Translations under genes and position numbers: made by a program
Notes under the pieces: model-generated
What the model was told of the DNA's origin: nothing
The model's database searches: none
The model's input: only the letters and a program-made list of their open reading frames with translations
Shown here: positions 1 through 64,000 of the stretch, in pieces
How the letters are laid out: the number at the start of each line of letters is the position of its first letter
How positions within the stretch are numbered: the first letter of the stretch is position 1
Assembly (NCBI GenBank): GCA_937893145.1
Contig: CALBJW010000011.1
Location: 682 to 64,681 of the forward strand
Direction: 5' to 3'
Source: an uncultured Prevotellaceae bacterium
GTDB lineage: Bacteria; Bacteroidota; Bacteroidia; Bacteroidales; Bacteroidaceae
DNA: 64,000 bases

Positions 1-1456
1 GAGTGTAAGCAAGGGTCACATTGTGTTCTGGTGTCATCTTGTCAGAGAACTTATAATATTCGCTACCCATCACACCCTCACGAGTCAACATGTGAGGATA
101 GGTGCGCTCAATGCCATCAGGCTTGTAGGCACCGTGAAGGTCGAGCATCAACTCGTTCTCGGCTGTAGCCTTGATGATACGACGATACCAGTTTACCATA
201 TCCTGGTCGTCACGGTCCATGAAGTCAATCTTCACTCCCTTCACGCCCCACTTATGGTATTCAGGGAATGCCGCCTTGTACTGGTCGTTGTTGTTAGCAT
301 CTTCACAACGCAACCACAACCATATATCTACATTCTGGGCATTAGCATAGCGTATCAGTTCGGGCATATCGAGTTGAGGTGCCACATCAAGAATGTCGGC
401 TTCTGGCACGCAGTATGGTCCGTACCAAGTCCAGTCGATAAGCATATATGGCCAGTGTTCGCGAGCTGCAAAGTCGATGTACTGCTTGATGACATCCTGC
501 TCCATATTCACCTCACCACTCCACCAGTGGTCCCAGGCACACATGCCTGGTTTGATCCAAGAGGTGTTCTCCAATACACAGTCGGGATTGAGCGAACGGA
601 TTATCTCGCTCTCGATAAACTTGCCCGGATTGTTGCCCACCATCACTACGCGCCATGAGGTATTGATTTTCTCAGCAAAACGAGCCTTCACACCGTCTTC
701 CTCTTCGCCCCAGATAGGAGTGAGTTTGGTGTTGAGCATCAGGAATCCATCCTTAATCTCTGTGCTGCTACCAAGATAGAATGCAGGCCAGTTGTCGAGG
801 TCTGCCTCAAGTACTGCGAGGTAGTTGTTGCGGTCTATCTCTATGAGTCCTGGGAGTCCTGCATGTATGCTGCCCTTGATGTCGCATACAGGAGTCTTCT
901 CGAAAACTCCCTCCTGACTCGACTTGTAACTCTTGCCATCCTGCTCGTATGCGAAGTCTGGTATCCACAGACTTGACTTTGCAGGCACATTGAAACCCGT
1001 GAGTTCTCTTGTGACCTGACGATTGCCTAATACTGGAATGCCGTAAAGACCATATCTGAAAGCCACACCATCGTTCATCACACGGAATGTCACATCCATC
1101 TGGCGATACTGACCACTCTTCTCCTTGAGTACAAGAGCCAGTTCGGTGTAAGGCACCTTGCACTCCGCATGTTTATTGCGCACAACAGGAGTCCAAGCCT
1201 CCACACCCGATACGGCTTTGGCATCGTTCTTTACGGTGAAATTGCCACACATCGGAGCCTCGCCCTTCAGTTCGAATCCCATTGGAGAGGCTGCAACGAC
1301 AGTCTTACCATCGAAGTCTATGCTGTAGGTCAGGGTCTGTTGGTTGGAAACTTTGAGAGTGATGTGCTTGTCTGGCGACTGTACTTCGTATGTCTGTGCG
1401 CAGAGTTTGCCGCACAACGAGAGTAGGAAAATAGATAGAATTGTCTGTGCTTTCAT
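1..1456 (-). CDS. Glycoside hydrolase family 97 (SusB-like alpha-glucosidase/galactosidase), N-terminal 485 codons; C-terminus runs off the window start
   Basis: Absent from the ORF track because there is no in-window stop. Hand translation of the minus strand from the ATG (complement 1454-1456) is open to position 1: MKAQTILSIFLLSLCGKLCAQTYEVQ... It shows GH97-type strings (CAWDHWW, GVKGVKIDFMDRDDQDMVNWY, LDLHGAYKPDGIERTYPHMLTREGV). Plus-strand ORFs 23-658 and 393-779 are antisense shadows. Confidence 0.8.
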   Translation of the reverse strand, partial: MKAQTILSIFLLSLCGKLCAQTYEVQSPDKHITLKVSNQQTLTYSIDFDGKTVVAASPMGFELKGEAPMCGNFTVKNDAKAVSGVEAWTPVVRNKHAECKVPYTELALVLKEKSGQYRQMDVTFRVMNDGVAFRYGLYGIPVLGNRQVTRELTGFNVPAKSSLWIPDFAYEQDGKSYKSSQEGVFEKTPVCDIKGSIHAGLPGLIEIDRNNYLAVLEADLDNWPAFYLGSSTEIKDGFLMLNTKLTPIWGEEEDGVKARFAEKINTSWRVVMVGNNPGKFIESEIIRSLNPDCVLENTSWIKPGMCAWDHWWSGEVNMEQDVIKQYIDFAAREHWPYMLIDWTWYGPYCVPEADILDVAPQLDMPELIRYANAQNVDIWLWLRCEDANNNDQYKAAFPEYHKWGVKGVKIDFMDRDDQDMVNWYRRIIKATAENELMLDLHGAYKPDGIERTYPHMLTREGVMGSEYYKFSDKMTPEHNVTLAYT

Positions 1457-1510
1457 TTTTTGGGGTTCTATTAATCCCCGCAAATATCGACATTTTTGTG
1501 CAAATGTCCA

Positions 1511-1546
1511 AAAAAAAGGGCATCAAAATTGATTTGATGCCCTTTT
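1511..1546. terminator. Bidirectional rho-independent terminator-like hairpin
   Basis: The stem gggcatcaaa / tttgatgccc encloses loop attga. An A run precedes it and a T run follows. Confidence 0.6.
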
Positions 1547-1587
1547 CGGATTGTTGATATAAAGAACACGGAGACCTATACGGTCTC

Positions 1588-1738
1588 CTGGACTGAAAGA
1601 AATTAATAGAAATTAAAAGAAATTTTATCCAGAAATTATTATTTGACATAGAGTTACATTCACTCAAAAAGTAATTTCTGACCAAGCATCTATGATGCGG
1701 AAATTTCTTTTAATTTCTATTAATTTCTTTCAGTTCAG
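1588..1738. repeat. Long inverted repeat (33 bp perfect arms, extendable to ~38 bp) with a 75-bp spacer containing a nested 9-bp IR
   Basis: Arms 1593-1625 ctgaaagaaattaatagaaattaaaagaaattt and 1701-1733 (exact reverse complement). Nested IR cagaaatta / taatttctg at 1630-1638 and 1672-1680. Confidence 0.85.
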
Positions 1739-1765
1739 AACATTTCTCAAAATGTTCGTGTATCG

Positions 1766-1936
1766 TTAGAACTGGAAGTTGTTGAACTTAGCGAAGCCAT
1801 CGCCGCCGTTGTTGTATTCATCTTCCTCTTTCATGTCCTGAGCAGGTGCGCTCATAACCATGAGGTTTTCTGCTATCATATCTGCTGTTTCGAGTTCGAT
1901 GTACTCGAGTTCTGGAGTGCTATATGTCTTTTTCAT
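1766..1936 (-). CDS. Unannotated 56-aa acidic peptide, paralog A (partner of the 976-aa T9SS protein)
   Basis: Below the ORF-track size cutoff and read by hand. The ATG lies 12 nt after the stop of the 976-aa gene. Sequence: MKKTYSTPELEYIELETADMIAENLMVMSAPAQDMKEEDEYNNGGDGFAKFNNFQF. A 57-aa paralog sits in the identical position at 5104-5277. Confidence 0.6.
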   Translation of the reverse strand: MKKTYSTPELEYIELETADMIAENLMVMSAPAQDMKEEDEYNNGGDGFAKFNNFQF

Positions 1937-1948
1937 AATTTCCGAGAT

Positions 1949-4879
1949 TTACTTGATTACTTTCTTACCGTTAATAATATAAACACCCTTGACAGCGTTG
2001 TTTACACGACGACCACTGAGGTCGTAGATTACATTCTTGCCAGCCTCAGAGTCGATGGTCTCGATAGCTGTAGCGTCTTCGCTTGGGATGAACAACTTGA
2101 CAGACTGAGTGCCGCCGTATGTGAGGTATGCACGATTAGCACCAATCTTAAGACCGTCATCTGCTACACGATAGAAGCCAAGACCCTTGCTTTCCTGGTT
2201 CTGGAGAAGATAGTTGCCTGCACCTGCAGGAACATCTGTGAGAATGAATGCACCTGTGAGGAGTTCGTCTGTATAGAGGTTTTCGGTAGCGAGTGCAACG
2301 CCTGAGAGTGTAGTCTTGCTGCCGCCCTTATAATATACAATATAAGGAGTGCAAGCCTCGAACTTGTCTGCCTTTTCAAGGACTACTTCATTGTCTGCAC
2401 TAACACCTGTGGCCTTGTAAGCAGTAAAGCCTCTTGGTACATTATCTGAGTATGGGAGGATGAATGTACCATAGCCAAGAGAAGAGATATTGAGTGCAAC
2501 CTCATGCTTAGCTGCAGGAGTAACGCTAAGTGAAGTGTGAGCATTGTTGCCAGAAACACCAGCAAGGATGATGTTATTGCTTGAAGTACCGAGTGTATTC
2601 TTGCCATTGCTGATTGCAGCAACAGTTTCTACTGTATAAGAAGGCACAACTGAGAATACTGTAGCATTCTCCTTGTTAGGTGTTGTGCTGAGAGTTGTAG
2701 TACCTGAGAGGTAAACCTTATTACCATCCTTGTCGGTGATGCTCACATTGTATGTATTAACAGCTTCGCCAGCCTTCTCGAATGCTACTACCTGATGGAA
2801 GTTTGTAGAACCTGCAGCATCTGTAAACTTCATGTTGTAACCCTCGCCTGCCGAAGTGAATGTAACAGCTTTGTCGTTGATGCCTAAAGTCTCATCCTTC
2901 ATAGTGAGGTTGTAGAGACCCTTTGCTGATGGTCCCTGGAATGCCTTCTCCATGAATGTAGCTTCGATGTCAGCAAGTTTCTTGGCTGCAGCATCAATTT
3001 CTGTTGCAGACTTGCTACCACTTTCCTGAACCTTCTTGGCAGCATCCAATGCTTTCTGGTAGTTGTTCACAATAGTCTGATTGTATGTGAATGGTCTATC
3101 ATCTGTTTCCTTTGTTGCGATGTTTGCCTCTGGGATATTAGCATTAGCAACAGCATTGCCAAGTTCCTTCTCTGCACGCTTGAGCGACTTGATGTGAGTG
3201 AGGCGAACATTGTCTGCCTTGAACCAATCTTCACCAATAACATTTACGAGTGGAGTAGTTCCTCCATTAAGAACAATAAGAACAATTGATGTTTCTTCAA
3301 TCTCGAAATCACAGTTAACATCAACAAATTCGCCATTCTTAGGAGCAGCACTTCCGTTCTTAATACCACCCTTACCAATAACCTGGCCGAGGTTTGCCAA
3401 AATACCCTTAAGCACATCTCCAGTCTCACCTTTAATAATCGCACCCAAATCAATACCCTTAATTACATCGCCAAGAATACTTGTAGGAATAGTAATGACA
3501 CTAAGTTGGCAAGTTGAAGCAGTTAATCCTAATACAGAATATCTTTTAGCATTCATCAAAGCTGATGCACGATAAGCTCCTGCAGGGAGACCAATGATAG
3601 GTTGGAATATCATCTGTCCCTTATCGTGAGTGTAGTAATAATAACGATTATGTCCATTCTTCATTGCATAATAGTCTGCATTTACTACTGGGTGAGAGTT
3701 TTCAGAGAATTTGCCAAGCGAAATGGCTTCTGCAATTCCTGCAAGTCCACCTGCTGCACCTGCAGCATCTTTGCTGACTGCATTCTTAATGATTTCCAAT
3801 AAAGAACCTGCAACTTTACTTTCATCAATATCAAGAGTGTACCAACAAGACATATTGCCACGGTCGAATGAGTTGTTGCCGATAAGACCAGTGAAGTTTA
3901 CATTATCATCGAAACCGCCAAGTCCATCACCCGTAGCAAGGCGAGCAGTACAAGTTGTGCGGAGTGTTGACATAGCAGCATCCATTGCCTTTGTATCAGT
4001 AGCAATCTGAAGAGCACCCTTTGCCACAGTACAAGCCGCAGGAACTGCACCGCCCATAGCTTCTGCCTCTTCAATTTCTCGCATACATGCCTGATAGTAG
4101 TCAGCTATTGCTTCAAATTCTGCAATCTTGTTTTCGAGGTCTTCTGTAGCCTTGTTGATATCATCTACAGAAGCAGGACGGAGAGACCAAGAAGTTGCTC
4201 TACGCTTCACATCCTGAGCAGCGAGTTTCTGTACTTCAATCGCAGCCTTACCCGCAGTTGTCATTCCTTCCATCTTCATTGCCTCATCAGCATGTGCAAT
4301 AGCCTTGTCAAGACGAGCAAGAGCATCTTGTTTTGCTGCAGGACTTGCATTGTATTCGGATACACTTACAAGTACCCAAACATTATTCTCGTCGGAAGCA
4401 TCGTTTGTACAAGCAAATGCACCATCATTTACTGTAAGATAGCCTGTGTAAGAAGCTGAATTACGATTAAATGCACCGTATTTCCATGATTCTGTCTTAC
4501 TAAACTTGTAACCGTCCTCTGCAGAACCAGTGAAAACGAGTTCAGTTTCTTCTCCATCGAAAGAGGCACTTGTACTCTTAGGAGTAGCACTTCCAAAAGT
4601 ACCACTATTTGCTTCAATTTCAATGGAAGCAAATTTACCATACTTGTTCTGGAGCTTACAAGTGCTTTCTGTTACTGTAGCAGTGAAAGCAAGTGGCGAA
4701 CCCTCTGCGAGAGTTACATCTTGCGAAACGAACAAGTTTGTAGCCTTATTCAAAATGTAATAAGATGCACCGTCCTCAAGAGTTTGAGGAGTCCATGTCT
4801 GCTGTGCTAATGCCTGATGACCTATGAAAGTGCAGCATAGCAACAGCCATAAAGAAAGAATTCTTCTTTTCATAATCAT
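1949..4879 (-). CDS. Large T9SS-sorted secreted/surface protein (976 aa), paralog A
   Basis: Signal peptide MIMKRRILSLWLLLCCTFIGHQALAQ. The C-terminus ...VIYDLSGRRVNNAVKGVYIINGKKVIK fits the T9SS type-A sorting domain pattern. A central FTGLIGNNSFDRGNMSCWY...FKADNVRLTHI module looks jelly-roll/CBM-like. It is collinear with the C-terminal ~950 aa of the ORF at 5290-9537. Confidence 0.8.
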   Translation of the reverse strand: MIMKRRILSLWLLLCCTFIGHQALAQQTWTPQTLEDGASYYILNKATNLFVSQDVTLAEGSPLAFTATVTESTCKLQNKYGKFASIEIEANSGTFGSATPKSTSASFDGEETELVFTGSAEDGYKFSKTESWKYGAFNRNSASYTGYLTVNDGAFACTNDASDENNVWVLVSVSEYNASPAAKQDALARLDKAIAHADEAMKMEGMTTAGKAAIEVQKLAAQDVKRRATSWSLRPASVDDINKATEDLENKIAEFEAIADYYQACMREIEEAEAMGGAVPAACTVAKGALQIATDTKAMDAAMSTLRTTCTARLATGDGLGGFDDNVNFTGLIGNNSFDRGNMSCWYTLDIDESKVAGSLLEIIKNAVSKDAAGAAGGLAGIAEAISLGKFSENSHPVVNADYYAMKNGHNRYYYYTHDKGQMIFQPIIGLPAGAYRASALMNAKRYSVLGLTASTCQLSVITIPTSILGDVIKGIDLGAIIKGETGDVLKGILANLGQVIGKGGIKNGSAAPKNGEFVDVNCDFEIEETSIVLIVLNGGTTPLVNVIGEDWFKADNVRLTHIKSLKRAEKELGNAVANANIPEANIATKETDDRPFTYNQTIVNNYQKALDAAKKVQESGSKSATEIDAAAKKLADIEATFMEKAFQGPSAKGLYNLTMKDETLGINDKAVTFTSAGEGYNMKFTDAAGSTNFHQVVAFEKAGEAVNTYNVSITDKDGNKVYLSGTTTLSTTPNKENATVFSVVPSYTVETVAAISNGKNTLGTSSNNIILAGVSGNNAHTSLSVTPAAKHEVALNISSLGYGTFILPYSDNVPRGFTAYKATGVSADNEVVLEKADKFEACTPYIVYYKGGSKTTLSGVALATENLYTDELLTGAFILTDVPAGAGNYLLQNQESKGLGFYRVADDGLKIGANRAYLTYGGTQSVKLFIPSEDATAIETIDSEAGKNVIYDLSGRRVNNAVKGVYIINGKKVIK

Positions 4880-5035
4880 ACATTAAATTATAATTGTTAG
4901 TAGTAATAAATGCGTTAGTGGCGTAAGGCGTTAGTGGTATGCCTAATAGCTTTAGTGGTTATATTGAATGCGCAAAGATACGATAAATTATTTTAAATGA
5001 AAGAAAGAGACCATGTTTTTTGTCGTTTTATATAT

Positions 5036-5071
5036 AAAAAAGGTGTTGCCGCGAGTGCGACAACACCTTTT
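5036..5071. terminator. Rho-independent terminator after the 1415-aa gene plus peptide B
   Basis: aaaaaggtgttgccgcgagtgcgacaacacctttt is a GC stem flanked by A and T runs. Confidence 0.7.
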
Positions 5072-5103
5072 CATGATGTTATAAAGAATAGTTTCCTTAT
5101 TCG

Positions 5104-5277
5104 TTAGAACTGGAAGTTGTTGAACTTGGCGAAGCCATCGCCACCGTTTGTATATTCTTCAACTTCCTCAGACTGCTGCACTGCATGAGAACTATCAATA
5201 ACAGGGAGTTCTGCAATCATGTCTGCTGTTTCGAGTTCTACATACTCGAGTTCTGGAGTGCTATATATCTTTTTCAT
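5104..5277 (-). CDS. Unannotated 57-aa acidic peptide, paralog B (partner of the 1415-aa T9SS protein)
   Basis: Read by hand; the ATG lies 12 nt after the stop of the 1415-aa gene. Sequence: MKKIYSTPELEYVELETADMIAELPVIDSSHAVQQSEEVEEYTNGGDGFAKFNNFQF. The N-terminal 23 aa and C-terminal 14 aa are conserved with paralog A, while the middle diverges. Confidence 0.6.
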   Translation of the reverse strand: MKKIYSTPELEYVELETADMIAELPVIDSSHAVQQSEEVEEYTNGGDGFAKFNNFQF

Positions 5278-5289
5278 AATTTCCGAGAT

Positions 5290-8200
5290 TTACTTGATTA
5301 CTTTCTTACCGTTAATAATATAAACACCCTTGACAGCGTTGTTCACACGACGACCGCTGAGGTCGTAGATTACATCCTTACCTGCTTCTGAATCGATAGC
5401 GTCGATGCCTGTTGCATCTGCATCAAGAGAGAACATCTTGACTGACTGAGCACCATTGTACATGAGGAATGCACGGTTAGCACCAATCTGGAGGCCCTTG
5501 TCTGCTACATAGTAGAAGCCAAGCTTGTTATTGTTGTTCTGGAGGAGGTAATTGCCTTGATTCTCAGCAACAGGTGAGAGTTCGTTAGCGCCCTTGAGGA
5601 TGCCTTCTGTGTAGAAGTTCTGAGTAGCGAGTGCAACACCTGAAAGTGTTTCTTTCTTGCCACCTTCTGCAGAGACGATGTAAGGAACACAAGCCTCAAA
5701 CTTGTTAACCTCTTCAAGAACTACAGCATTATTCTCAACGCCTGTAGCCTTGTAAGCCTTAACGCCTGAAGGAATCTCAGCATCGTAAGGGAGCATGAAT
5801 GTACCCCAACCGAGTGAAGAGATATTAAGATCTACATTGTGCTTAGCTGCTGGAGTAACTGCGATAGTGCTGTAAGTTCTACTGCCTGATACACAAGCAA
5901 GAGTATTAGAGTTGTTGGCTACACCAAGTGAACGATTGCTATTGTTGAGAGCTGCCACTGTTTCTACTGTGTAAGAAGGAATGACTGTGAACTTTGTAGC
6001 ATCATTAACATTTGGTGTTGTGCTGAGGGAAGTAGTACCCTTGAGATAATCCTTATTGCCATCAACATCTGTGATGCTTACAACATAAGTATTAACTGCT
6101 TCGCCAACATGTTCGAAACCAACTGCCTGATGGTAGTTTGTAGAACCTGCAACATCTGTGAACAACATGCTGTACTGATTGTTGAGATTCTTGAAAGTAA
6201 CAGACTTGTCTGTGCAGTTAGCACCAGCATCCTTGATAGTGAGGTTGAAGAGACCGTCTGCTGTAGGACCCTGGAATGCCTTATCGAAGAATGTAGCAGA
6301 GAAGTCAGCGAGTTCAGAAGCTGCCTTGTGCATGTCGATAGTTGAGTTAGAACCCTTATCCTTGAGAGCCTGAGCAGCATCGTTGAGAGACTTGTACTGG
6401 TTAACGAGAGCCTGGTTGTAAGTGAATGGCTTATCGTTGCTTGTTTTGGCTGCGATGTTAGCCTCTGGGATATTAACACCCTTGAGAGCAGCAGCAAGTT
6501 CATCCTTAGCACTCTTACGAGACTGAGTCATGACGAGACGAACATTATCAGCACGGAATGGTTCTGCACCTACGAGTGGGAGTGCAATACCAGAGTTGAG
6601 CACGAGGATTACGATAGCGCCTTCTTCGATTTCAAACTCTACAGATACCTCTTCAAACTTGTTGCTTGACTGAGGATTGTTGCTGCCTGTCTTGAGAGCA
6701 CCCTGAGAGATGATAGTACCCATACTACCAATGACACCACGAAGGAGGTTGCCCATGTTAGTTGGGTCTGTAATATCGATATTGCCAATGATGTCGCCAA
6801 GAATATTTGTTGGGACAACGATTGCACTGATATAGTTCTGGAATGCAAGACCGCCAAGCAATGTGTTAGAAGTCATGAGTGCAGAAGCCTTGTACGAACC
6901 TGCAGGAAGACCAATGAGTGGCTGGAATACTGGCTGACCTGTTGTACCAAGTCCACCGACGATACCACCATTCTGAGTGTTGTAGTAGAAGCGGTTGTGT
7001 CCTTCTGCCACAGCATTAGGAGCTTCGTTCACAACTGGCTTTGAACCATCTGCGAAGTCCTGAATCTTAACAATACCTGTCAATGCACCAAGACCACCGC
7101 TTGTAATTGCACTCCACAACTTAGTCAGGTCTGATTCGAATGACAATGTGTACCAACCTGCCATCGAACCGAAGTCGAATGAGTTGTTAGCGATAAGACC
7201 TGTGAAGTTAGTGTTGTCCTTGAATGGAGTAAGATCGCCAAGGAGTGACTGACCAGCTACCGCTGCTGCTGCCGCAATGCGGAGAGTAGTGATTGCAGCC
7301 TCCATTGCTTCTGGAGTATTAGCCGCCTCGAGTGCTGCACGAGCTATGGCAACCTCAGCAGAAACGATACCACCAAGACCATTGATTTCTTCAAGTGCTG
7401 TAATAGCTGCATTGTAGTTAGGGAGCAGAGCCTTCATGTCCTCTATTGCCTTGAAGAGGGCATCGGCAGTATTGTTCATAGAAGAAATTGTAGTTGTTGG
7501 AAGACCAGAAACAGTCAAAAGGTATTGAGCTGCTGTACGCTGAGCAACAACATTTGTCACAGCACCAAACAATGGGCCACCATCCTGAAGAATCTCATTA
7601 GCTGCTGCTACAGCCTCCTGAAGGCGCGCTACCGCATCCTTTCTTACTGCATCACTACTGTTGTACTCTTCTTCGCTTACAAGAACCCAAACATTATATG
7701 AGTCAGACTCAATAGTCTTCTCTGCAAGAGTAGCAGAATTACCTGCTGGAAGAGCAGAAAGATATGTCTTGTAAGTTGCTTCCTGACGCAAGCCACCGAA
7801 GAAACCACCATACTGCCATGTTCTCTGAGTACTCAAAAGGTATCCATCGTTAGCTTCTGTAACTGTGAAGTTAGTCTTAGAACCTGTAGGAGAAACCGTA
7901 ATAGAAGTTGGAGTACCCTGACCACCTGTACCAAGAAGACCTTCATCTACATTGATTGTAAGGTTGAGGTATGTGCCATCCTCATTCTTGAACGCGTATG
8001 TACCATCTTCGTTTGCTTCAGCTGTAAATACCATTGAACCGTGGTCGAGCATAGTATTTGAACTGCCAATGAAGTAGCCTGTTGCCTTGTTTATGAAGAG
8101 ATAATTAGCACCATCTTCAAGAGCAACTGGTGTCCAATCCTTTGAAGGGTCTGTAGTAGTAAAGAGGTTTACATTTGTGAGTTCAGCACCGTTCACATTG

Positions 8201-9537
8201 ATAGTATAGTTGCCAGCCTCCTTAGTATAGAATACATAAGAATAAGAAGCACTCTGTTCTGCATTTGGAGCAGCAAAGCGTACTACCTCATTACCGTTAC
8301 CATCCTTGATGGTTACTGTAGTAGTACCTGTATAGTTGAATGTCAACTTATATGCCTGATTGCCCTTGAGAGGCATGATGTTGTTTGGAGCATCATTACC
8401 ATAAACATCTGTGATAACAGTACCAGCTTCAACGGCATTAACCTCACGAGAGTTAGCCTCCCATACTTTACTATCTGTATTCCAGTCAAAAGGATTAAGG
8501 CTATTTGCTCTAAGATTATTATAAAGTGTATTGGCCTCTTCTTGAGAATAGTTTGCTTCATTTGCTATAATATCAAGAGCTTTAGCATAGAGAGCACGAT
8601 ACTCTTTACCTGTGTATGGAGCATATTCGTTTCTTGCAAAACCAAGTTTTGCTTCTGCAGTGGCAATAATGCCCTCTGCGTATGTAATGCCCTTCTTCAA
8701 GTTGTCAAGGCTAAGAGCCTTCTTTGTTGTACCACTTACTGGAATAACGATTGACTTATCGCCTACGGCAATTGTTACATTTCCGCTATGAGAAGCAGAA
8801 GAAACATTTCTACCAAGAGTAGGAGTATTATAAGTAATTACAATTTCTGTAGTTGTTGGAGCACCATTACCACCTTCAATTGTAGCAGGAGATACAGTGA
8901 AGATGTTATTATCACTACTTACTGTTACATCTCCTAAACGAGGTGAATAGTTGAGAGCTACAACGATTGTTGGTTGGTTACCAGTTACAACATTACCAAA
9001 TTCTGCCGACTCCTTGTCTGCCGAGAATGTGTTATCATACTCCTCTGCTTTAACGAAAATCCAACGAGCAGTACCGTCGTTAGCATTTTCTGCAATGGCA
9101 ATTGTATTTTCTGCTGTTGCAGAAACATAGCGTGCAGCCCTTGATAAACCGCCTGTCTGGACTGTAGCATTGAGAGTGTAGTAATTCTGATTACGACCTC
9201 TGTTCAAAACATTGACTGGAGATGCAGCATTTGTAGCGACAGACACAACCCAATTCTGGTTGAAAAGAGTTCCTGTGTTTATACTTGTCACACTAATGTA
9301 CTTCTCATCCTGTGACTTTACAGCACTTCCTTCCACAGTCCATGTGGTAGAAGGGTCTGCACTCAAAGTGTTGTTATCGTTGAGATAAGTCTTTGTCCCA
9401 ACATTGTAGAGGTAATACTCAACGCCAGCTTGAACTTCTTCAAACTTAGGTTGCCATCCCTCATTCTGCGCCATTGCCCGATTCCCCACTAATGAGCAGC
9501 ATAGCAATAGCATTAACGAAAATAATTTTCTTTTCAT
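5290..9537 (-). CDS. Large T9SS-sorted secreted/surface protein (1415 aa), paralog B with ~470-aa N-terminal extension
   Basis: Signal peptide MKRKLFSLMLLLCCSLVGNRAMAQ. The last 28 aa are identical to paralog A (T9SS CTD). It shares the FTGLIANNSFDFGSMAGWY...FRADNVRLV module. The extra N-terminal region repeats the W..V...EEY lectin-like unit. Confidence 0.8.
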   Translation of the reverse strand: MKRKLFSLMLLLCCSLVGNRAMAQNEGWQPKFEEVQAGVEYYLYNVGTKTYLNDNNTLSADPSTTWTVEGSAVKSQDEKYISVTSINTGTLFNQNWVVSVATNAASPVNVLNRGRNQNYYTLNATVQTGGLSRAARYVSATAENTIAIAENANDGTARWIFVKAEEYDNTFSADKESAEFGNVVTGNQPTIVVALNYSPRLGDVTVSSDNNIFTVSPATIEGGNGAPTTTEIVITYNTPTLGRNVSSASHSGNVTIAVGDKSIVIPVSGTTKKALSLDNLKKGITYAEGIIATAEAKLGFARNEYAPYTGKEYRALYAKALDIIANEANYSQEEANTLYNNLRANSLNPFDWNTDSKVWEANSREVNAVEAGTVITDVYGNDAPNNIMPLKGNQAYKLTFNYTGTTTVTIKDGNGNEVVRFAAPNAEQSASYSYVFYTKEAGNYTINVNGAELTNVNLFTTTDPSKDWTPVALEDGANYLFINKATGYFIGSSNTMLDHGSMVFTAEANEDGTYAFKNEDGTYLNLTINVDEGLLGTGGQGTPTSITVSPTGSKTNFTVTEANDGYLLSTQRTWQYGGFFGGLRQEATYKTYLSALPAGNSATLAEKTIESDSYNVWVLVSEEEYNSSDAVRKDAVARLQEAVAAANEILQDGGPLFGAVTNVVAQRTAAQYLLTVSGLPTTTISSMNNTADALFKAIEDMKALLPNYNAAITALEEINGLGGIVSAEVAIARAALEAANTPEAMEAAITTLRIAAAAAVAGQSLLGDLTPFKDNTNFTGLIANNSFDFGSMAGWYTLSFESDLTKLWSAITSGGLGALTGIVKIQDFADGSKPVVNEAPNAVAEGHNRFYYNTQNGGIVGGLGTTGQPVFQPLIGLPAGSYKASALMTSNTLLGGLAFQNYISAIVVPTNILGDIIGNIDITDPTNMGNLLRGVIGSMGTIISQGALKTGSNNPQSSNKFEEVSVEFEIEEGAIVILVLNSGIALPLVGAEPFRADNVRLVMTQSRKSAKDELAAALKGVNIPEANIAAKTSNDKPFTYNQALVNQYKSLNDAAQALKDKGSNSTIDMHKAASELADFSATFFDKAFQGPTADGLFNLTIKDAGANCTDKSVTFKNLNNQYSMLFTDVAGSTNYHQAVGFEHVGEAVNTYVVSITDVDGNKDYLKGTTSLSTTPNVNDATKFTVIPSYTVETVAALNNSNRSLGVANNSNTLACVSGSRTYSTIAVTPAAKHNVDLNISSLGWGTFMLPYDAEIPSGVKAYKATGVENNAVVLEEVNKFEACVPYIVSAEGGKKETLSGVALATQNFYTEGILKGANELSPVAENQGNYLLQNNNNKLGFYYVADKGLQIGANRAFLMYNGAQSVKMFSLDADATGIDAIDSEAGKDVIYDLSGRRVNNAVKGVYIINGKKVIK

Positions 9538-9754
9538 AGCTATAAAAATTAATAAAATAAGTTAGCTTCGATTAGTCCATACATTAAGAGTTAGATAGCT
9601 GCTTGGAGTTAGTTAAGAGCCAGTTTCACTACAAAACGTATCAGAGTCGTCTATAATTTTTGCAAAAATACAGATATTATTCCTAAAAACAAAGCGTTAT
9701 ACACCTTATTTTATATATAAAGGCCCTCTTTCCATCGAAAGAGAGCCTAAAATG

Positions 9755-10786
9755 CTAGTTATTTATGTTTTTTGACAAGTCTTCGGAGAGTTGGGAAGCT
9801 TGCGTGCCTTTCGCCACAATCTTATGCTTTTTGTCAATCAAGAAATATGTGGGCACTTCGCTTACACCAATCTGCTTAAACGGTTTGGAGTCGAAAGCAC
9901 GAGGGTCGCAATAATGCTCAATGGTGGTGAGGCTATCAAAACGAGTCATGTTGCGCCAGCGGTCATATTCATTGTCGATTGAGAAAGCCACGATACGCAA
10001 CTGCGACTTGGTGTTGTCATTGGATGCCTGTCGAAGCTTACTCATGAACTCGTACGATGATGTTATCCATGTGGTCCAGCAAAGGAAAAGGGTAAGCTGA
10101 CTATCGGTCGTGGACCAGAGTGCGGTCTTCTTCCCTTCCACACCTGGTAATTTGACATCAGGGAATGTGTCGCCGATGTTCAGTCCCTTGATAGCCTTGA
10201 CCTGAGCCTCAAGAGTCATGAAGTAAGGTTGTTCCTTGTGGACAGGACGAAGCATCTCAAGCACTTCGGTAAGCTCCTTATATGTAGTCTGTGCATTATG
10301 CACAAAGTAGCGTTCAAACAAATAAAGTGACACAACGGACTCAGCATGTTCGGACATGAAACGACGAGCCTTTGCTTGTGTGTCGGAATAGGAGGCATTC
10401 TGTATGTCGGAACGGAACTGATTCATCAGTTTGTTCTCTTCATTACCCGATGCCTTGTAGTTGTTGAGGGCACTTGAAACCGCATCGTACTCCACCTCAT
10501 CGCCAGGACCGATGAACACTACCTGTTCAAGGGCATTAGGGAAGAGGATGATGTAAGGGGTTGGTTCGGCTGCCACACCGCCGTAATGGAATTTGCCAGA
10601 CTCAATGCGCAGCGTGTCGAAACGTGCATTGTCGTCTAACGTATTGAAGATGTATATCTCACCGGTCTCCATACCGTCGATGGAACCGTTGAAACGAAAA
10701 GAATCACCACTTGGTCCGCACCCCACAAAAATGAGGAGTGCGGCAAGTGATGAAACGTAGAGTGATATTTTCTTATAAGAAATCAT
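9755..10786 (-). CDS. TlpA/thioredoxin-like lipoprotein (DUF4369-type N-domain) lacking the CxxC active site
   Basis: Lipoprotein signal ...LLIFVGCG. The fold pattern is TlpA-like, but the position of WCxxC reads LFLCWTTWITSSYEF. Confidence 0.6.
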   Translation of the reverse strand: MISYKKISLYVSSLAALLIFVGCGPSGDSFRFNGSIDGMETGEIYIFNTLDDNARFDTLRIESGKFHYGGVAAEPTPYIILFPNALEQVVFIGPGDEVEYDAVSSALNNYKASGNEENKLMNQFRSDIQNASYSDTQAKARRFMSEHAESVVSLYLFERYFVHNAQTTYKELTEVLEMLRPVHKEQPYFMTLEAQVKAIKGLNIGDTFPDVKLPGVEGKKTALWSTTDSQLTLFLCWTTWITSSYEFMSKLRQASNDNTKSQLRIVAFSIDNEYDRWRNMTRFDSLTTIEHYCDPRAFDSKPFKQIGVSEVPTYFLIDKKHKIVAKGTQASQLSEDLSKNINN

Positions 10787-12475
10787 TTACTTGAGAAGAC
10801 CACTGATAACTTCCTTGAAACCAGCGAACTCAACGTCGTTGAGTGCCTTAGAAGCGAGTGAACGATCGAGTGACACAGCCTTTGTGAGTGCTGAAGTGAG
10901 AGCTGTTGTGTCATTTGTACGAGCACCAAGGATAGCCTTGAGGTAATATGTGAGTGCATCTGGGTTCTTGATAGCGTCGATAGCTGACTTTGCACCAGCA
11001 TAGTTGTTAGCAAGAATCTGTGCAAGAGCTGCAGTGTTGTTGCTTGTCTTGTTGAGGAGAGTAGCTGCTTCACCATACTTACCATTGATGATGTTGAGGA
11101 GTGCTGTAGCCTCTTCGATGCCGTTTGCACCTGGAGCCTTAGCAAGGTACTGCTCTGCTGCAGCAAAGTTACCTTCCTGAATAGCGATGATACCAAGGTT
11201 TACGTTTGGTTCACCAGCTGTTGGGTTTACAGACTGAGCCTTAGCGATGTACTGCTTTGCAAGGTCGTTGTTACCTTCTGCAAGTGCAATAGAAGCGAGG
11301 TTGTTGAGTGAACGGTAGTCGTTTGGATAGAGTTCTACAGTCTTTGCATAAATCTTCTTTGCATCTGGAGTACCCTTTGTGAGAACACCACCTGCATAGA
11401 GGAGTTCTTCAACGCTGAGCTTAGAAGCATCGTCATCGAACTGAGCAACGATTTCCTCATCGCTACGACCGATAACATCGTAGTTGATGATCATACGTGA
11501 ACGACGGAGTTCAGGGAGAACTGCCTTAGCGAGGTCACCATAAACTGTTGAGATGTTGCGGATTTCCTGTTCACGCTGCTCTGGGTCCTGATACATAGAG
11601 AGAACACGGAGGATAACATCCTTGTCCTGAAGGTTTGACTGCGAAACGAGTTCCTGGAAACCTTCCCAGTCCTCAGCAGTATATTTCATGTTTACATCAC
11701 CATCAAGCTTCTGGCGACGGAGCTGCTGCTTAGCGTAGTTCTCAGAAACCTCACCACGACGCTCTGCAAGACGTTCGTTGATAGTGTATGCACCATCTGG
11801 AGAAGCGTAAGCACTTACGTCGATGTTCTTGAGAACGAGGCTGTGCTGGTCGTCCTTGATATTCTTGAGTGTAGCGATGAAGTCCTTAACTGTCTGGCCA
11901 TTGAGCTCTGAACCACGGAGGTTAGACTGACCGATAAGGAACTTGATGTTTGCTGCCTGCTTCTGGCTGATGATACGCTGGAAGTTGTCTGGTGCAGTAC
12001 CGAAGTTACCACTCTTTGCAGTCTCGCGAGCGAGAGCAGCAGTAGAGAGCACACCGTAACCAATCTTTACCTCTGGAGCCTTGAGAACCTTGTTGCCCTT
12101 CTTTGCCTCAAACTGCATGTAGAGGTCGCTTGCTGCCATAGCATCTGTGTAAGGGAATGATGTACGCATAGTTGCGTGACCACCGTTTGAGTAAGAGATG
12201 ACAGTGTTGTTAGCCTGTACCTTCTCGCCCTGGAATGTAGCACTGGCACCTACTGTCTGACCACCATTGTACTTGAGTACTGGAACACAAGTAACGACAG
12301 CCTTCTTTGGGAATGCCTTTGCTGGGATGTTAGCACTGATTGTTGCAGGAACCTCACCACCTACATACTCGAGTGGAGTTGGAGTAACCTGGAAGTTGTC
12401 TGCAGTGAGCTTGAGTTTGCTACAGCTTGCGAGCAATGCTACTGCTGGAAGAAGAAGATAAACGTTCTTTTTCAT
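10787..12475 (-). CDS. TPR-repeat lipoprotein
   Basis: Signal plus lipobox MKKNVYLLLPAVALLASCS. The C-terminal half has Ala/Asn/Leu-rich TPR-like repeats (YAKTVELYPNDYRSLNNLASIALAEGNNDLAKQYIAKAQSVNP...). Confidence 0.6.
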   Translation of the reverse strand: MKKNVYLLLPAVALLASCSKLKLTADNFQVTPTPLEYVGGEVPATISANIPAKAFPKKAVVTCVPVLKYNGGQTVGASATFQGEKVQANNTVISYSNGGHATMRTSFPYTDAMAASDLYMQFEAKKGNKVLKAPEVKIGYGVLSTAALARETAKSGNFGTAPDNFQRIISQKQAANIKFLIGQSNLRGSELNGQTVKDFIATLKNIKDDQHSLVLKNIDVSAYASPDGAYTINERLAERRGEVSENYAKQQLRRQKLDGDVNMKYTAEDWEGFQELVSQSNLQDKDVILRVLSMYQDPEQREQEIRNISTVYGDLAKAVLPELRRSRMIINYDVIGRSDEEIVAQFDDDASKLSVEELLYAGGVLTKGTPDAKKIYAKTVELYPNDYRSLNNLASIALAEGNNDLAKQYIAKAQSVNPTAGEPNVNLGIIAIQEGNFAAAEQYLAKAPGANGIEEATALLNIINGKYGEAATLLNKTSNNTAALAQILANNYAGAKSAIDAIKNPDALTYYLKAILGARTNDTTALTSALTKAVSLDRSLASKALNDVEFAGFKEVISGLLK

Positions 12476-12523
12476 TTGATTTGTTAATAATAGTGTTTTT
12501 AGTTTATAATTATAGTGTATTTA

Positions 12524-13753
12524 TCACTTCGTGAATTTCTTTGTCAATGTCTTGACTGGATACCAAACCGATGCGAAGCCCACAATGACTACTGTGGCAA
12601 AGACGAGCAACACATCTGTGAGGTGAACACTGACTGGATAAGCATTGATGATGTAGGCATCGGTATCAGCACCAAACTTGATGAGTCCGTACTTCTGCTG
12701 AATGAAGCAGAGCACAAGACCAAGAGCAAGACCAATGACTGCTCCGAGGAGGGAAATCATTCGACCTTCATACATGAAGATGTTGGCAATCTGCTTGTCG
12801 GAAGCACCGAGGTTGCGGAGTGTCACAGCATCATCCTTCTTGTCAATGATGAGCATTGAGAGTGAACCGATGATGTTGAAACATGCTATCATGAGGATGA
12901 ACGTGAGGAAGATGTACGATATGAACTTCTCGATGTTCATAATCTTAAAGGTGTCCTCCTGCTGCTCATAACGGTCCTGAATGATGTAGTCTTCACCAAG
13001 AATCTTCTTCAAGTTCGATTTTGCACCATCTATGCTTGTGCCTCCATTGAGACGAAGCTCTACGGCTGTCACATAACCATCACGTTCGAAGAGACGACGA
13101 GCGAAATCTATGCTTGTGAGGATATAGCTATTGTCATACTTGCTCTGTTTCACCATGAAGGTGGTACCAGACGAGAAGAGTTGTTCGTTGTTGAAACTCT
13201 CCGTTGGGTCCTGAAGGTCAATCTCCTCACCCTGTCGAGGTGCATATACCTCGATTGGAGTGTCAAAAACCTCCTGCGAGGTGAGTTGCTGAAGAAGTGT
13301 CGTACCAGGAATACCATAATCTATGACATCAAGTGTGAGTTCAAATGTTCCCTCACCCTGTAGGATGTCATCGATATGTGTCAGTTCCTCAAAGTTGTCA
13401 TCCACACCTTTCACCGTTGCCATCACCTGACGATTGTTGAGCATCAGTAGGGCTTGGTCCTCTATGGTCTCTGTATATACGGCAACATCCTTGTACGACT
13501 TGACCTTTCTCAGTTCTGGAGCATCAGCCTCCATGTACTTGCCCGTAGCAGGAGTAATCTTGAGCTGTGGATCGAAAGCAGTAAAAAGGTCTGCTACCAT
13601 GTCCTGAAAACCATTGAACACGCTAAGGATACAGATAAGTGCTGCCGTTGCTATTGCCACACCACACACCGACACACCACTAATGATATTAATGGCATGA
13701 TGCGACTTCTTCGAGAGAAGGTAACGGCGGGCTATGTAGAATGGGAATGACAT
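12524..13753 (-). CDS. FtsX-family ABC transporter permease (LolC/LolE-like)
   Basis: The N-terminus MSFPFYIARRYLLSKKSHHAINIISGVSVCGVAIATAALICILSVFNGF is canonical for LolE/FtsX permeases. There is a large periplasmic loop followed by 3 C-terminal TM segments. Confidence 0.8.
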   Translation of the reverse strand: MSFPFYIARRYLLSKKSHHAINIISGVSVCGVAIATAALICILSVFNGFQDMVADLFTAFDPQLKITPATGKYMEADAPELRKVKSYKDVAVYTETIEDQALLMLNNRQVMATVKGVDDNFEELTHIDDILQGEGTFELTLDVIDYGIPGTTLLQQLTSQEVFDTPIEVYAPRQGEEIDLQDPTESFNNEQLFSSGTTFMVKQSKYDNSYILTSIDFARRLFERDGYVTAVELRLNGGTSIDGAKSNLKKILGEDYIIQDRYEQQEDTFKIMNIEKFISYIFLTFILMIACFNIIGSLSMLIIDKKDDAVTLRNLGASDKQIANIFMYEGRMISLLGAVIGLALGLVLCFIQQKYGLIKFGADTDAYIINAYPVSVHLTDVLLVFATVVIVGFASVWYPVKTLTKKFTK

Positions 13754-14088
13754 TACTTATTAAGCAGGCGGTCGATGTTCTCAACATAGTCGAGAGAGTC
13801 ATCGATGAAGAACTTGAGTTCTGGGATGATACGAAGCTGATGGCGTTCAAGGTTGCCAAGAGCGAAGCGAATCTGACTTGTCTGCGCATTGATGTTCTCG
13901 AGTATCTCCTGTGCCTTGTCGGATGGGAAGATACTGAGGTATGCCTTTGCAACAGAGAGGTCTGGGCTGACACGAACTACCGACACCGAGATAAGGATAC
14001 CACGTGTCTGGCGTGTCTGCTGCTGGAAGATTGTGCTGAGGTCTTTCTGAATGAGACGAGCAATCTTATTTTGTCTTGTTGTTTCCAA
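13753..14088 (-). CDS. rbfA: Ribosome-binding factor A
   Basis: The 111-aa sequence RQNKIARLIQKDLSTIF...VSVVRVSPDLSVAKAYLSIFP...LRIIPELKFFIDDSLDY matches the RbfA pattern. Confidence 0.85.
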   Translation of the reverse strand: METTRQNKIARLIQKDLSTIFQQQTRQTRGILISVSVVRVSPDLSVAKAYLSIFPSDKAQEILENINAQTSQIRFALGNLERHQLRIIPELKFFIDDSLDYVENIDRLLNK

Positions 14089-14136
14089 TTATTTCTAAAG
14101 TTTATGAGTTTATAGGTTTATGAGTTTATTAAGTGT

Positions 14137-14166
14137 CCTCCCTTTTTGGGGGGATCAGAGGGGGAG
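14137..14166. repeat. GC-rich palindromic element copy (covers the OMT stop codon)
   Basis: cctccctttttggggggatcagagggggag. The last 5 OMT codons and its stop lie inside it. Confidence 0.55.
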
Positions 14167-14862
14167 CTTCTTTATTATTGTCAAGCCATCCCTCAGTGGC
14201 AAAATGACTTTCTCCACACGGGTATCTTTGGCTATGAAGTCGTTGAAAGCCTGTATGCCACGAGTTTGGAGGTCACATTCCTTAGGGTTCTTGTCAAGCA
14301 CATGTCCATCCCACAGGGTATTGTCTGCCAGGATATAACCACCAGGATTGAGATGTTTGAGCACGAGTTCGTAGTACTCAAGATAGATACGCTTGTCGGC
14401 ATCGATGAAAGCCAGGTCGAACTGAGTGTTCAGTTCTGGAACGATGTCGATAGCATCGCCGATGTGCATCGTGATGTTGTCGGCGTATGGTGAGTTCTTA
14501 AACCAAGGAAGTGTGAAGTCCTCCTGTTCATCGTTTATCTCAATGGTATGAAGATGGTACTCATCCTTGCCCCATCCCTCAGTCTTGGCCGCAGCAGCCT
14601 GACCTTCCGCAAGGCAAAGTCCCGAATATCCGCTATAAGTGCCAAGTTCGAGAATCTGCTTCGGACGAATCATCTCCACGAGCATCTTCAGTATTCTGCC
14701 TTGCAGGTGTCCACTCGCCATGCGTGAATAGAGCAGATGCAGATTGGTCGCACGGTAGAGCCTGTGCAGATACTCACCCTCAGGGTCGATATGCTGACGG
14801 ATGTACTCGTCTATATCATCCTGAAACTGCTGAACGTCGGAAATTAGTATGTCTTCTCGCAT
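14155..14862 (-). CDS. Class I SAM-dependent O-methyltransferase (family 3, caffeoyl-CoA OMT/YrrM-like)
   Basis: ILELGTYSGYSGLCLAEG (SAM motif I), FDLAFIDADK and GGYILADNTLWDG are present. The last codons (KKLPL*) run into a GC-rich palindromic element. Confidence 0.75.
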   Translation of the reverse strand: MREDILISDVQQFQDDIDEYIRQHIDPEGEYLHRLYRATNLHLLYSRMASGHLQGRILKMLVEMIRPKQILELGTYSGYSGLCLAEGQAAAAKTEGWGKDEYHLHTIEINDEQEDFTLPWFKNSPYADNITMHIGDAIDIVPELNTQFDLAFIDADKRIYLEYYELVLKHLNPGGYILADNTLWDGHVLDKNPKECDLQTRGIQAFNDFIAKDTRVEKVILPLRDGLTIIKKLPL

Positions 14863-15278
14863 TGTGCCAACAGTGCTTCTACTCCAAGTCTGTAACTATC
14901 CAATCCGAATCCACAAATCACACCAACACAAGCACACGAAATCATGCTCTTGTGGCGAAACTCCTCACGGGTATGCACATTCGAGATATGCACCTCAATG
15001 ACAGGAGTGTTCACGCCTCGGATAGCATCCTGCAGCGCAACGCTCGTATGAGTATAGGCACCAGCATTGAGCACTATACCATCCCACGAGAAGCCCACTT
15101 CATGAATCTTATTGATCATCTCGCCCTCCACATTCGACTGGAAATAGTCAAACTCCACCTCCGGGTAGCGTGCTTTCAGTTCCTCGTAATAGTCAAGAAA
15201 ACCGCGAGAACCATAAATGCCAGGTTCACGCTTACCAAGAAGGTTCAAATTCGGGCCATTAAGAATTAGAATCTTCAT
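14844..15278 (-). CDS. aroQ: Type II 3-dehydroquinate dehydratase
   Basis: MKILILNGPNLNLLGKREPGIYG...VLNAGAYTHTSVALQDAI...IEVHISNVHTREEFRH is present. I place the start at the internal Met (MKILIL), because a TACCTTTG -7 box lies just upstream. The ORF track extends the ORF to 15347. Confidence 0.85.
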   Translation of the reverse strand: MKILILNGPNLNLLGKREPGIYGSRGFLDYYEELKARYPEVEFDYFQSNVEGEMINKIHEVGFSWDGIVLNAGAYTHTSVALQDAIRGVNTPVIEVHISNVHTREEFRHKSMISCACVGVICGFGLDSYRLGVEALLAQCEKTY

Positions 15279-15394
15279 ATCTTTGTGTATAAATCGATTT
15301 ACCGTGCAAAGGTACAACATTTTTCTTAAAAGAAAAAAGAAATCCAAATAAATAGGTCAAAACTACTGGACTTTTTAAAAATTTTTGTTTTTAT

Positions 15395-15685
15395 AAAAGC
15401 TTTAAAAGTTCTACTAATCCACTTTTGGAAGCACCACTATCTGCAAGAAGCTTATGCTCCCGAACTGTACACATACGCAAGACCAAGAAATAAGATATAC
15501 TATCTTATCGCAGAAGATATACTATCTTATTTCAGAAGATATACTATCTTATTACCAAAACTTACGCATGTTTCTGTTCCAACCTGATCATATCGAACAG
15601 AAACATCCGGAAAATTTCAAAAAGTGTAGATTTGTCCGCTTCGACAAACCTATTCAAGTGAATTAGTAGAACTTTTAAAGCTTTT
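15395..15685. repeat. TIR-bounded 291-bp element (MITE-like or invertible segment)
   Basis: 24-bp perfect terminal inverted repeats aaaagctttaaaagttctactaat (15395-15418) and attagtagaacttttaaagctttt (15662-15685), extendable to 28 bp with 1 mismatch. The interior is 235-243 bp. Confidence 0.8.
15492..15552. repeat. Three tandem 22-bp-period copies of the palindrome AAGATA-TAC-TATCTT
   Basis: aagatatactatcttat starts at 15492, 15514 and 15536. Each copy is internally palindromic, so the array resembles an operator array. Confidence 0.85.
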
Positions 15686-15707
15686 TTTAAAACAATTTAT
15701 TTTTTAT

Positions 15708-16718
15708 TCAATTCTTCCGTACTATCAGTTTGTAGAAGAATCGAACTACCTTGCCGAGAGGGGTGTAGCGAATGCCCCAATCCTTGATGGCTTCGGTGAA
15801 GAGTTGTTCGATGTGTGGGTCTTTCTGCGGGTTATCTACCTTCACTAAATGGATTGGTTCTTGGAGAGGTTCGCGGTCGAATTCGTACCATTGGAGGAGG
15901 TCGAAGCTCTTGAAGTGGGTACCGTTCTTGAGACCTATGTTGCGAACCATAGTGCGAGAAGGGGTGAGGCAGAGTCCGCCAGCCTTGTAGATGGCGAGTT
16001 CCCAACAGATGTCCCAAGGGATAGGACGCTTGTCGAGACTCTTGAGGCATGGGAATACTCCTCCGTACTGGATGGCATTGATGTCATCGGGTGTCATGCC
16101 CTGGAGTGCTTCTTCGCGAGTGTTGAAGTGATGGAAATATTTCTGCCAGCGGTCACGCCATGTGCCCCATCCCCAACCTGATGGGTGAGGGGTGAAGTAG
16201 AAGCCCCTTCCTACCCCTCCACAAGGGGAGGGAACTCCACCCGGATGGTGATCGCTGCGCTTGGCTGTCCCCTCCCTTTGGGGGAGGGTTAGGGAGAGGT
16301 TTGTGAATCCACTCACATGCATAACCTTCTCTACATCTTGGTACATATCGAAGGCATCGTTCATGTATTGAAGGTAGTAGGGAGATGTGCAGATGTCGTC
16401 TTCGAGGACTATGATGCGGTCGTGAGTCTCGAAGACTTGGGCAATGCCTTCGGTGATGTTTCGTTCGAGGTAGATATTCTCTGGACGCTCTATAATGGTC
16501 ATGCTTCGGAGGGCATGAGTCTGATTGATATCTTTTTGAACCTTATGCAGATAGGTGCGCACTTCGTTCACCATGCGCCACGACTCTTCGTTCTTGCCTC
16601 CATCGGAGAAGACATAGAGGTCGGTCTCCGCAGCAAGGGTGTTGCGAAGAAGGTGTTCAATGGTCTTCTGGGTGTTGTCCGCACGATTATAAACGAACAT
16701 TGCTACGGGTGCTGTCAT
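15708..16718 (-). CDS. GT-A fold glycosyltransferase carrying an in-frame GC-palindrome insertion
   Basis: MFVYNRADNTQKTIEHLL...DLYVFSDGG...IIVLEDDI fits a DxD-type GT. Residues ...TLPQREGTAKRSDHHPGGVPSPCGGVGRGFYF... are encoded by two CCCCTCC(C)-N4-GGGGAGG(G) hairpins. Confidence 0.7.
   Translation of the reverse strand: MTAPVAMFVYNRADNTQKTIEHLLRNTLAAETDLYVFSDGGKNEESWRMVNEVRTYLHKVQKDINQTHALRSMTIIERPENIYLERNITEGIAQVFETHDRIIVLEDDICTSPYYLQYMNDAFDMYQDVEKVMHVSGFTNLSLTLPQREGTAKRSDHHPGGVPSPCGGVGRGFYFTPHPSGWGWGTWRDRWQKYFHHFNTREEALQGMTPDDINAIQYGGVFPCLKSLDKRPIPWDICWELAIYKAGGLCLTPSRTMVRNIGLKNGTHFKSFDLLQWYEFDREPLQEPIHLVKVDNPQKDPHIEQLFTEAIKDWGIRYTPLGKVVRFFYKLIVRKN
16214..16288. repeat. Two GC-rich hairpins inside the GT coding sequence
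   Basis: cccctcc-acaa-ggggagg (16214-16231) and cccctccc-tttg-ggggaggg (16269-16288). The reading frame is preserved. Confidence 0.8.
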
Positions 16719-17398
16719 AGATATTGTTCAAGGAGTTTGGTGTCCGACTTATATGTTATCTTCATGCAAGCCTCATCGCCATCAACGATGTGGACAGGGA
16801 TGTCGGGACGATAGCGGAGGACTATGCCGCAGTCGTCCGTTGCCTTGAAGTCTGGGTCTTGCAGTCCTATCTCGTAGGCATTGCGGATGATGCTGATGTC
16901 GAAGCCCTGTGGTGTCTGAGCGCGACGGAGGGTACTGCGGTCTGGCACACTCTTTATGATGCCATCTTCGATGAAGAGAATAGTATCAACTGATGGTTGT
17001 GCTACTCCTACAGCTTGACAAGTTTGAAGTTTCAGAACCACATCATCTATTATCTTCTGAGTGACAAGTGGGCGAGCCGCATCGTGGAAGATGAGGTTGC
17101 AGTCTTCATCCTTGTAAGCATTTATGGCAGAGAGACTTGAGTCGTAGCGTTCTTTGCCTCCTACGAGTATTCTTTGCAACTTCTTCCAACTGTTGTTTGA
17201 GGCTATTTCTTGCATAGTCTCTACATTGTCAGCACTTACCACAACGGCTACTTCATCAATATTCTCGTTCTTGTCAAATGCATCGATGGCATATTCGATG
17301 ACCATACGACCACGAATCTCAAGATATTGCTTCGGCACATTCGTACCCATTCTTTTGCCCGAACCTCCAGCCAAGACTATAGCGATGTTATGTTTCAT
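16715..17398 (-). CDS. IspD/TarI-family cytidylyltransferase (probably CDP-alditol/sugar-phosphate activation for the glycan locus)
   Basis: IAIVLAGGSGKRMGTNVPKQYL...FHDAARPLV...AQTPQGF are present. Its start and stop overlap the flanking flippase and GT genes, so they are co-transcribed. Confidence 0.75.
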   Translation of the reverse strand: MKHNIAIVLAGGSGKRMGTNVPKQYLEIRGRMVIEYAIDAFDKNENIDEVAVVVSADNVETMQEIASNNSWKKLQRILVGGKERYDSSLSAINAYKDEDCNLIFHDAARPLVTQKIIDDVVLKLQTCQAVGVAQPSVDTILFIEDGIIKSVPDRSTLRRAQTPQGFDISIIRNAYEIGLQDPDFKATDDCGIVLRYRPDIPVHIVDGDEACMKITYKSDTKLLEQYL

Positions 17399-18837
17399 TT
17401 TTTCTTCAATAAAAAGTTAAGACACTCCTTCAATATGTTTGCACCAAGCAACCACAACGCAGCAAAATAGATAAAAGCCGCGATAATAATGCGGGAGATG
17501 AGCAGAACATATAGATTTTCAATGCTTTGTGTTAGGAAATATGTTGCAATCATTGTACCTGCCGCTATTGTAAGGAAAGGCACAATGTCCTTGATGGCTT
17601 GAACGAAACCAAAACTTATCTCTCTCCACACAAAGAAATGCCAAACGCCAATCCACAACACTACGATGCAGACATACGCCCACACCATAGTTTCAACACT
17701 TCCCCCACACTGCTGAATGCCAAGTACGGTACTCAAAAGGATGACTCCCTGACAAATGACATTCCACATATATATATTGGACTTTCCACGAGAGATAATC
17801 ATGTTGAAATAGAGGGTTGCGATAGGGAGGAATGCTCCACCGATACAAAGTATTCGCATGAGATTGGCAGACTTGAGCCACTTGTCCGTGATGAGTGTCT
17901 CGATAAATTCTGGCGAGATAAGTGATAGCCCAAACATCACAGGAAAAGAAATGAAACAGGTGAACCTCAGCATCTTACTGAATGCTCGGCACAAGCGTTC
18001 TGGGTCATCGCCCACCTGTACGAATGTTGGTTGTGCCACTCCCTGTACCATACCTGTAATGGTTGATGCACCCATCGTATTCCACTTGTTTGCCTGATTG
18101 TATCGTCCTACTACATTCTTATCATAGAAACGACCAAGCACTACGGAGAAGATGTTGTTGTTCACTTGGTTAACGATGTTGGTAATGAGCATCTTGCTTG
18201 AGAATCCAAACATCTCACGGATTGGTTGGAACGACACTTTTAAGGATGGTTTCCAGCCACTCAACACCCAACTCAACACACTCACGCAGAGGTTGAAGGT
18301 GATGGTTTGTGTTGCCAATCCCCAGTATGCCATTCCTTTATAAGCCATAACGATACCTACCGTACCCGACACAAGCAATGATGTCAAACCCATTATAGCA
18401 AGTTCCTTCTGCTTTATCTGCTTTGCAAGTATGGCTCTTGGCACAATGCTGAACGAAGCAATGAAGAAACCGAAGAAGCAATAGCGCGATAATGGTAACA
18501 GCAAAGGTTCATTATAGAAGTCTGCTATGAGTGGAGCACACAGGAAGAACAGCACATAAAGCGAGAAACTGACACATATATTGAACCAAAATACGGAGTT
18601 GTAGTCCTTATGCGTAGCACCTTTCTTGTTGATTAAGGCTGTAACAAAACCACTATCCTGCAACGAGTTGGCAATAAGTGTGAAGATTGTCAACATACCG
18701 ATAAGACCGTAGTCCTCCTCACAGAGTTTACGAGCAAGCACAATGCCGAACACCGCATTCAGTATCTGCGTTGCCCCATTGTTGAGTGCTGCCCAAAAGA
18801 GTCCTTTCGCTGCCTTATCTTTAAGATTTTCTGCCAT
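17395..18837 (-). CDS. Wzx-type polysaccharide flippase (MOP superfamily)
   Basis: A 480-aa polytopic membrane protein. The N-terminus KGLFWAALNNGATQILNAVFGIVLARKL is typical of polysaccharide biosynthesis (Wzx) proteins. Confidence 0.75.
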   Translation of the reverse strand: MAENLKDKAAKGLFWAALNNGATQILNAVFGIVLARKLCEEDYGLIGMLTIFTLIANSLQDSGFVTALINKKGATHKDYNSVFWFNICVSFSLYVLFFLCAPLIADFYNEPLLLPLSRYCFFGFFIASFSIVPRAILAKQIKQKELAIMGLTSLLVSGTVGIVMAYKGMAYWGLATQTITFNLCVSVLSWVLSGWKPSLKVSFQPIREMFGFSSKMLITNIVNQVNNNIFSVVLGRFYDKNVVGRYNQANKWNTMGASTITGMVQGVAQPTFVQVGDDPERLCRAFSKMLRFTCFISFPVMFGLSLISPEFIETLITDKWLKSANLMRILCIGGAFLPIATLYFNMIISRGKSNIYMWNVICQGVILLSTVLGIQQCGGSVETMVWAYVCIVVLWIGVWHFFVWREISFGFVQAIKDIVPFLTIAAGTMIATYFLTQSIENLYVLLISRIIIAAFIYFAALWLLGANILKECLNFLLKKK

Positions 18838-18855
18838 TGTACATTTATTTTAGTG

Positions 18856-18863
18856 CAAAGATA
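18856..18863 (-). promoter_or_regulatory. -7 box TATCTTTG (minus strand) for the wzx operon
   Basis: Matches the Bacteroidetes TAnnTTTG consensus, about 20 nt upstream of the ATG. Confidence 0.5.
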
Positions 18864-18872
18864 ACTGTTTTA

Positions 18873-18993
18873 AGTGAAGAGTGAAGAGTGAAGAGTGAAG
18901 AATTTGCTTCCGCAATAGTATTTTTGCAGGTGATTCCTATCTTTTTTCTCTTCCGGCAGGAAATTCTTCACTCTTCACTCTTCACTCTTCACT
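18873..18993. repeat. 33-bp perfect inverted repeat whose arms are (AGTGAAG)x4 heptamer arrays, 55-bp spacer, in the wzx/licD divergent promoter region
   Basis: Left arm 18873-18905 agtgaagagtgaagagtgaagagtgaagaattt. Right arm 18961-18993 is its exact reverse complement. Confidence 0.9.
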
Positions 18994-19001
18994 AAAATTT
19001 G

Positions 19002-19009
19002 TAATTTTG
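19002..19009 (+). promoter_or_regulatory. -7 box TAATTTTG for licD
   Basis: TAnnTTTG, 17 nt upstream of ATG 19026. Confidence 0.5.
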
Positions 19010-19025
19010 CACAAAAATACAAATT

Positions 19026-19826
19026 ATGGCATTTGACCCCAACGAATTAAGAGCAAAATATAATCCCGTCGGCTCTACTATATATAAAATGCAGATGCGA
19101 ATGCTCGAGATACTCGAGGAGATAGACAAGATCTGCAGTCGTCACGGCATACCTTACTGGTTGTCGGGTGGTAGTATGCTTGGTGCTGTTCGTCATCAAG
19201 GCTTTATCCCTTGGGATGACGACCTTGACATTGAGATGCTTCGTCCCGACTTTGAACGACTTATGAAGATTCTGCCCAACGAACTGCCAGAGCATCTTGC
19301 ATTGCAATGGCACACTACAGACAAGAACTACTTCTTCCAGTTTGCTAAGGTTCGTGACCGCAACAGCCAACTCTTTGAACGAAATGGATACGACAAGGTG
19401 TTCAAGGAACATGGCATTTGGGTTGACATCTTCCCTCTCGAAGCCACTCCTCGTTGGATTCACAACCTCTCAAATCTCACATTCGGACACACATACAAGA
19501 TGATGCGAACAGCACAAAATCCAGAGTCTGCGATGTGGAAGGTCAGAACTCTTGCTGCTATAAACCGTAACATCATCTTCCCCGTACTCAGAGGATTATC
19601 AAAGATTTTCCGTACTCCATACTACGACTTTGCTCTCGGCATTCCATACTTCCAGAAGAGTCTAAAGGAGGACTACTTGCCTGTTCGCAGAGTGAAATAC
19701 GAACACACCTCCGCCCTCATCATGAAGGAGGCAGAGAAATGTCTTGCATACAGATATGGAGACTATATGCAACTACCTAAGAATCCTGGTTCGGAATACC
19801 ACTCGGATGACATCAAGATTTGGTAA
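19026..19826 (+). CDS. LicD-family phosphotransferase (phosphocholine/alditol-phosphate transfer)
   Basis: YWLSGGSMLGAVRHQGFIPWDDDLDIEM is the LicD signature. Confidence 0.8.
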   Translation: MAFDPNELRAKYNPVGSTIYKMQMRMLEILEEIDKICSRHGIPYWLSGGSMLGAVRHQGFIPWDDDLDIEMLRPDFERLMKILPNELPEHLALQWHTTDKNYFFQFAKVRDRNSQLFERNGYDKVFKEHGIWVDIFPLEATPRWIHNLSNLTFGHTYKMMRTAQNPESAMWKVRTLAAINRNIIFPVLRGLSKIFRTPYYDFALGIPYFQKSLKEDYLPVRRVKYEHTSALIMKEAEKCLAYRYGDYMQLPKNPGSEYHSDDIKIW

Positions 19827-19831
19827 GATGC

Positions 19832-20905
19832 CTACTTATTTGTCTTGCCAAATCGTCCACTTAACCACGGAACTCGTTCTACATGCGGAACGAGCAGGAA
19901 GCAGATGACAAATATCATAAATATAAGTATGGTGTAGTCGTCCCAATGTCCACGAAGAGTGCGAACATTGGCTGAGCGAGTCATCTTGTAGAACATCATG
20001 ATTGGATAATGCGCCACGAAGAACACCATCGAGTGCTGTCCTATATATCCAATCACAGGAATGCGTGGGATATTGAGATTGAGCAATATACCCGACAATC
20101 CACACAGTGCAAGTGTAATGGCACATACCGTAATGAGAGGATCGCCTACCCAAATATTATCAACCATAGTATATGACCCTGCATACATATAGTTGAGGAT
20201 GCAGAATCCAATGGTCATAACCACTCCTACCGCCAAAGAAGCCTTTCGCCCAAGTCGTTCCATGATGAAGTGCCACAGGCGACCGAGATAGAATAGATAA
20301 ATGCCAATAAACACATTATCCAGTCCAAGCCACAGAGGGTTTTCCTTCGTCCACATCCAATAACTGATGAATGGAAAACCGAGAATGAACCAATGTATCT
20401 TGAAGTTCAGCACCGAACGATTCTTATTCCATCGCAACGACTCAGGAATAGGAATGCGAAGCAATGGAGGCACCTTTGCTATGAAGTGGCACACGATGTA
20501 CGAGATGAAGAACGAGAAGAGGAACCAACATGGTATGTTGCCATAGAACTGGCTCGACTCCCAGATATGCTTTATCTCGACCTGCTTGCATAGTGCATTG
20601 TTTGGATCAAGGATAAACCACACAAAGAAGAAATAGAGGATATTGCCAATGAATCCCCACACGAGGTATGGCACAATGAGTTGTTTGAACTTCTTTTTGC
20701 AGAACTCACGCGAATCACCGCTCACAGTCTTATTGAAATATCCTGCCTTGAAGAAGAAGAAGGACATGAAGAAATATGACCATTGCATGATGATGGTCCA
20801 CCACTCCTCCTTACCAAATCCACATGAATTGGTGATGTGAAGCATTATCATTCGGATAATGCAGATGCCACAAAGGAGGTCGAATGCATGATTGCGTTGT
20901 TTCAT
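19832..20905 (-). CDS. Acyltransferase family 3 membrane protein (paralog 1)
   Basis: Polytopic. MKQRNHAFDLLCGICIIRMIMLH... is a close paralog of the ORFs at 22843-23871 and 23881-24885. Confidence 0.7.
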   Translation of the reverse strand: MKQRNHAFDLLCGICIIRMIMLHITNSCGFGKEEWWTIIMQWSYFFMSFFFFKAGYFNKTVSGDSREFCKKKFKQLIVPYLVWGFIGNILYFFFVWFILDPNNALCKQVEIKHIWESSQFYGNIPCWFLFSFFISYIVCHFIAKVPPLLRIPIPESLRWNKNRSVLNFKIHWFILGFPFISYWMWTKENPLWLGLDNVFIGIYLFYLGRLWHFIMERLGRKASLAVGVVMTIGFCILNYMYAGSYTMVDNIWVGDPLITVCAITLALCGLSGILLNLNIPRIPVIGYIGQHSMVFFVAHYPIMMFYKMTRSANVRTLRGHWDDYTILIFMIFVICFLLVPHVERVPWLSGRFGKTNK

Positions 20906-21960
20906 TTTCTACCAAACAAATATTCTTTGAACAATGGACTTACCCTCAACACATTGCTAACAAGACAACAGAAGGCGATGACAATGAGTGCCACCGATAC
21001 TGCACATACCACATCCACCACAAAGTTCGGATGATACTTATCGAGCCAAGGTCCTACCATCGGTAGTTTTGGAAGCAGGATGAAGTGCAAAAGGTATATG
21101 TCGAGGGTACGAACACCTATATACTGCAAACCTCTTCCGAGGAGAGTGTCCTTTGTGAATGAATCCTGATAATGGCGGAAGAACATCACAACCATAAACA
21201 TCAGAGTGTACATAGCAAGAGTCTTTGGTGCGTTGGTCCACTCCATCTTCATAGTGTGCCACTTGAAGATATCTGCACAACAGAAGAAAGCAAGTGTAGC
21301 AACAAGTGGGAAGAACCACTTCGCATCAAAGAGTTTTTGCACCTTGTCCCAATGGCGATGCACAAGATTGCCCATCACGAAGAAATGCATGAACTTAAGT
21401 GTCTCGTAAAGCGATGAATACATCATGAAGTCTGTCTTGTACCACTTACCAAATTCTTTTGGCATATAAAGGCTCAAGTATGCAAAGAGGCTTACTGCCC
21501 ACAATATCCAAATAGGTATATTAGAGCTCTTCAACTTCTGCGCTATCCATGCCACAATATAATATATAAGGAACATCTGCAGCAGCACCCAAGTGAACCA
21601 ATAACCACCCTTCGTAGGCAGAGTCATACACTTCACGAAGCCATCCCAGAATGGCATCTTGGACTTCAGAACGAGGAACACACACAGGAATACGAGTGCA
21701 GGAAGTACCTGTACCTTTATTTTCTTCCAAGTAAGTGAACAGAACGAAGCTGCGTTCCACACCCACTTACTCTTGTATGCGAGAAAACCGCTCACGAAGA
21801 AGAACAATGGCATACGAAACAACACGAGGAAAGGAAGCGATGCCGATATCTTCTCGCTCTGCCCAAAACTCATCTGTGCCACATGGTACGACACGACAAG
21901 TATCATGGTGAATCCTCGCATGGCATCAAGCCATTGCATCCTTTGCTTACCTTCTGCCAT
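20902..21960 (-). CDS. Acyltransferase family 3 membrane protein (divergent paralog)
   Basis: RMQWLDAMRGFTMILVVSYHV is the classical acyl_transf_3 N-terminal motif; about 10 TM segments. Confidence 0.7.
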   Translation of the reverse strand: MAEGKQRMQWLDAMRGFTMILVVSYHVAQMSFGQSEKISASLPFLVLFRMPLFFFVSGFLAYKSKWVWNAASFCSLTWKKIKVQVLPALVFLCVFLVLKSKMPFWDGFVKCMTLPTKGGYWFTWVLLQMFLIYYIVAWIAQKLKSSNIPIWILWAVSLFAYLSLYMPKEFGKWYKTDFMMYSSLYETLKFMHFFVMGNLVHRHWDKVQKLFDAKWFFPLVATLAFFCCADIFKWHTMKMEWTNAPKTLAMYTLMFMVVMFFRHYQDSFTKDTLLGRGLQYIGVRTLDIYLLHFILLPKLPMVGPWLDKYHPNFVVDVVCAVSVALIVIAFCCLVSNVLRVSPLFKEYLFGRK

Positions 21961-22846
21961 CTTTTATCATTTTTACAAGTTTATCACTCTTACCGCTCAA
22001 TAATTTGCGTGTGAACATCTTGTCGCTCTTGATTAGTCTGTCATAATCCGTCTCGTCCATCACCTTGATAACTGGTTCATAGTCGATGAAATGCATTGGA
22101 GTGAGTGCATCAAGTCCAGGATAAGGACCATCATATTCGATACAACGAGACTTGAATTCGGAGTTGAATGCAACGGTCTGGATAAAGGTCTCAGCAGAAC
22201 CGAACGAGTCCATGAAATAGTCCCTCACCTTCTCGTTATCACAATATTCATCGATGAGTCGCTGTGCCAAATCCTCTGTGATACACCACCAAGCAGAACC
22301 TTTATACAAGGTCCATCCGTTTGGAAGAGTAAGACTCTTCTTCATTCCTAAGGCAGACTTCAGTTTGCGACAAAGAATGCCTATCCTTTCATTTGTCTTA
22401 TTGCTCAGCAAACGAAAACTGAAGAATGGGCGCGATGTGGTGTAGAGTTCTGTTTGCTTAGCAGGTGTATCAGGATGTGTCATGTTTACCCCCATAAGGA
22501 TTTCCTTATCGCCAATCGACTCTAAGTAACTCGTGATGCGTTCGTTGGACCAAAGAGGATAATCCATTCCGCTGAGGAAAAAGATACGATCGAAGTGCCT
22601 TTTGTAGTCAACAGCAGCTGCTATGAGTTGCATCTGATAGCACACTTCAATAATAGTACCCCATCGCACGTCACACCTTTCCTCTATGAAATGGATATTT
22701 TCACCTTGAATTATGGAAGTAAATTTAGTGATGTCCGACTTCTTGTCGATATGTATGAAGAAGTCCGCGTCCTCGTGCAAGGCTTCTATCAGACGCTTCA
22801 ACTGAGGAGCATCGGTATGTGCTGATATGAGATAGGCTATATTCAT
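21947..22846 (-). CDS. GT14-like (core-2/I-branching type) beta-glycosyltransferase
   Basis: MNIAYLISAHTDAPQLKRLIEAL...FFIHIDKKS...FFLSGMDYPL...GSAWWCIT matches the branching-enzyme family pattern. Confidence 0.65.
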   Translation of the reverse strand: MNIAYLISAHTDAPQLKRLIEALHEDADFFIHIDKKSDITKFTSIIQGENIHFIEERCDVRWGTIIEVCYQMQLIAAAVDYKRHFDRIFFLSGMDYPLWSNERITSYLESIGDKEILMGVNMTHPDTPAKQTELYTTSRPFFSFRLLSNKTNERIGILCRKLKSALGMKKSLTLPNGWTLYKGSAWWCITEDLAQRLIDEYCDNEKVRDYFMDSFGSAETFIQTVAFNSEFKSRCIEYDGPYPGLDALTPMHFIDYEPVIKVMDETDYDRLIKSDKMFTRKLLSGKSDKLVKMIKDGRR

Positions 22847-23871
22847 TTTTTCTCCGTTTTAAATCGTCCTGACAACCAAGGCACACTCTCCACATACGGA
22901 ACGAGCCAAGTGCAGAAGCAGAACACAAATACAATAAGTATTATGAAGTCATCCCAACGACCATAGATGCTACGACCGAAAGAGATGTGGGTAAAACGAT
23001 AGAACTGTAGCAATGGATAGTGCGCCACGAAATAGACCATCGAGTGCTGACCAATATAGTTGATGACAGGAATGCGAGGCAAGGGCAACTTGATAAGCAA
23101 TCCCGACAATCCTATCAAGATGATGAAGGTGTTCACGAATGCTGCCAACGCATCTCCCCTGAACTTATTCGTACTCATGTGATATTCACCATGCCACAGC
23201 ACATTGCTTACAGCAAAGATGACAATAAGAAGAGTACAAAGTGCCAAAGCTTGGTTTCGAGTCAACCTCTCAAGGCACCATCGCCATCCTCGTCCTATAT
23301 AGAAGAAGAAGGCTCCCATAAATACATTACTCAAACTCATAGGCAATGGATTGTCCTGAGTATAAAGCCAATAGCTAATGAACGGGAAAGTGAGAAGTAT
23401 AACGGTCTGGAACACAGACACAGGTTTCACAATATGTATCTTCTTCATGAAATGCACCAGCACATAAGCCGAGAAGAACGAGAAAAGGAACCATACAGGT
23501 TCGTTTCCCCAGAAACTACTTGTCATCCACAGGTGACTCCATTCCATCGGTTCGATAGGATGATGATAACGGTCTATCTCAAATGGCAGATAGAACGCAT
23601 ACACCAAGAATCCTATTGTACCCCACACAACATAAGGAATGAGAAGTCGCTTTGCCTTGTCCTTGATGTACTCCTTCGAATTGCCCGCAACAGTCTTGTT
23701 GAAGTACCCAGCCTTGAAGAAGAAGAAACACATGAAGAAGAACGACCACGCCATCACAGTCTTCCACCACTCATCACCCTTATGTCCACAGAAGGTGATG
23801 GTGTGAAGCGTTACCATGCGGATAATGCATATTCCACATAGGAAGTCGAATGTATGATTGCGTGATTTCAT
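22843..23871 (-). CDS. Acyltransferase family 3 membrane protein (paralog 2)
   Basis: MKSRNHTFDFLCGICIIRMVTLH...; the C-terminus VPWLSGRF is shared with paralogs 1 and 3. Confidence 0.7.
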   Translation of the reverse strand: MKSRNHTFDFLCGICIIRMVTLHTITFCGHKGDEWWKTVMAWSFFFMCFFFFKAGYFNKTVAGNSKEYIKDKAKRLLIPYVVWGTIGFLVYAFYLPFEIDRYHHPIEPMEWSHLWMTSSFWGNEPVWFLFSFFSAYVLVHFMKKIHIVKPVSVFQTVILLTFPFISYWLYTQDNPLPMSLSNVFMGAFFFYIGRGWRWCLERLTRNQALALCTLLIVIFAVSNVLWHGEYHMSTNKFRGDALAAFVNTFIILIGLSGLLIKLPLPRIPVINYIGQHSMVYFVAHYPLLQFYRFTHISFGRSIYGRWDDFIILIVFVFCFCTWLVPYVESVPWLSGRFKTEKK

Positions 23872-23880
23872 ATCGCAAAA

Positions 23881-24885
23881 TTACTTCTTTTTTTTGAATC
23901 TGCCACTCAACACCGGCACTTTTTCCACTATTGGCACCAGCCAAAAGCATATTACCATCACAAAAACAGCCAGAATGATAAATTCATCCCACCGTTTTAC
24001 GATGGAACGACTGAAACCAAAATGTATGAATTTATAGAAGAAGATGAGTGGATAATGCGCCACGAAGAACACCATCGAGTGCTCACCGATGTAATTGATT
24101 ACTGGCACTCGTTTCATTGGCAGGGCAAGCAGAAGTCCAGAAATGCCACAAAGGGCACAAGTGGTATTGATGCCAGCTCCCCAAGGGTTCTGCACGAATT
24201 TATTTAAACTCATGTCATACTCTCCATGCTTCATCTTATTACCCACAATGAAGATGAGGATAAGCATGATGGAAATACCAATGATTTGAGTTCTGCTGAC
24301 CTTATGCTGAAGTAGTTTCCAAAGGTGTCCGAGATAAAAATAGAAGACTCCCATAAACACATTGTTCATACTCAACCACAATGGGTTATGGTTCTTCCAA
24401 AGGAAATAACTGATGAACGGAAATGTGATGATGATAGGATGCAGATACTTGACTTTGTAGATGAAGTGTATAGCCACATAAGCCAAGAAGAACGACATGA
24501 GGAACCAACAAGGAGGGTCGCCATAGAAATGGCTTACGCTATAGATATGTGTCCATGTCAGTTTGGATATGTCTTTTGCAAACTGGTTCTTAAAGATGAA
24601 CATCAGTCCAAAGTACACCATACTACCTATTGCACCCCATGCGAAATAAGGTGTGAGTAGTCGCTTTGCCTTGTCCTTGATGTATTCCCACGAGTTTCCG
24701 CTCACTGTCTTATTGAAATATCCTGCTTTGAAAAAGAAGAAACTCATGAAGAAGAAAGTCCAAGCCATCAACTTGCCAAACCAGTACTCACCACGAAATC
24801 CACACATGCTGATGGTGTGAAGCAACAGCATGCGCAGGATGCACAGTCCGCACAAAAAATCAAATGCATGGTTTCTTTGTTTCAT
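23881..24885 (-). CDS. Acyltransferase family 3 membrane protein (paralog 3)
   Basis: MKQRNHAFDFLCGLCILRMLLLH...; the C-terminus is VPVLSGRFKKKK. Confidence 0.7.
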   Translation of the reverse strand: MKQRNHAFDFLCGLCILRMLLLHTISMCGFRGEYWFGKLMAWTFFFMSFFFFKAGYFNKTVSGNSWEYIKDKAKRLLTPYFAWGAIGSMVYFGLMFIFKNQFAKDISKLTWTHIYSVSHFYGDPPCWFLMSFFLAYVAIHFIYKVKYLHPIIITFPFISYFLWKNHNPLWLSMNNVFMGVFYFYLGHLWKLLQHKVSRTQIIGISIMLILIFIVGNKMKHGEYDMSLNKFVQNPWGAGINTTCALCGISGLLLALPMKRVPVINYIGEHSMVFFVAHYPLIFFYKFIHFGFSRSIVKRWDEFIILAVFVMVICFWLVPIVEKVPVLSGRFKKKK

Positions 24886-24970
24886 TTTGTTCTATTTAGA
24901 TGCAAAATTAGTCATTTTATTTGTTATAAGTTATAAATAAGCATTAAAATATAGTCATTGTTCACAAAAT

Positions 24971-24998
24971 CTTAATTCTTAATTCTTAATTCTTAATT
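24971..24998. repeat. (CTTAATT)x4 heptanucleotide tandem repeat just upstream of the dxs -7 box
   Basis: cttaattcttaattcttaattcttaatt. A TATCTTTG box follows at 25007-25014. Confidence 0.9.
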
Positions 24999-25032
24999 AA
25001 AATAACTATCTTTGCTCGTTATTTCATGAAAT

Positions 25033-26940
25033 ATGGGCGAAACAATCGAATATAAAATATTGCCGAACATCAATAGTCCTGCCGACCTACGCAAACTGAA
25101 AGTTGAGCAGTTGCCTACACTTTGCGATGAACTTAGACAGGACATCATACAAGAATTGTCGGTCAACCCTGGACACCTTGCTTCGAGTCTTGGTGTCGTG
25201 GAACTGACTGTTGCCTTGCATTATGTGTTCGATACTCCATACGACCGTATAGTTTGGGATGTTGGTCACCAAGCTTATGGTCACAAGATACTTACAGGTC
25301 GCCGCGACCGTTTCTGCACAAACCGACATCTTCATGGCATCAAACCCTTCCCTTTCCCTACAGAAAGTGAATACGACACCTTCTGTTGTGGTCATGCCAG
25401 CAACTCCATCTCTGCCGCTTTAGGTATGGCTGTGGCTGCTCGACTGAACAAGGAGAACCGACAAGTGGTTGCTGTGATAGGTGATGGCAGCATGAGTGGC
25501 GGTCTTGCTTTTGAAGGTATCAACAACACTGCCGGAACTCCAAACGACATGCTTGTCATACTCAACGACAACAATATGTCTATCGACCGCAGTGTGGGCG
25601 GTATGCGCAAGTACCTTCTCGAACTCAACACTAATCAGTCTTATAATAATATAAGGTATAAGGTCAGCGAGAAACTCACCAAGTGGGGATGGCTCGATGA
25701 CAAGAGCAAGAAGAAACTTATCCGCTTCAACAACAGCGTAAAGTCGCTACTCACTCGACAACGCAATATGTTTGAAGGAATGGACATCCGTTACTTCGGT
25801 CCTGCAGATGGACATGATGTGGTGGAACTGGTTCGCATCCTCAATCTGATAAAGGACATGAAGGGACCAAAACTGCTTCATGTTCACACTAAGAAAGGTA
25901 AGGGTTACAAGCCTGCAGAAGAGAACGCTACCGTTTGGCACGCTCCTGGTAAGTTCGACTTTGAGTCGGGCGAACGACTTGAACACAAACCCGACACGCC
26001 TCAACCTCCTCGCTTCCAGGATGTCTTCGGAAGCACACTCCTCGAACTCGCCCAACAGAACCCTCGCATCGTAGGTGTCACACCAGCGATGCCAACAGGT
26101 TGTTCGATGAACATCATGATGAAGGCTATGCCAGAACGCACATTCGATGTGGGTATCGCTGAAGGACATGCTGTCACATTCTCTGGAGGTATGGCAAAGG
26201 ATGGTCTCCTTCCTTTCTGCAACATATACTCATCATTTGCTCAACGAGCATACGACAATATCATTCACGACTGGGCAATCATGAACCTCGACATGGTTCT
26301 GTGCCTCGACCGTGCCGGCATAGTGGGCGAAGATGGTCCTACACATCATGGAGCGTTTGACCTCGCAGCTCTTCGCCCTATCCCAAACCTCACCATCTCT
26401 TCTCCTCTCGACGAGACAGAACTCCGCAAACTCATGTACACAGCCCAGATTCCGGGACACGGACCATTCGTAATCCGCTATCCTCGTGGTTGTGGTAGTG
26501 TGGTCGATTGGCGTTGCGAATTTGAAGAACTACCTGTGGGCAAGGGACGCAAACTGCGTGACGGTGAGGATATTGCCATCCTTTCACTCGGTCCTATCGG
26601 TGTGGAAGTGAGAAAGGCAATCATGATTGCTGAGATGAATGCCTCAAACGAAAACAAGAAAGCGCCTTCTGTGGCTCACTACGATATGCGATTCCTCAAA
26701 CCTATCGACACGGACATCCTCCATGAGGTAGGCAAGAAGTTCAAACGCATCATCACAGTCGAGGACGGTGTCATCACTGGCGGACTCGGTTCCGCAGTCC
26801 TTGAGTTCATGGCAGACAATGGTTATCACCCAGAAGTCATCCGCCTTGGCATCCCAGATATGTTCGTAGAGCACGGTAAGGTAAGTGAATTATACAAGAT
26901 AGTTGGATTGGATGCAGAAAGCATCGCAAGTAAGATATGA
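25033..26940 (+). CDS. dxs: 1-deoxy-D-xylulose-5-phosphate synthase
   Basis: [50 protein letters not shown] and [18 protein letters not shown] are present. Confidence 0.9.
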
Positions 26941-28316
26941 AGATAATAATAGCAGGCGCTGGTGCCGTAGGAACGCATCTTGCACGACTCCTCTCTAAGG
27001 ACAACATGAATGTCGTGCTTATGGATAGTGATGTGGATAAGTTGCGTAAGGTAAATGCAGACCTCGACATCATGACCGTACCTAAGTCTCCTTCTTCCAT
27101 CGAGGAACTGAAGGACGTAGGTGTGGCAGGTACGGACCTGTTCATTGCTGTCACTCCTCAGGAAACGGAAAACATCACATGCTGTATGCTTGCCAAGCAA
27201 CTTGGTGCCAAGCGTACTGTGGCTCGTGTTGACAACTACGAATACATGCGTCCTGAGAATGTGGAAATCTTCAAGCACATGGGCATCGAATCGCTCATCT
27301 ACCCAGAACTGCTTGCAGCACAAGACATTGCCACATCATCGAAGTACAGTTGGGCTCGACAGATGTGGGAGTTCTCGGGCAGCGACCTCGTGCTTCTCAG
27401 CGTGATGATGCACGATGCTCATCCTATATATGACAAAGAAGTTTCAAACGAAAACAACAAACTTGTTGGACACACTCTGAAACAGATTGGTATGAACCAC
27501 GGCCACTCGTTCCATGTTGTTGCTATCAAGCGTAATGGAGAGACCGTCGTGCCTTATGGTGATGAACTTATTCTGCCTCGCGACCTCGTGTTCTTCATGG
27601 CAACAAAGGAGAACCTCGACCTCATCAAGCATCTTGCAGGCAAGGAAAACTACCCTGCCATCAAGCATCATGTCATTATTGGTGGTGGTAAACTTTCTAT
27701 CCGTGCCGACTGGGCTTTGCCAAGCAATCAGAATGTGAAAATCATAGAACCAGACGCTGAGCGTTGTCAGGTCATCGGAGGAATGGTAAAACCAAGCACT
27801 CTGATTATCAACGGTGAAGGTCATGATATGGAACTGCTCAACGATGAAGGTCTTGACCGCTTCGAGTCGTTCATCGCACTCACTCCTAATGATGAAGCAA
27901 ACATCCTGGCTTGTGTGGCTGCTCGTCGTAAGGGCATTCGCAAGACCATCGCTCAGGTGGAGAACCTCGAATATCTCGACATGGCAGAGGACCTCGATGT
28001 GGGTACTATCATCAACAAGAAGATGATTGCAGCGAGCCACATCTACCGAATGCTCCTCAAGAGCGATGTGGACAATGTGAAGATGCTCTCCATTGCTAAT
28101 GCCGATGTGGCTGAGTTCGTTGTCAAGGCAGGTTCGAAAGTTACAAAGAAACCTGTCATGGCACTCTCCCTTCCACACGGTGTCAACATTGGTGGTATGG
28201 TACGCGATGGCAAGTCTATGCTTGTTAACGGTCCTACTCAACTCCAAGCAGGCGACCGTGTCATGGTGTTCTGCATCGGTTCGACATTGAAGAAATTAGA
28301 TAAGTTCTTTAGATAA
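26937..28316 (+). CDS. trkA: Trk potassium uptake system NAD-binding subunit
   Basis: [19 protein letters not shown] is followed by a duplicated RCK/TrkA-N plus TrkA-C architecture. The gene is translationally coupled to dxs and sits upstream of trkH. Confidence 0.85.
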
Positions 28317-28320
28317 AAAC

Positions 28321-29805
28321 ATGATCAACTGGCGACTCATATTACGAATAATCAGCGTTCTGCTCTCCATCGAAGCAGGACTGATGTTCCTATGTCAGAT
28401 TGTCGCAGTTATATATGGCGAAGGATTACTTGCCTTCACGCTCCCAATCCTTGCATCCCTTTTGCTCAGCAGTATAGCAGCATTCTTCGGAAAGAACTCA
28501 GGCACTAACATGGGACGAAAAGATGGTTACATTGTCATCTCCATTGTATGGGTTCTGTTCTCCGTCATCGGTATGTTCCCTTTCCTTATCGATGGATGCA
28601 TACCAGATGTGGCAAGTGCCTTCTTCGAGACGATGTCGGGATTCACATCAACCGGAGCTACTATCCTTGATGACGTGGATAGCCTACCACATTGCTTGCT
28701 CTTCTGGCGTTCGGTAACTCAGTGGGTGGGAGGTATCGGTATCGTGTTCTTCACCATCGCCATTCTGCCTGCCTTTGGTGTGGGCGATGTAAAACTCTTT
28801 GCAGCAGAGAGTACTGGACCTCTTCACGACAAGGTTCACCCTCGTATCTCTGTGGCTGTCAAGTGGATTGGTTCTGTATATGTTTCAATCACAGTATTGT
28901 GTACCATATCTTTGAAACTATGTGGAATGGGGTATTTTGATGCCATCAATTATGGCATGTGTTGTACCGCAACGGGTGGTTATGGTACACACTCTGCACT
29001 CCTTCACGAACAGTTCAACTCGGCAGCAATAGAATATGTTCTCATATTCTTCATGTTTGTGTCGGGTATCAACTACACCTTAATATATTATACCATTCTG
29101 AAGGGTAAGATACGCCAGTTCTTCCATGATGCGGAAGCAAGAGCATACCTATTCATCGTGCTTGCTGCCACTATCATCTGTACCATTTCGCTTGAAATGA
29201 CTGATGGCGACACCAACCTCGAACTCTCTATCCGTGAAAGTCTCTTTACGGTTATCTCTCTCCAGACAACAACGGGTTTTGCATCATGCGACTACACCCT
29301 TTGGCCTGTTCAGCTCATGCCTGTACTCCTCTTCGTGATGTTCGCAGGAGCATGTTCGGGTAGTACAACAGGTGGTTTCAAGTGTGTGCGACTGAGCATC
29401 ATCTATCGTGTCATTCGCAATGAGTTCACACGAATACTCCACCCTCGAGCAGTCATTCCAGTTCGTCTCAATGGAAATGTCGTGTCACCATCAGTTGTGC
29501 AAACACTCATGGGCTTCGTTACCCTCTTTGTGGTGTCTCTTTTCTTTGGTGCATTCGTACTTGCACTCTTTGGTGTCGATCCTAACGATGTGCATCCTAA
29601 CTTCAACTACTACGAGGCATTCGGTCTTGCCATGTCATCCCTCAGCAATGTAGGTCCTGGTATGGAATACTATGGCCCTGCCCACTCATGGATGATTCTT
29701 TCAGCACCAGCCAAGTATGTATGTTCCTTCCTCATGCTCATCGGCCGTCTTGAAATTTTCCCAATCGTACTTCTGTTCTCTTCTGCATTCTGGAAGAAAA
29801 ACTAA
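28321..29805 (+). CDS. trkH: Trk/Ktr-type potassium transporter membrane subunit
   Basis: A 494-aa polytopic protein. SGFTSTGAT, TTTGFAS and NVGPG selectivity-filter-like repeats are present. Confidence 0.85.
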   Translation: MINWRLILRIISVLLSIEAGLMFLCQIVAVIYGEGLLAFTLPILASLLLSSIAAFFGKNSGTNMGRKDGYIVISIVWVLFSVIGMFPFLIDGCIPDVASAFFETMSGFTSTGATILDDVDSLPHCLLFWRSVTQWVGGIGIVFFTIAILPAFGVGDVKLFAAESTGPLHDKVHPRISVAVKWIGSVYVSITVLCTISLKLCGMGYFDAINYGMCCTATGGYGTHSALLHEQFNSAAIEYVLIFFMFVSGINYTLIYYTILKGKIRQFFHDAEARAYLFIVLAATIICTISLEMTDGDTNLELSIRESLFTVISLQTTTGFASCDYTLWPVQLMPVLLFVMFAGACSGSTTGGFKCVRLSIIYRVIRNEFTRILHPRAVIPVRLNGNVVSPSVVQTLMGFVTLFVVSLFFGAFVLALFGVDPNDVHPNFNYYEAFGLAMSSLSNVGPGMEYYGPAHSWMILSAPAKYVCSFLMLIGRLEIFPIVLLFSSAFWKKN

Positions 29806-29875
29806 AGGGATGTACCATTTAGTCATGTACCATTTACCATTGAGCTGCGCATGGTTTGGGGGACTGATATATAAC

Positions 29876-29912
29876 AAAAAAAGACTCACAACAATGTTGT
29901 AAGTCTTTTTTT
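29876..29912. terminator. Bidirectional terminator between trkH and tRNA-Asn
   Basis: aaaaaagactcacaacaatgttgtaagtcttttttt. Confidence 0.7.
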
Positions 29913-29913
29913 G

Positions 29914-29987
29914 CGCTTCAGGATGGGCTTGAACCAACGACCCCATGATTAACAGTCATGTGCTCTAACCAACTGAGCTACTGAAGC
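29914..29987 (-). tRNA. tRNA-Asn: tRNA-Asn (anticodon GTT)
   Basis: Hand-folded cloverleaf from the reverse complement. Acceptor GCTTCAG/CTGAAGC, D arm GCTC-AGTTGGTTA-GAGC, anticodon arm CATGA-CTGTTAA-TCATG. The T arm GTTGG-TTCAAGC-CCATC has one T-T mismatch. No CCA is encoded. Confidence 0.85.
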
Positions 29988-30184
29988 AGATGTTTTGGTT
30001 CTGAAAAGCAGTTGCAAAGGTACACCATATCACGGAAACCACCAAACAAATGCAAAATAAATTTAATATTCAAACGTATTTTTTTGCGAATATAATACGT
30101 TTTTGTGCATATCATTGTCATATTTCACCCATTCGTACGATTAGTTCGTTAAAAAATCGTAACTTTGCAAACAGAAATAAATAG

Positions 30185-31444
30185 ATGAAAGTTTTACTTG
30201 TCAACACATCCGAACGAGTAGGTGGTGCAGCCATCGCTTGTAACAGACTTATGGAAGCCTTGAACCACAATGGAGTCAAGGCTAAAATGCTTGTGCGTGA
30301 TAGGCAGACAGACAATCCTTTGGTTGCAAGTATTCCTAAAGGAATAAAGCAGAAGTTTGATTTCCTTTGGGAACGCGGTGTGGTCTTTCTTCACAACCGC
30401 CTGAAGATGAATGGTGTGTTTGGGGTGGACATCGCAAACACTGGTACTGACATCACCAATATGAAGGAGTTCAAGGAGGCTGATGTTATTCATCTTCACT
30501 GGTCCAATCAGGGATTTCTCTCGCTTCACGACCTCGACAAGATTCTGCATTCGGGCAAGAAGATAGTCATCACTATGCACGACCAGTGGTACTTCACTGG
30601 CATCTGCCATTACTCAAGTCCTTGCATACGCTATCAGTCGTTCTGCACCAACTGCCCACAAATCAAGGGCAAGATGCACGACATAGCAAAGAAGGTGTTT
30701 GAAAAGAAAAAGAAGATGTACTCGTCTTCTCATATCACCTTTGTTGGCTGTAGCAAATGGATTGCCGACATGGCAAGCCTCTCTTCCCTCACCAAAGGAC
30801 AGGAGGTGACGAACATTGCCAATGCTATCGACACTAATGCTTTCTGCCCAAAAGACTGGAAAGAGGCACGCAAGGAGTTTGGTTTGCCTGAAGACAAAAA
30901 ACTCATCCTCTTCGGAGCACAGAAGATTACTGATGAACGCAAAGGTTTCAAGTATCTTGCTGAAGCATGTCGCATCATCAAGGAGCAACACCCAGGAGCG
31001 GCAAGCGAAATAGGCATAGTGGTTGTTGGTGGCAAGTCGGAAGTCATAAGCAATGCCCTTCCACTCCCTGTTTATGCTGTGCCATATATCAGCGAGGAGA
31101 GTCAGATGGTCAAACTGTATAACACTGTTGATATCTATGCTACTCCTTCCCTTCAGGACAACCTTCCAAACACTATCGTTGAGGCGATGTCGTGTGGCAT
31201 TCCATGTGTCGGTTTCCGTGTTGGTGGCATTCCTGAGATGATTGACCATGAAGGTAATGGTTATGTGGCAGAATACTGCGATGCTAACGACTTTGCACAA
31301 GGCATCCTCTGGACTTTAGCTGTTGACAACTACCCAGAACTGAGTCGTGCTGCACGAACAAAAGCCCTCAACACATACAGCGAAAGTGCAGTAGCAAAAA
31401 AATATATAGAAGTATATGATAACGCTCGTATCAGTAACATATAA
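30185..31444 (+). CDS. GT4-family (Glycos_transf_1) glycosyltransferase
   Basis: MKVLLVNTSERVGGAAIA...; the C-terminal motif PSLQDNLPNTIVEAMSCGIPCVGFRVGGIPEMI is E-x7-E type. A TAACTTTG -7 box lies about 20 nt upstream. Confidence 0.8.
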   Translation: MKVLLVNTSERVGGAAIACNRLMEALNHNGVKAKMLVRDRQTDNPLVASIPKGIKQKFDFLWERGVVFLHNRLKMNGVFGVDIANTGTDITNMKEFKEADVIHLHWSNQGFLSLHDLDKILHSGKKIVITMHDQWYFTGICHYSSPCIRYQSFCTNCPQIKGKMHDIAKKVFEKKKKMYSSSHITFVGCSKWIADMASLSSLTKGQEVTNIANAIDTNAFCPKDWKEARKEFGLPEDKKLILFGAQKITDERKGFKYLAEACRIIKEQHPGAASEIGIVVVGGKSEVISNALPLPVYAVPYISEESQMVKLYNTVDIYATPSLQDNLPNTIVEAMSCGIPCVGFRVGGIPEMIDHEGNGYVAEYCDANDFAQGILWTLAVDNYPELSRAARTKALNTYSESAVAKKYIEVYDNARISNI

Positions 31445-32201
31445 TGCCGAGAGCACCCTTCTGCGTACCCTGCAGAGTGTGGAATGCCAGACTTACTCCA
31501 ACATTGAGCATATCATCATGGATGGAGGTTCTACGGATGGTACTGTATCATTAGCAGAGGCATATAAGCAACGCATTGGTGACAGGTATAGCGTGATTAT
31601 CGTGAGCGAGAAGGACCGTGGTTTGTACGATGCCATGAACAAGGCTCTCAAGATTGCCACAGGCGATTTCATCTGTTTCCTTAATGCTGGCGACAAACTC
31701 CACTCATCCTGTGTTCTTGCTCAGGTTGCAGATGTTGCCCACAGCAAAAGTGTTGGTGTGGTGTATGGCGACACAGACATAGTAGATGGTAATGGCAATT
31801 ACATTCGTTCTCGCCGTCTCACTCCTCCACACATCCTCACATGGTGTTCGTTTCTGCATGGAATGCTCGTGTGCCATCAGTCATTCTACGTTAATCGCAA
31901 TATAGCACAGGAGTACGACCTCTCTTATCGCTTCTCTGCCGACTTCGACTGGTGCATCCGCTGCCTCAAGGAGGGTGAACGAAAGCAACTCAGGAACATA
32001 TACATCAAGCCTTCTGTCAACAAGGGTTATGCATCGGACTCGAGAATTGTTCTCACCGATTATCTCTCTGAAGGCATGACAACAGCCAACCACAGGGCTT
32101 CGCTCAAGGAGCGTTTCCACATCATGGCTAACCATTACGGACTAACAAAAACAATTATACAACACATCTGGTTCGTTCTCAGAACCGTAATAAAAAGGTA
32201 A
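31416..32201 (+). CDS. GT2-family glycosyltransferase
   Basis: ITLVSVTYNAESTLLRTLQSVECQTYSNIEHIIMDGGSTDGT and FLNAGD are present. It overlaps the GT4 stop by 29 nt. Confidence 0.8.
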   Translation: MITLVSVTYNAESTLLRTLQSVECQTYSNIEHIIMDGGSTDGTVSLAEAYKQRIGDRYSVIIVSEKDRGLYDAMNKALKIATGDFICFLNAGDKLHSSCVLAQVADVAHSKSVGVVYGDTDIVDGNGNYIRSRRLTPPHILTWCSFLHGMLVCHQSFYVNRNIAQEYDLSYRFSADFDWCIRCLKEGERKQLRNIYIKPSVNKGYASDSRIVLTDYLSEGMTTANHRASLKERFHIMANHYGLTKTIIQHIWFVLRTVIKR

Positions 32202-32205
32202 AAAG

Positions 32206-33894
32206 ATGAAAGTTTTCAAATTTCAGCCAGAGCTCGTTAAGACTCTGAAGAACTACAACAAGCAGAAATTCACAGCCGACCTCATGGCGGGTATCATCGT
32301 GGGTATCGTGGCACTCCCTCTTGCCATCGCCTTCGGTATCGCTTCGGGTGTCACTCCAAAGGAGGGTATCCTCACAGCCATCGTAGCAGGTTTCGCCATC
32401 AGTGCCTTTGGTGGTAGCCGCGTACAGATTGGTGGTCCTACAGGTGCATTCATCGTCATCATCTACGGCATCATTCAGCAATACGGAATGGACGGACTCA
32501 TGATTGCAACCATCCTCGCAGGTCTCTTCCTCATCCTCTTGGGTGTGTTCCGTCTCGGTACCATCATCAGTTACATCCCTTACCCAATCATCATTGGTTT
32601 CACATCAGGTATCGCACTCACCATCTTCTCTACTCAAATCAAGGACCTCTTCGGTCTTCAGATTGAGGGAGCTGTACCAACAGACTTCATCGAGAAGTGG
32701 ATTTGCTACATAAAGAACTTCTCAACTGCCGACCTCGCCACAAGTATCATTGGTATTCTCAGCGTTGTGGTTATCGCAGTTACCCCACTCATCAACAAGA
32801 AGATACCGGGTTCTCTCGTTGCCATCATCCTCATGACTATTGCAGGTGTGGTTCTCACAAACCAGTTCGGCATTCATGTTGAGACTATCGGCGACCGTTT
32901 CACTATCGACCCATCTCTTCCAGAACCTACTATCCCTACTCTCACATGGGAAAGTGCTAAGGGACTCATCTCTCCAGCCATCACCATTGCCATTCTCGGT
33001 GCTATCGAGTCGTTGCTCTCCGCTACCGTTGCTGATGGTGTGATTGGTAAGAAGCACGATTCAAATCAGGAACTTGTTGGTCAGGGTATTGCCAACCTCG
33101 TATCTCCTATCTTCGGAGGTATTCCTGCTACTGGTGCCATCGCACGTACTATGGCAAACATCTCAAATGGTGGTAAGACTCCAGTTGCAGGTATCATCCA
33201 TGCAGTTGTGCTCCTCCTCATCTACTTCTTCCTCATGCCACTTGCCAACTACATACCAATGTCGTGTCTTGCAGGTGTACTCGTAATCGTAAGTTACAAC
33301 ATGAGCGGTTGGCGTACAGTAAAGCAGTTGATGAAGAACCCTAAGTCTGACATCATCGTGCTTTGGCTCACATTCATCCTCACAGTTATCTTCGACCTCA
33401 CCATCGCTATCGAGGTAGGCATCATGATAGCTTGTCTCCTCTGTATGCGCCGTATGGCTGAGACTACTCAGGTTAGTGTCCTCACAGACGAGATTAACCC
33501 AGAAGAGGAAGTTGACTTCGAGGCTGGCAACATCGAGCATCTCCAGATTCCAGAACATGTTGAGGTATATGAAATCAACGGTCCATACTTCTTCGGTATG
33601 GCAAATAAGTTTGAAGATATGATGAACCGCATGGAGGAACGCCCAGAGGTCCGCATCATCCGTATGCGTCGCGTACCATTCATCGACTCTACAGGTATGC
33701 ACAACCTTCAGAACCTCATCGAACTCAGCCACAAGAACGGCATCGATGTCATCCTTTCTGGTGTCAACGAAGATGTTCGCAAGGTTCTCATCAAGAACAA
33801 GTTCGACCAGCTTCTCGGCGAAGAGAATATCTGCCCAAACATCAACCGTGCTCTTGAAGTAGCCGAGAAGGATGTTAAGGAACATTTGAAATAA
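32206..33894 (+). CDS. SulP-family anion (sulfate/bicarbonate) permease with C-terminal STAS domain
   Basis: [28 protein letters not shown]; polytopic core; the C-terminal ...[23 protein letters not shown] is a STAS signature. Confidence 0.85.
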
Positions 33895-33931
33895 ATGCCA
33901 AATGGTAAATGGCTCAATGGTAAATAGCAAA

Positions 33932-34936
33932 ATGAAAGGTCTTGTCATCAGAAATACAGGTTACTCCTACACAGTGCGTGCAGACGAAACAGGAGAAGTC
34001 TTTGACTGCAAAGTCAAAGGCAACTTCCGTATTCGTGGCATTCGCACCACTAACCCAGTAGCCATAGGCGACAGAGTGGAATTTAGGCCAGAAGCCAACC
34101 AACAGATATCAAGCGCATGCCCTCCCCCTTCGGGGGTTGGGGGGCCTCAAGGTCTCATCACCGCCATTCAGGACCGCAAGAATTACATCATCCGTAAATC
34201 TACCAACCTCTCCAAGCAGTCGCACATCATCGCAGCCAATGTAGATATGTGTTTCCTCGTTGTCACCGTCACTCAACCTGAGACATCCCTAACCTTCATC
34301 GACCGTTTCCTCGCAAGTGCAGAAGCCTATCGTGTACCTGTCACACTCGTATTCAACAAAGTCGATTTAATCAATGATGAAGTAGCAGATGAAAACGAAA
34401 TAGACTGGGCATCATACCTCGATGGTGTCATCAACCTCTACGAAACCATTGGTTACAAGTGCATGAAGGTATCTGCCACTACAGGCGAAGGCGTCGAAAC
34501 ACTCCGAGCAGAACTCAAGGACAAGACCACCCTCTTCAGTGGCAATAGTGGTGTAGGCAAATCCACCCTCATCAATAGCCTTGTACCAGGACTCAACCTC
34601 CGCACCTCAGAGATTTCCGATGCCTACAACACAGGTAAGCACACCACCACCTTCTCCGAGATGTACGACCTCCCTATCGGTGGTCGCCTCATCGACACTC
34701 CAGGCATCAAGGGTTTCGGTACCTTCGACATGAAACGTGAAGAAGTGAGCCACTATTTCCGTGAGATCTTCCACTTCTCCCAAGACTGCCGTTTCAACAA
34801 CTGCACCCACACCCACGAGCCTCACTGTGCCGTCCTCGAAGCCCTCGAACGCCACGACATCTCCGAATCCCGCTACAACTCCTACCTCTCCATGCTCGAA
34901 GACGAGAAGGAAGACAAGTACAGACAAGGGTATTAG
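33932..34936 (+). CDS. rsgA: Ribosome small-subunit-dependent GTPase A, with a 12-15 aa insertion encoded by a GC palindrome
   Basis: [15 protein letters not shown]... (OB fold), [14 protein letters not shown] (G1), DTPG, and the C-terminal [16 protein letters not shown] zinc knuckle. The ORF track starts 30 nt earlier (33902). The insertion [15 protein letters not shown] lies at 34111-34155. Confidence 0.85.
34120..34144. repeat. GC-rich imperfect palindrome inside the rsgA coding sequence
   Basis: ccctccccc-ttcg-ggggttgggggg encodes PPPSGVGGP in the OB-fold loop of RsgA. Confidence 0.7.
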
Positions 34937-35039
34937 GAAAAGACAATTGAACCATTCTCATATTTGCACAGTATCATATAGAATAAACGGGGGGCTAGTG
35001 TATAGCTCCCCTAATTAGTATAGTTGAATACACTTGCCA

Positions 35040-38000
35040 CTTCTACAACCTTAAATAATAAGGAGTGTGTACACATACGAAATGCCCGTATATTCTTATG
35101 TATCTTTGCAAAATCCCCTTTCTTATTTTCTTCCAATATGCATAGTCTTAAATGATTCCTCGCGTAAAAGAATATCCTGTTCATACTTTTCTAAAGAATA
35201 TAACTTATAGAAAACCATTTGTTCAATTGTTAAATCAATTTTAGTATCATCTTTGTATCTATGACCATAAAATGCCATTGATCCATCATCGCGTTTGGTA
35301 ATTTGTTCTAGTATAAATGTCATCATCGGCTCTGATTTATATGACACATAAAATCCTCCAATGGTTGCATTTACGATGTTTTTAGACTGTTCACATAAGA
35401 AATATTGCCTTGTTCCATTAAGGGTGGGGTGATAAACTGTCATCATGTCATCTTTTATATCAGTTACAATTCCGTAGGCATTTCTTATGTATATGATATC
35501 ATTTATTTTATGTATTGACACATTAGTTAAAGGATCGATTGCATGGTATAAAAGATTTCTCTTCTCACCATTTGCCAACATAACACTACATGATTTCTGA
35601 AGCACATCATTACTTATTACTTTGCATGCACCAAAAAACATAGAATACACATAATCCCCTTCTTTTAACCTTTCATAATACCTACTTATTTGAATTTGTC
35701 TATTAAGGTTCCTTACGCTTGACTCTGTTAGGGAAAAAAGTTGAGAATCGACTTCTGTATCAAAATGAATATCACTTTCTTGTATTTCTTTAATGAATCT
35801 TGAAGGATATTTGTTTTGGTTTATGGAACTATTAAAGCCTTCAGAATCTGTTAAAATAAGATTCTTCTCAGCTCTTGTTATTGCAACATACATCAATCTT
35901 CGTTCCTCTTCTTCTCCTGCATTTTCTCTTTCTACTATTGATCTATAGTTTGGTAATATACCTTCAGACAACCCAACAACAAATACATAAGGAAATTCTA
36001 GTCCTTTAGACTGATGAATTGTCATCAGTTTTACTTTTCCTGTTACTGTTCTCGAATCCTCATCAATATACAAAGCAATATCTTGTAGATAGTTATTCAA
36101 GTTTCTTTCACCCATCCACTCATTATCATACTCATTTGTTGAGTGAAGTAACTCTTTTATATTATCTAGTTTATCTGTATCTTCATCTTTTTTATATTCA
36201 CTCATTAAGTTTGTCTTCTTCAACACAACATCAAGTATATCTGTAACTCTTTGCGTTTTTGACATAACGGATAGTTCATCAATAAGAGTAATAAAGTTTA
36301 CGAGTTCTTTTTTGGCACCAAATAAATTATCTATATGTTTCTTTAATGTGGCATATAAAGATAGATTCTCTTGCTTTGACATTTCTTTCAATTTATTCAT
36401 AGAAGCCTTACCAAACTTACGAGATGGCGTATTTATAACTCTTTCAAAAGACAAATCATCTCCAAAGGCAACAAGTTTAAGATATGCTATACAATCTTTT
36501 ATCTCTTTTCTCTCATAGAATCTTATACCACCCCAGATTACATAGGGTATGCCGTGTTTAACGAACTGCTGCTCAAAAGAACGAGAAATATATGATGCTC
36601 TAAACATTACTGCAACATCTTCATAATTCTTCTGCTTATCAACAATATTCAATATTTGCTTTGCAACCCATTCCGCCTCTAACTCTTCACTTTTGTCATG
36701 ATGATATACTATTCTTTCATCACTTTTGTTTTGAGTAAACAAATCTTTATGAACTCGATTTTTATTGTTACTAATAACGGAATTTGCAACTGATAAAATC
36801 TTTGAATTTGATCTATAATTTTCGTTGAGAATTATATCCGTATCGGCCTTGAAGTTGACAAACAAAGAAGGATCTGCCCCACGCCACTCATAGATTGCTT
36901 GATCTGGGTCTCCAACGACCATAAGATTACCACATTTTTCGCATAGAAACTTAATGATTTGCCAATCAGTTTTATTACAATCTTGAACTTCATCAACCAT
37001 TATATAATTAAACTTCTCTTGCCAATATTGTCTAACATCATCATGCTTTTCTAAAAGATATAATGCCATATAAATTATATCCGTAAAATCAATTGAGAAG
37101 TTCTTTAGCTGTATTTTTATATATTCAGTAAATTTATCTTGACCAGAATTATCAGCATTAGGGAGGAAATGTTCCACATAATAAGTGGAAGATTTAGCTA
37201 ACGAAATTTCTTTTAAGAATTGTTTTACAGTTAATGCGGATCTGTCCAAACCTAACAATTTCATTACATCCTTAGCATATGTTACACTATCCTCAGTATC
37301 CAAAATATTGAAATTATCAGGCCATCCTAATCTAAATATATCACGTCTCAATACTTTTACACAAAAGCTATGTATTGTACAAATGTTTTCAAAAACCCTA
37401 TACTGTCCATGAAGAATTCTATTTATTCGGAAACGCATCTCGTTTGCTGCCTTATTAGTAAAAGTTAGGCACAGTACATTAGACGGATTAATGCCAATCT
37501 CTGACACTAAATAGGCATAACGACTTGTTAGAACTTTTGTTTTTCCTGTTCCAGCTCCTGCAATTACCCTAACTTTACCTTCTGTGCTTCCAACAGCTTT
37601 TGCTTGTTGTTGATTTAAGGTTTCAAAAAATCCTTTATTTCTTGACAATATGTTTGGTTGAGCAGGTTCTTCCAACATATCTTTCATTGCAAATATACTA
37701 TCCATACTTTTATTTTTACTAACCGCAAAATTACAACATTTTATTGAAAGAACAAATAAAAAGCATTAAAAAACATTTCTCATATCTCAATCTCATCACA
37801 AACAGTAACTCTGTCTTTGAGCATTATTCTCCACGAAGAATATTATAGACGATCACTAGTCGCACACGAGAGCGAAAAAATAAATGAAGTTTGATAGTTT
37901 GGAGAGAAATTACAATTATTGAACCTGAAATATAATAACATCCACATTCATACTAAAATAGATGATTGCACATAATAACCAAAAGATTCTAAGGAGACAT

Positions 38001-39430
38001 ACAAGGACACTAACTTAAAACCCACATCTGAGCAGACTTGAAATGGATTCGCTGTTACCGCCTGAGGCAAAGGCGGCGCCACCGACATCAAGAACTGCCA
38101 GATGCTATGCAAAATGCATAATAGGATGAAGGGGAATAGGTAAGAATCAAGGCAATAGGCAGACTGTCTGCTTGGGTGGTCAGAATAGTTAGGGAGCAAT
38201 CGATAAAAATGTTTTTCTGTAATTATCATAAAAAATATTACAGATAAATTTTTACATTAACATAATTTTTGTATATTTGCAAACTATACTTTTCAAGTAT
38301 ATAATAAATATTAACAGATTATAATAAATCATTCGAATCAAGAATTGTATTTATGAATAATCATTTTGTATGTTTACTCACCATGTAAAATCTAATATAT
38401 GAATTGTTCAAAAGATAGTAAGAAGAAAATTGCTGAAATTCTTAACGCACTAAAAGATCCTTCTTATAAAAAAAAGGATATTCTTAAGTACACTCTTCAA
38501 AATTTGAATTATTACGAACTTGATTTTCTTTACAAGAGAGTTCCTTTAATGTATAAAGGTCTTTTTTCTTTATCGTATCTTGCTCGACATAATTATGAAC
38601 AAATATTTAGCACTTCTATTCAGCCTGTCACGGAAACGATTGATTATATTGGAAAAGAAACCTTCATTATTGTACAACATTATGAATTGCTGAACAAATA
38701 TATTAAGTATCGTGACAAAATTGATAGCTTGGTACTTACAGGCAAATACAAAGACGCCAAAGAATTGCTTAATCAAGTTAATAATACTATTAGCTATTCA
38801 TACTGGGCTGCTTCGTATGAAATCAAAATAGAAAGATTCCTTAATGGACAATCGTCTGCTATAGAATTGCACAATAAGTTATTCTATCGTAACAAAAATA
38901 ACTTATGGGGTAAATTCTGCAATGCCGCATTTTACACAAGTACAAAGGATTATGTGACTGATTTTGAACGTAAATTGTGTTACAATGGTGATAGCCCATA
39001 TTATACAAGGTTAAACAAAATTATTAAGTCTCATTATCTATCTTTTGATGGTATTGACGATGATGAAGGCATGTTTTGTGACATGAACTCATCAATAATT
39101 GACCTTTATAATAATTTCATAAATTATCTATCATGTTTTACTAAACAAATATATCGGGATGATGATTTTAAATACTTCTTGGCTGTACTCAATAAAAAGA
39201 TAAATGATATAAGAATCAAAAATATATTGAACATGACAGATGTTCAATGTCAACATAAAACAGATAATGAAACAAGAAAATCAATTGTTAGAAATTACCT
39301 TACAAGCAATTTCGAAAGCTCCGCTTCTGAAAGTTTAGATTACTTAATCGAACAGCCTTTAGATACAGAAATACTCCTAATATATGTAAAAAGTATAGTT
39401 CTGTTAAAAAAAGAAATAGATGAACCATCA
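35040..39430. other. Low-GC genomic island (two genes) between rsgA and the prophage end
   Basis: There is a visible compositional drop (long A/T runs, AT-rich codon choice) compared with both flanks. The boundaries are approximate. Confidence 0.6.
35123..37705 (-). CDS. SF1A UvrD/PcrA-type helicase (860 aa) with ~220-aa C-terminal extension of repeated Tudor/SH3-like segments
   Basis: Helicase motifs are readable: AGAGTGKT (I), LTFTNKAANEM (Ia), MVDEVQDCN (II), VVGDPDQAIYEWRGA (III), NYRS (IV), TIHQSKGLEFPYVFV (V), YVAITRAEKNL (VI). The tail contains GDYVYSMFFGACKVIS-type beta segments. Confidence 0.8.
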   Translation of the reverse strand: MDSIFAMKDMLEEPAQPNILSRNKGFFETLNQQQAKAVGSTEGKVRVIAGAGTGKTKVLTSRYAYLVSEIGINPSNVLCLTFTNKAANEMRFRINRILHGQYRVFENICTIHSFCVKVLRRDIFRLGWPDNFNILDTEDSVTYAKDVMKLLGLDRSALTVKQFLKEISLAKSSTYYVEHFLPNADNSGQDKFTEYIKIQLKNFSIDFTDIIYMALYLLEKHDDVRQYWQEKFNYIMVDEVQDCNKTDWQIIKFLCEKCGNLMVVGDPDQAIYEWRGADPSLFVNFKADTDIILNENYRSNSKILSVANSVISNNKNRVHKDLFTQNKSDERIVYHHDKSEELEAEWVAKQILNIVDKQKNYEDVAVMFRASYISRSFEQQFVKHGIPYVIWGGIRFYERKEIKDCIAYLKLVAFGDDLSFERVINTPSRKFGKASMNKLKEMSKQENLSLYATLKKHIDNLFGAKKELVNFITLIDELSVMSKTQRVTDILDVVLKKTNLMSEYKKDEDTDKLDNIKELLHSTNEYDNEWMGERNLNNYLQDIALYIDEDSRTVTGKVKLMTIHQSKGLEFPYVFVVGLSEGILPNYRSIVERENAGEEEERRLMYVAITRAEKNLILTDSEGFNSSINQNKYPSRFIKEIQESDIHFDTEVDSQLFSLTESSVRNLNRQIQISRYYERLKEGDYVYSMFFGACKVISNDVLQKSCSVMLANGEKRNLLYHAIDPLTNVSIHKINDIIYIRNAYGIVTDIKDDMMTVYHPTLNGTRQYFLCEQSKNIVNATIGGFYVSYKSEPMMTFILEQITKRDDGSMAFYGHRYKDDTKIDLTIEQMVFYKLYSLEKYEQDILLREESFKTMHIGRK

Positions 39431-39460
39431 CAAGTATGGGGCATAAAACGAAGCGGTTAG
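38399..39460 (+). CDS. Orphan 353-aa helical protein, apparently 3'-truncated by the prophage insertion
   Basis: A long AT-rich ORF with Asn/Lys/Tyr-rich helical sequence and no motif I recognise. The last ~10 codons (..SQVWGIKRSG*) lie in G-rich prophage-type sequence. Confidence 0.55.
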   Translation: MNCSKDSKKKIAEILNALKDPSYKKKDILKYTLQNLNYYELDFLYKRVPLMYKGLFSLSYLARHNYEQIFSTSIQPVTETIDYIGKETFIIVQHYELLNKYIKYRDKIDSLVLTGKYKDAKELLNQVNNTISYSYWAASYEIKIERFLNGQSSAIELHNKLFYRNKNNLWGKFCNAAFYTSTKDYVTDFERKLCYNGDSPYYTRLNKIIKSHYLSFDGIDDDEGMFCDMNSSIIDLYNNFINYLSCFTKQIYRDDDFKYFLAVLNKKINDIRIKNILNMTDVQCQHKTDNETRKSIVRNYLTSNFESSASESLDYLIEQPLDTEILLIYVKSIVLLKKEIDEPSQVWGIKRSG

Positions 39461-39553
39461 AGGAGTTGGAGGCTGTGGAATCGGCAAGGAGTTGGATAAC
39501 ATGGAGTTAGGTGGAGGGTGAGGATGGAGGTCGAGAAAAACGAAATGGTTCGG

Positions 39554-39584
39554 GGGCTTACATTGGTTTACGTTGGGCTTACAT
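39554..39584 (+). repeat. Three tandem GGKYTTACRT units (10-11 bp period)
   Basis: gggcttacat t ggtttacgt t gggcttacat. Further single copies lie at 39618-39626, 39776-39785 and 40461-40471. Confidence 0.75.
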
Positions 39585-39846
39585 CGGGGTGCTAATGGGA
39601 TGCAAAGACGGAGGGATGGTTTACATGGGGGACTTGGAGAGGTGCAATATGGGTGGGTGATTCTGAGGATCTGGCGGTCGGTGTGACCGCTTTTTTTGTT
39701 GGGTTTTGGAATGTTTAACAATGCGAATATATTCCATATAATGATTATTTGGTATATTTGCAGTCAAATAACATAGGGTTTACATAGGGTATAGGACGGA
39801 TTTGATGGAATATACAGGGGTGTGAACCTGGATAAATGACAGGAAT

Positions 39847-40074
39847 ATGGCAAAGGTAATACATGTGCATCTGATAGGAAAAGGCAAAGACTTCTATTTC
39901 AGTAGTATAACTGCGGTTTTCTCGGTACTGGAAGCTGAGGAGATAGGCGTGAGTAAGAGTTATCTGCTTCATGCAGGATTAAGCGGTGGTGGAACGGTGA
40001 TGACAAAGAAAGCGATGATCAAGCAAGGGACGCTTGTATCGGGAGGTAGGAGCAAGAGGCCTAAAGGGCGTTGA
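39847..40074 (+). CDS. Hypothetical 75-aa protein in the prophage left arm
   Basis: This is the only plus-strand ORF in the C-poor arm. A TATATTTG -7 box lies at 39753-39760. Sequence MAKVIHVHLIGKGKDFYFSSITAVFSVLEAEEIGVSKSYL... with a basic tail. A terminator-like hairpin lies downstream. Confidence 0.5.
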   Translation: MAKVIHVHLIGKGKDFYFSSITAVFSVLEAEEIGVSKSYLLHAGLSGGGTVMTKKAMIKQGTLVSGGRSKRPKGR

Positions 40075-40121
40075 AATGGCGTTAGAACGCTGTTTTTGGG
40101 GCGTTTAGAGCGGTTTTAGAG

Positions 40122-40149
40122 CCTCACGGTGGGTTGTGGGGAACGGTGG
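40122..40149 (+). repeat. Prophage intergenic hairpin repeat, copy 0 (degenerate)
   Basis: cctcacggtgggttgtggggaacggtgg. Confidence 0.5.
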
Positions 40150-40182
40150 TGGTGACAGCCAAGGACGGCTGTCAGAAAAAAG

Positions 40183-40238
40183 CAAGATGCGCATCATCTG
40201 GGTTTGTGGCTCAGGTGGTGCGCATCTTGTTTGTTTTT
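40183..40238 (+). terminator. Terminator-like long hairpin followed by a T-rich tract
   Basis: caagatgcgca ...25-nt loop... tgcgcatcttg gtttgttttt. Confidence 0.5.
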
Positions 40239-40285
40239 GCACACTATTGGGGTATGGTGTGCAATGGAAAGTGTTAAAAAATAGG

Positions 40286-40357
40286 TTAGGGTTACATTTA
40301 GGGTTGCAGTTTAGGGTTACATTTTTTGAAAACTTAGGGTTACATTTAGGGTTACAT
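40286..40357 (+). repeat. Five direct TTAGGGTTACAT 12-mers (3 contiguous + 2 contiguous)
   Basis: Copies start at 40286, 40298 (variant ttagggttgcag), 40311, 40334 and 40346. Confidence 0.9.
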
Positions 40358-40613
40358 TTGGCGATTTTTGGGGGTGCGTAGAAAAGGGGTGTAATGGTCG
40401 GAATATTGGCGTTTGTGCTGAATTTGGGAATATAGAGGGGGATGTATAACCCTATATTTTGGGGTTTACACATTATATTATATATGCGTATGCGTGTGTA
40501 TGTGAGGGTTTTAGGAGGATATGGTATGATAATTTGGGGTTAAAATGGGGTGCGTGCGTGGAAAATGGAGGTGTGTGGGAGGGGGTGTGCGTGTCGGGTG
40601 GTTTTGGTGTGTG

Positions 40614-40641
40614 CCCTCGGGAGAACCCTCGTGAACGGTGG
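40614..40641 (+). repeat. Prophage intergenic hairpin repeat, copy 1
   Basis: ccctcgggagaaccctcgtgaacggtgg. Confidence 0.7.
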
Positions 40642-40675
40642 TGGTGCTACCTGATGGGGATGATGAGGGGGTGTG

Positions 40676-41098
40676 TCAGCCAACCGCAGCAGGAGCGAGT
40701 TCTTCCGCATGGACAGACTCTACCCCTTTTGTTTCTTCGAGTTGTCGTATGCGTTCCTGTGCAGCTCCGAGTTGCATGGAGAGAGATTCATTTCGCTTCT
40801 GTAAATCATTGATCATTGCGAGAAGTTCTGTGAATGAAGCGGAATTGTTGGATTGTAAGGTGGAGTTTGCAGATGTGGTGAGCATTTCGCCTTCTCCAGT
40901 TAGGAGCCAATGAGCACTTAAATTAGGGTATGCATATAGAATCCTTTCAATATTTGATGAGTTGATGCTTTTAGTGATTCCCTTACGCATTTTACCCACT
41001 AAACCAACTGATAAGCCAGCATTGACTGTCATTTGGTTATCGTTTATGCCTGATTTATCCATAAAATATAGCAAGCGTTCTATAAAATTATCGTTCAT
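40676..41098 (-). CDS. Phage repressor (CI-type HTH, Bacteroidales variant) with C-terminal coiled coil
   Basis: MNDNFIERLLYFMDKSGINDNQMTVNAGLSVGLVGKMRKG...YPNLSAHWLLTGEGEM is the typical Bacteroidetes phage-repressor HTH. It is divergent from the early operon. Confidence 0.75.
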   Translation of the reverse strand: MNDNFIERLLYFMDKSGINDNQMTVNAGLSVGLVGKMRKGITKSINSSNIERILYAYPNLSAHWLLTGEGEMLTTSANSTLQSNNSASFTELLAMINDLQKRNESLSMQLGAAQERIRQLEETKGVESVHAEELAPAAVG

Positions 41099-41174
41099 AT
41101 TGAAAAAAAACTATATATTTTATTTGTTATATTGAAAATATTCTATATCTTTGCAACCGAATTAACAATGTTAA
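41097..41174. promoter_or_regulatory. Repressor/early-promoter control region
   Basis: Direct repeats atattgaaaa at 41097 and 41129, a TATCTTTG -7 box at 41146-41153, and the palindrome ttaaca-a-tgttaa at 41162-41174. Confidence 0.5.
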
Positions 41175-41229
41175 CACGCGCCAAATATACAAAAAAGGCG
41201 TGATTTGACATAAAAATAACGGTTAAAAA

Positions 41230-41403
41230 ATGGAAAAAGGTAAAATCAAGCGAATGTTGGACAAGGTTATGTTTGTTCACATGGATGGAGACGAAGAAGT
41301 GGTCTTCACTGTTAGGGATTTTATAGGCAGTATGGTGCTTTGTGTGCTATTGTTGCTTGTAGTAGGATGTGCTGGAACACTGGAGCATCAGTATGGATGG
41401 TAA
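41230..41403 (+). CDS. Small (57 aa) membrane protein, first early gene
   Basis: Below the ORF-track cutoff. Sequence MEKGKIKRMLDKVMFVHMDGDEEVVFTVRDFIGSMVLCVLLLLVVGCAGTLEHQYGW. It lies about 80 nt downstream of the TATCTTTG -7 box at 41146. Confidence 0.45.
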   Translation: MEKGKIKRMLDKVMFVHMDGDEEVVFTVRDFIGSMVLCVLLLLVVGCAGTLEHQYGW

Positions 41404-41407
41404 TATG

Positions 41408-41435
41408 CCCTACGGAAAAGCGAAGGGAACGGTGG
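41408..41435 (+). repeat. Prophage intergenic hairpin repeat, copy 2
   Basis: ccctacggaaaagcgaagggaacggtgg; starts 4 nt after stop 41403. Confidence 0.8.
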
Positions 41436-41487
41436 TCGCCGAAATCGGCATAGGAAACAGAAAACTATAACTAAAAATGATAAGGAA

Positions 41488-41871
41488 ATGAAAAAGTACA
41501 TTGCGATTGACAAAGAAATGCGTGAGAAGCTGATGAAGATCTTCGGATGCAGCAGAGTATGGGTGTGGAAGGCACTCAATTATGAGAACGACACTCCCAA
41601 GTGCATGAAGATACGCATGGCAGCCTTGAAGATGGGTGGTCATGTGGTGGGTGATGACACCGCGCTGGAAACGAGTTACGAGAGCAGCGAGGGTATCATG
41701 ATTCAGAAGTTCGGTCCGAGAGTGAGGCTGATAGTGGATATTGCCCATGAGGATGGCGAGTATGAGGTGGAGATAGATGGCATGGAATGGCAGAGAGGTA
41801 GTGCTAAGATGAGCATACCTGAGTTCATGAAGATGCAGGAGAGTGTGGACTTGATGGCTAAGAGCTTGTAG
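41488..41871 (+). CDS. Hypothetical early protein (Ner position, possible DNA-binding N-terminus)
   Basis: A 127-aa ORF between the repressor region and the transposase. Function is inferred from position only. Confidence 0.5.
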   Translation: MKKYIAIDKEMREKLMKIFGCSRVWVWKALNYENDTPKCMKIRMAALKMGGHVVGDDTALETSYESSEGIMIQKFGPRVRLIVDIAHEDGEYEVEIDGMEWQRGSAKMSIPEFMKMQESVDLMAKSL

Positions 41872-41929
41872 TGACAAATTAGGAACAGTAAAGCGGTGCG
41901 ACAATGGCGCACCGAAGAGAACAGAAACG

Positions 41930-43981
41930 ATGGAGTATTACGGAAGAATATTGTGTATATCGGCAAATGACCTTACAAGGGTGGGCGCAGATGGCAGTGC
42001 TGCCATCATGAGCGTGTCAAACTATAAGGCAATGTGCCATCGCGGTCAGTTGAACGTGATACGCCAGGGCAAGGGGCTTGGCAACTATGCGCTTGTGGAG
42101 GTTGCCACTCTTCCAAAGAGATTCAAGGATATGGTAACTGAGAGATTCGGTACTGGAGAAGACCACATTCTGAGAGACTGGTTTGAACAGCACTGGTGTG
42201 TGGATGCTAAGGCAAGAGAGTTCTATACAAGATACAGGTTTGTGGATGGCAGCTCTCTCCCTCCAGAGCATGTGATACAATACACTCATGATGCGAGCAC
42301 TCTGAAGGCAGTGATCAGTCTGATGGCAGACACGAAAGCAATGCGCAGAGCCATGCAGGGCGAATCGGTGAACTGGAGCGAAATGGTAGGAGCCTTGAAG
42401 TTCTACCAAGAGCAGTTTGGGCATTCTCTGCCATTGAGTCCGAACCGATTCAAGACAAAGGTGAGGGAGTTCAAGGAAGGCGGTTATGAGGTGCTTATCT
42501 CGAAGAAGTTCAAGAATGACAATTCAAGGAAGGTGAGCTACAAGATAGAACGCTTGATTCTAAGCCTTGACAGTCTGCCAGAGAGACCATTTAACAGTAC
42601 GGTGGCAGAGTTGTATAATGAGTTTGTGATGGGAGCAATACACGTTGTGGATCCAGAGACTGGAGAGGTGTTCAATCCTATCGAGTTCACAGACAAGAAG
42701 GGCAATCCCCTTGTGCTGAGTGAGGCAACCATTGCGAACTATCTGAACAAGCCAAAGAACAAGGCTCTGAGGGCAAAGCTGCATGATGGTCAGTGGGAGT
42801 TCAATAATGAGTACCGACCACACCATCTGAGACAGAGTCCTCAATGGGCATTCTCGAAGCTCAGTGCTGATGACCGTGACCTTCCAAGAAAGATGCACAA
42901 CGGTCAGAGGGTGAAGGCATACTATGTGTATGACGTGGCAAGCGGTTGCGTTGTAGGATATGCTTACAACAGACTGAAGACTGCCGATTTGTTCCTGGAC
43001 TGCATGAGGAACATGTTTCAGACTATAGACAGGAACGGATGGTACATGCCAGCGCAGATAGAGGTGGAGCACCACTTGGTGAACAACTTCGCTGACGGTT
43101 TGATGAAGGCAGGTGTGGTGTTCCCTCTTGTAAGATGGTGTAATCCTGGCAACTCTCAGGAGAAGCGTGCAGAGCACTTGAACAGAGCCAAGAAGTACGG
43201 AACGGAGAAGGAGCTGCAGGTGGGTATCGGAAGATGGTACAGCAGACTGGAGGCTAACCGTCCTAAGTCAGAGAAGGTGTATGATGAGTTCAATGACACC
43301 TACAAGGAGAAGACCTACGACTATGAGGAACTTGTGGCAGACGATGTGAGAGCCATCTATGAGTTCAACCATCAGAAGCATCCTAACCAGAAGCGTTATC
43401 CTGGCATGACTCGCTGGGATGTGCTGGAGAAGATGCAGAATCCAGACCTTGCACCTGTAGATAAGGCGGTACTCTACCGATACATCGGTGAGCATACGGA
43501 AACAAGCATCAGAAGGAACATGTACTGCACGGTGATGTATAACGAGTATGTGTTGCCATCGCCAAGGGAGATTGAGAAGCTGGAGCCAAGAAACATGAAG
43601 GTGGATGCTTACTATCTACCAAATGAGGATGGAAAGATTGGCGAGGTCTATCTGTATCAGAATGGTGCTTACATAGCGAAGTGCGAACAAGCTGTAAGGT
43701 ACAATGAGGCTACTGCAGAGCAGACTGAGGCAGATTTGGAAGCTTACACTGAGCAGAGCAAATATGTGAGCCAGTTCGATAAGATGATGAAGGATGAGAA
43801 GGTGAAGAAGGTGGTGGTGATGAAGAAGGAAGAGGTGGATGAGATTATCTCGGAAGCAGAGTGTCAAAGCCACAGCACAAATCCATCTGCAGGACTGATG
43901 GGAACGATGGCAGATGAGGATGATCTGAGCGAATGGATGGACGCTGGTGCTTGGAAAGGAAGAGGAAGGGAGTCGATATAG
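41930..43981 (+). CDS. Mu-type DDE transposase (MuA-like, rve core)
   Basis: 683 aa. Central region ...SADDRDLPRKMHNGQRVKAYYVYDVASGCVVGYAY...IEVEHHLVNNF fits a DDE/RNase-H-like core. It is followed directly by a MuB-like ATPase. Confidence 0.75.
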   Translation: MEYYGRILCISANDLTRVGADGSAAIMSVSNYKAMCHRGQLNVIRQGKGLGNYALVEVATLPKRFKDMVTERFGTGEDHILRDWFEQHWCVDAKAREFYTRYRFVDGSSLPPEHVIQYTHDASTLKAVISLMADTKAMRRAMQGESVNWSEMVGALKFYQEQFGHSLPLSPNRFKTKVREFKEGGYEVLISKKFKNDNSRKVSYKIERLILSLDSLPERPFNSTVAELYNEFVMGAIHVVDPETGEVFNPIEFTDKKGNPLVLSEATIANYLNKPKNKALRAKLHDGQWEFNNEYRPHHLRQSPQWAFSKLSADDRDLPRKMHNGQRVKAYYVYDVASGCVVGYAYNRLKTADLFLDCMRNMFQTIDRNGWYMPAQIEVEHHLVNNFADGLMKAGVVFPLVRWCNPGNSQEKRAEHLNRAKKYGTEKELQVGIGRWYSRLEANRPKSEKVYDEFNDTYKEKTYDYEELVADDVRAIYEFNHQKHPNQKRYPGMTRWDVLEKMQNPDLAPVDKAVLYRYIGEHTETSIRRNMYCTVMYNEYVLPSPREIEKLEPRNMKVDAYYLPNEDGKIGEVYLYQNGAYIAKCEQAVRYNEATAEQTEADLEAYTEQSKYVSQFDKMMKDEKVKKVVVMKKEEVDEIISEAECQSHSTNPSAGLMGTMADEDDLSEWMDAGAWKGRGRESI

Positions 43982-43983
43982 AA

Positions 43984-44011
43984 CCCTGCGGAAAAGCGCA
44001 GTGGACGGTGG
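43984..44011 (+). repeat. Prophage intergenic hairpin repeat, copy 3
   Basis: ccctgcggaaaagcgcagtggacggtgg; starts 2 nt after the transposase stop. Confidence 0.8.
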
Positions 44012-44066
44012 CTGCCGAACACGGCATTAAAATAGGATTAGAAAACAATTAAAATTTAATAAGACA

Positions 44067-44939
44067 ATGGAGATTACAAAGGAAATCAAGGAGCGTATAA
44101 TCGGTGCAATCATGATGGATCGTGAGAATTATACGAGTGACAACAAACATGCGGTGAGCTTGGGTATCAGCGCGAGTGTTTACAATGCCATCAAGAAGGG
44201 CAACTATGAGAAGCAGGTGAGCGATGCTAACTGGATATGCATTGCAAGAAGGCTTGGCGTGGTACTGAAGAAGGAAATGGAATGGAAGGCAGCAGAGACT
44301 CCTACTTTCGTGTTCGTGAGCGAACAGCTGGAAGTGTGCCAGCAGAGCGGACTGAGTGCCATGCTCTGTGATATGCCAAACATCGGCAAGACATTCACGG
44401 CAAGAGCATACGTGAGAACACACAAGAACTCGGTGTATATCGACTGCAGTCAGGTGAAGACAAAAGTGAGACTGATACATAAGATTGCCAAGGAGTTTGG
44501 TGTGGGTGTGAATGGTCGATACACAGATGTGTATGAGGACTTGGTGGCATATCTCAGAACCATTGACAGCCCTCTGGTCATTCTTGATGAAGCAGGAGAT
44601 CTCCAGTATGAGGCATTCTTGGAACTGAAGGCTCTTTGGAATGCTACAGAACGAGCTTGTGCATGGTACATGATGGGTGCTGACGGATTGAAGGCAAAGA
44701 TACAGCAAGCCATCGAGAGAAAGAAGGTGGGATATACGGAAATGCTCAGTCGATTCGGTGACACTTACAGTAGGGTGACTCCTGATGACGCTAAGGAAAG
44801 GATGAAGTTCCTGAAGGCACAAGCTGCTATCGTGGCGAAGGTGAATGCTCCTGAAGGTACGGATGTGATGCAGATTGTGCATCTGAGCGGTGGAGGTTTG
44901 AGAAGGGTTTACACTGAGATTGAGAAACTGAGGAGATAG
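44067..44939 (+). CDS. MuB-like AAA+ transposition ATPase
   Basis: N-terminal HTH-like region, Walker A DMPNIGKTFTA, Walker B LVILDEAGDL. It sits immediately after the transposase. Confidence 0.75.
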   Translation: MEITKEIKERIIGAIMMDRENYTSDNKHAVSLGISASVYNAIKKGNYEKQVSDANWICIARRLGVVLKKEMEWKAAETPTFVFVSEQLEVCQQSGLSAMLCDMPNIGKTFTARAYVRTHKNSVYIDCSQVKTKVRLIHKIAKEFGVGVNGRYTDVYEDLVAYLRTIDSPLVILDEAGDLQYEAFLELKALWNATERACAWYMMGADGLKAKIQQAIERKKVGYTEMLSRFGDTYSRVTPDDAKERMKFLKAQAAIVAKVNAPEGTDVMQIVHLSGGGLRRVYTEIEKLRR

Positions 44940-44948
44940 ATGATAAGA

Positions 44949-44977
44949 CCCTGCAGCAAAACTGCAGGGCACAGTGG
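44949..44977 (+). repeat. Prophage intergenic hairpin repeat, copy 4
   Basis: ccctgcagcaaaactgcagggcacagtgg; starts 9 nt after the MuB-like stop. Confidence 0.8.
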
Positions 44978-44982
44978 CGAGA

Positions 44983-45213
44983 ATGGAACATAAAGATTAT
45001 AAACCTGGGACGCGGTTCCTGTTCTTGGTGGACTACTTTGAGGCAAGCGGAATCCTTGATGACTGGATGGAGGGTGACTGGAAGTGCGATTTGAGAATGA
45101 GGCGTGCTAAGACACCTAAGCGTGTGGTGGTGGAAGTGGAGGATGTGATGATGGCATACAGGATTCATCAGTGGCATCCGAATGCAAAGGTAGCGATACA
45201 AGAACCGAAGTAA
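44983..45213 (+). CDS. Hypothetical early protein (76 aa)
   Basis: The ORF-track entry starts at a GTG (44974) inside the intergenic repeat. I prefer the ATG at 44983 (MEHKDYKPGTRFLF...). Confidence 0.5.
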   Translation: MEHKDYKPGTRFLFLVDYFEASGILDDWMEGDWKCDLRMRRAKTPKRVVVEVEDVMMAYRIHQWHPNAKVAIQEPK

Positions 45214-45215
45214 TG

Positions 45216-45243
45216 CCCTCGGGAAAACCCTCGGGAACGGTGG
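45216..45243 (+). repeat. Prophage intergenic hairpin repeat, copy 5
   Basis: ccctcgggaaaaccctcgggaacggtgg; starts 2 nt after stop 45213. Confidence 0.8.
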
Positions 45244-45262
45244 TAAACTAAAAAAAGAAACT

Positions 45263-45901
45263 ATGGTAAAGAAGAAAAGAGCATACAGTCCGACGGATGT
45301 GCTGAAGATGAAGCGTCCTTGCTACGAGTTTGATGGTGCTTGGGAGCATAGCATGGGAAAGCCTGCAAAGACTGGTACCTGGATTATATGGGGTCCAAGC
45401 GGTAATGGCAAGAGTTCATTTGTGATGCAGTTGGCTAAATATCTGTGTGGATTCGAGAAGGTCATATATGACAGTCTGGAGGAGAGCACAGGACTGAGTT
45501 TCCAGAAGAGTCTGAAAAGGCACAATATGGGCGATGTGAGCAAGAAACTCATGATTCTTGACCGTGAGAGTGTGGAGAGTCTTAGCGAGCGTCTGAGGAA
45601 GCCTAAAAGCCCAAAGGTGGTGATTATTGACTCGTTTCAGTATTCGGGATTGAACTACAACACTTATATCAGGATGAAGGAGGAGTTCAGTAACAAGCTT
45701 ATCATCTTCATCAGTCATGCTGAAGGACTGAGACCTGCAGGAAGAGCTGCAAAGAAGGTAGAGTATGATGCTGACATAAAGATAAGGGTGGAAGGCTTCA
45801 GAGCGATGTGCAAGAGCCGATTCATGGATAAACCAGGAGTGCCATTTACGGTATGGGAAGAAGGTGCAGCTCGGTACTGGATGGGAAAGGAACAAACTTA
45901 A
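45263..45901 (+). CDS. RecA-fold P-loop ATPase (Sak4/AAA_24-like, inferred)
   Basis: Walker A IIWGPSGNGKSSF and Walker B KVVIIDSFQY; 212 aa. Confidence 0.55.
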   Translation: MVKKKRAYSPTDVLKMKRPCYEFDGAWEHSMGKPAKTGTWIIWGPSGNGKSSFVMQLAKYLCGFEKVIYDSLEESTGLSFQKSLKRHNMGDVSKKLMILDRESVESLSERLRKPKSPKVVIIDSFQYSGLNYNTYIRMKEEFSNKLIIFISHAEGLRPAGRAAKKVEYDADIKIRVEGFRAMCKSRFMDKPGVPFTVWEEGAARYWMGKEQT

Positions 45902-45917
45902 CTAATAATACAGAAAC

Positions 45918-46181
45918 ATGAGTCGAATTAGAAAACAGATGGAAATCACCCCTCCTCAGTATGTACATGGAACTAAACTGAAAGAGGTTCTGTACAGTAA
46001 TAAACACACTTGTCCTTATTGCCACGGAAACGGTTGATTTTGGACTGATAGTGATTCAAGGGGTGAACGTGAAAAGAAAGATTGTACCGTATGTAAAGGA
46101 TGTGGAACTCTTGATGCAGAGGTAACAATCGAGTGGAAACCATCAAAAGAACCAGATGAAATATGCTGGGCACAAGGATAA
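45918..46181 (+). CDS. DnaJ-type double CxxCxGxG zinc-ribbon ORF interrupted by one in-frame TGA (46035-46037): readthrough/recoding candidate or fresh pseudogene
   Basis: Hand translation gives MSRIRKQMEITPPQYVHGTKLKEVLYSNKHTCPYCHGNG-TGA-FWTDSDSRGEREKKDCTVCKGCGTLDAEVTIEWKPSKEPDEICWAQG*. The final TAA is 1 nt before the ATG of the next gene. Confidence 0.45.
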
Positions 46182-46182
46182 T

Positions 46183-46593
46183 ATGGCACAGGAAGTATTT
46201 AATTTTGGATGGTTCTATGGACTGTTCGAGAAATTGCCAGGACTGAAAGATGCTGAAGCTGTCAAGAAGGAAATGGTCAAGAACTTCACTTGGGGCAGGA
46301 CTGACAGTCTGAAGGAAATGAAGAAGGAGGAATATGACAACCTCTGCAAATCTCTGGAGAAACTGGTGGGTCCTACGGACAGGGAGCGGATGGTCAAGGC
46401 TATCAAGCAGAAAAGGAGCATGGTGCTCCATCAGATGCAGTTGTATGGCGTTGATACCGCAAACTGGGATCGAGTGAATGAGTTCTGCAGGAATCCTCGT
46501 ATTACAGGGAAGGAGTTCAGAGAACTGAGTGGTGATGAACTTGATGCTCTTCAGAAGAAGTTGAGGGCAATGAGAAGAAAGAAGGAAGATTAG
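46183..46593 (+). CDS. GemA/gp16-like (DUF1018-type) Mu early protein
   Basis: MAQEVFNFGWFYGLF...TWGRTDSLKEMKKEEYDNLCKSLEKL...GVDTANWDRVNEFC. I place the start at the ATG at 46183 (the track starts at 46156). Confidence 0.55.
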   Translation: MAQEVFNFGWFYGLFEKLPGLKDAEAVKKEMVKNFTWGRTDSLKEMKKEEYDNLCKSLEKLVGPTDRERMVKAIKQKRSMVLHQMQLYGVDTANWDRVNEFCRNPRITGKEFRELSGDELDALQKKLRAMRRKKED

Positions 46594-46604
46594 AAGCCGT
46601 TAAG

Positions 46605-46632
46605 CCCAGCGGAAAAGCGCAGGGAACGGTGG
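46605..46632 (+). repeat. Prophage intergenic hairpin repeat, copy 6
   Basis: cccagcggaaaagcgcagggaacggtgg; starts 11 nt after stop 46593. Confidence 0.8.
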
Positions 46633-46682
46633 TAACAAAACGGCGAGTCGATGACTCTCCGAACATAAACAAAATAAACAAT

Positions 46683-47336
46683 ATGGATAGAAAAGAATTT
46701 TTGAAAGGTCTTACTGCTGAAGAGCGTAAGGAACTGCTTGCTGAAATGGCAGAGCAGGAGAAGAGTGAGAAACTTGCAAGACGCGATGCATACGAGGCAC
46801 TTCGCAGTCAGTTCGTGCATGATGTGGCTATGAAGCTGGAGCCTGTAGTTATGGATGTGAAGGCATTCCGTGACTGGATCGAGGGCGAGAGCAGCACCTT
46901 CAGAACTGTGATGAACGAATATGGTCAACTTCGCAAGGGTGAAGAGCAGGCAAACTTCACTGTTGTTGATGGTGACTGGAAGATTGAGGTTCGCCAGAAC
47001 AAGGTGAAGAGCTTTGATGAGCGTGCTGATATGGCTGCAGAGCGATTGATCGCTTATCTGAAGGACTATGTTGCCAAGAGTGAAAAGGGTGTTGATGACC
47101 CTATGTATCAGTTGGCGATGACTCTTCTTGAACGCAACAAGCAAGGTGATCTCGACTATAAGAGCATCAGCAAGCTGTACGAAATGGAAGACAAGTTTGA
47201 TGATGAGTATCGCGAAATCATGGGATTGTTCCGCGAGAGCAATGTGGTAAACAAGACTGTGATGAACTATTACTTCCACAAGCGTGATGATAACGGTGTG
47301 TGGAGAAGAGTTGAACCAAGTTTCTGCAGGTTGTAA
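46683..47336 (+). CDS. DUF3164-like Mu-family early protein
   Basis: MDRKEFLKGLTAEERKELLAEMAEQEK... The track start (46629) is a GTG inside the intergenic repeat, so I prefer the ATG at 46683. Confidence 0.55.
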   Translation: MDRKEFLKGLTAEERKELLAEMAEQEKSEKLARRDAYEALRSQFVHDVAMKLEPVVMDVKAFRDWIEGESSTFRTVMNEYGQLRKGEEQANFTVVDGDWKIEVRQNKVKSFDERADMAAERLIAYLKDYVAKSEKGVDDPMYQLAMTLLERNKQGDLDYKSISKLYEMEDKFDDEYREIMGLFRESNVVNKTVMNYYFHKRDDNGVWRRVEPSFCRL

Positions 47337-47341
47337 TTTAG

Positions 47342-47370
47342 CCCCTGCTGAAAAGCGCAGGGAACGGTGG
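47342..47370 (+). repeat. Prophage intergenic hairpin repeat, copy 7
   Basis: cccctgctgaaaagcgcagggaacggtgg; starts 5 nt after stop 47336. Confidence 0.8.
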
Positions 47371-47390
47371 TAGAAATATCAAAATAACGT

Positions 47391-47430
47391 AAAAAGTGTG
47401 CTACAGATTAGTTTCTGTGGCACACTTTTT
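47391..47430 (+). terminator. Rho-independent terminator ending the early operon
   Basis: aaaaagtgtgctacag-attagttt-ctgtggcacacttttt. Confidence 0.7.
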
Positions 47431-47451
47431 GGTTAGGTGTGTAAAAGTTAG

Positions 47452-47459
47452 TATCTTTG
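47452..47459 (+). promoter_or_regulatory. -7 box TATCTTTG for the 90-aa Mor-position gene
   Basis: A canonical TAnnTTTG 57 nt upstream of ATG 47516, directly after the terminator. Confidence 0.5.
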
Positions 47460-47515
47460 CGACTGAAAGAGGTGCGCCAAGGATGGTTCATCTGAAAACG
47501 AGGAGGATATAAGGT

Positions 47516-47788
47516 ATGCCACACGGACGAAACAAAGAGCTGATAGCAAAGCGTGATGAAGCACTGTGCCGCCGTTACCACTATTGGACGGAGGTGCAGA
47601 GATTGCGTTTTGATGATGCTCTGAAGCAGCTATCGCAGAATGAGTTCTTCATCAGCGAGGAGAGAATTATGGCTATCGTTCGCAATATGGTGGGCAAGAT
47701 TGAGGGGTTAGATCTTAGTGCTGTGCCAAAAGTGAAGAAACCAAGGCTTTCAGCACGGCAATTAGAACTCTTCGCTGAGACGAACTGA
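47516..47788 (+). CDS. Hypothetical 90-aa protein in the Mor (middle regulator) position
   Basis: It has its own TATCTTTG -7 box (47452-47459) after a strong terminator. Sequence MPHGRNKELIAKRDEALCRRYHYWTEVQRLRFDDALKQL... A regulatory role is positional inference only. Confidence 0.5.
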   Translation: MPHGRNKELIAKRDEALCRRYHYWTEVQRLRFDDALKQLSQNEFFISEERIMAIVRNMVGKIEGLDLSAVPKVKKPRLSARQLELFAETN

Positions 47789-48211
47789 AAAGAATGTCTC
47801 ATATACCTTTATGCCTCCAGGGAGTGGGTAGTATTGGGATTTTTTGCGAATGAGTTGGGGGGAGCTGATGGCAGAACCATCAGGAACGGTGGCACGCCAA
47901 CCATGGAGGAGAGTGATAAGCTTTTGGGAAAGGGCTTGTCGCTCTTGAATTTTATCGGTGGTGGTGGAACCATAGTGTGTGTCGTCGTAGCAGTCGATGG
48001 CGAGACGGACAGAGAATGTTGTTTCGGAGCGTTGCGAGAGGCTGTGAGTGGTTGTCCATTCGGAAACAGTATTGCCTACGAGGACACAAGGGAATGTGAC
48101 TGGGTAGGTGTCTTCTTGTGTTTCGAGTTGACCGTAATCTTCATCTACAAGAGAGAGTTCTGGAAGATTTTGTGCGATGTGATTGATGAGGGGGAGAAGT
48201 ATATGTTCCAT
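47762..48211 (-). CDS. Hypothetical virion/head-tail protein (last gene of the leftward morphogenesis block)
   Basis: A 149-aa ORF coupled to the upstream G-like gene (stop and start are 1 nt apart). It converges on and overlaps 47516-47788 by 27 nt. Confidence 0.5.
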   Translation of the reverse strand: MEHILLPLINHIAQNLPELSLVDEDYGQLETQEDTYPVTFPCVLVGNTVSEWTTTHSLSQRSETTFSVRLAIDCYDDTHYGSTTTDKIQERQALSQKLITLLHGWRATVPDGSAISSPQLIRKKSQYYPLPGGIKVYETFFSVRLSEEF

Positions 48212-48212
48212 A

Positions 48213-48788
48213 TTATTGTAGAGTCTTTGTTATTTCAGATTCGATTGTTTGTTTTACTTTAGCGTTGAGTTCCTGGGACTCACCGATGAATTGGCGTTGA
48301 GGAATGTTGATGTTAAGATTCTGCTTTTTAGTAAGAGCCATATTACGCCAGAAAGAGGCAGCAGAATTTTCGTCTTTGGCTGCTTCTTTGCCTCCAGACT
48401 TGTAGAACATAGCCCAAGAGAAGCCTCGCATCTTTGGGGTCACTCTGGGATGAGTGGTACCGCCTTGGTTATGGATGGGGGCATAGATGACTGAGTTTGT
48501 GATGGTGACATTGTAGTCGCCAGGAATGTACTGTATGGAGGAAAAGAGGTGGTTACGCGATGAAAGGAGTGGACCGTATTGTGATGCTGCAGCCGAACTC
48601 GGCTGTAGTTGACGGCGAGTTTTTTTCCATTGATGAAGTCCACCATTAACGAAGCCACTTTGACGGAAATTGTCTTGGAAGTGGTCTTTAGCCATGCGCC
48701 CAACTATGATTGGTAATTTGCGTCTGGCAAGGTCTTGGAGGGCTTTTTGCTTGGATTTTATGTGGTTGATGAAAGAATTTGGGTCCAT
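48213..48788 (-). CDS. Virion morphogenesis protein (Mu G / HK97 gp10-like)
   Basis: MDPNSFINHIKSKQKAL...GRMAKDHFQDNFRQSGFVNGGLHQWKK...VIYAPIHNQGG. I place the start at the internal Met (the track extends to 48860). Confidence 0.6.
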   Translation of the reverse strand: MDPNSFINHIKSKQKALQDLARRKLPIIVGRMAKDHFQDNFRQSGFVNGGLHQWKKTRRQLQPSSAAASQYGPLLSSRNHLFSSIQYIPGDYNVTITNSVIYAPIHNQGGTTHPRVTPKMRGFSWAMFYKSGGKEAAKDENSAASFWRNMALTKKQNLNINIPQRQFIGESQELNAKVKQTIESEITKTLQ

Positions 48789-48900
48789 TGTTTGGTTGGG
48801 AATTAAAAAGTTCGTACATTTGCAGTTAGAAAAAAGATGATGGAGGTAACACGTGCCCAATGGGCTTAGGACCCGGGTTAACGCATTCCACCATCTTTTT

Positions 48901-50241
48901 TTATTTATGATAGCCTGTTATAATGTCATCAGGCTTCTTTTTTTCTATGGTGTATAATACTTCAGATCCAAATAACTTATGCACTTTAACATTTGCCCAA
49001 TATATATCATTACCTATTTTTAGTGAATAATATGTGAAGTATTCTGCTTCTGGATGTTTCTTTCTGTCTGGGTTCTTTGGGTCGAACTTTGGACTTGAAG
49101 AATCGTATGGACGGTTTTCTGCCCACCCTTCATATTTCCATCCTTTTATCTTACTCAAATCAAAGGTTGTAAGCCATTTCATGAGGTTGGCATCTTCACG
49201 ACCATGTTCGTAAACATCTTGAAGGGAACGGCGAAGAACAATAAGTTTTCCAGTGCTAAATTCTGCCCCTGATATTTCTTTTCCATCATACTGGTCAATC
49301 TGCTTCTTAACCTTTTTTAAGCGTGCTGCTGCATTCTTATCAGCTCTGTTCATCCCAGGAATGCAACCATCTATAAACTGACAGTTGTAGCAGTGTTTCT
49401 TTTGTGCCGTGAACGGCAGCCAACGGGATAAGCCGTTGGAATGGGAGCTACTGGCATGGAAAGGGCATGAGGAACAGTCGTCGGGGAAGTAGGGATGATC
49501 CTGAGAAAAGACTTGGGGAGAGCCTGCTTTGGTTTTGAGACCTTGATGAGAGTCGGAACCAGGGGCGGTTCCTCCTTCAACCTTGCCGTCAGGGATTGGA
49601 GTGACAGGGTCGGTGGTGGAGGAGAGGGAGCACTTGCAGTTCCAACGATCGCCAGGGCGGTGGTCGTTCCAGAAGGAATCATCAACAGGACGGACTGTGT
49701 TCCAAAAGACTTGGTGGTCAGCTCCTGGATGGGCAGATGTGGAAGGCATCCATTTGAGATTAGGGAGAATGTCTTTCTCTGCTTGGAACTGTTGCCAGTC
49801 AGCAGCCTGATGAGCACGGATGATTGCCGTGTCATATTCTGTCTGAAGCCACGAACCTACTTGATGGGATGCTATTGGTGCAACATCCTCAGACCACTGT
49901 TTGAATGACTTTAGATTGCCATTAGAATCAAGGAGCTGAGCTGCCATATCACGCTGGAGGCGGTGAACCTTGAATGCAGCAAAGACCTCGTTGGAATGAT
50001 GGAGAGCATTGCGGAAGGCATGGTCTGGGTCATAGGCTGATTGCGAAATGCCTTTGTCTGTGGCTTGGGTTATGATGCGAGCAGTTTCTTGGAAAAGACC
50101 AGGATCGAGTTCCGTGAGAGGGTCAAGGTCAGAAGAGACATAGATGGCACGGAGTGCATCGGCGAGGACTGAGGAATCAAAGCTGAACCCTTCTCCAATA
50201 GCACGAGGAACTTGTATGCCATAAAGGTCATTCATTACCAT
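48901..50241 (-). CDS. MuF/SPP1-gp7-type head morphogenesis protein with Cys-rich linker and ~150-aa low-GC C-terminal cargo domain
   Basis: The MuF core has ...AHQAADWQQF...WMPSTSAHPGADHQVFWNTVRPVDDSFWNDHRPGDRWNCKCS. It is followed by DDCSSCPFH...HCYNCQFIDGC and an AT-rich terminal module ...LIVLRRSLQDVYEHGRED...YFTYYSLKIGNDIYWANVKVHKLFGSEVLYTI. Confidence 0.75.
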   Translation of the reverse strand: MVMNDLYGIQVPRAIGEGFSFDSSVLADALRAIYVSSDLDPLTELDPGLFQETARIITQATDKGISQSAYDPDHAFRNALHHSNEVFAAFKVHRLQRDMAAQLLDSNGNLKSFKQWSEDVAPIASHQVGSWLQTEYDTAIIRAHQAADWQQFQAEKDILPNLKWMPSTSAHPGADHQVFWNTVRPVDDSFWNDHRPGDRWNCKCSLSSTTDPVTPIPDGKVEGGTAPGSDSHQGLKTKAGSPQVFSQDHPYFPDDCSSCPFHASSSHSNGLSRWLPFTAQKKHCYNCQFIDGCIPGMNRADKNAAARLKKVKKQIDQYDGKEISGAEFSTGKLIVLRRSLQDVYEHGREDANLMKWLTTFDLSKIKGWKYEGWAENRPYDSSSPKFDPKNPDRKKHPEAEYFTYYSLKIGNDIYWANVKVHKLFGSEVLYTIEKKKPDDIITGYHK

Positions 50242-51611
50242 TCTAAAGCTGCCCCGTTGGTAGGGGCTGGGACGAAAAAACCTCGTAGCCAGTTTTTGAG
50301 AGACTTCTTCTGTGGTTGATTAGGACTCACCACCTGTTTCTTTTTAGTATCATTTTCATCGTCCACATCTTCCTCTTCAATTATAACTTCCTGTTGATGA
50401 TGGTTTGGTGGCTGCTGATTGGACTGTTGCAACTGCTGTGACTTCATTTTGTCATAGTCCTTAGGCTTCTCAACCCCAAATTCCTCATACAAATAATCAT
50501 CATCAACAGGAAGGTTGAAGTTTTGCTTGAGCTGAGTAAGCAAGGACATTTTTGTATTAGGGTCAACATCCTTCTGTTCTGGATAGCAGAACTCACCACC
50601 AGCCACCTTGATACCAAGAGACTCAAAGATGTCTGCCATGTCATAATTTAGAACATCTAAGATGAAACGCTGATCTGCAAGTGTCACTTTGTCTTCTACC
50701 TTCTTGTGTACTGTTCCAAGTGCCTGAGTTCCGTTCTCATTAGACTCTGTTGTGAGAGTGTTGCCGAGAATGAGTTTAGAAAGTTCGTTGTTGCATCGCT
50801 CACAAAGACGTTCGTACACATCTGCAGAACCTGTCTTGTTGCCAGCCTCTACAAGTTTGAGTTCCGTGTCCTTGCCATGAACAAAGACAGCGAGGGCTCC
50901 AGCATTAGAGGAGTCTTCGAGAGCACGACGGCGTGAGTCGTCATCGTCGGTGTCGTAGGTGTATTCCTGAATAGGCATACCGAAAACCTCAGAGAACTGT
51001 GCCCAGTCTGCTGTTGTGTTGCGCTTATAGATAACCCAAGGTGCAGCTTTGGCGAGAAGACCAAGTTCGCGAGGAGTACCGACGAAAAGAAGGTCTGGGT
51101 ACTCATCCCATGAAGTGCCTGTGATGTCAGTCTGCTGACGGAGAATGATACGCTTGATAGGGTCAGCGTGTTTGCGAGGAACGAGGTCATAGTTAGCCCA
51201 TTCCCCATCCTTGTAGAACTGAAGGAGGGAGAAACCCCAGAACTTGGCATCAAGGATGTCAGAAATCAGACGGTTGAACCAAGGAGAACGTATTTGCTCA
51301 TTGACAGTTTCGTCTGGTTTGCCATTGCGTCGAAATTCAATATCAGAGCAAAGAATGGCGTTTTTACGCTTCTCTATGACACATGTGAGGTGAGTGTCAA
51401 GGAGAATGTCTGAATAGAGGTCATAGAGCTTGTATCGGCGTGAGAAATCAACATTCTCAGCAGACTGGATGGCAGCCATGAAGTCGGAGGTGTCAATGCC
51501 AAATCTTTTAGGCTGGGAAAGGATTATTGTGTTTGGACGCGATTGACCAGGTATTGGAATGTTACCGCCTGATGTGATGCGTCCTTTTGGGAGTTTGGTC
51601 TTTTTACTCAT
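50235..51611 (-). CDS. Portal protein (Mu gp29/DUF935-like)
   Basis: 458 aa with an acidic C-terminus. It lies between the TerL/DUF1320-like genes and MuF. The assignment is mostly positional. Confidence 0.65.
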   Translation of the reverse strand: MSKKTKLPKGRITSGGNIPIPGQSRPNTIILSQPKRFGIDTSDFMAAIQSAENVDFSRRYKLYDLYSDILLDTHLTCVIEKRKNAILCSDIEFRRNGKPDETVNEQIRSPWFNRLISDILDAKFWGFSLLQFYKDGEWANYDLVPRKHADPIKRIILRQQTDITGTSWDEYPDLLFVGTPRELGLLAKAAPWVIYKRNTTADWAQFSEVFGMPIQEYTYDTDDDDSRRRALEDSSNAGALAVFVHGKDTELKLVEAGNKTGSADVYERLCERCNNELSKLILGNTLTTESNENGTQALGTVHKKVEDKVTLADQRFILDVLNYDMADIFESLGIKVAGGEFCYPEQKDVDPNTKMSLLTQLKQNFNLPVDDDYLYEEFGVEKPKDYDKMKSQQLQQSNQQPPNHHQQEVIIEEEDVDDENDTKKKQVVSPNQPQKKSLKNWLRGFFVPAPTNGAALEW

Positions 51612-51623
51612 TGTTGTATAGTT

Positions 51624-52049
51624 TTATAAGCGTGTTGAACGCTTGGGATTGGACTTGAATAGGGTTGATGAAGAAGCAGCCCTTTCTTCTTCTGGAAGTA
51701 ACGGAGCTCCTTCGATGGAGATCGCTTCGGATGCAACAGCTTTCATCCATTCCACAGCACGCTCATAGCGGTCTTTTCGGATTTGAGAAATCTTCTGTGG
51801 GTTGTGGATAGAGAAAATATGATATACGGCAATGTCGAGTACCATCATGAGGATGAGCTGGTGTCGCTGATCGCCTGTCTGTGAGAAGATGGCATTGCAG
51901 TCGTAGCGTTTTGAGAGATAGCAACGAAGTTCTGCAATGGCACGGTCTTCGCATATTTCGATGACTGTTTCATCATTTCGGGTGAGCGCATCGAGAATGT
52001 CACGATGGACTGATGCGTCATAGTCTGAGAGTTGTACAAATTGACTCAT
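51624..52049 (-). CDS. DUF1320 (Mu gp36-like) head-tail connector protein
   Basis: MSQFVQLSDYDASVHRDILDALT...AIAELRCYLSKRYD...LDIAVYHIFS...RYERAVEWMKAV fits the gp36 family pattern. Confidence 0.6.
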   Translation of the reverse strand: MSQFVQLSDYDASVHRDILDALTRNDETVIEICEDRAIAELRCYLSKRYDCNAIFSQTGDQRHQLILMMVLDIAVYHIFSIHNPQKISQIRKDRYERAVEWMKAVASEAISIEGAPLLPEEERAASSSTLFKSNPKRSTRL

Positions 52050-52052
52050 ATA

Positions 52053-53585
52053 CTATATTCGATGTTTGTTTGTTCTTGACTTGGTTTTGCGAGAAACTGT
52101 GACTGGTTTGTCGGTGCGTCGTGCAATCTGGTCGATGATGCGATTGCCACCTTCCACGGCATCAGGTCCATCTGCAGGATAGCGGAGAGAGAGGGTGAAG
52201 AGCGAGAACTGATCATCGAGTTCCTTCATGTGAGGGTTATCACGCTCAGCCTGGTTGAGAATAAGATTGCCCTCACGATTCATAGGCTCCAGATTGGCTT
52301 CGATACGAGTTGCCTTCTCTGTCTTCTTCTCTTCATCGCCTCGGATATAGAGTGTGATGTTATGCTCCTGACGCGCTTTTTTAACGAGCGGTTTGAATAC
52401 TTGTTGGAAGAATGGATCCTGAAGCTTGTTGTTCTCCATGTAGCAATAGACGGTAGATTTTCCACCTACATATTCGAGAAGTTTGACATACCACTCGATG
52501 AACTCAGAGTTTAGAGCCTGTGAGAGGAAAGTCTTGATGACATAGAGTTTGCCATCGAGTTTGCCAAGGAGAGAAACAGTCTTGAAGGATTTACCCTTTT
52601 TGCCTTTTGACTCACCAGGTGCAGGGTCGCCGTATGCAACGAGGAACTTGAACTTGGAAAGTGGAGGCACTTTGCCGTAGGTCAGTTTCTTGAAAATCTC
52701 ACCTTCAGATATAGGATTGTTGAAATACTCACCTTGCTGTGTCTTGGTGGAAATCTTTGAGAGAGTGCGGTCGATGTCAGCTTCAGTATTCTTCTCTGGC
52801 CATGTGGAGCGTCCTTCTTTGTCGCGTATGTTGACAATATCCCAATGGTCAGCCATCTCTCCTGCACGCTTGACGCAACAGTCTTTAGCGATGATGTTGC
52901 CACAGAAGATGATGGTGGTAGGTTCGGAAATGGAACGTGTAGGATAAAGGGCTTTTTCCCACCACTCCCAACGCTTGTTGATAGTGTCAGGATTTTGGCA
53001 GTCTTCATCGGTGTCGAAGTCATCCACGAGGAGCACATCAGGTCGTATCGCTTCATTGCGAGAACCACGAGGAGACTGACCTGCGCCGATGGCACGGAAA
53101 GCTACACCTGACTTGGTTATGAACTCGTCTTCAGTCCAGGAACCAAGAGTTTCCTGTTTGCCATAATAAGCGATGATGCGTCCGTTAGCTTCGAGGTTTG
53201 CACGATATGGGGCGAGAAGACGCATCGCATTGTCCTTAGAATTGGATGTTAGAATGACATTCTTTTTGCGTTTGGTCAGCGTTATATACAGGACTATAAA
53301 CATGGTCACGGTAGATTTTGCGAGTTCACGAGACCATGAGAGGACTTCAAACCATTCGTCATTAGCAATGATGCGTCTGATAGCCTTCTTGTGGAAATCT
53401 GCGAACTCGTATTTAGCATAACCAGGAAAGAAGAACTTAATCCATTCTATAGGGTGTGCTTCGAGATAGAGACGGTGCTTCTCTCGTTCAGCATGAGAGA
53501 GATTGCGATCGACAGGAGTAGAGCGAGCGATGTCCTCCTTGTATTTCTCCCAGTCGAGGAGAGCTAATTTGTCTGATTGCTTCAT
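52053..53585 (-). CDS. Terminase large subunit
   Basis: 510 aa. It has an ATPase region plus an acidic nuclease-type motif LLVDDFDTDED. It overlaps the TerS stop by 4 nt. Confidence 0.7.
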   Translation of the reverse strand: MKQSDKLALLDWEKYKEDIARSTPVDRNLSHAEREKHRLYLEAHPIEWIKFFFPGYAKYEFADFHKKAIRRIIANDEWFEVLSWSRELAKSTVTMFIVLYITLTKRKKNVILTSNSKDNAMRLLAPYRANLEANGRIIAYYGKQETLGSWTEDEFITKSGVAFRAIGAGQSPRGSRNEAIRPDVLLVDDFDTDEDCQNPDTINKRWEWWEKALYPTRSISEPTTIIFCGNIIAKDCCVKRAGEMADHWDIVNIRDKEGRSTWPEKNTEADIDRTLSKISTKTQQGEYFNNPISEGEIFKKLTYGKVPPLSKFKFLVAYGDPAPGESKGKKGKSFKTVSLLGKLDGKLYVIKTFLSQALNSEFIEWYVKLLEYVGGKSTVYCYMENNKLQDPFFQQVFKPLVKKARQEHNITLYIRGDEEKKTEKATRIEANLEPMNREGNLILNQAERDNPHMKELDDQFSLFTLSLRYPADGPDAVEGGNRIIDQIARRTDKPVTVSRKTKSRTNKHRI

Positions 53586-54025
53586 AATTTATCTTTGATG
53601 AAAGCGTCAGCGAGACGCGTGAGTTCTTTTGCTTTTTCGAGATCTACAGGACGGAGCCATTCGATGAACTGTGTGAGTACAGAAATGATGTCAGCAATGC
53701 CAACATCAGTTTCCATCTTCTTGATGGTTGATGAGAGTTTCCCAAGAATGTCAGCTTCGGCGGTAGTGGCAAATCGCTCACCTTCAGGGCGTGCTGCTAT
53801 GACCTTGTTTATTTCTGCGACTTGGCGGTAGAGATTAGAAATCTGCTCCTCTCTGGTGAGAGTTATTCCGACCTTCTGCTGTTCCCACTTTTCAGTGTTT
53901 ATCCACTTGTTGATAGTTATGCGAGAGACACCTACGCGGTCAGCAATTTCTTGCTGAGTAAGGTTCTCTTTGAGGTATAGGGTCTTTGCCCATTCTTTTT
54001 TTTGAGAGATTGATAGTTCTGCCAT
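53582..54025 (-). CDS. Terminase small subunit (HTH)
   Basis: LTQQEIADRVGVSRITINKWI is an HTH. It is the first gene of the leftward late block. Confidence 0.65.
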   Translation of the reverse strand: MAELSISQKKEWAKTLYLKENLTQQEIADRVGVSRITINKWINTEKWEQQKVGITLTREEQISNLYRQVAEINKVIAARPEGERFATTAEADILGKLSSTIKKMETDVGIADIISVLTQFIEWLRPVDLEKAKELTRLADAFIKDKL

Positions 54026-54049
54026 GACTTTTTATTATGAAATGTGGTG

Positions 54050-54180
54050 CAAAGTTGGTGATTTTTTGGGAGTTAAAAAAATGAAGACCGCATGATAACA
54101 AGTTAAAACGGCATGATGAAGTTATAAAGTTTTATGATAAAATGGCGATTTTTTTATGTCGGAAATTTGTCGCAACTTTG
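54050..54180. promoter_or_regulatory. Divergent late promoter region with two inverted CAACTTTGCA cores
   Basis: Minus-strand caactttgca (complement of 54048-54057) lies 25 nt upstream of the TerS ATG. Plus-strand caactttgca lies at 54173-54182, facing the lysin/head/tail genes. Confidence 0.45.
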
Positions 54181-54269
54181 CAAGCGAAAACGCATCAGAG
54201 GGCGTGGAGGGACGGTGCTGCCGTCAAGTGAAAATGATCGTAGCCCTCCCTACCTAATGGGCGTGAGAA

Positions 54270-54298
54270 CCCTGCGGAAAAACCGCAGGGAACAGTAG
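54270..54298 (+). repeat. Prophage intergenic hairpin repeat, copy 8
   Basis: ccctgcggaaaaaccgcagggaacagtag; lies in the leader of the endolysin gene. Confidence 0.8.
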
Positions 54299-54319
54299 CA
54301 AAGAAAATACATAATAAAG

Positions 54320-54976
54320 ATGAAAATACTTATAGATAATGGTCATGGCGTGAATACTGCAGGCAAGTGCTCGCCAGACAGAAACCTTCGAGAATATGCA
54401 TACACAAGAATCATAGCCCAAAGACTCTTGGACAAACTGAAGGCTGCAGGATATGATGCTGAGCGAATCGTGGTAGAAGATACTGACATTACTCTCGGTG
54501 AAAGATGCAGACGTGTGAACAGAGTATGTGACCGACTGGGAAAGAATAATGTGATATTCGTATCTATCCATGTGAATGCAGCACCTGGTAGAGGTGTTGA
54601 CTGGAAAGCAGCTGGTGGATGGGCAGCTTACACATCGAGAGGACAGACAAAGGCCGATAAGTTTGCAGAGTGTCTGTATGATTCGGCAAAGGTACATCTT
54701 CAGAAGTATGCAAGACAGATGGAAGAAGGCAAAAAGACTGGAGTGTACGGAACGAATCAGCGACCATACCGCACAGACAAGACTGATGGCGATAGCGATA
54801 TAGAAGCAGGATTCTATGTGCTCGTACATACAGAATGTGCTGCTGTACTGACAGAGAACCTGTTTATGGATAATAAGTCAGATGTGAAATATCTGCTTTC
54901 TGATGAAGGAAAGAATGCTATTGTGGATCTGCACTTTGAAGGCATCGTGAGGTACATCAGAAGCGTAAGAGGTTAA
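54320..54976 (+). CDS. N-acetylmuramoyl-L-alanine amidase (Amidase_3-type endolysin)
   Basis: MKILIDNGHGVNTAGKCSP...YAYTRIIAQRL...FVSIHVNAAPG...ENLFMDN is present. Confidence 0.8.
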   Translation: MKILIDNGHGVNTAGKCSPDRNLREYAYTRIIAQRLLDKLKAAGYDAERIVVEDTDITLGERCRRVNRVCDRLGKNNVIFVSIHVNAAPGRGVDWKAAGGWAAYTSRGQTKADKFAECLYDSAKVHLQKYARQMEEGKKTGVYGTNQRPYRTDKTDGDSDIEAGFYVLVHTECAAVLTENLFMDNKSDVKYLLSDEGKNAIVDLHFEGIVRYIRSVRG

Positions 54977-55017
54977 AAGAAGCCCGAATTGTGACTATAT
55001 AAAAACGAAAACAAAAT

Positions 55018-56049
55018 ATGAATAAATTTTTCAATATGATAGCTAAGGGCTCAACATGCAGCATACTTCTGTATGGTGATATTGGTGAGCGCGACAAGGT
55101 GCGCAGTGGTGATATTGCACGCGAGCTCCTTGAAGCCGAGGCTATGTACAAGAACATTGATGTGCGCATCAACAGTTATGGTGGTGATGTGTACAGTGGC
55201 ATAGCCATCTTCAACGCATTGCGTAACAGCAAGGCGAACATCAATGTCTATATAGATGGTGTGGCTGCAAGCATGGCAAGTGTGATAGCCATGTGTGGAA
55301 AGCCTGTGAAGATGAGCAAATATGCAAAGCTTATGCTTCACAATGTCAGTGGAGGTTGCTACGGCAATAAAAAGGAAATGCAGAAGTGCATCAACGAGAT
55401 TGAGACACTGGAGGACACTTTGTGCCAGATGTACAGTGCCAAGACAAAACAGGACAAAGAGGCTATTAAGGCGAAGTATTTTGATGGTGAAGACCATTGG
55501 ATGAACGCTGATGAAGCACTTGCACTCGGTTTTGTGGATGGAATTTATGATGCAGAACCAGTGCCAGAAGATGCTACTGCAGAACAAGTGTATCAAATTT
55601 TTAACAATCGGCTCGTTGAGCCCCAAAACTCAAATAACATGAATATAGAAGAACTCAAAAAGCGTCCGCAGTTCAAGGACTGTGCGACTGATGAGGATGT
55701 GATTGCTCGCATTGCCCAGCTGGAAAGCGAAGCTGCTACAGCAAAGAACCTCACAACAGAGAACGCCCGTCTGAAGGGTGAAGTGAAAACATTCAAGGAT
55801 AAGGAGGCGGCAGCTACAGATGCAGCAAACAAGGCACTCCTCGATGCGGCAGAACAGGATGGTCGTATTGACGCTAAGACTCGCCCAATGTATGAGAACC
55901 TCTTGAAGTCAGATCCTGAGAATTGCAAGGGTATTCTCGCGACACTCCAGCCAAAGCGTATGGTGATGCAAGACCTTAATATCCAGCCTGAGCACGAAAG
56001 CCCTTGGGATAAGCGCATGAAGGAAATTGAGGCTAAGTGCAAGCATTAA
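55018..56049 (+). CDS. ClpP-family head maturation protease fused to a coiled-coil scaffold domain
   Basis: The N-terminal half has INSYGGDVYSGIAIFNAL...DGVAASMASVIAMCG...MLHN (Ser/His protease). The C-terminal half is Ala/Lys/Glu-rich coiled coil. Confidence 0.75.
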   Translation: MNKFFNMIAKGSTCSILLYGDIGERDKVRSGDIARELLEAEAMYKNIDVRINSYGGDVYSGIAIFNALRNSKANINVYIDGVAASMASVIAMCGKPVKMSKYAKLMLHNVSGGCYGNKKEMQKCINEIETLEDTLCQMYSAKTKQDKEAIKAKYFDGEDHWMNADEALALGFVDGIYDAEPVPEDATAEQVYQIFNNRLVEPQNSNNMNIEELKKRPQFKDCATDEDVIARIAQLESEAATAKNLTTENARLKGEVKTFKDKEAAATDAANKALLDAAEQDGRIDAKTRPMYENLLKSDPENCKGILATLQPKRMVMQDLNIQPEHESPWDKRMKEIEAKCKH

Positions 56050-56051
56050 GA

Positions 56052-56079
56052 CCCAACGTGAAAGCGAAGTGAACAGTGG
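56052..56079 (+). repeat. Prophage intergenic hairpin repeat, copy 9 (degenerate stem)
   Basis: cccaacgtgaaagcgaagtgaacagtgg; starts 2 nt after stop 56049. Confidence 0.65.
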
Positions 56080-56111
56080 CAAAAGAACCATAAACCATAA
56101 ATAACAGATAT

Positions 56112-57083
56112 ATGGCAATAGTAGTAAAAAACACCAATTACAATGGCGAGGTACTGGAACAGATCCTTACACTCGCCGCAACAGGCAATGAGATTGTCGA
56201 AAAGGGACTCGTTATGATTATCCCTGGTGTGGAGAAGAAAATCAGTCTTCCACGCCTCAAGAGCGGCAAGATGTTGCAGAAGCGTAAAGAAGATCCTCAG
56301 AAGAGCGACAGCAAGGGTGACTTCAACTATGATGAGAAGTCGCTTGACCCTGTTGACTTCATGGCCTTCACAGTATTCAACCCTCGTGCCTTCGAGCAGA
56401 TTTGGCGCAAGTGGCAGCCAAAGGGCAATCTCGTATTTGCTCAGCTCCCTCCAGAAGGACAGAACGCTCTCCTTTCAGAACTCAGCAAGCAGGTTCAGTT
56501 TGAACTTGGCGATCACTATGTGAACGGTGAGTTCGGTGACGACGATGATCACCTCATGAACGGTATTCTCACACAGGCAGCTAAAGACAAGAACTGCATC
56601 ATTGTGGAGACAACAGAGACCACCATGGTCAAGAAGCTCTATGCTATTCGCAATGCGATTCCAAAGGCAATCCGTAACAATCCGAACTTGAAGATCCTCA
56701 TGAGCATTGATGACTTCGACAAGTACGATGACGAGCTCACAGAACGCGAGAACAAGAACGCCAGCGAGACTGACGTGAACCAGAAGCGTTTCAAGGGCAT
56801 TCAGATTGAGACAATCGCATCGTGGCCAGATGACCTTATCGTAGCAACTCTCTGTTCAACTGGTAGCAATGGTAACTTGTTCGTGGCGGTGAACCTTCAG
56901 GACGATGAGGATGTCATCCAGATTGACAAACTCAGTGCTGCAAGCGAGCTCTATTTCTTCAAGCTTTTGATGAAGGCAGATACAAACATCGCCTTCGGTG
57001 AAGAGTTCGTTGTGCTTGACAAGCGTAAGGTTCCTAAGTTCGTGAAGGCAGCAGCTGCTGAGCAGGCAGAAGAGGGCGAGTAG
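56112..57083 (+). CDS. Major capsid protein
   Basis: A 323-aa ORF directly after the protease-scaffold gene. The assignment is positional plus size. Confidence 0.65.
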   Translation: MAIVVKNTNYNGEVLEQILTLAATGNEIVEKGLVMIIPGVEKKISLPRLKSGKMLQKRKEDPQKSDSKGDFNYDEKSLDPVDFMAFTVFNPRAFEQIWRKWQPKGNLVFAQLPPEGQNALLSELSKQVQFELGDHYVNGEFGDDDDHLMNGILTQAAKDKNCIIVETTETTMVKKLYAIRNAIPKAIRNNPNLKILMSIDDFDKYDDELTERENKNASETDVNQKRFKGIQIETIASWPDDLIVATLCSTGSNGNLFVAVNLQDDEDVIQIDKLSAASELYFFKLLMKADTNIAFGEEFVVLDKRKVPKFVKAAAAEQAEEGE

Positions 57084-57089
57084 GCTTGA

Positions 57090-57116
57090 CCTCGGTAAAA
57101 CCCTCGGAAACGGGGG
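57090..57116 (+). repeat. Prophage intergenic hairpin repeat, copy 10
   Basis: cctcggtaaaaccctcggaaacggggg; starts 6 nt after the capsid stop. Confidence 0.7.
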
Positions 57117-57120
57117 CTGA

Positions 57121-57148
57121 CCTGCAGCAGAACTGCAGGGAAAATAAC
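57121..57148 (+). repeat. Prophage intergenic hairpin repeat, copy 11 (tandem with copy 10)
   Basis: cctgcagcagaactgcagggaaaataac. Confidence 0.7.
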
Positions 57149-57165
57149 TAAATAATGAGTAAGGG

Positions 57166-57603
57166 ATGACGGCTTTAGAAATTATACTCAACATACTGCA
57201 ATGGTTAGTCCCGACAGGAGGTTTTGGAGCCGTCATCATCTGGCTCACTAACAAGAATGTCAGGAATGCTGAAGCGGCACTGAAAACTCAGGATGCATAC
57301 AAGGTAATGTATGAGAATGTGTCGAAAACAGTTATTGACCTTCAAAAAGAAAACGTAAAACTATATGAAGCAATTAGTGAACTCAATGAAACTATCAGGC
57401 TTGCTATTAGTTGCAAGCATTATGATGTTTGCCCTATCCGTCCAAAGCTGCAGAAGTGTACGAGTGGACGAAAAGAAGGAGGTAGAGACTTCCGTCCAAA
57501 CCATGGGCATGGACAGCATCGCATCAGAGATGAAAATCATGACATATCAGGCAGTACCGATGTCGGAGGTGAAACTGGAGATTCCGATGATGAACCTCCG
57601 TAA
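57166..57603 (+). CDS. N-terminally membrane-anchored coiled-coil protein (i-spanin/holin-like candidate)
   Basis: MTALEIILNILQWLVPTGGFGAVIIWL (TM), then the coiled coil KTQDAYKVMYENVSKTVIDLQKENVKLYEAISELNETI. The 3' 239 nt overlap the next ORF out of frame. Confidence 0.5.
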   Translation: MTALEIILNILQWLVPTGGFGAVIIWLTNKNVRNAEAALKTQDAYKVMYENVSKTVIDLQKENVKLYEAISELNETIRLAISCKHYDVCPIRPKLQKCTSGRKEGGRDFRPNHGHGQHRIRDENHDISGSTDVGGETGDSDDEPP

Positions 57604-57895
57604 TCTGGCTGAAGGTGCTGGATATTACAAGAAAAGTGGTCAGGCAACAGTTGGAGTGCGAGCGTCTGGTGACACAGTATATATAGACGCTACGTGTGAC
57701 AGCCTATTGACACGGGTCTCGTATTACGAACGACAAAACGCCAATTTGAAACGTGTTCTGGAAGCGGCAAACAAGAAAGTAGAAGAGACCAAGGAAATAC
57801 AGAGCTCGAACGGCAAGAAGATGCTGTGGGGGATGCTCGCCTCCTTTGTTGTGGGGACAGGAACAGGAATCGCTGTTAAGGCTAAATTTTTCTGA
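57365..57895 (+). CDS. Lipoprotein-signal protein with C-terminal TM helix (unimolecular-spanin-like topology)
   Basis: MKQLVNSMKLSGLLLVASIMMFALSVQSC (lipobox-like) and the C-terminal MLWGMLASFVVGTGTGIAVKAKFF. It starts inside the previous ORF. Confidence 0.5.
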   Translation: MKQLVNSMKLSGLLLVASIMMFALSVQSCRSVRVDEKKEVETSVQTMGMDSIASEMKIMTYQAVPMSEVKLEIPMMNLRNLAEGAGYYKKSGQATVGVRASGDTVYIDATCDSLLTRVSYYERQNANLKRVLEAANKKVEETKEIQSSNGKKMLWGMLASFVVGTGTGIAVKAKFF

Positions 57896-57988
57896 CTGAG
57901 CTACCTTAGAACATTAGCAGGAGACTATAAATCTGCTGCAGGAACTATGGTGGCAAAAACAAATTCGATAACTTAAAAGTAACAAAAA

Positions 57989-58426
57989 ATGCAAGACACA
58001 GGTGGTTACAGAGAAGGTACGGACCTTATCCTCAGTGTGAACAGCAAGGCACTTGGACATAGCACAACTTGTAAGATCAGTGACAGCACTGAGACAGGTG
58101 AGCGTGTGACAAAGGAAGCTCAGACTGGCAAATGGAAAGAGAAGTACGTGAAGAGTCTTTCTGAGACAGTAACGGCAGAGGGATTCACATACGAGGGTGA
58201 CGCAATGGGTTATCCAGACTTAAAGACAATCATGCTGGCAGCACAGCCAGTGACCCTCACTTATTCTTACCGTGCGAATGCCAATAACGGCACTTCGGTT
58301 ACAACAGCATACACAGGCGAGTTCATTATCACAAGTCTTGAAGAGACTGGTGATGCAGGTGACGACGCTAAGTGGAATGTGACATTCGAGAACTCGGGTG
58401 CAGTTACTCCAGTAGGCGGTGAATAA
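57989..58426 (+). CDS. Major tail (tube) protein, siphovirus type
   Basis: 145 aa. It sits immediately upstream of the chaperone pair and the tape measure gene. The C-terminal ...YTGEFIITSLEETGDAGDDAKWNVTFENSG pattern is typical of tail tube proteins. Confidence 0.65.
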   Translation: MQDTGGYREGTDLILSVNSKALGHSTTCKISDSTETGERVTKEAQTGKWKEKYVKSLSETVTAEGFTYEGDAMGYPDLKTIMLAAQPVTLTYSYRANANNGTSVTTAYTGEFIITSLEETGDAGDDAKWNVTFENSGAVTPVGGE

Positions 58427-58440
58427 CAATGGCTACTGAA

Positions 58441-58468
58441 CCCTGCGGAAAACCGCAGGGAACGGTGG
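58441..58468 (+). repeat. Prophage intergenic hairpin repeat, copy 12
   Basis: ccctgcggaaaaccgcagggaacggtgg; starts 14 nt after the tail-tube stop. Confidence 0.85.
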
Positions 58469-58499
58469 CATCTTCAACGAAAACGATAACGAAAACAGA

Positions 58500-58778
58500 A
58501 TGAAGAAAATCAATATCGGTGGCAAGGAACTGCCATGTAGAATGACTCTGGGCGCAATGCTCAAATTCAAGCGCGAGAAGGGAAAGGACGTGAGTCAGCT
58601 TGACAAAGATCTCGAAGACCTTGCTTTCCTCCTCTGGTGCTGTGTGGTAAGTGCTTGCAAAGCTGACGGCATTGAGTATGGTGACAGCTTTGAGGATTTC
58701 TGCGATAAGATTGACGCAAACGATCTGAACACCTTCTATGGTGGTATGGAAAGCGAGTCAAAAAAAAAGACGAATTAG
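58500..58778 (+). CDS. Tail assembly chaperone (gpG-like)
   Basis: A 92-aa ORF ending just after an A9 run. It is followed by an ORF that is open in the -1 frame. Confidence 0.7.
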   Translation: MKKINIGGKELPCRMTLGAMLKFKREKGKDVSQLDKDLEDLAFLLWCCVVSACKADGIEYGDSFEDFCDKIDANDLNTFYGGMESESKKKTN

Positions 58779-59122
58779 ACGGTGGAGCTTCTGTTGATAT
58801 AGAAACTCTGCTTGGTATAGGTATGGGGTGTATTGGGATGAGTTTGGATGACTTTTGCCGATGCACCCCTTCTGAGTTCTCTGCAATTCATGAGAAATGG
58901 AATGAGCGTGAGGTAGGAATGAGCAGAGAGCGATGGGAAATTGCAAGGCGAGGATGGTTCTATACTTTGCGTCCGTATTCAAAGAACCTCAGCCTGGAAA
59001 AGATATGCATGTTCCCTTGGGAAAGAGACGCAGAAGTGGTGGCACTTGAAAAGAAGCCACTGAGCAAGGAGGAGGAAAAGAAAAGGTATGAGGAAGCTAA
59101 GAAGAGATATGGTCTGAAATAA
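58500..59122 (+). CDS. Tail assembly chaperone -1 frameshift fusion (gpGT-like)
   Basis: The -1 frame is open from the slippery A_AAA_AAG (58763-58769) through ORF 58823-59122; I checked this codon by codon. Confidence 0.6.
58763..58769 (+). promoter_or_regulatory. Programmed -1 ribosomal frameshift slippery heptamer A_AAA_AAG
   Basis: tca aaa aaa aag acg aat tag in the zero frame. This is the same heptamer as the classical dnaX slippery site. Confidence 0.6.
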
Positions 59123-59127
59123 CCATT

Positions 59128-59274
59128 TCACTTCTTAAAGTTAGAGCGGAACATTTCACCCCGTCTTTCTTTCTCGAAATCAGAACGCCCTGCCTCTTTG
59201 AATCCTTGCCAAAGGAAATAGCAAAGAAGAGGACAAAAAAGATAGATAAAAAGAAAAACAAAAATATCATGCAT
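59128..59274 (-). CDS. Antisense-encoded 48-aa membrane peptide (moron candidate)
   Basis: MHDIFVFLFIYLFCPLLCYFLWQGFKEAGRSDFEKERRGEMFRSNFKK. A minus-strand TATATTTG -7 box lies about 30 nt upstream. It occupies the chaperone/TMP gap. Confidence 0.4.
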   Translation of the reverse strand: MHDIFVFLFIYLFCPLLCYFLWQGFKEAGRSDFEKERRGEMFRSNFKK

Positions 59275-59315
59275 AGCGTGAACATTGTTAATTACGGTGC
59301 AAATATAAGAAAAAA

Positions 59316-62300
59316 ATGGCAAACGAGATAAACTATAAGATAAAAATATCTACTGATGGCGAAAAAAGCTTTCAGGAAATAGCAGTGGAGGCAAAATCGG
59401 CAGATGAAGCTATCGAAAAGGTGGTGAACACTGTCAACAAAGCCTCAGATAAGTTCAAAGAAATGGCTGCAACGAGTCTTACCCTGAATAACCTATCGAA
59501 TGCTGTACAACAGTTGGACTCTATGTTTCAGGGGATGGTGGGAAGTAGCCAGAGCTTTGATGCTTCGATGCGCGCCGTAAATACAATGGCTGGCAAGGGA
59601 GAGGCAGAGTTTGAAAAGTTGAAAGGTTCGGTTGCCGAACTCGGCAAGGAAATACCAAAAACGAGAGAAGCACTTGCTGATGGTTTATACCAGGTAATAT
59701 CAAATGGCGTTCCTGAGGATAATTGGATTTCGTTCTTGGATAAATCAGCGCGAGCTTCGGTTGGAGGCATTGCGGACCTTGGGCAGACAGTGACTGTGAC
59801 TTCTACAATCATCAAAAACTATGGTATGGAGTGGGAGGCAGCAGCAGAGATACAAGATAAGATTCAAATGACTGCCAAGAATGGTGTGACCTCATTTGAA
59901 CAGCTTGCAAGTGCCTTGCCACGAGTGAGTGGTAACGCTGCCACCCTTGGCGTGAGCATAGATGAACTGATGGCTACCTTTGCAACTCTTACAGGGGTGT
60001 CAGGCAACACAGCCGAAGTCAGCACGCAGTTGGGTGCTATCTTCACAGCATTGATAAAGCCATCGAGTGAAGCTGCAAGCATGGCTGAGGATATGGGCAT
60101 TAAGTTTGATGCAGCAGCAATTAAGGCAAAAGGAGGAATGCAGAATTTCCTCCAGTCATTGGATCGTGATGTGAAGACATACGCATCTGCCCATGATATG
60201 CTGTCAGAAGAAATATATGCTAAGTTGTTTGGAAGTGCAGAAGCATTGAGAGCGTTGATACCATTGAATGGTGAACTTGCTGATACATTTGCAAGCAATG
60301 TTGATGCTATGTCCAATAGTGCAGGTACCATAGATGAAGCCTTTGAACAGATGGCAAGCACTGGAGAAAGTGCCACACAAATGCTGAGGAATCAGATAGC
60401 GGCATTCACAGACTGGATAGGTACAGCTGTGGGTACTGCCGCCCCATACGTGTCATTTGCCAGCAATACATTGGTAGCGTTTACTAATGCTATGCAGCTT
60501 ATCACATCGTTGCGAGGAATGAGTTCTGCCATGAAAGCAAACTCTGCTGTTATGGAAATCGCTTCTGTTCATCAAAAATCTGTTGCTGCTGCAGAGCGAT
60601 TACTTGCAGCAAGTGGATATACTGCTGCTGCAGGAACTACGGCATTGAATGTTGCTGTTGGAATTTTGGAAGGCATACTGACTGCAGGACTTGGTGTTGC
60701 TATTTTTGCTATTGTCGGTTACTTCACAAGTTTGGGAGACTCTGCTGAAGAAGCAGCTGGTAAACTCGACTCACTGAAGGAGGCAGAAGATGCTTTCTCT
60801 AATGCTGTTTCGACTGCTAAGAGTGAGATTGAAATGGAGAAAGTAAAGCTGCAGGAACTTATAAATAGCCATACAGATGCAACAGAAACGATTGAACAAC
60901 TTAATCAGAAATATGGTGAAAGTTTTGGCTATCATAAGACTGCTGCAGAATGGTACGATACGCTTGTTTCCAAGAGCAAGGTGTATTGTGAACAGTTAGG
61001 CTATGAAGCACAGGCGAAAGTGCTTGCAGCGAAAAAGGCTGCTGCGGAATTGAAGATGGCACAAATGGAGGCTGATGGTACTGACAAAACAAAGACTTGG
61101 AAGCTCGGGTCTAAACTTGATGCGGCAGGTAACAGAAATATCACCATCAACAGAGTAGAGGTTGAGAGTGATGACTATAAGGCACTGAAGGAGGAAGTTG
61201 CCGACCTCGGCAATCAGTTTGATGTGTGTGTGAAGAAGAGTGCTGAAGCTGCAAAAGCAATGCAGACCAACGCTAATGCGTCAGGAACTGTAGCTAAAGC
61301 CGTAGGATGGCAACAGATGAGTTATGAAGCTCTTGGCAAGGCTATCGAGGAGCAGAAGAAGAAAGTTGGAAAACTTGCTGGTGTCAATGCCTCGGAAGCA
61401 AACAAGGAAGCAACAACTCTCAAACAGATGGAGGCGAGGTATAAGAAACTTGGCAAAGACTACGGACTCAGCAGTGCAGGAAGCGTAAGAAATAGCGGCA
61501 AGACAAAGGATGGTCTTGATGGAAGCAAACTTGTGGCAGATGCGGAGACTTATAAGGAACTCGGAAACAATATCAAGTATTATGAGCAGCAGCTGGAGAA
61601 GACTAAACCATCAGAAAAGGAGACCATATCGAGACTTGTTCAGAACATTGCAGGTTTGAAGGAGAAGCAGGCTGCCATCAAGGAGGTTCTTGATGCTGCA
61701 GGGCGACCAACAGAACTGAATACGCTGGAAAATATTGATAAGGAGATTCAGTATCAGCAGGGACTGAGGTCGAAAGCAACGGCAGAAAACATTGGGGGGA
61801 TAGACAAAGAAATACATCGTTTGAATGGTCTTAAAAGGGCATTAGAAGACAGTGGACATGCGAGTGTCGGTGTTGATCAGATTCATACATACGAGGAATT
61901 GGAAGCCGAAATCGGCTATTATGAGGGGAAGTTGAGAACTGCCAGTGAGACAGAACGCGTGGAGATACAGAAGCAGATTCTCTCCCTTCAGAACCTCAAA
62001 AAGGAATGGGACGGCGTATTGGCAAGCGTTGGTGCTCCTGATGAAAGCAAAGTCAACACCATCGAGGAACTGGAGGCTGCCATAACTTATTACAGCAACT
62101 TGCAGAAGAAGCAGAGTGCGGAGGAGGTGGCAAATACTCAGGAGGTGATAAACAGACTCGAAGGCAAGAAAAAGGTACTCCTGGATATAGCAAGCATACC
62201 TACTATGGCGAATGAGCTTGCAGAACTCGGCAAGCTCGGAAATGCGGAGCTGAAGATGGAACTTCAACTGATAGGCATTGAAGGTATCAAGAATAAGATC

Positions 62301-63092
62301 CGTGGATTGCAGAAGATGCTTGATGACACCAAGAATCCTTTGGGCAAGGAACAGCGTCAGGAGGTGATGAAGATGATGGCTGCATACCAAGGTTATGAGA
62401 ATGTTCTGAAGAAACAGAATGTGACCATCAGCCAAACATGGGGCAGCATCAAAGGCATTGGCAATAGTGTGGAGTCACTGACAGAAACACTGAAAGGAGA
62501 TGGAAACGCTTGGGAGAAAGTGTGTGGTGTGATGGATGGTATGCTTGGGCTTTATGAAGGGATTAAGGGTATAGTGGAGATAGTGCAGATATTGACGGCT
62601 GTAACCACAGCACATGCTGCTGCAAAGATTGCAGAAGCAGGAAGTGAAACAACTGAATCTGGAACATTAGCGGCAAATGCTGCAGCTGCTGCAACTGCTG
62701 CTGCCACGACCACAGCTGCAAATTCTATAGCAACAGCATCATGGACAGCACTCGCTGCTGCTGAATTTATGGCTGCACATGCAGAAATCCCTTTTGCAGG
62801 TTTCGGTATAGCAAGCGGTTTCATTGGTGGTATGGAGGCTCTTGTGGCTGCATGTGCGATTCCTAAATTTGCTAATGGCGCAATAGCATACGGTCCTACT
62901 CTTGGCTTGTTTGGTGAGTATGCTGGAGCGAGTTCAAACCCAGAGGTTGTGGCTCCATTGAGTAAGCTGCAGGATTTGCTTGATACGGATAACGGAGGAG
63001 GTATGCTGGCAGGCAAGGTGAAGTTTGAAATAGACGGAAGAAAACTTGTTGGCGTGCTCCAGAAGGAAGATAAAATGAAGAATAGAACTTAA
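59316..63092 (+). CDS. Tail tape measure protein (1258 aa)
   Basis: Long coiled-coil/Ala-rich protein with a hydrophobic C-terminal segment (...AAAAATAAATTTAANSIATASW...GFGIASGFIGG). It sits downstream of the G/GT pair. Confidence 0.85.
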   Translation: MANEINYKIKISTDGEKSFQEIAVEAKSADEAIEKVVNTVNKASDKFKEMAATSLTLNNLSNAVQQLDSMFQGMVGSSQSFDASMRAVNTMAGKGEAEFEKLKGSVAELGKEIPKTREALADGLYQVISNGVPEDNWISFLDKSARASVGGIADLGQTVTVTSTIIKNYGMEWEAAAEIQDKIQMTAKNGVTSFEQLASALPRVSGNAATLGVSIDELMATFATLTGVSGNTAEVSTQLGAIFTALIKPSSEAASMAEDMGIKFDAAAIKAKGGMQNFLQSLDRDVKTYASAHDMLSEEIYAKLFGSAEALRALIPLNGELADTFASNVDAMSNSAGTIDEAFEQMASTGESATQMLRNQIAAFTDWIGTAVGTAAPYVSFASNTLVAFTNAMQLITSLRGMSSAMKANSAVMEIASVHQKSVAAAERLLAASGYTAAAGTTALNVAVGILEGILTAGLGVAIFAIVGYFTSLGDSAEEAAGKLDSLKEAEDAFSNAVSTAKSEIEMEKVKLQELINSHTDATETIEQLNQKYGESFGYHKTAAEWYDTLVSKSKVYCEQLGYEAQAKVLAAKKAAAELKMAQMEADGTDKTKTWKLGSKLDAAGNRNITINRVEVESDDYKALKEEVADLGNQFDVCVKKSAEAAKAMQTNANASGTVAKAVGWQQMSYEALGKAIEEQKKKVGKLAGVNASEANKEATTLKQMEARYKKLGKDYGLSSAGSVRNSGKTKDGLDGSKLVADAETYKELGNNIKYYEQQLEKTKPSEKETISRLVQNIAGLKEKQAAIKEVLDAAGRPTELNTLENIDKEIQYQQGLRSKATAENIGGIDKEIHRLNGLKRALEDSGHASVGVDQIHTYEELEAEIGYYEGKLRTASETERVEIQKQILSLQNLKKEWDGVLASVGAPDESKVNTIEELEAAITYYSNLQKKQSAEEVANTQEVINRLEGKKKVLLDIASIPTMANELAELGKLGNAELKMELQLIGIEGIKNKIRGLQKMLDDTKNPLGKEQRQEVMKMMAAYQGYENVLKKQNVTISQTWGSIKGIGNSVESLTETLKGDGNAWEKVCGVMDGMLGLYEGIKGIVEIVQILTAVTTAHAAAKIAEAGSETTESGTLAANAAAAATAAATTTAANSIATASWTALAAAEFMAAHAEIPFAGFGIASGFIGGMEALVAACAIPKFANGAIAYGPTLGLFGEYAGASSNPEVVAPLSKLQDLLDTDNGGGMLAGKVKFEIDGRKLVGVLQKEDKMKNRT

Positions 63093-63099
63093 AAAATAA

Positions 63100-63127
63100 C
63101 CTGCATTAAAACTGCAGGGCATAATGG
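63100..63127 (+). repeat. Prophage intergenic hairpin repeat, copy 13
   Basis: cctgcattaaaactgcagggcataatgg; starts 7 nt after the TMP stop, and its 3' end contains the next ATG. Confidence 0.75.
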
Positions 63128-64000
63128 CAGTAATTATGATGGGATTACGATATAGAGGAGAATTTGGCTCACAGACTCTTGTTCAATGGAGGTGTGAGAT
63201 TTGGCAGGAAGGGTTTGCTGGTGAAGCTGGCGAACTTATGTTTCCTGCTGATGAACCATTGCTGATAGAATGGGAAGGAAAGGAGAAATGGGAAGTCATA
63301 CAAGGTTCGATGGCCACACTGAGACTGTTGAGCCCTGGTGACAGAACCTATATCGACTTATATACATTGAGAAGTGGAAATATCAGACTCGATGTATATA
63401 GAAACGAATCGAAATTCTGGTCTGGCTGTCTGGATCCTGAATTGTATGAGGAACCATATAGCTACAAAGACATGTATGAGGTTTCGTTGAAATTCTCTGA
63501 CTTTGGTGTGCTGAAGAGAACAAAATTCAATCTAAGCGGTATTGTCTCGATAGAGAGAATACTTAATGAGGCATTGACAAAAGCAGGTATCAACCATAGC
63601 GGTGTGGTAAAAAAGATTAGTACCTATGTAAATAGTATAAACAGACCAGAAGTAATGTCCCTTGCGGACTATTCGGTTGTTGCAGAGAACTTCACTGATG
63701 AAGAAGGTGAAGTGATGTGGATGAGTGATGTCCTCGATGGGGTTCTACAGCCTTTTGCTATGAGAATTGTACAAAGAGAAGGTAAGATTCTTCTGTATGA
63801 TCTTAATGCCATGTCAGAAGAGGATGGTGTGAGAATCGGTTGGAATAGTGATGATGCTGTACTCGGAGTTGATAAGGTTTATAATAATGTTCGAGTAGTA
63901 TTCAGTCCTTATTCTGACAGTACGCTGATGAGTGGTGGGGATGATAGTGCGGATGATTTGGATCCATCGGTAATGAATGCTGAATATGCAGATCCGAGCA
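63124..64000 (+). CDS. Tail protein following the TMP (distal tail protein candidate), partial
   Basis: Absent from the ORF track (no in-window stop). Hand translation from ATG 63124 is open to the window end: MAVIMMGLRYRGEFGSQTLVQWRCEIWQEGFAGEAGELMFPADEPLLIEWEG... Confidence 0.6.
   Translation, partial: MAVIMMGLRYRGEFGSQTLVQWRCEIWQEGFAGEAGELMFPADEPLLIEWEGKEKWEVIQGSMATLRLLSPGDRTYIDLYTLRSGNIRLDVYRNESKFWSGCLDPELYEEPYSYKDMYEVSLKFSDFGVLKRTKFNLSGIVSIERILNEALTKAGINHSGVVKKISTYVNSINRPEVMSLADYSVVAENFTDEEGEVMWMSDVLDGVLQPFAMRIVQREGKILLYDLNAMSEEDGVRIGWNSDDAVLGVDKVYNNVRVVFSPYSDSTLMSGGDDSADDLDPSVMNAEYADPS

Follow-up and report, generated by a model that had tools for sequence, protein, structure and literature searches.

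The minor head protein gene of a Mu-like prophage in a gut Bacteroidales bacterium ends in an exchangeable cassette, in which a cargo module distantly related to LPD3 is linked to no antidote gene but to a conserved RNA hairpin. The prophage lies in a 64,000-nt stretch of DNA from an uncultured Prevotellaceae bacterium (the window; Table 1). That MuF proteins carry cargo is already known, and the new element is this linkage. We suggest that the MuF protein serves as a scaffold for a divergent LPD3 cargo that would act as an early effector in the newly infected cell, accompanied by the hairpin and by no protein antidote. We hold this to be the probable reading, with considerable reserve.

Table 1. 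Features of the MuF locus in the window
Feature	Coordinates	Strand	Description and basis
Mu G-like virion morphogenesis gene	48213..48788	-	directly downstream of MuF; Pfam Phage_tail_S
Bacteroides-type promoter motifs	48791..48822	+	opposite MuF, pointing into hairpin; -33/-7 coordinates
Exchanged cassette	48826..49359	-	534 bp: codons 295-446, stop codon, 3' hairpin; prophage DNA comparison
Cassette-linked hairpin	48830..48902		~72 nt, overlaps MuF stop codon; fold energy, covariation, conservation
MuF (Mu gp30/SPP1 gp7-like) minor head protein gene	48901..50241	-	446 aa; ORF list, translation, PF04233
Folded C-terminal module	48904..49311	-	residues 311-446, alpha+beta; AlphaFold pLDDT 96, hhalign, BFVD
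Cys cluster, putative zinc knuckle/ribbon	49363..49476	-	C256-x2-C259...C284-x2-C287...C293; positions, co-occurrence
Gly/Ser/Pro-rich flexible linker	49492..49623	-	residues 207-250; sequence, indel-rich in alignment A1
N-terminal MuF domain	49624..50241	-	residues 1-206, ends RWNCKCS; Pfam match; scaffold part
Mu-type portal protein gene	50235..51611	-	directly upstream of MuF; Pfam Portal_Mu E 1.1e-79

Judged by its domain match and its neighbours, the gene encodes a MuF (Mu gp30-type) minor head protein. PF04233 (Phage_Mu_F) matched residues 114-206 (E 1.4e-7, 32.7 bits against a Pfam cut-off of 29.6). The gene, which has one copy in the genome, overlaps the stop of the portal gene by 7 nt at its start and ends with a stop codon at 48901-48903. 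Its context is that of head morphogenesis, with Portal_Mu upstream and the Mu G-like gene downstream, and for this transposable Mu-like phage the order portal, F, G is the same as at gp30 of phage Mu. The listed ORF of the G-like gene extends to a TTG at 48860; the ATG at 48788 is the likely start, chosen by setting the N-terminus against relatives and gene calls in two related prophage contigs (L001 and L002). A sequence-only reading of this DNA had described a canonical N-terminal MuF domain, a Gly/Ser/Pro linker, a Cys cluster suggestive of a zinc ribbon and a further C-terminal extension. The Pfam match bears out the first, with RWNCKCS at residues 199-205, and the peptides quoted for the extension are found in the translation. 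The linker (residues ~207-250) and then Cys256/259 and Cys284/287/293 follow in the order described.

All 70 relatives with the same C-terminal module in alignment A1 match PF04233, and C202 and C204 are invariant in every one of them. The linker has partly low pLDDT in the AlphaFold model. The four CxxC cysteines (C256/259 and C284/287) were all present in 51 of these 70 relatives and all missing from 19, and no relative had a partial set. Such all-or-none behaviour is the pattern expected of a metal site, which favours the proposed zinc ribbon. No Pfam zinc-ribbon family matched the MuF protein, and AlphaFold modelled the region of the cluster (residues 260-300) with low confidence (pLDDT 46-59). 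Counting relatives with any cassette type, 78 of 119 have the CxxC...CxxC...C pattern.

The C-terminal part of the MuF protein is a recombination cassette. Contig L002 matched the window at 98.2% identity over 56235-49360 and at 97.5% over 48825-46183; nothing similar was left between these two stretches, and L001 has the same breakpoints. The exchange is thus shown by 98%-identical prophages that carry unrelated DNA exactly at 49359-48826. The junction falls directly behind the codons for C293-I294, and the second half of the Cys cluster is the last conserved block ahead of it. At the protein level, BLASTP found no similarity between the C-terminus of the window protein and those of relatives P0003-P0006, despite a 99% identical N-terminal MuF part. 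A survey of 78 related prophages from species-representative genomes gave at least 14 cassette types here, and at least 10 were seen among the 120 best protein matches. Sister cassettes include Gln_amidase (glutamine deamidase), CdiA_C-like and LPD3 domains; the present module and the canonical LPD3 type, taken together with a third type that is remotely related, account for 28 of the 78 genomes surveyed. A 39-kb IMG/VR viral contig carries the module at 99% identity.

Base composition also sets the module apart. The codons for residues 311-446 have a GC content of 0.365 and a GC3 of 0.30, against 0.505 and 0.47 for residues 1-215, and 13 other prophage genes have GC3 values between 0.38 and 0.60. 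Amino-acid composition alone does not account for the AT-richness of the module DNA; relative to the whole window, this DNA lies at only the 10th GC percentile. The sequence-only reading had noted the AT-richness, had proposed module swapping of variable effector domains, and had advised comparing MuF C-termini among related prophages. The GC3 difference, the clean 534-bp replacement, the variety of cassettes and the toxin domains among them all agree with it. The opposite outcome, in which all close relatives would share the same module and composition, is contradicted by the prophage survey.

No ORF lies between the MuF stop codon and the Mu G-like gene, where there is only ~110 nt of non-coding DNA, and we found no cassette-linked small ORF in relatives with the same module. 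The earlier remark that no immunity gene follows MuF therefore holds at the window locus and in these relatives alike. In some relatives an ORF for a membrane protein of 75-85 aa stands between the hairpin and the G gene. We rejected it as an immunity gene because the same ORF and its leader are also found behind other cassette types, a distribution by which it is part of the phage backbone and not of the cassette.

The lack of a neighbouring ORF weighs against the possibility that the protein belongs with the classical MuF polymorphic toxins, such as Bxa and Apk2, and has a module that would kill or inhibit competitors while a cognate immunity factor guards the lysogen. The likeness is considerable. 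As in MuF polymorphic toxins (Jamet et al. 2017, PMC5576092; Apk2), an N-terminal MuF capsid-targeting domain is encoded in the head module beside the portal, and the variable C-terminal domain is shuffled by recombination (PMC5576092). MuF toxins are documented in Bacteroidales, where Bxa/BAH/Bsi of a Bacteroides stercoris prophage belongs to the same bacterial order (PMC11699363), and sister cassettes on the present scaffold encode the glutamine deamidase and CdiA_C-like toxin domains. However, 89% of MuF toxin genes have a small ORF directly behind them (PMC5576092), as does every Bacteroidales example of PMC11699363, whereas this cassette brings none. The present protein is also short and its cargo matches no recognised toxin domain, the nearest relative being LPD3; the cassette ends instead in a hairpin, non-coding but conserved, into which a convergent promoter points. 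We therefore consider a classical polymorphic toxin unlikely.

The terminal module itself folds well in prediction. The isolated module (residues 303-446) gave a very confident AlphaFold model (pLDDT 96) with a beta-hairpin, three helices and four strands. The terminal module of ~150 aa in the sequence-only reading can now be delimited to 136-152 aa, the exchanged part being 152 residues (295-446). No family, including any recognised toxin family, matched it in Pfam, NCBIfam, PHROGs or PDB sequences, the last searched with both a single sequence and a profile; tblastn found no match in 50,697 phage records, and Foldseek found no significant match in the PDB for either the full-length or the domain-only model. 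In a library of 1.84 billion representatives, full-length matches (~370-470 aa) had the module at the extreme C-terminus, and all those among them that were scanned against Pfam proved to be MuF proteins. The three longest were two portal-MuF fusions and one MuF protein with an intein insertion, and many further matches were short fragments. Only nine short proteins, mostly fragments, contained the module on its own.

Profile and fold comparisons place the module beside LPD3 (PF18798; Iyer et al. 2017, PMC5512222), a 'large polyvalent protein-associated domain' found in the polyvalent proteins of phages and conjugative elements. The Pfam LPD3 model (cut-off 27 bits) did not match the window protein. 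When the module profile was aligned with all LPD3 sequences, hhalign gave a probability of 95.4% (E 1.9e-8, 99 columns), and with an independent LPD3 set from other genomes 87.8% (E 3.3e-6); control alignments with unrelated cassettes gave 0.7% or less. Pfam LPD3 matched 3 of 29 distant relatives below the cut-off (E up to 6e-5), and relative P0185 has both a module match (E 2.8e-8) and a Pfam LPD3 match (E 7.7e-5). The top Foldseek matches in BFVD were phage polyvalent proteins (probability 0.99-1.0), one of them named LPD3 (probability 1.0, TM 0.54/0.41, rmsd 4.6). By these profiles and models, the module belongs to the LPD3 superfamily, as a divergent member that the Pfam model does not pick up. 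It shares with LPD3 whole-domain profile homology, the fold of LPD3-bearing viral proteins and a place in a virion-module protein, and in other genomes LPD3 is found beside PBECR3 or MuF_C domains. In contrast to the LPD3 of giant multidomain proteins, it is the single cargo of a MuF protein.

Several polar and aromatic residues of the module are strongly constrained. In relatives down to 25% identity, R337, H346, K395, H396, E427, Y404/405 and Y430 keep a conservation of 90% or more; H346 is invariant and closes the helix 337-346, and the last strand contains T431, likewise conserved at 90% or more. The conserved Arg/His/Lys/Glu/Thr set suggests an enzyme. Because K395 and H396 are held by an inserted loop of ~23 residues (about 376-398) that canonical LPD3 does not have, the chemistry of the module may differ from that of other LPD3 domains.

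The sequence-only reading had likened the module to the PBECR nuclease class. On that account it would be a metal-independent endoRNase, corresponding to the MuF-C domain of phage Mu gp30 but active where that domain is inactive. The module does occupy the equivalent position (PMC5512222), and in both proteins the MuF domain precedes a small C-terminal domain of alpha+beta type. H346 closes the first helix and a Thr/Ser (T431) stands in the last strand, as described for PBECR families. The Barnase-EndoU-ColE5/D-RelE (BECR) fold has 4-5 strands after an N-terminal helix; the topology of the module is beta-alpha-alpha-beta4, weak Foldseek matches in the PDB were enriched in RelE, YoeB, HigB/HigB2 and CdiA-CT, an enrichment on which we do not build, and LPD3 profiles were collinear, weakly, with PBECR2 (15%, E 0.0018) and PBECR3 (3.5%). 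Yet the Foldseek search that had been recommended yielded only non-significant PDB matches (best E 0.058, probability 0.44 or less), and Pfam PBECR1-5 and MuF_C (PF18809/10/12/13/14, PF18819) did not match the module at E-values up to 1. Profiles of MuF_C and PBECR1-4, built from matches in ~200 genomes of the same order, gave hhalign probabilities of 0.3% or less against the module profile, compared with 88-95% for LPD3; PBECR5 had no example in those genomes. Iyer et al. class LPD3 apart from PBECR (PMC5512222). We accordingly rejected PBECR membership at the level of sequence, and the earlier likeness did not hold up; a PBECR-type endoRNase seems improbable to us. The locus also departs from phage Mu in its Cys4 knuckle and its cassette exchange, neither of which is described for Mu.

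A structural or assembly domain, that is, a portal-, DNA- or scaffold-binding tail of the head protein whose AT-richness and variability reflect relaxed constraint, would agree with the absence of an immunity gene, with the uncharacterised function of LPD3 and with MuF proteins such as SPP1 gp7 that bind portal and DNA and have no toxin domain (PMC5576092), but it is very unlikely, since a fitted structural contact is hard to reconcile with non-homologous or remotely related cargos on phages whose portal, MuF scaffold and G genes share 98% identity and with enzyme-type toxin domains at the MuF C-terminus of other backbones, and since the polar residues of the module are under strong constraint.

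In the scaffold-and-cargo reading that we prefer, the MuF domain, the flexible linker and a small, putative Cys4 metal knuckle would form the scaffold. If the analogy with SPP1 gp7 and further MuF proteins holds, it would set a few MuF copies at the portal inside the capsid, and the protein would leave the capsid together with the DNA; capsid targeting and delivery are established or proposed for MuF proteins (PMC5576092, PMC5512222, PMC11699363). The cargo would be residues 295-446, swapped between phages by recombination as the 534-bp cassette. The knuckle-coding sequence on one side, and a conserved intergenic block with the promoter just downstream of the gene on the other, serve as recombination anchors, and the precise junctions at these two places account for the shuffling of cassettes. 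Delivered into a newly infected cell, the cargo would act early, as an effector, with nucleic acid as its probable target; it would be an enzyme or binder directed at RNA, with a putative active surface (R337/H346/K395/H396/K419/E427/T431) on helix and beta-sheet. We infer an RNA-directed activity only from residue conservation, from a topology loosely like that of RelE and other BECR-fold RNases, and from the non-significant Foldseek matches. The cassette comes with no protein antidote and ends in the strongly conserved hairpin.

The hairpin consists, in order, of an A-run, a covarying outer stem, a 36-nt conserved core (ATGCGTTAACCCGGGTCCTAAGCCCATTGGGCACGT, minus strand) and a T-run. Its minimum free energy is -30.7 kcal/mol (z -4.3), and compensatory changes occur at seven pairs of the outer stem. 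The core is on average 94% identical among loci, against 68.5% in the adjacent 330 nt of coding DNA. The hairpin was found behind this module type only, and it matched no Rfam family. A repeated genomic element was considered and rejected, as the hairpin is unique in the genome. A role of the apical loop, on the antisense strand, as a mimic of a tRNA anticodon loop was dropped because the loop sequence differs among loci. The sense strand folds more stably in 7 of 10 loci, which leaves the strand ambiguous.

Promoters of Bacteroides have an established consensus with -33 and -7 elements. Motifs of this type lie on the plus strand, with TTTG at 48791-48794 (-33), a 20-nt spacer and TACATTTG at 48815-48822 (-7); past the -7 element, the plus strand runs through the hairpin and into a U7 run. 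An antisense -7 box (TAnnTTTG) stands 45-116 nt from the MuF stop codon in 58 of 77 related loci, whereas a sense-strand box was seen in just 3 of the 77; a T-run of at least five abuts the MuF stop codon in 30. This arrangement suggests a candidate convergent small RNA of ~75 nt on the plus strand (~48829-48903). The hairpin could be only a terminator, but it probably both terminates the MuF message and forms the body of the predicted small RNA.

In prophage type I toxin-antitoxin systems of Bacillus subtilis (bsrG/SR4, txpA/RatA), convergent antisense RNAs overlap the 3' end of the toxin gene, and the small RNA gene has its own host-type promoter and shares a bidirectional terminator hairpin with the toxin. 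The RNA predicted here would likewise be convergent with a possible toxin gene and overlap its 3' end. In contrast to those systems, it is a prediction, its partner would be a domain of a 446-aa structural protein rather than a small membrane peptide, and simple antisense pairing would need far less conservation than the hairpin core shows. A broader scheme, distinctly unlikely in our estimate, is that cassettes of this Bacteroidales MuF family have no protein antidote and each bring their own convergent small RNA gene with a host-type promoter, ending at the MuF stop codon. The RNA, here the ~75-nt hairpin, would then be the module-specific partner in lysogens and would serve as antidote to, or regulate, an RNA-directed effector, either as an antisense RNA (type I-like) or by binding the protein (type III-like). 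If true, immunity to a phage effector delivered by the virion would here be conferred by RNA.

Effectors borne by MuF proteins form an emerging class, thought to be carried in the capsids of gut phages. To our knowledge, an ADP-ribosyltransferase (Bxa) and a (p)ppApp synthetase (Apk2) are the only MuF cargos characterised. Among the cargos on this one Mu-like scaffold of Bacteroidales, those of the uncharacterised LPD3 superfamily are the commonest, and they come without protein antidotes. The locus shows LPD3 in a simple arrangement of two parts, with a confident model and a few candidate catalytic residues, and the conserved RNA element linked to the cassette could account for the tolerance or regulation of such cargos.

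The start of the MuF gene overlaps the stop codon of a portal gene of the Mu type (Pfam Portal_Mu, E 1e-79), and downstream of MuF lie a Mu G-like morphogenesis gene and then a tail-terminator gene. Genes for terminase, a ClpP-type head protease, amidase, tape-measure, DUF3164 and AAA proteins surround it, a set typical of a transposable Mu-like phage. Pfam Phage_Mu_F matches residues 114-206 of the protein, exceeding the model cut-off, and this match and the sequence itself bear out the N-terminal MuF domain, ending in RWNCKCS, that a sequence-only reading had proposed. After RWNCKCS come a Gly/Ser/Pro-rich stretch, Cys256/259, Cys284/287/293 and the terminal module. Its own genome (3.86 Mb, 222 contigs) has no second copy of the gene. 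A 39-kb IMG/VR viral contig (IMGVR_UViG_3300001598_000098, 39,344 bp; loci L085/L090) matches the module at 99% identity and the 3' hairpin at every position, so essentially this phage is also on record as a viral contig.

Variable effector tails on MuF proteins are already known, Bacteroidales included (PMC11699363). Among the 120 best MuF protein hits, relatives P0003-P0006 are 99% identical to the window MuF over the N-terminal 213 residues and roughly 75% identical in the linker, and BLASTP found no similarity in them to the window C-terminus. We compared the DNA of the contigs encoding two of these proteins (L001 and L002) with the window. In L002, identity to the window is 98.2% over 56235-49360 and 97.5% over 48825-46183; between these two stretches there is no DNA similarity, and the breakpoints in L001 coincide with those in L002. 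On the left, the junction immediately follows the Cys293-Ile294 codons, where the second CxxC knuckle ends; on the right, it lies some 37 nt upstream of the ATG of the G-like gene. The exchanged unit is therefore a cassette of 534 bp, consisting of codons 295-446 with their stop codon and, 3' of these, a non-coding element. When the C-terminal tails were clustered, at least 10 types emerged among the 120 best hits and 14 among 78 complete orthologues, the latter taken from genomes that represent species of Prevotella, Bacteroides, Phocaeicola, Parabacteroides, Muribaculaceae and others. Module swapping, and with it the cassette-like variability expected of related MuF C-termini, is thus confirmed. 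Named types include a glutamine-deamidase toxin domain (16 genomes), CdiA_C-like domains and LPD3 (PF18798, a domain of phage polyvalent proteins); the window's own type accounts for 4 of the 78. Among the longest relatives, two portal-MuF fusions, P0193 and P0216 (803 and 843 aa), also end in the same C-module, and in P0199 (795 aa) an intein (Hint / intein-splicing domains) is inserted after the MuF domain.

Base composition agrees with the AT-richness first noticed in this part of the gene: the DNA for residues 311-446 has a GC of 0.365 and a GC3 of 0.30, against 0.505 and 0.47 for the MuF-domain DNA, and thirteen other prophage genes have GC3 values of 0.38-0.60. Since third-position GC is also low, the AT-richness does not come only from a Lys/Asn/Tyr-rich protein. 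The segment, at the 10th percentile of GC within the whole 64-kb window, is foreign to the MuF gene rather than extreme for the genome. On its left side the cassette is anchored by the conserved DNA of the Cys cluster. Of the 70 proteins carrying the module, 51 have all four CxxC cysteines and 19 have none of them, and 78 of 119 relatives, counted across all cassette types, show the CxxC...CxxC...C pattern. This all-or-none co-occurrence supports a putative metal site, in keeping with the zinc ribbon suggested earlier; the AlphaFold model of MuF is low-confidence over the cluster.

To our knowledge, the module family has not been described previously. It had no family match in Pfam, NCBIfam, PHROG or PDB sequences, and no GenBank phage records encoding it were found. 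Searched exhaustively with phmmer, 1.84 billion representative proteins yielded only 94 matching clusters. In the full-length matches (about 370-470 aa) the module lies at the extreme C-terminus, and those of them that were scanned with Pfam are MuF proteins; many of the remaining matches are short fragments. The AlphaFold model (alignment of 70 homologues, pLDDT 96) comprises a beta-hairpin, three short helices and four antiparallel strands, with residues 376-398 forming a long loop. Foldseek gave no significant PDB match, with RelE, YoeB, HigB2 and a CdiA-CT complex recurring among the weak ones, and the top predicted viral structures (probability 0.99-1.0) were large phage polyvalent proteins and MuF-type minor capsid proteins, one top match (TM 0.54) being named 'Large polyvalent protein-associated domain 3'. 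Pfam LPD3 matches two family members faintly and 3 of 29 more distant relatives at E about 6e-5, below the cut-off. A module profile of 98 sequences aligned with LPD3 over its whole length (probability 95.4%, E 1.9e-8), with a second, independently collected set of LPD3 sequences, drawn from other genomes of the order (87.8%, E 3.3e-6), and with the cassette type of the 98%-identical phages L001 and L002 (95.2%), versus 0.7% or less for unrelated cassettes. The module therefore belongs, at profile and fold level, to the LPD3 superfamily, within which it has a 23-residue insertion with a conserved Lys395-His396. Counting the window module, canonical LPD3 and the L001/L002 type as three remotely related subtypes, 28 of the 78 genomes carry one of them.

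Assignment of the module to the PBECR nuclease class, as originally proposed, is not supported. PBECR domains are defined as BECR-fold RNases (Iyer et al., PMC5512222, section 19), and Mu gp30 ends in an inactive one, MuF-C (PMC5512222). Compared with MuF_C and PBECR1, PBECR2, PBECR3 and PBECR4 sets from about 200 genomes of the same order, in which no PBECR5 examples were found, the module profile scored probabilities of 0.3% or less throughout, and membership is rejected at the sequence level. LPD3 profiles do align collinearly and weakly with PBECR2 (15%, E 0.0018) and PBECR3 (3.5%), at best a hint of very remote kinship. In other genomes, LPD3 and PBECR3 form adjacent small separate ORFs (G100:C508:563-1746, L125/L138), and LPD3 and MuF_C alternate (LPD3-MuF_C-LPD3-MuF_C) within a 3158-aa polyvalent protein (G027:C4:65184-68156; L102, L108, L141, L147); such adjacency suggests that the two domain types may be functionally linked. 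The window's own genome has a PBECR3 domain (E 7.6e-12) on contig C125:1934-2263 (L128), within a 1791-aa open frame that represents a large polyvalent-type protein separate from MuF. Given His346, which is invariant and closes the first helix, and the nearly invariant Thr431 in the last strand, the module could possibly resemble PBECR in working principle. R337, H346, K395, H396 and E427 are kept down to about 25% identity, and the closer family adds D342, N417, K419, H421, T431 and E433, which argues for a probable enzyme or a surface that binds a specific ligand, and against a passive structural tail. From conservation and topology, we infer a putative RNA-directed enzymatic or binding activity.

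As first noted, no immunity gene follows the module: the window has no ORF between the MuF stop codon and the G-like gene, which across cassette types usually begins 20-300 nt after MuF. Some relatives have there a predicted membrane-protein gene of 75-85 aa that is missing from the window; it also stands behind other cassette types, and is therefore part of the phage backbone and not cassette-linked. Glutamine-deamidase loci (L031-type, 16 genomes) are organized differently downstream: they lack the arrangement of antisense promoter with A-run, and minus-strand short ORFs (45-82 aa) lie in a gap of about 207 nt behind MuF. That no antidote ORF is present fits 'polyvalent protein' logic, in which the effector is active in the invaded cell, better than 'polymorphic toxin plus immunity' logic. 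By analogy with other MuF proteins (PMC5576092, PMC5512222, PMC11699363), the module would be incorporated into the capsid through the MuF domain and delivered with the DNA.

Coordinates of the MuF gene, its cassette and downstream elements (window positions unless a related locus is named)
Feature	Position	Strand	Details
MuF gene	48901-50241	-	446 residues; ORF list and translation
Exchanged cassette	48826-49359	-	
Hairpin, about 72 nt	48830-48902		directly after MuF stop; MFE -30.7, z -4.3
Canonical Bacteroides promoter motifs	48791-48822	+	points into hairpin; -33 TTTG (48791-48794), 20-nt spacer, -7 TACATTTG (48815-48822)
Promoter plus candidate convergent sRNA of about 75 nt (roughly 48829-48903)	48791-48903	+	faces MuF 3' end
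tRNA-like element	L064 4283-4356	-	ARAGORN: tRNA of undetermined type
Membrane-protein gene, between hairpin and G-like gene	L004 4333-4560; L098 2876-3115; L099 2826-3083		

The non-coding part of the cassette is a hairpin that occurs once in the window's genome and has no Rfam match. Every close module relative examined has it, 11-21 nt past the stop, and searches behind the other cassette types did not find it. Compensatory changes occur at 7 pairs of the outer stem, and the 36-nt core averages 94% identity, against 68.5% for the adjacent 330 nt of coding DNA in the same loci. On the opposite strand it is accompanied by promoter motifs and, after the hairpin, by a U7 run as terminator motif. 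In 58 of 77 related loci, and in 57 of the 61 that are not of the glutamine-deamidase type, an antisense TAnnTTTG box lies at a distance of 45-116 nt from the MuF stop; only 3 of the 77 have any sense-strand box, and in 30 an antisense-strand T-run of at least 5 abuts the MuF stop codon. The sequence from promoter to stop differs by cassette type and is specific to each. One other type has a tRNA-like antisense element with a GGATTCGAACC T-arm signature just after the MuF stop (L035, L039 and L061, as well as L064). The simplest reading of the motifs is a candidate small convergently transcribed RNA with a cassette-specific body; alternatively, the hairpin may be no more than a bidirectional terminator. 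That a convergent RNA of this kind would serve as a cognate antidote for the module we regard as improbable.

We know of no earlier simple two-part context for an LPD3-type domain. The pairing of the module with a conserved candidate convergent RNA unit, instead of a protein antidote, would be a variant worth testing.
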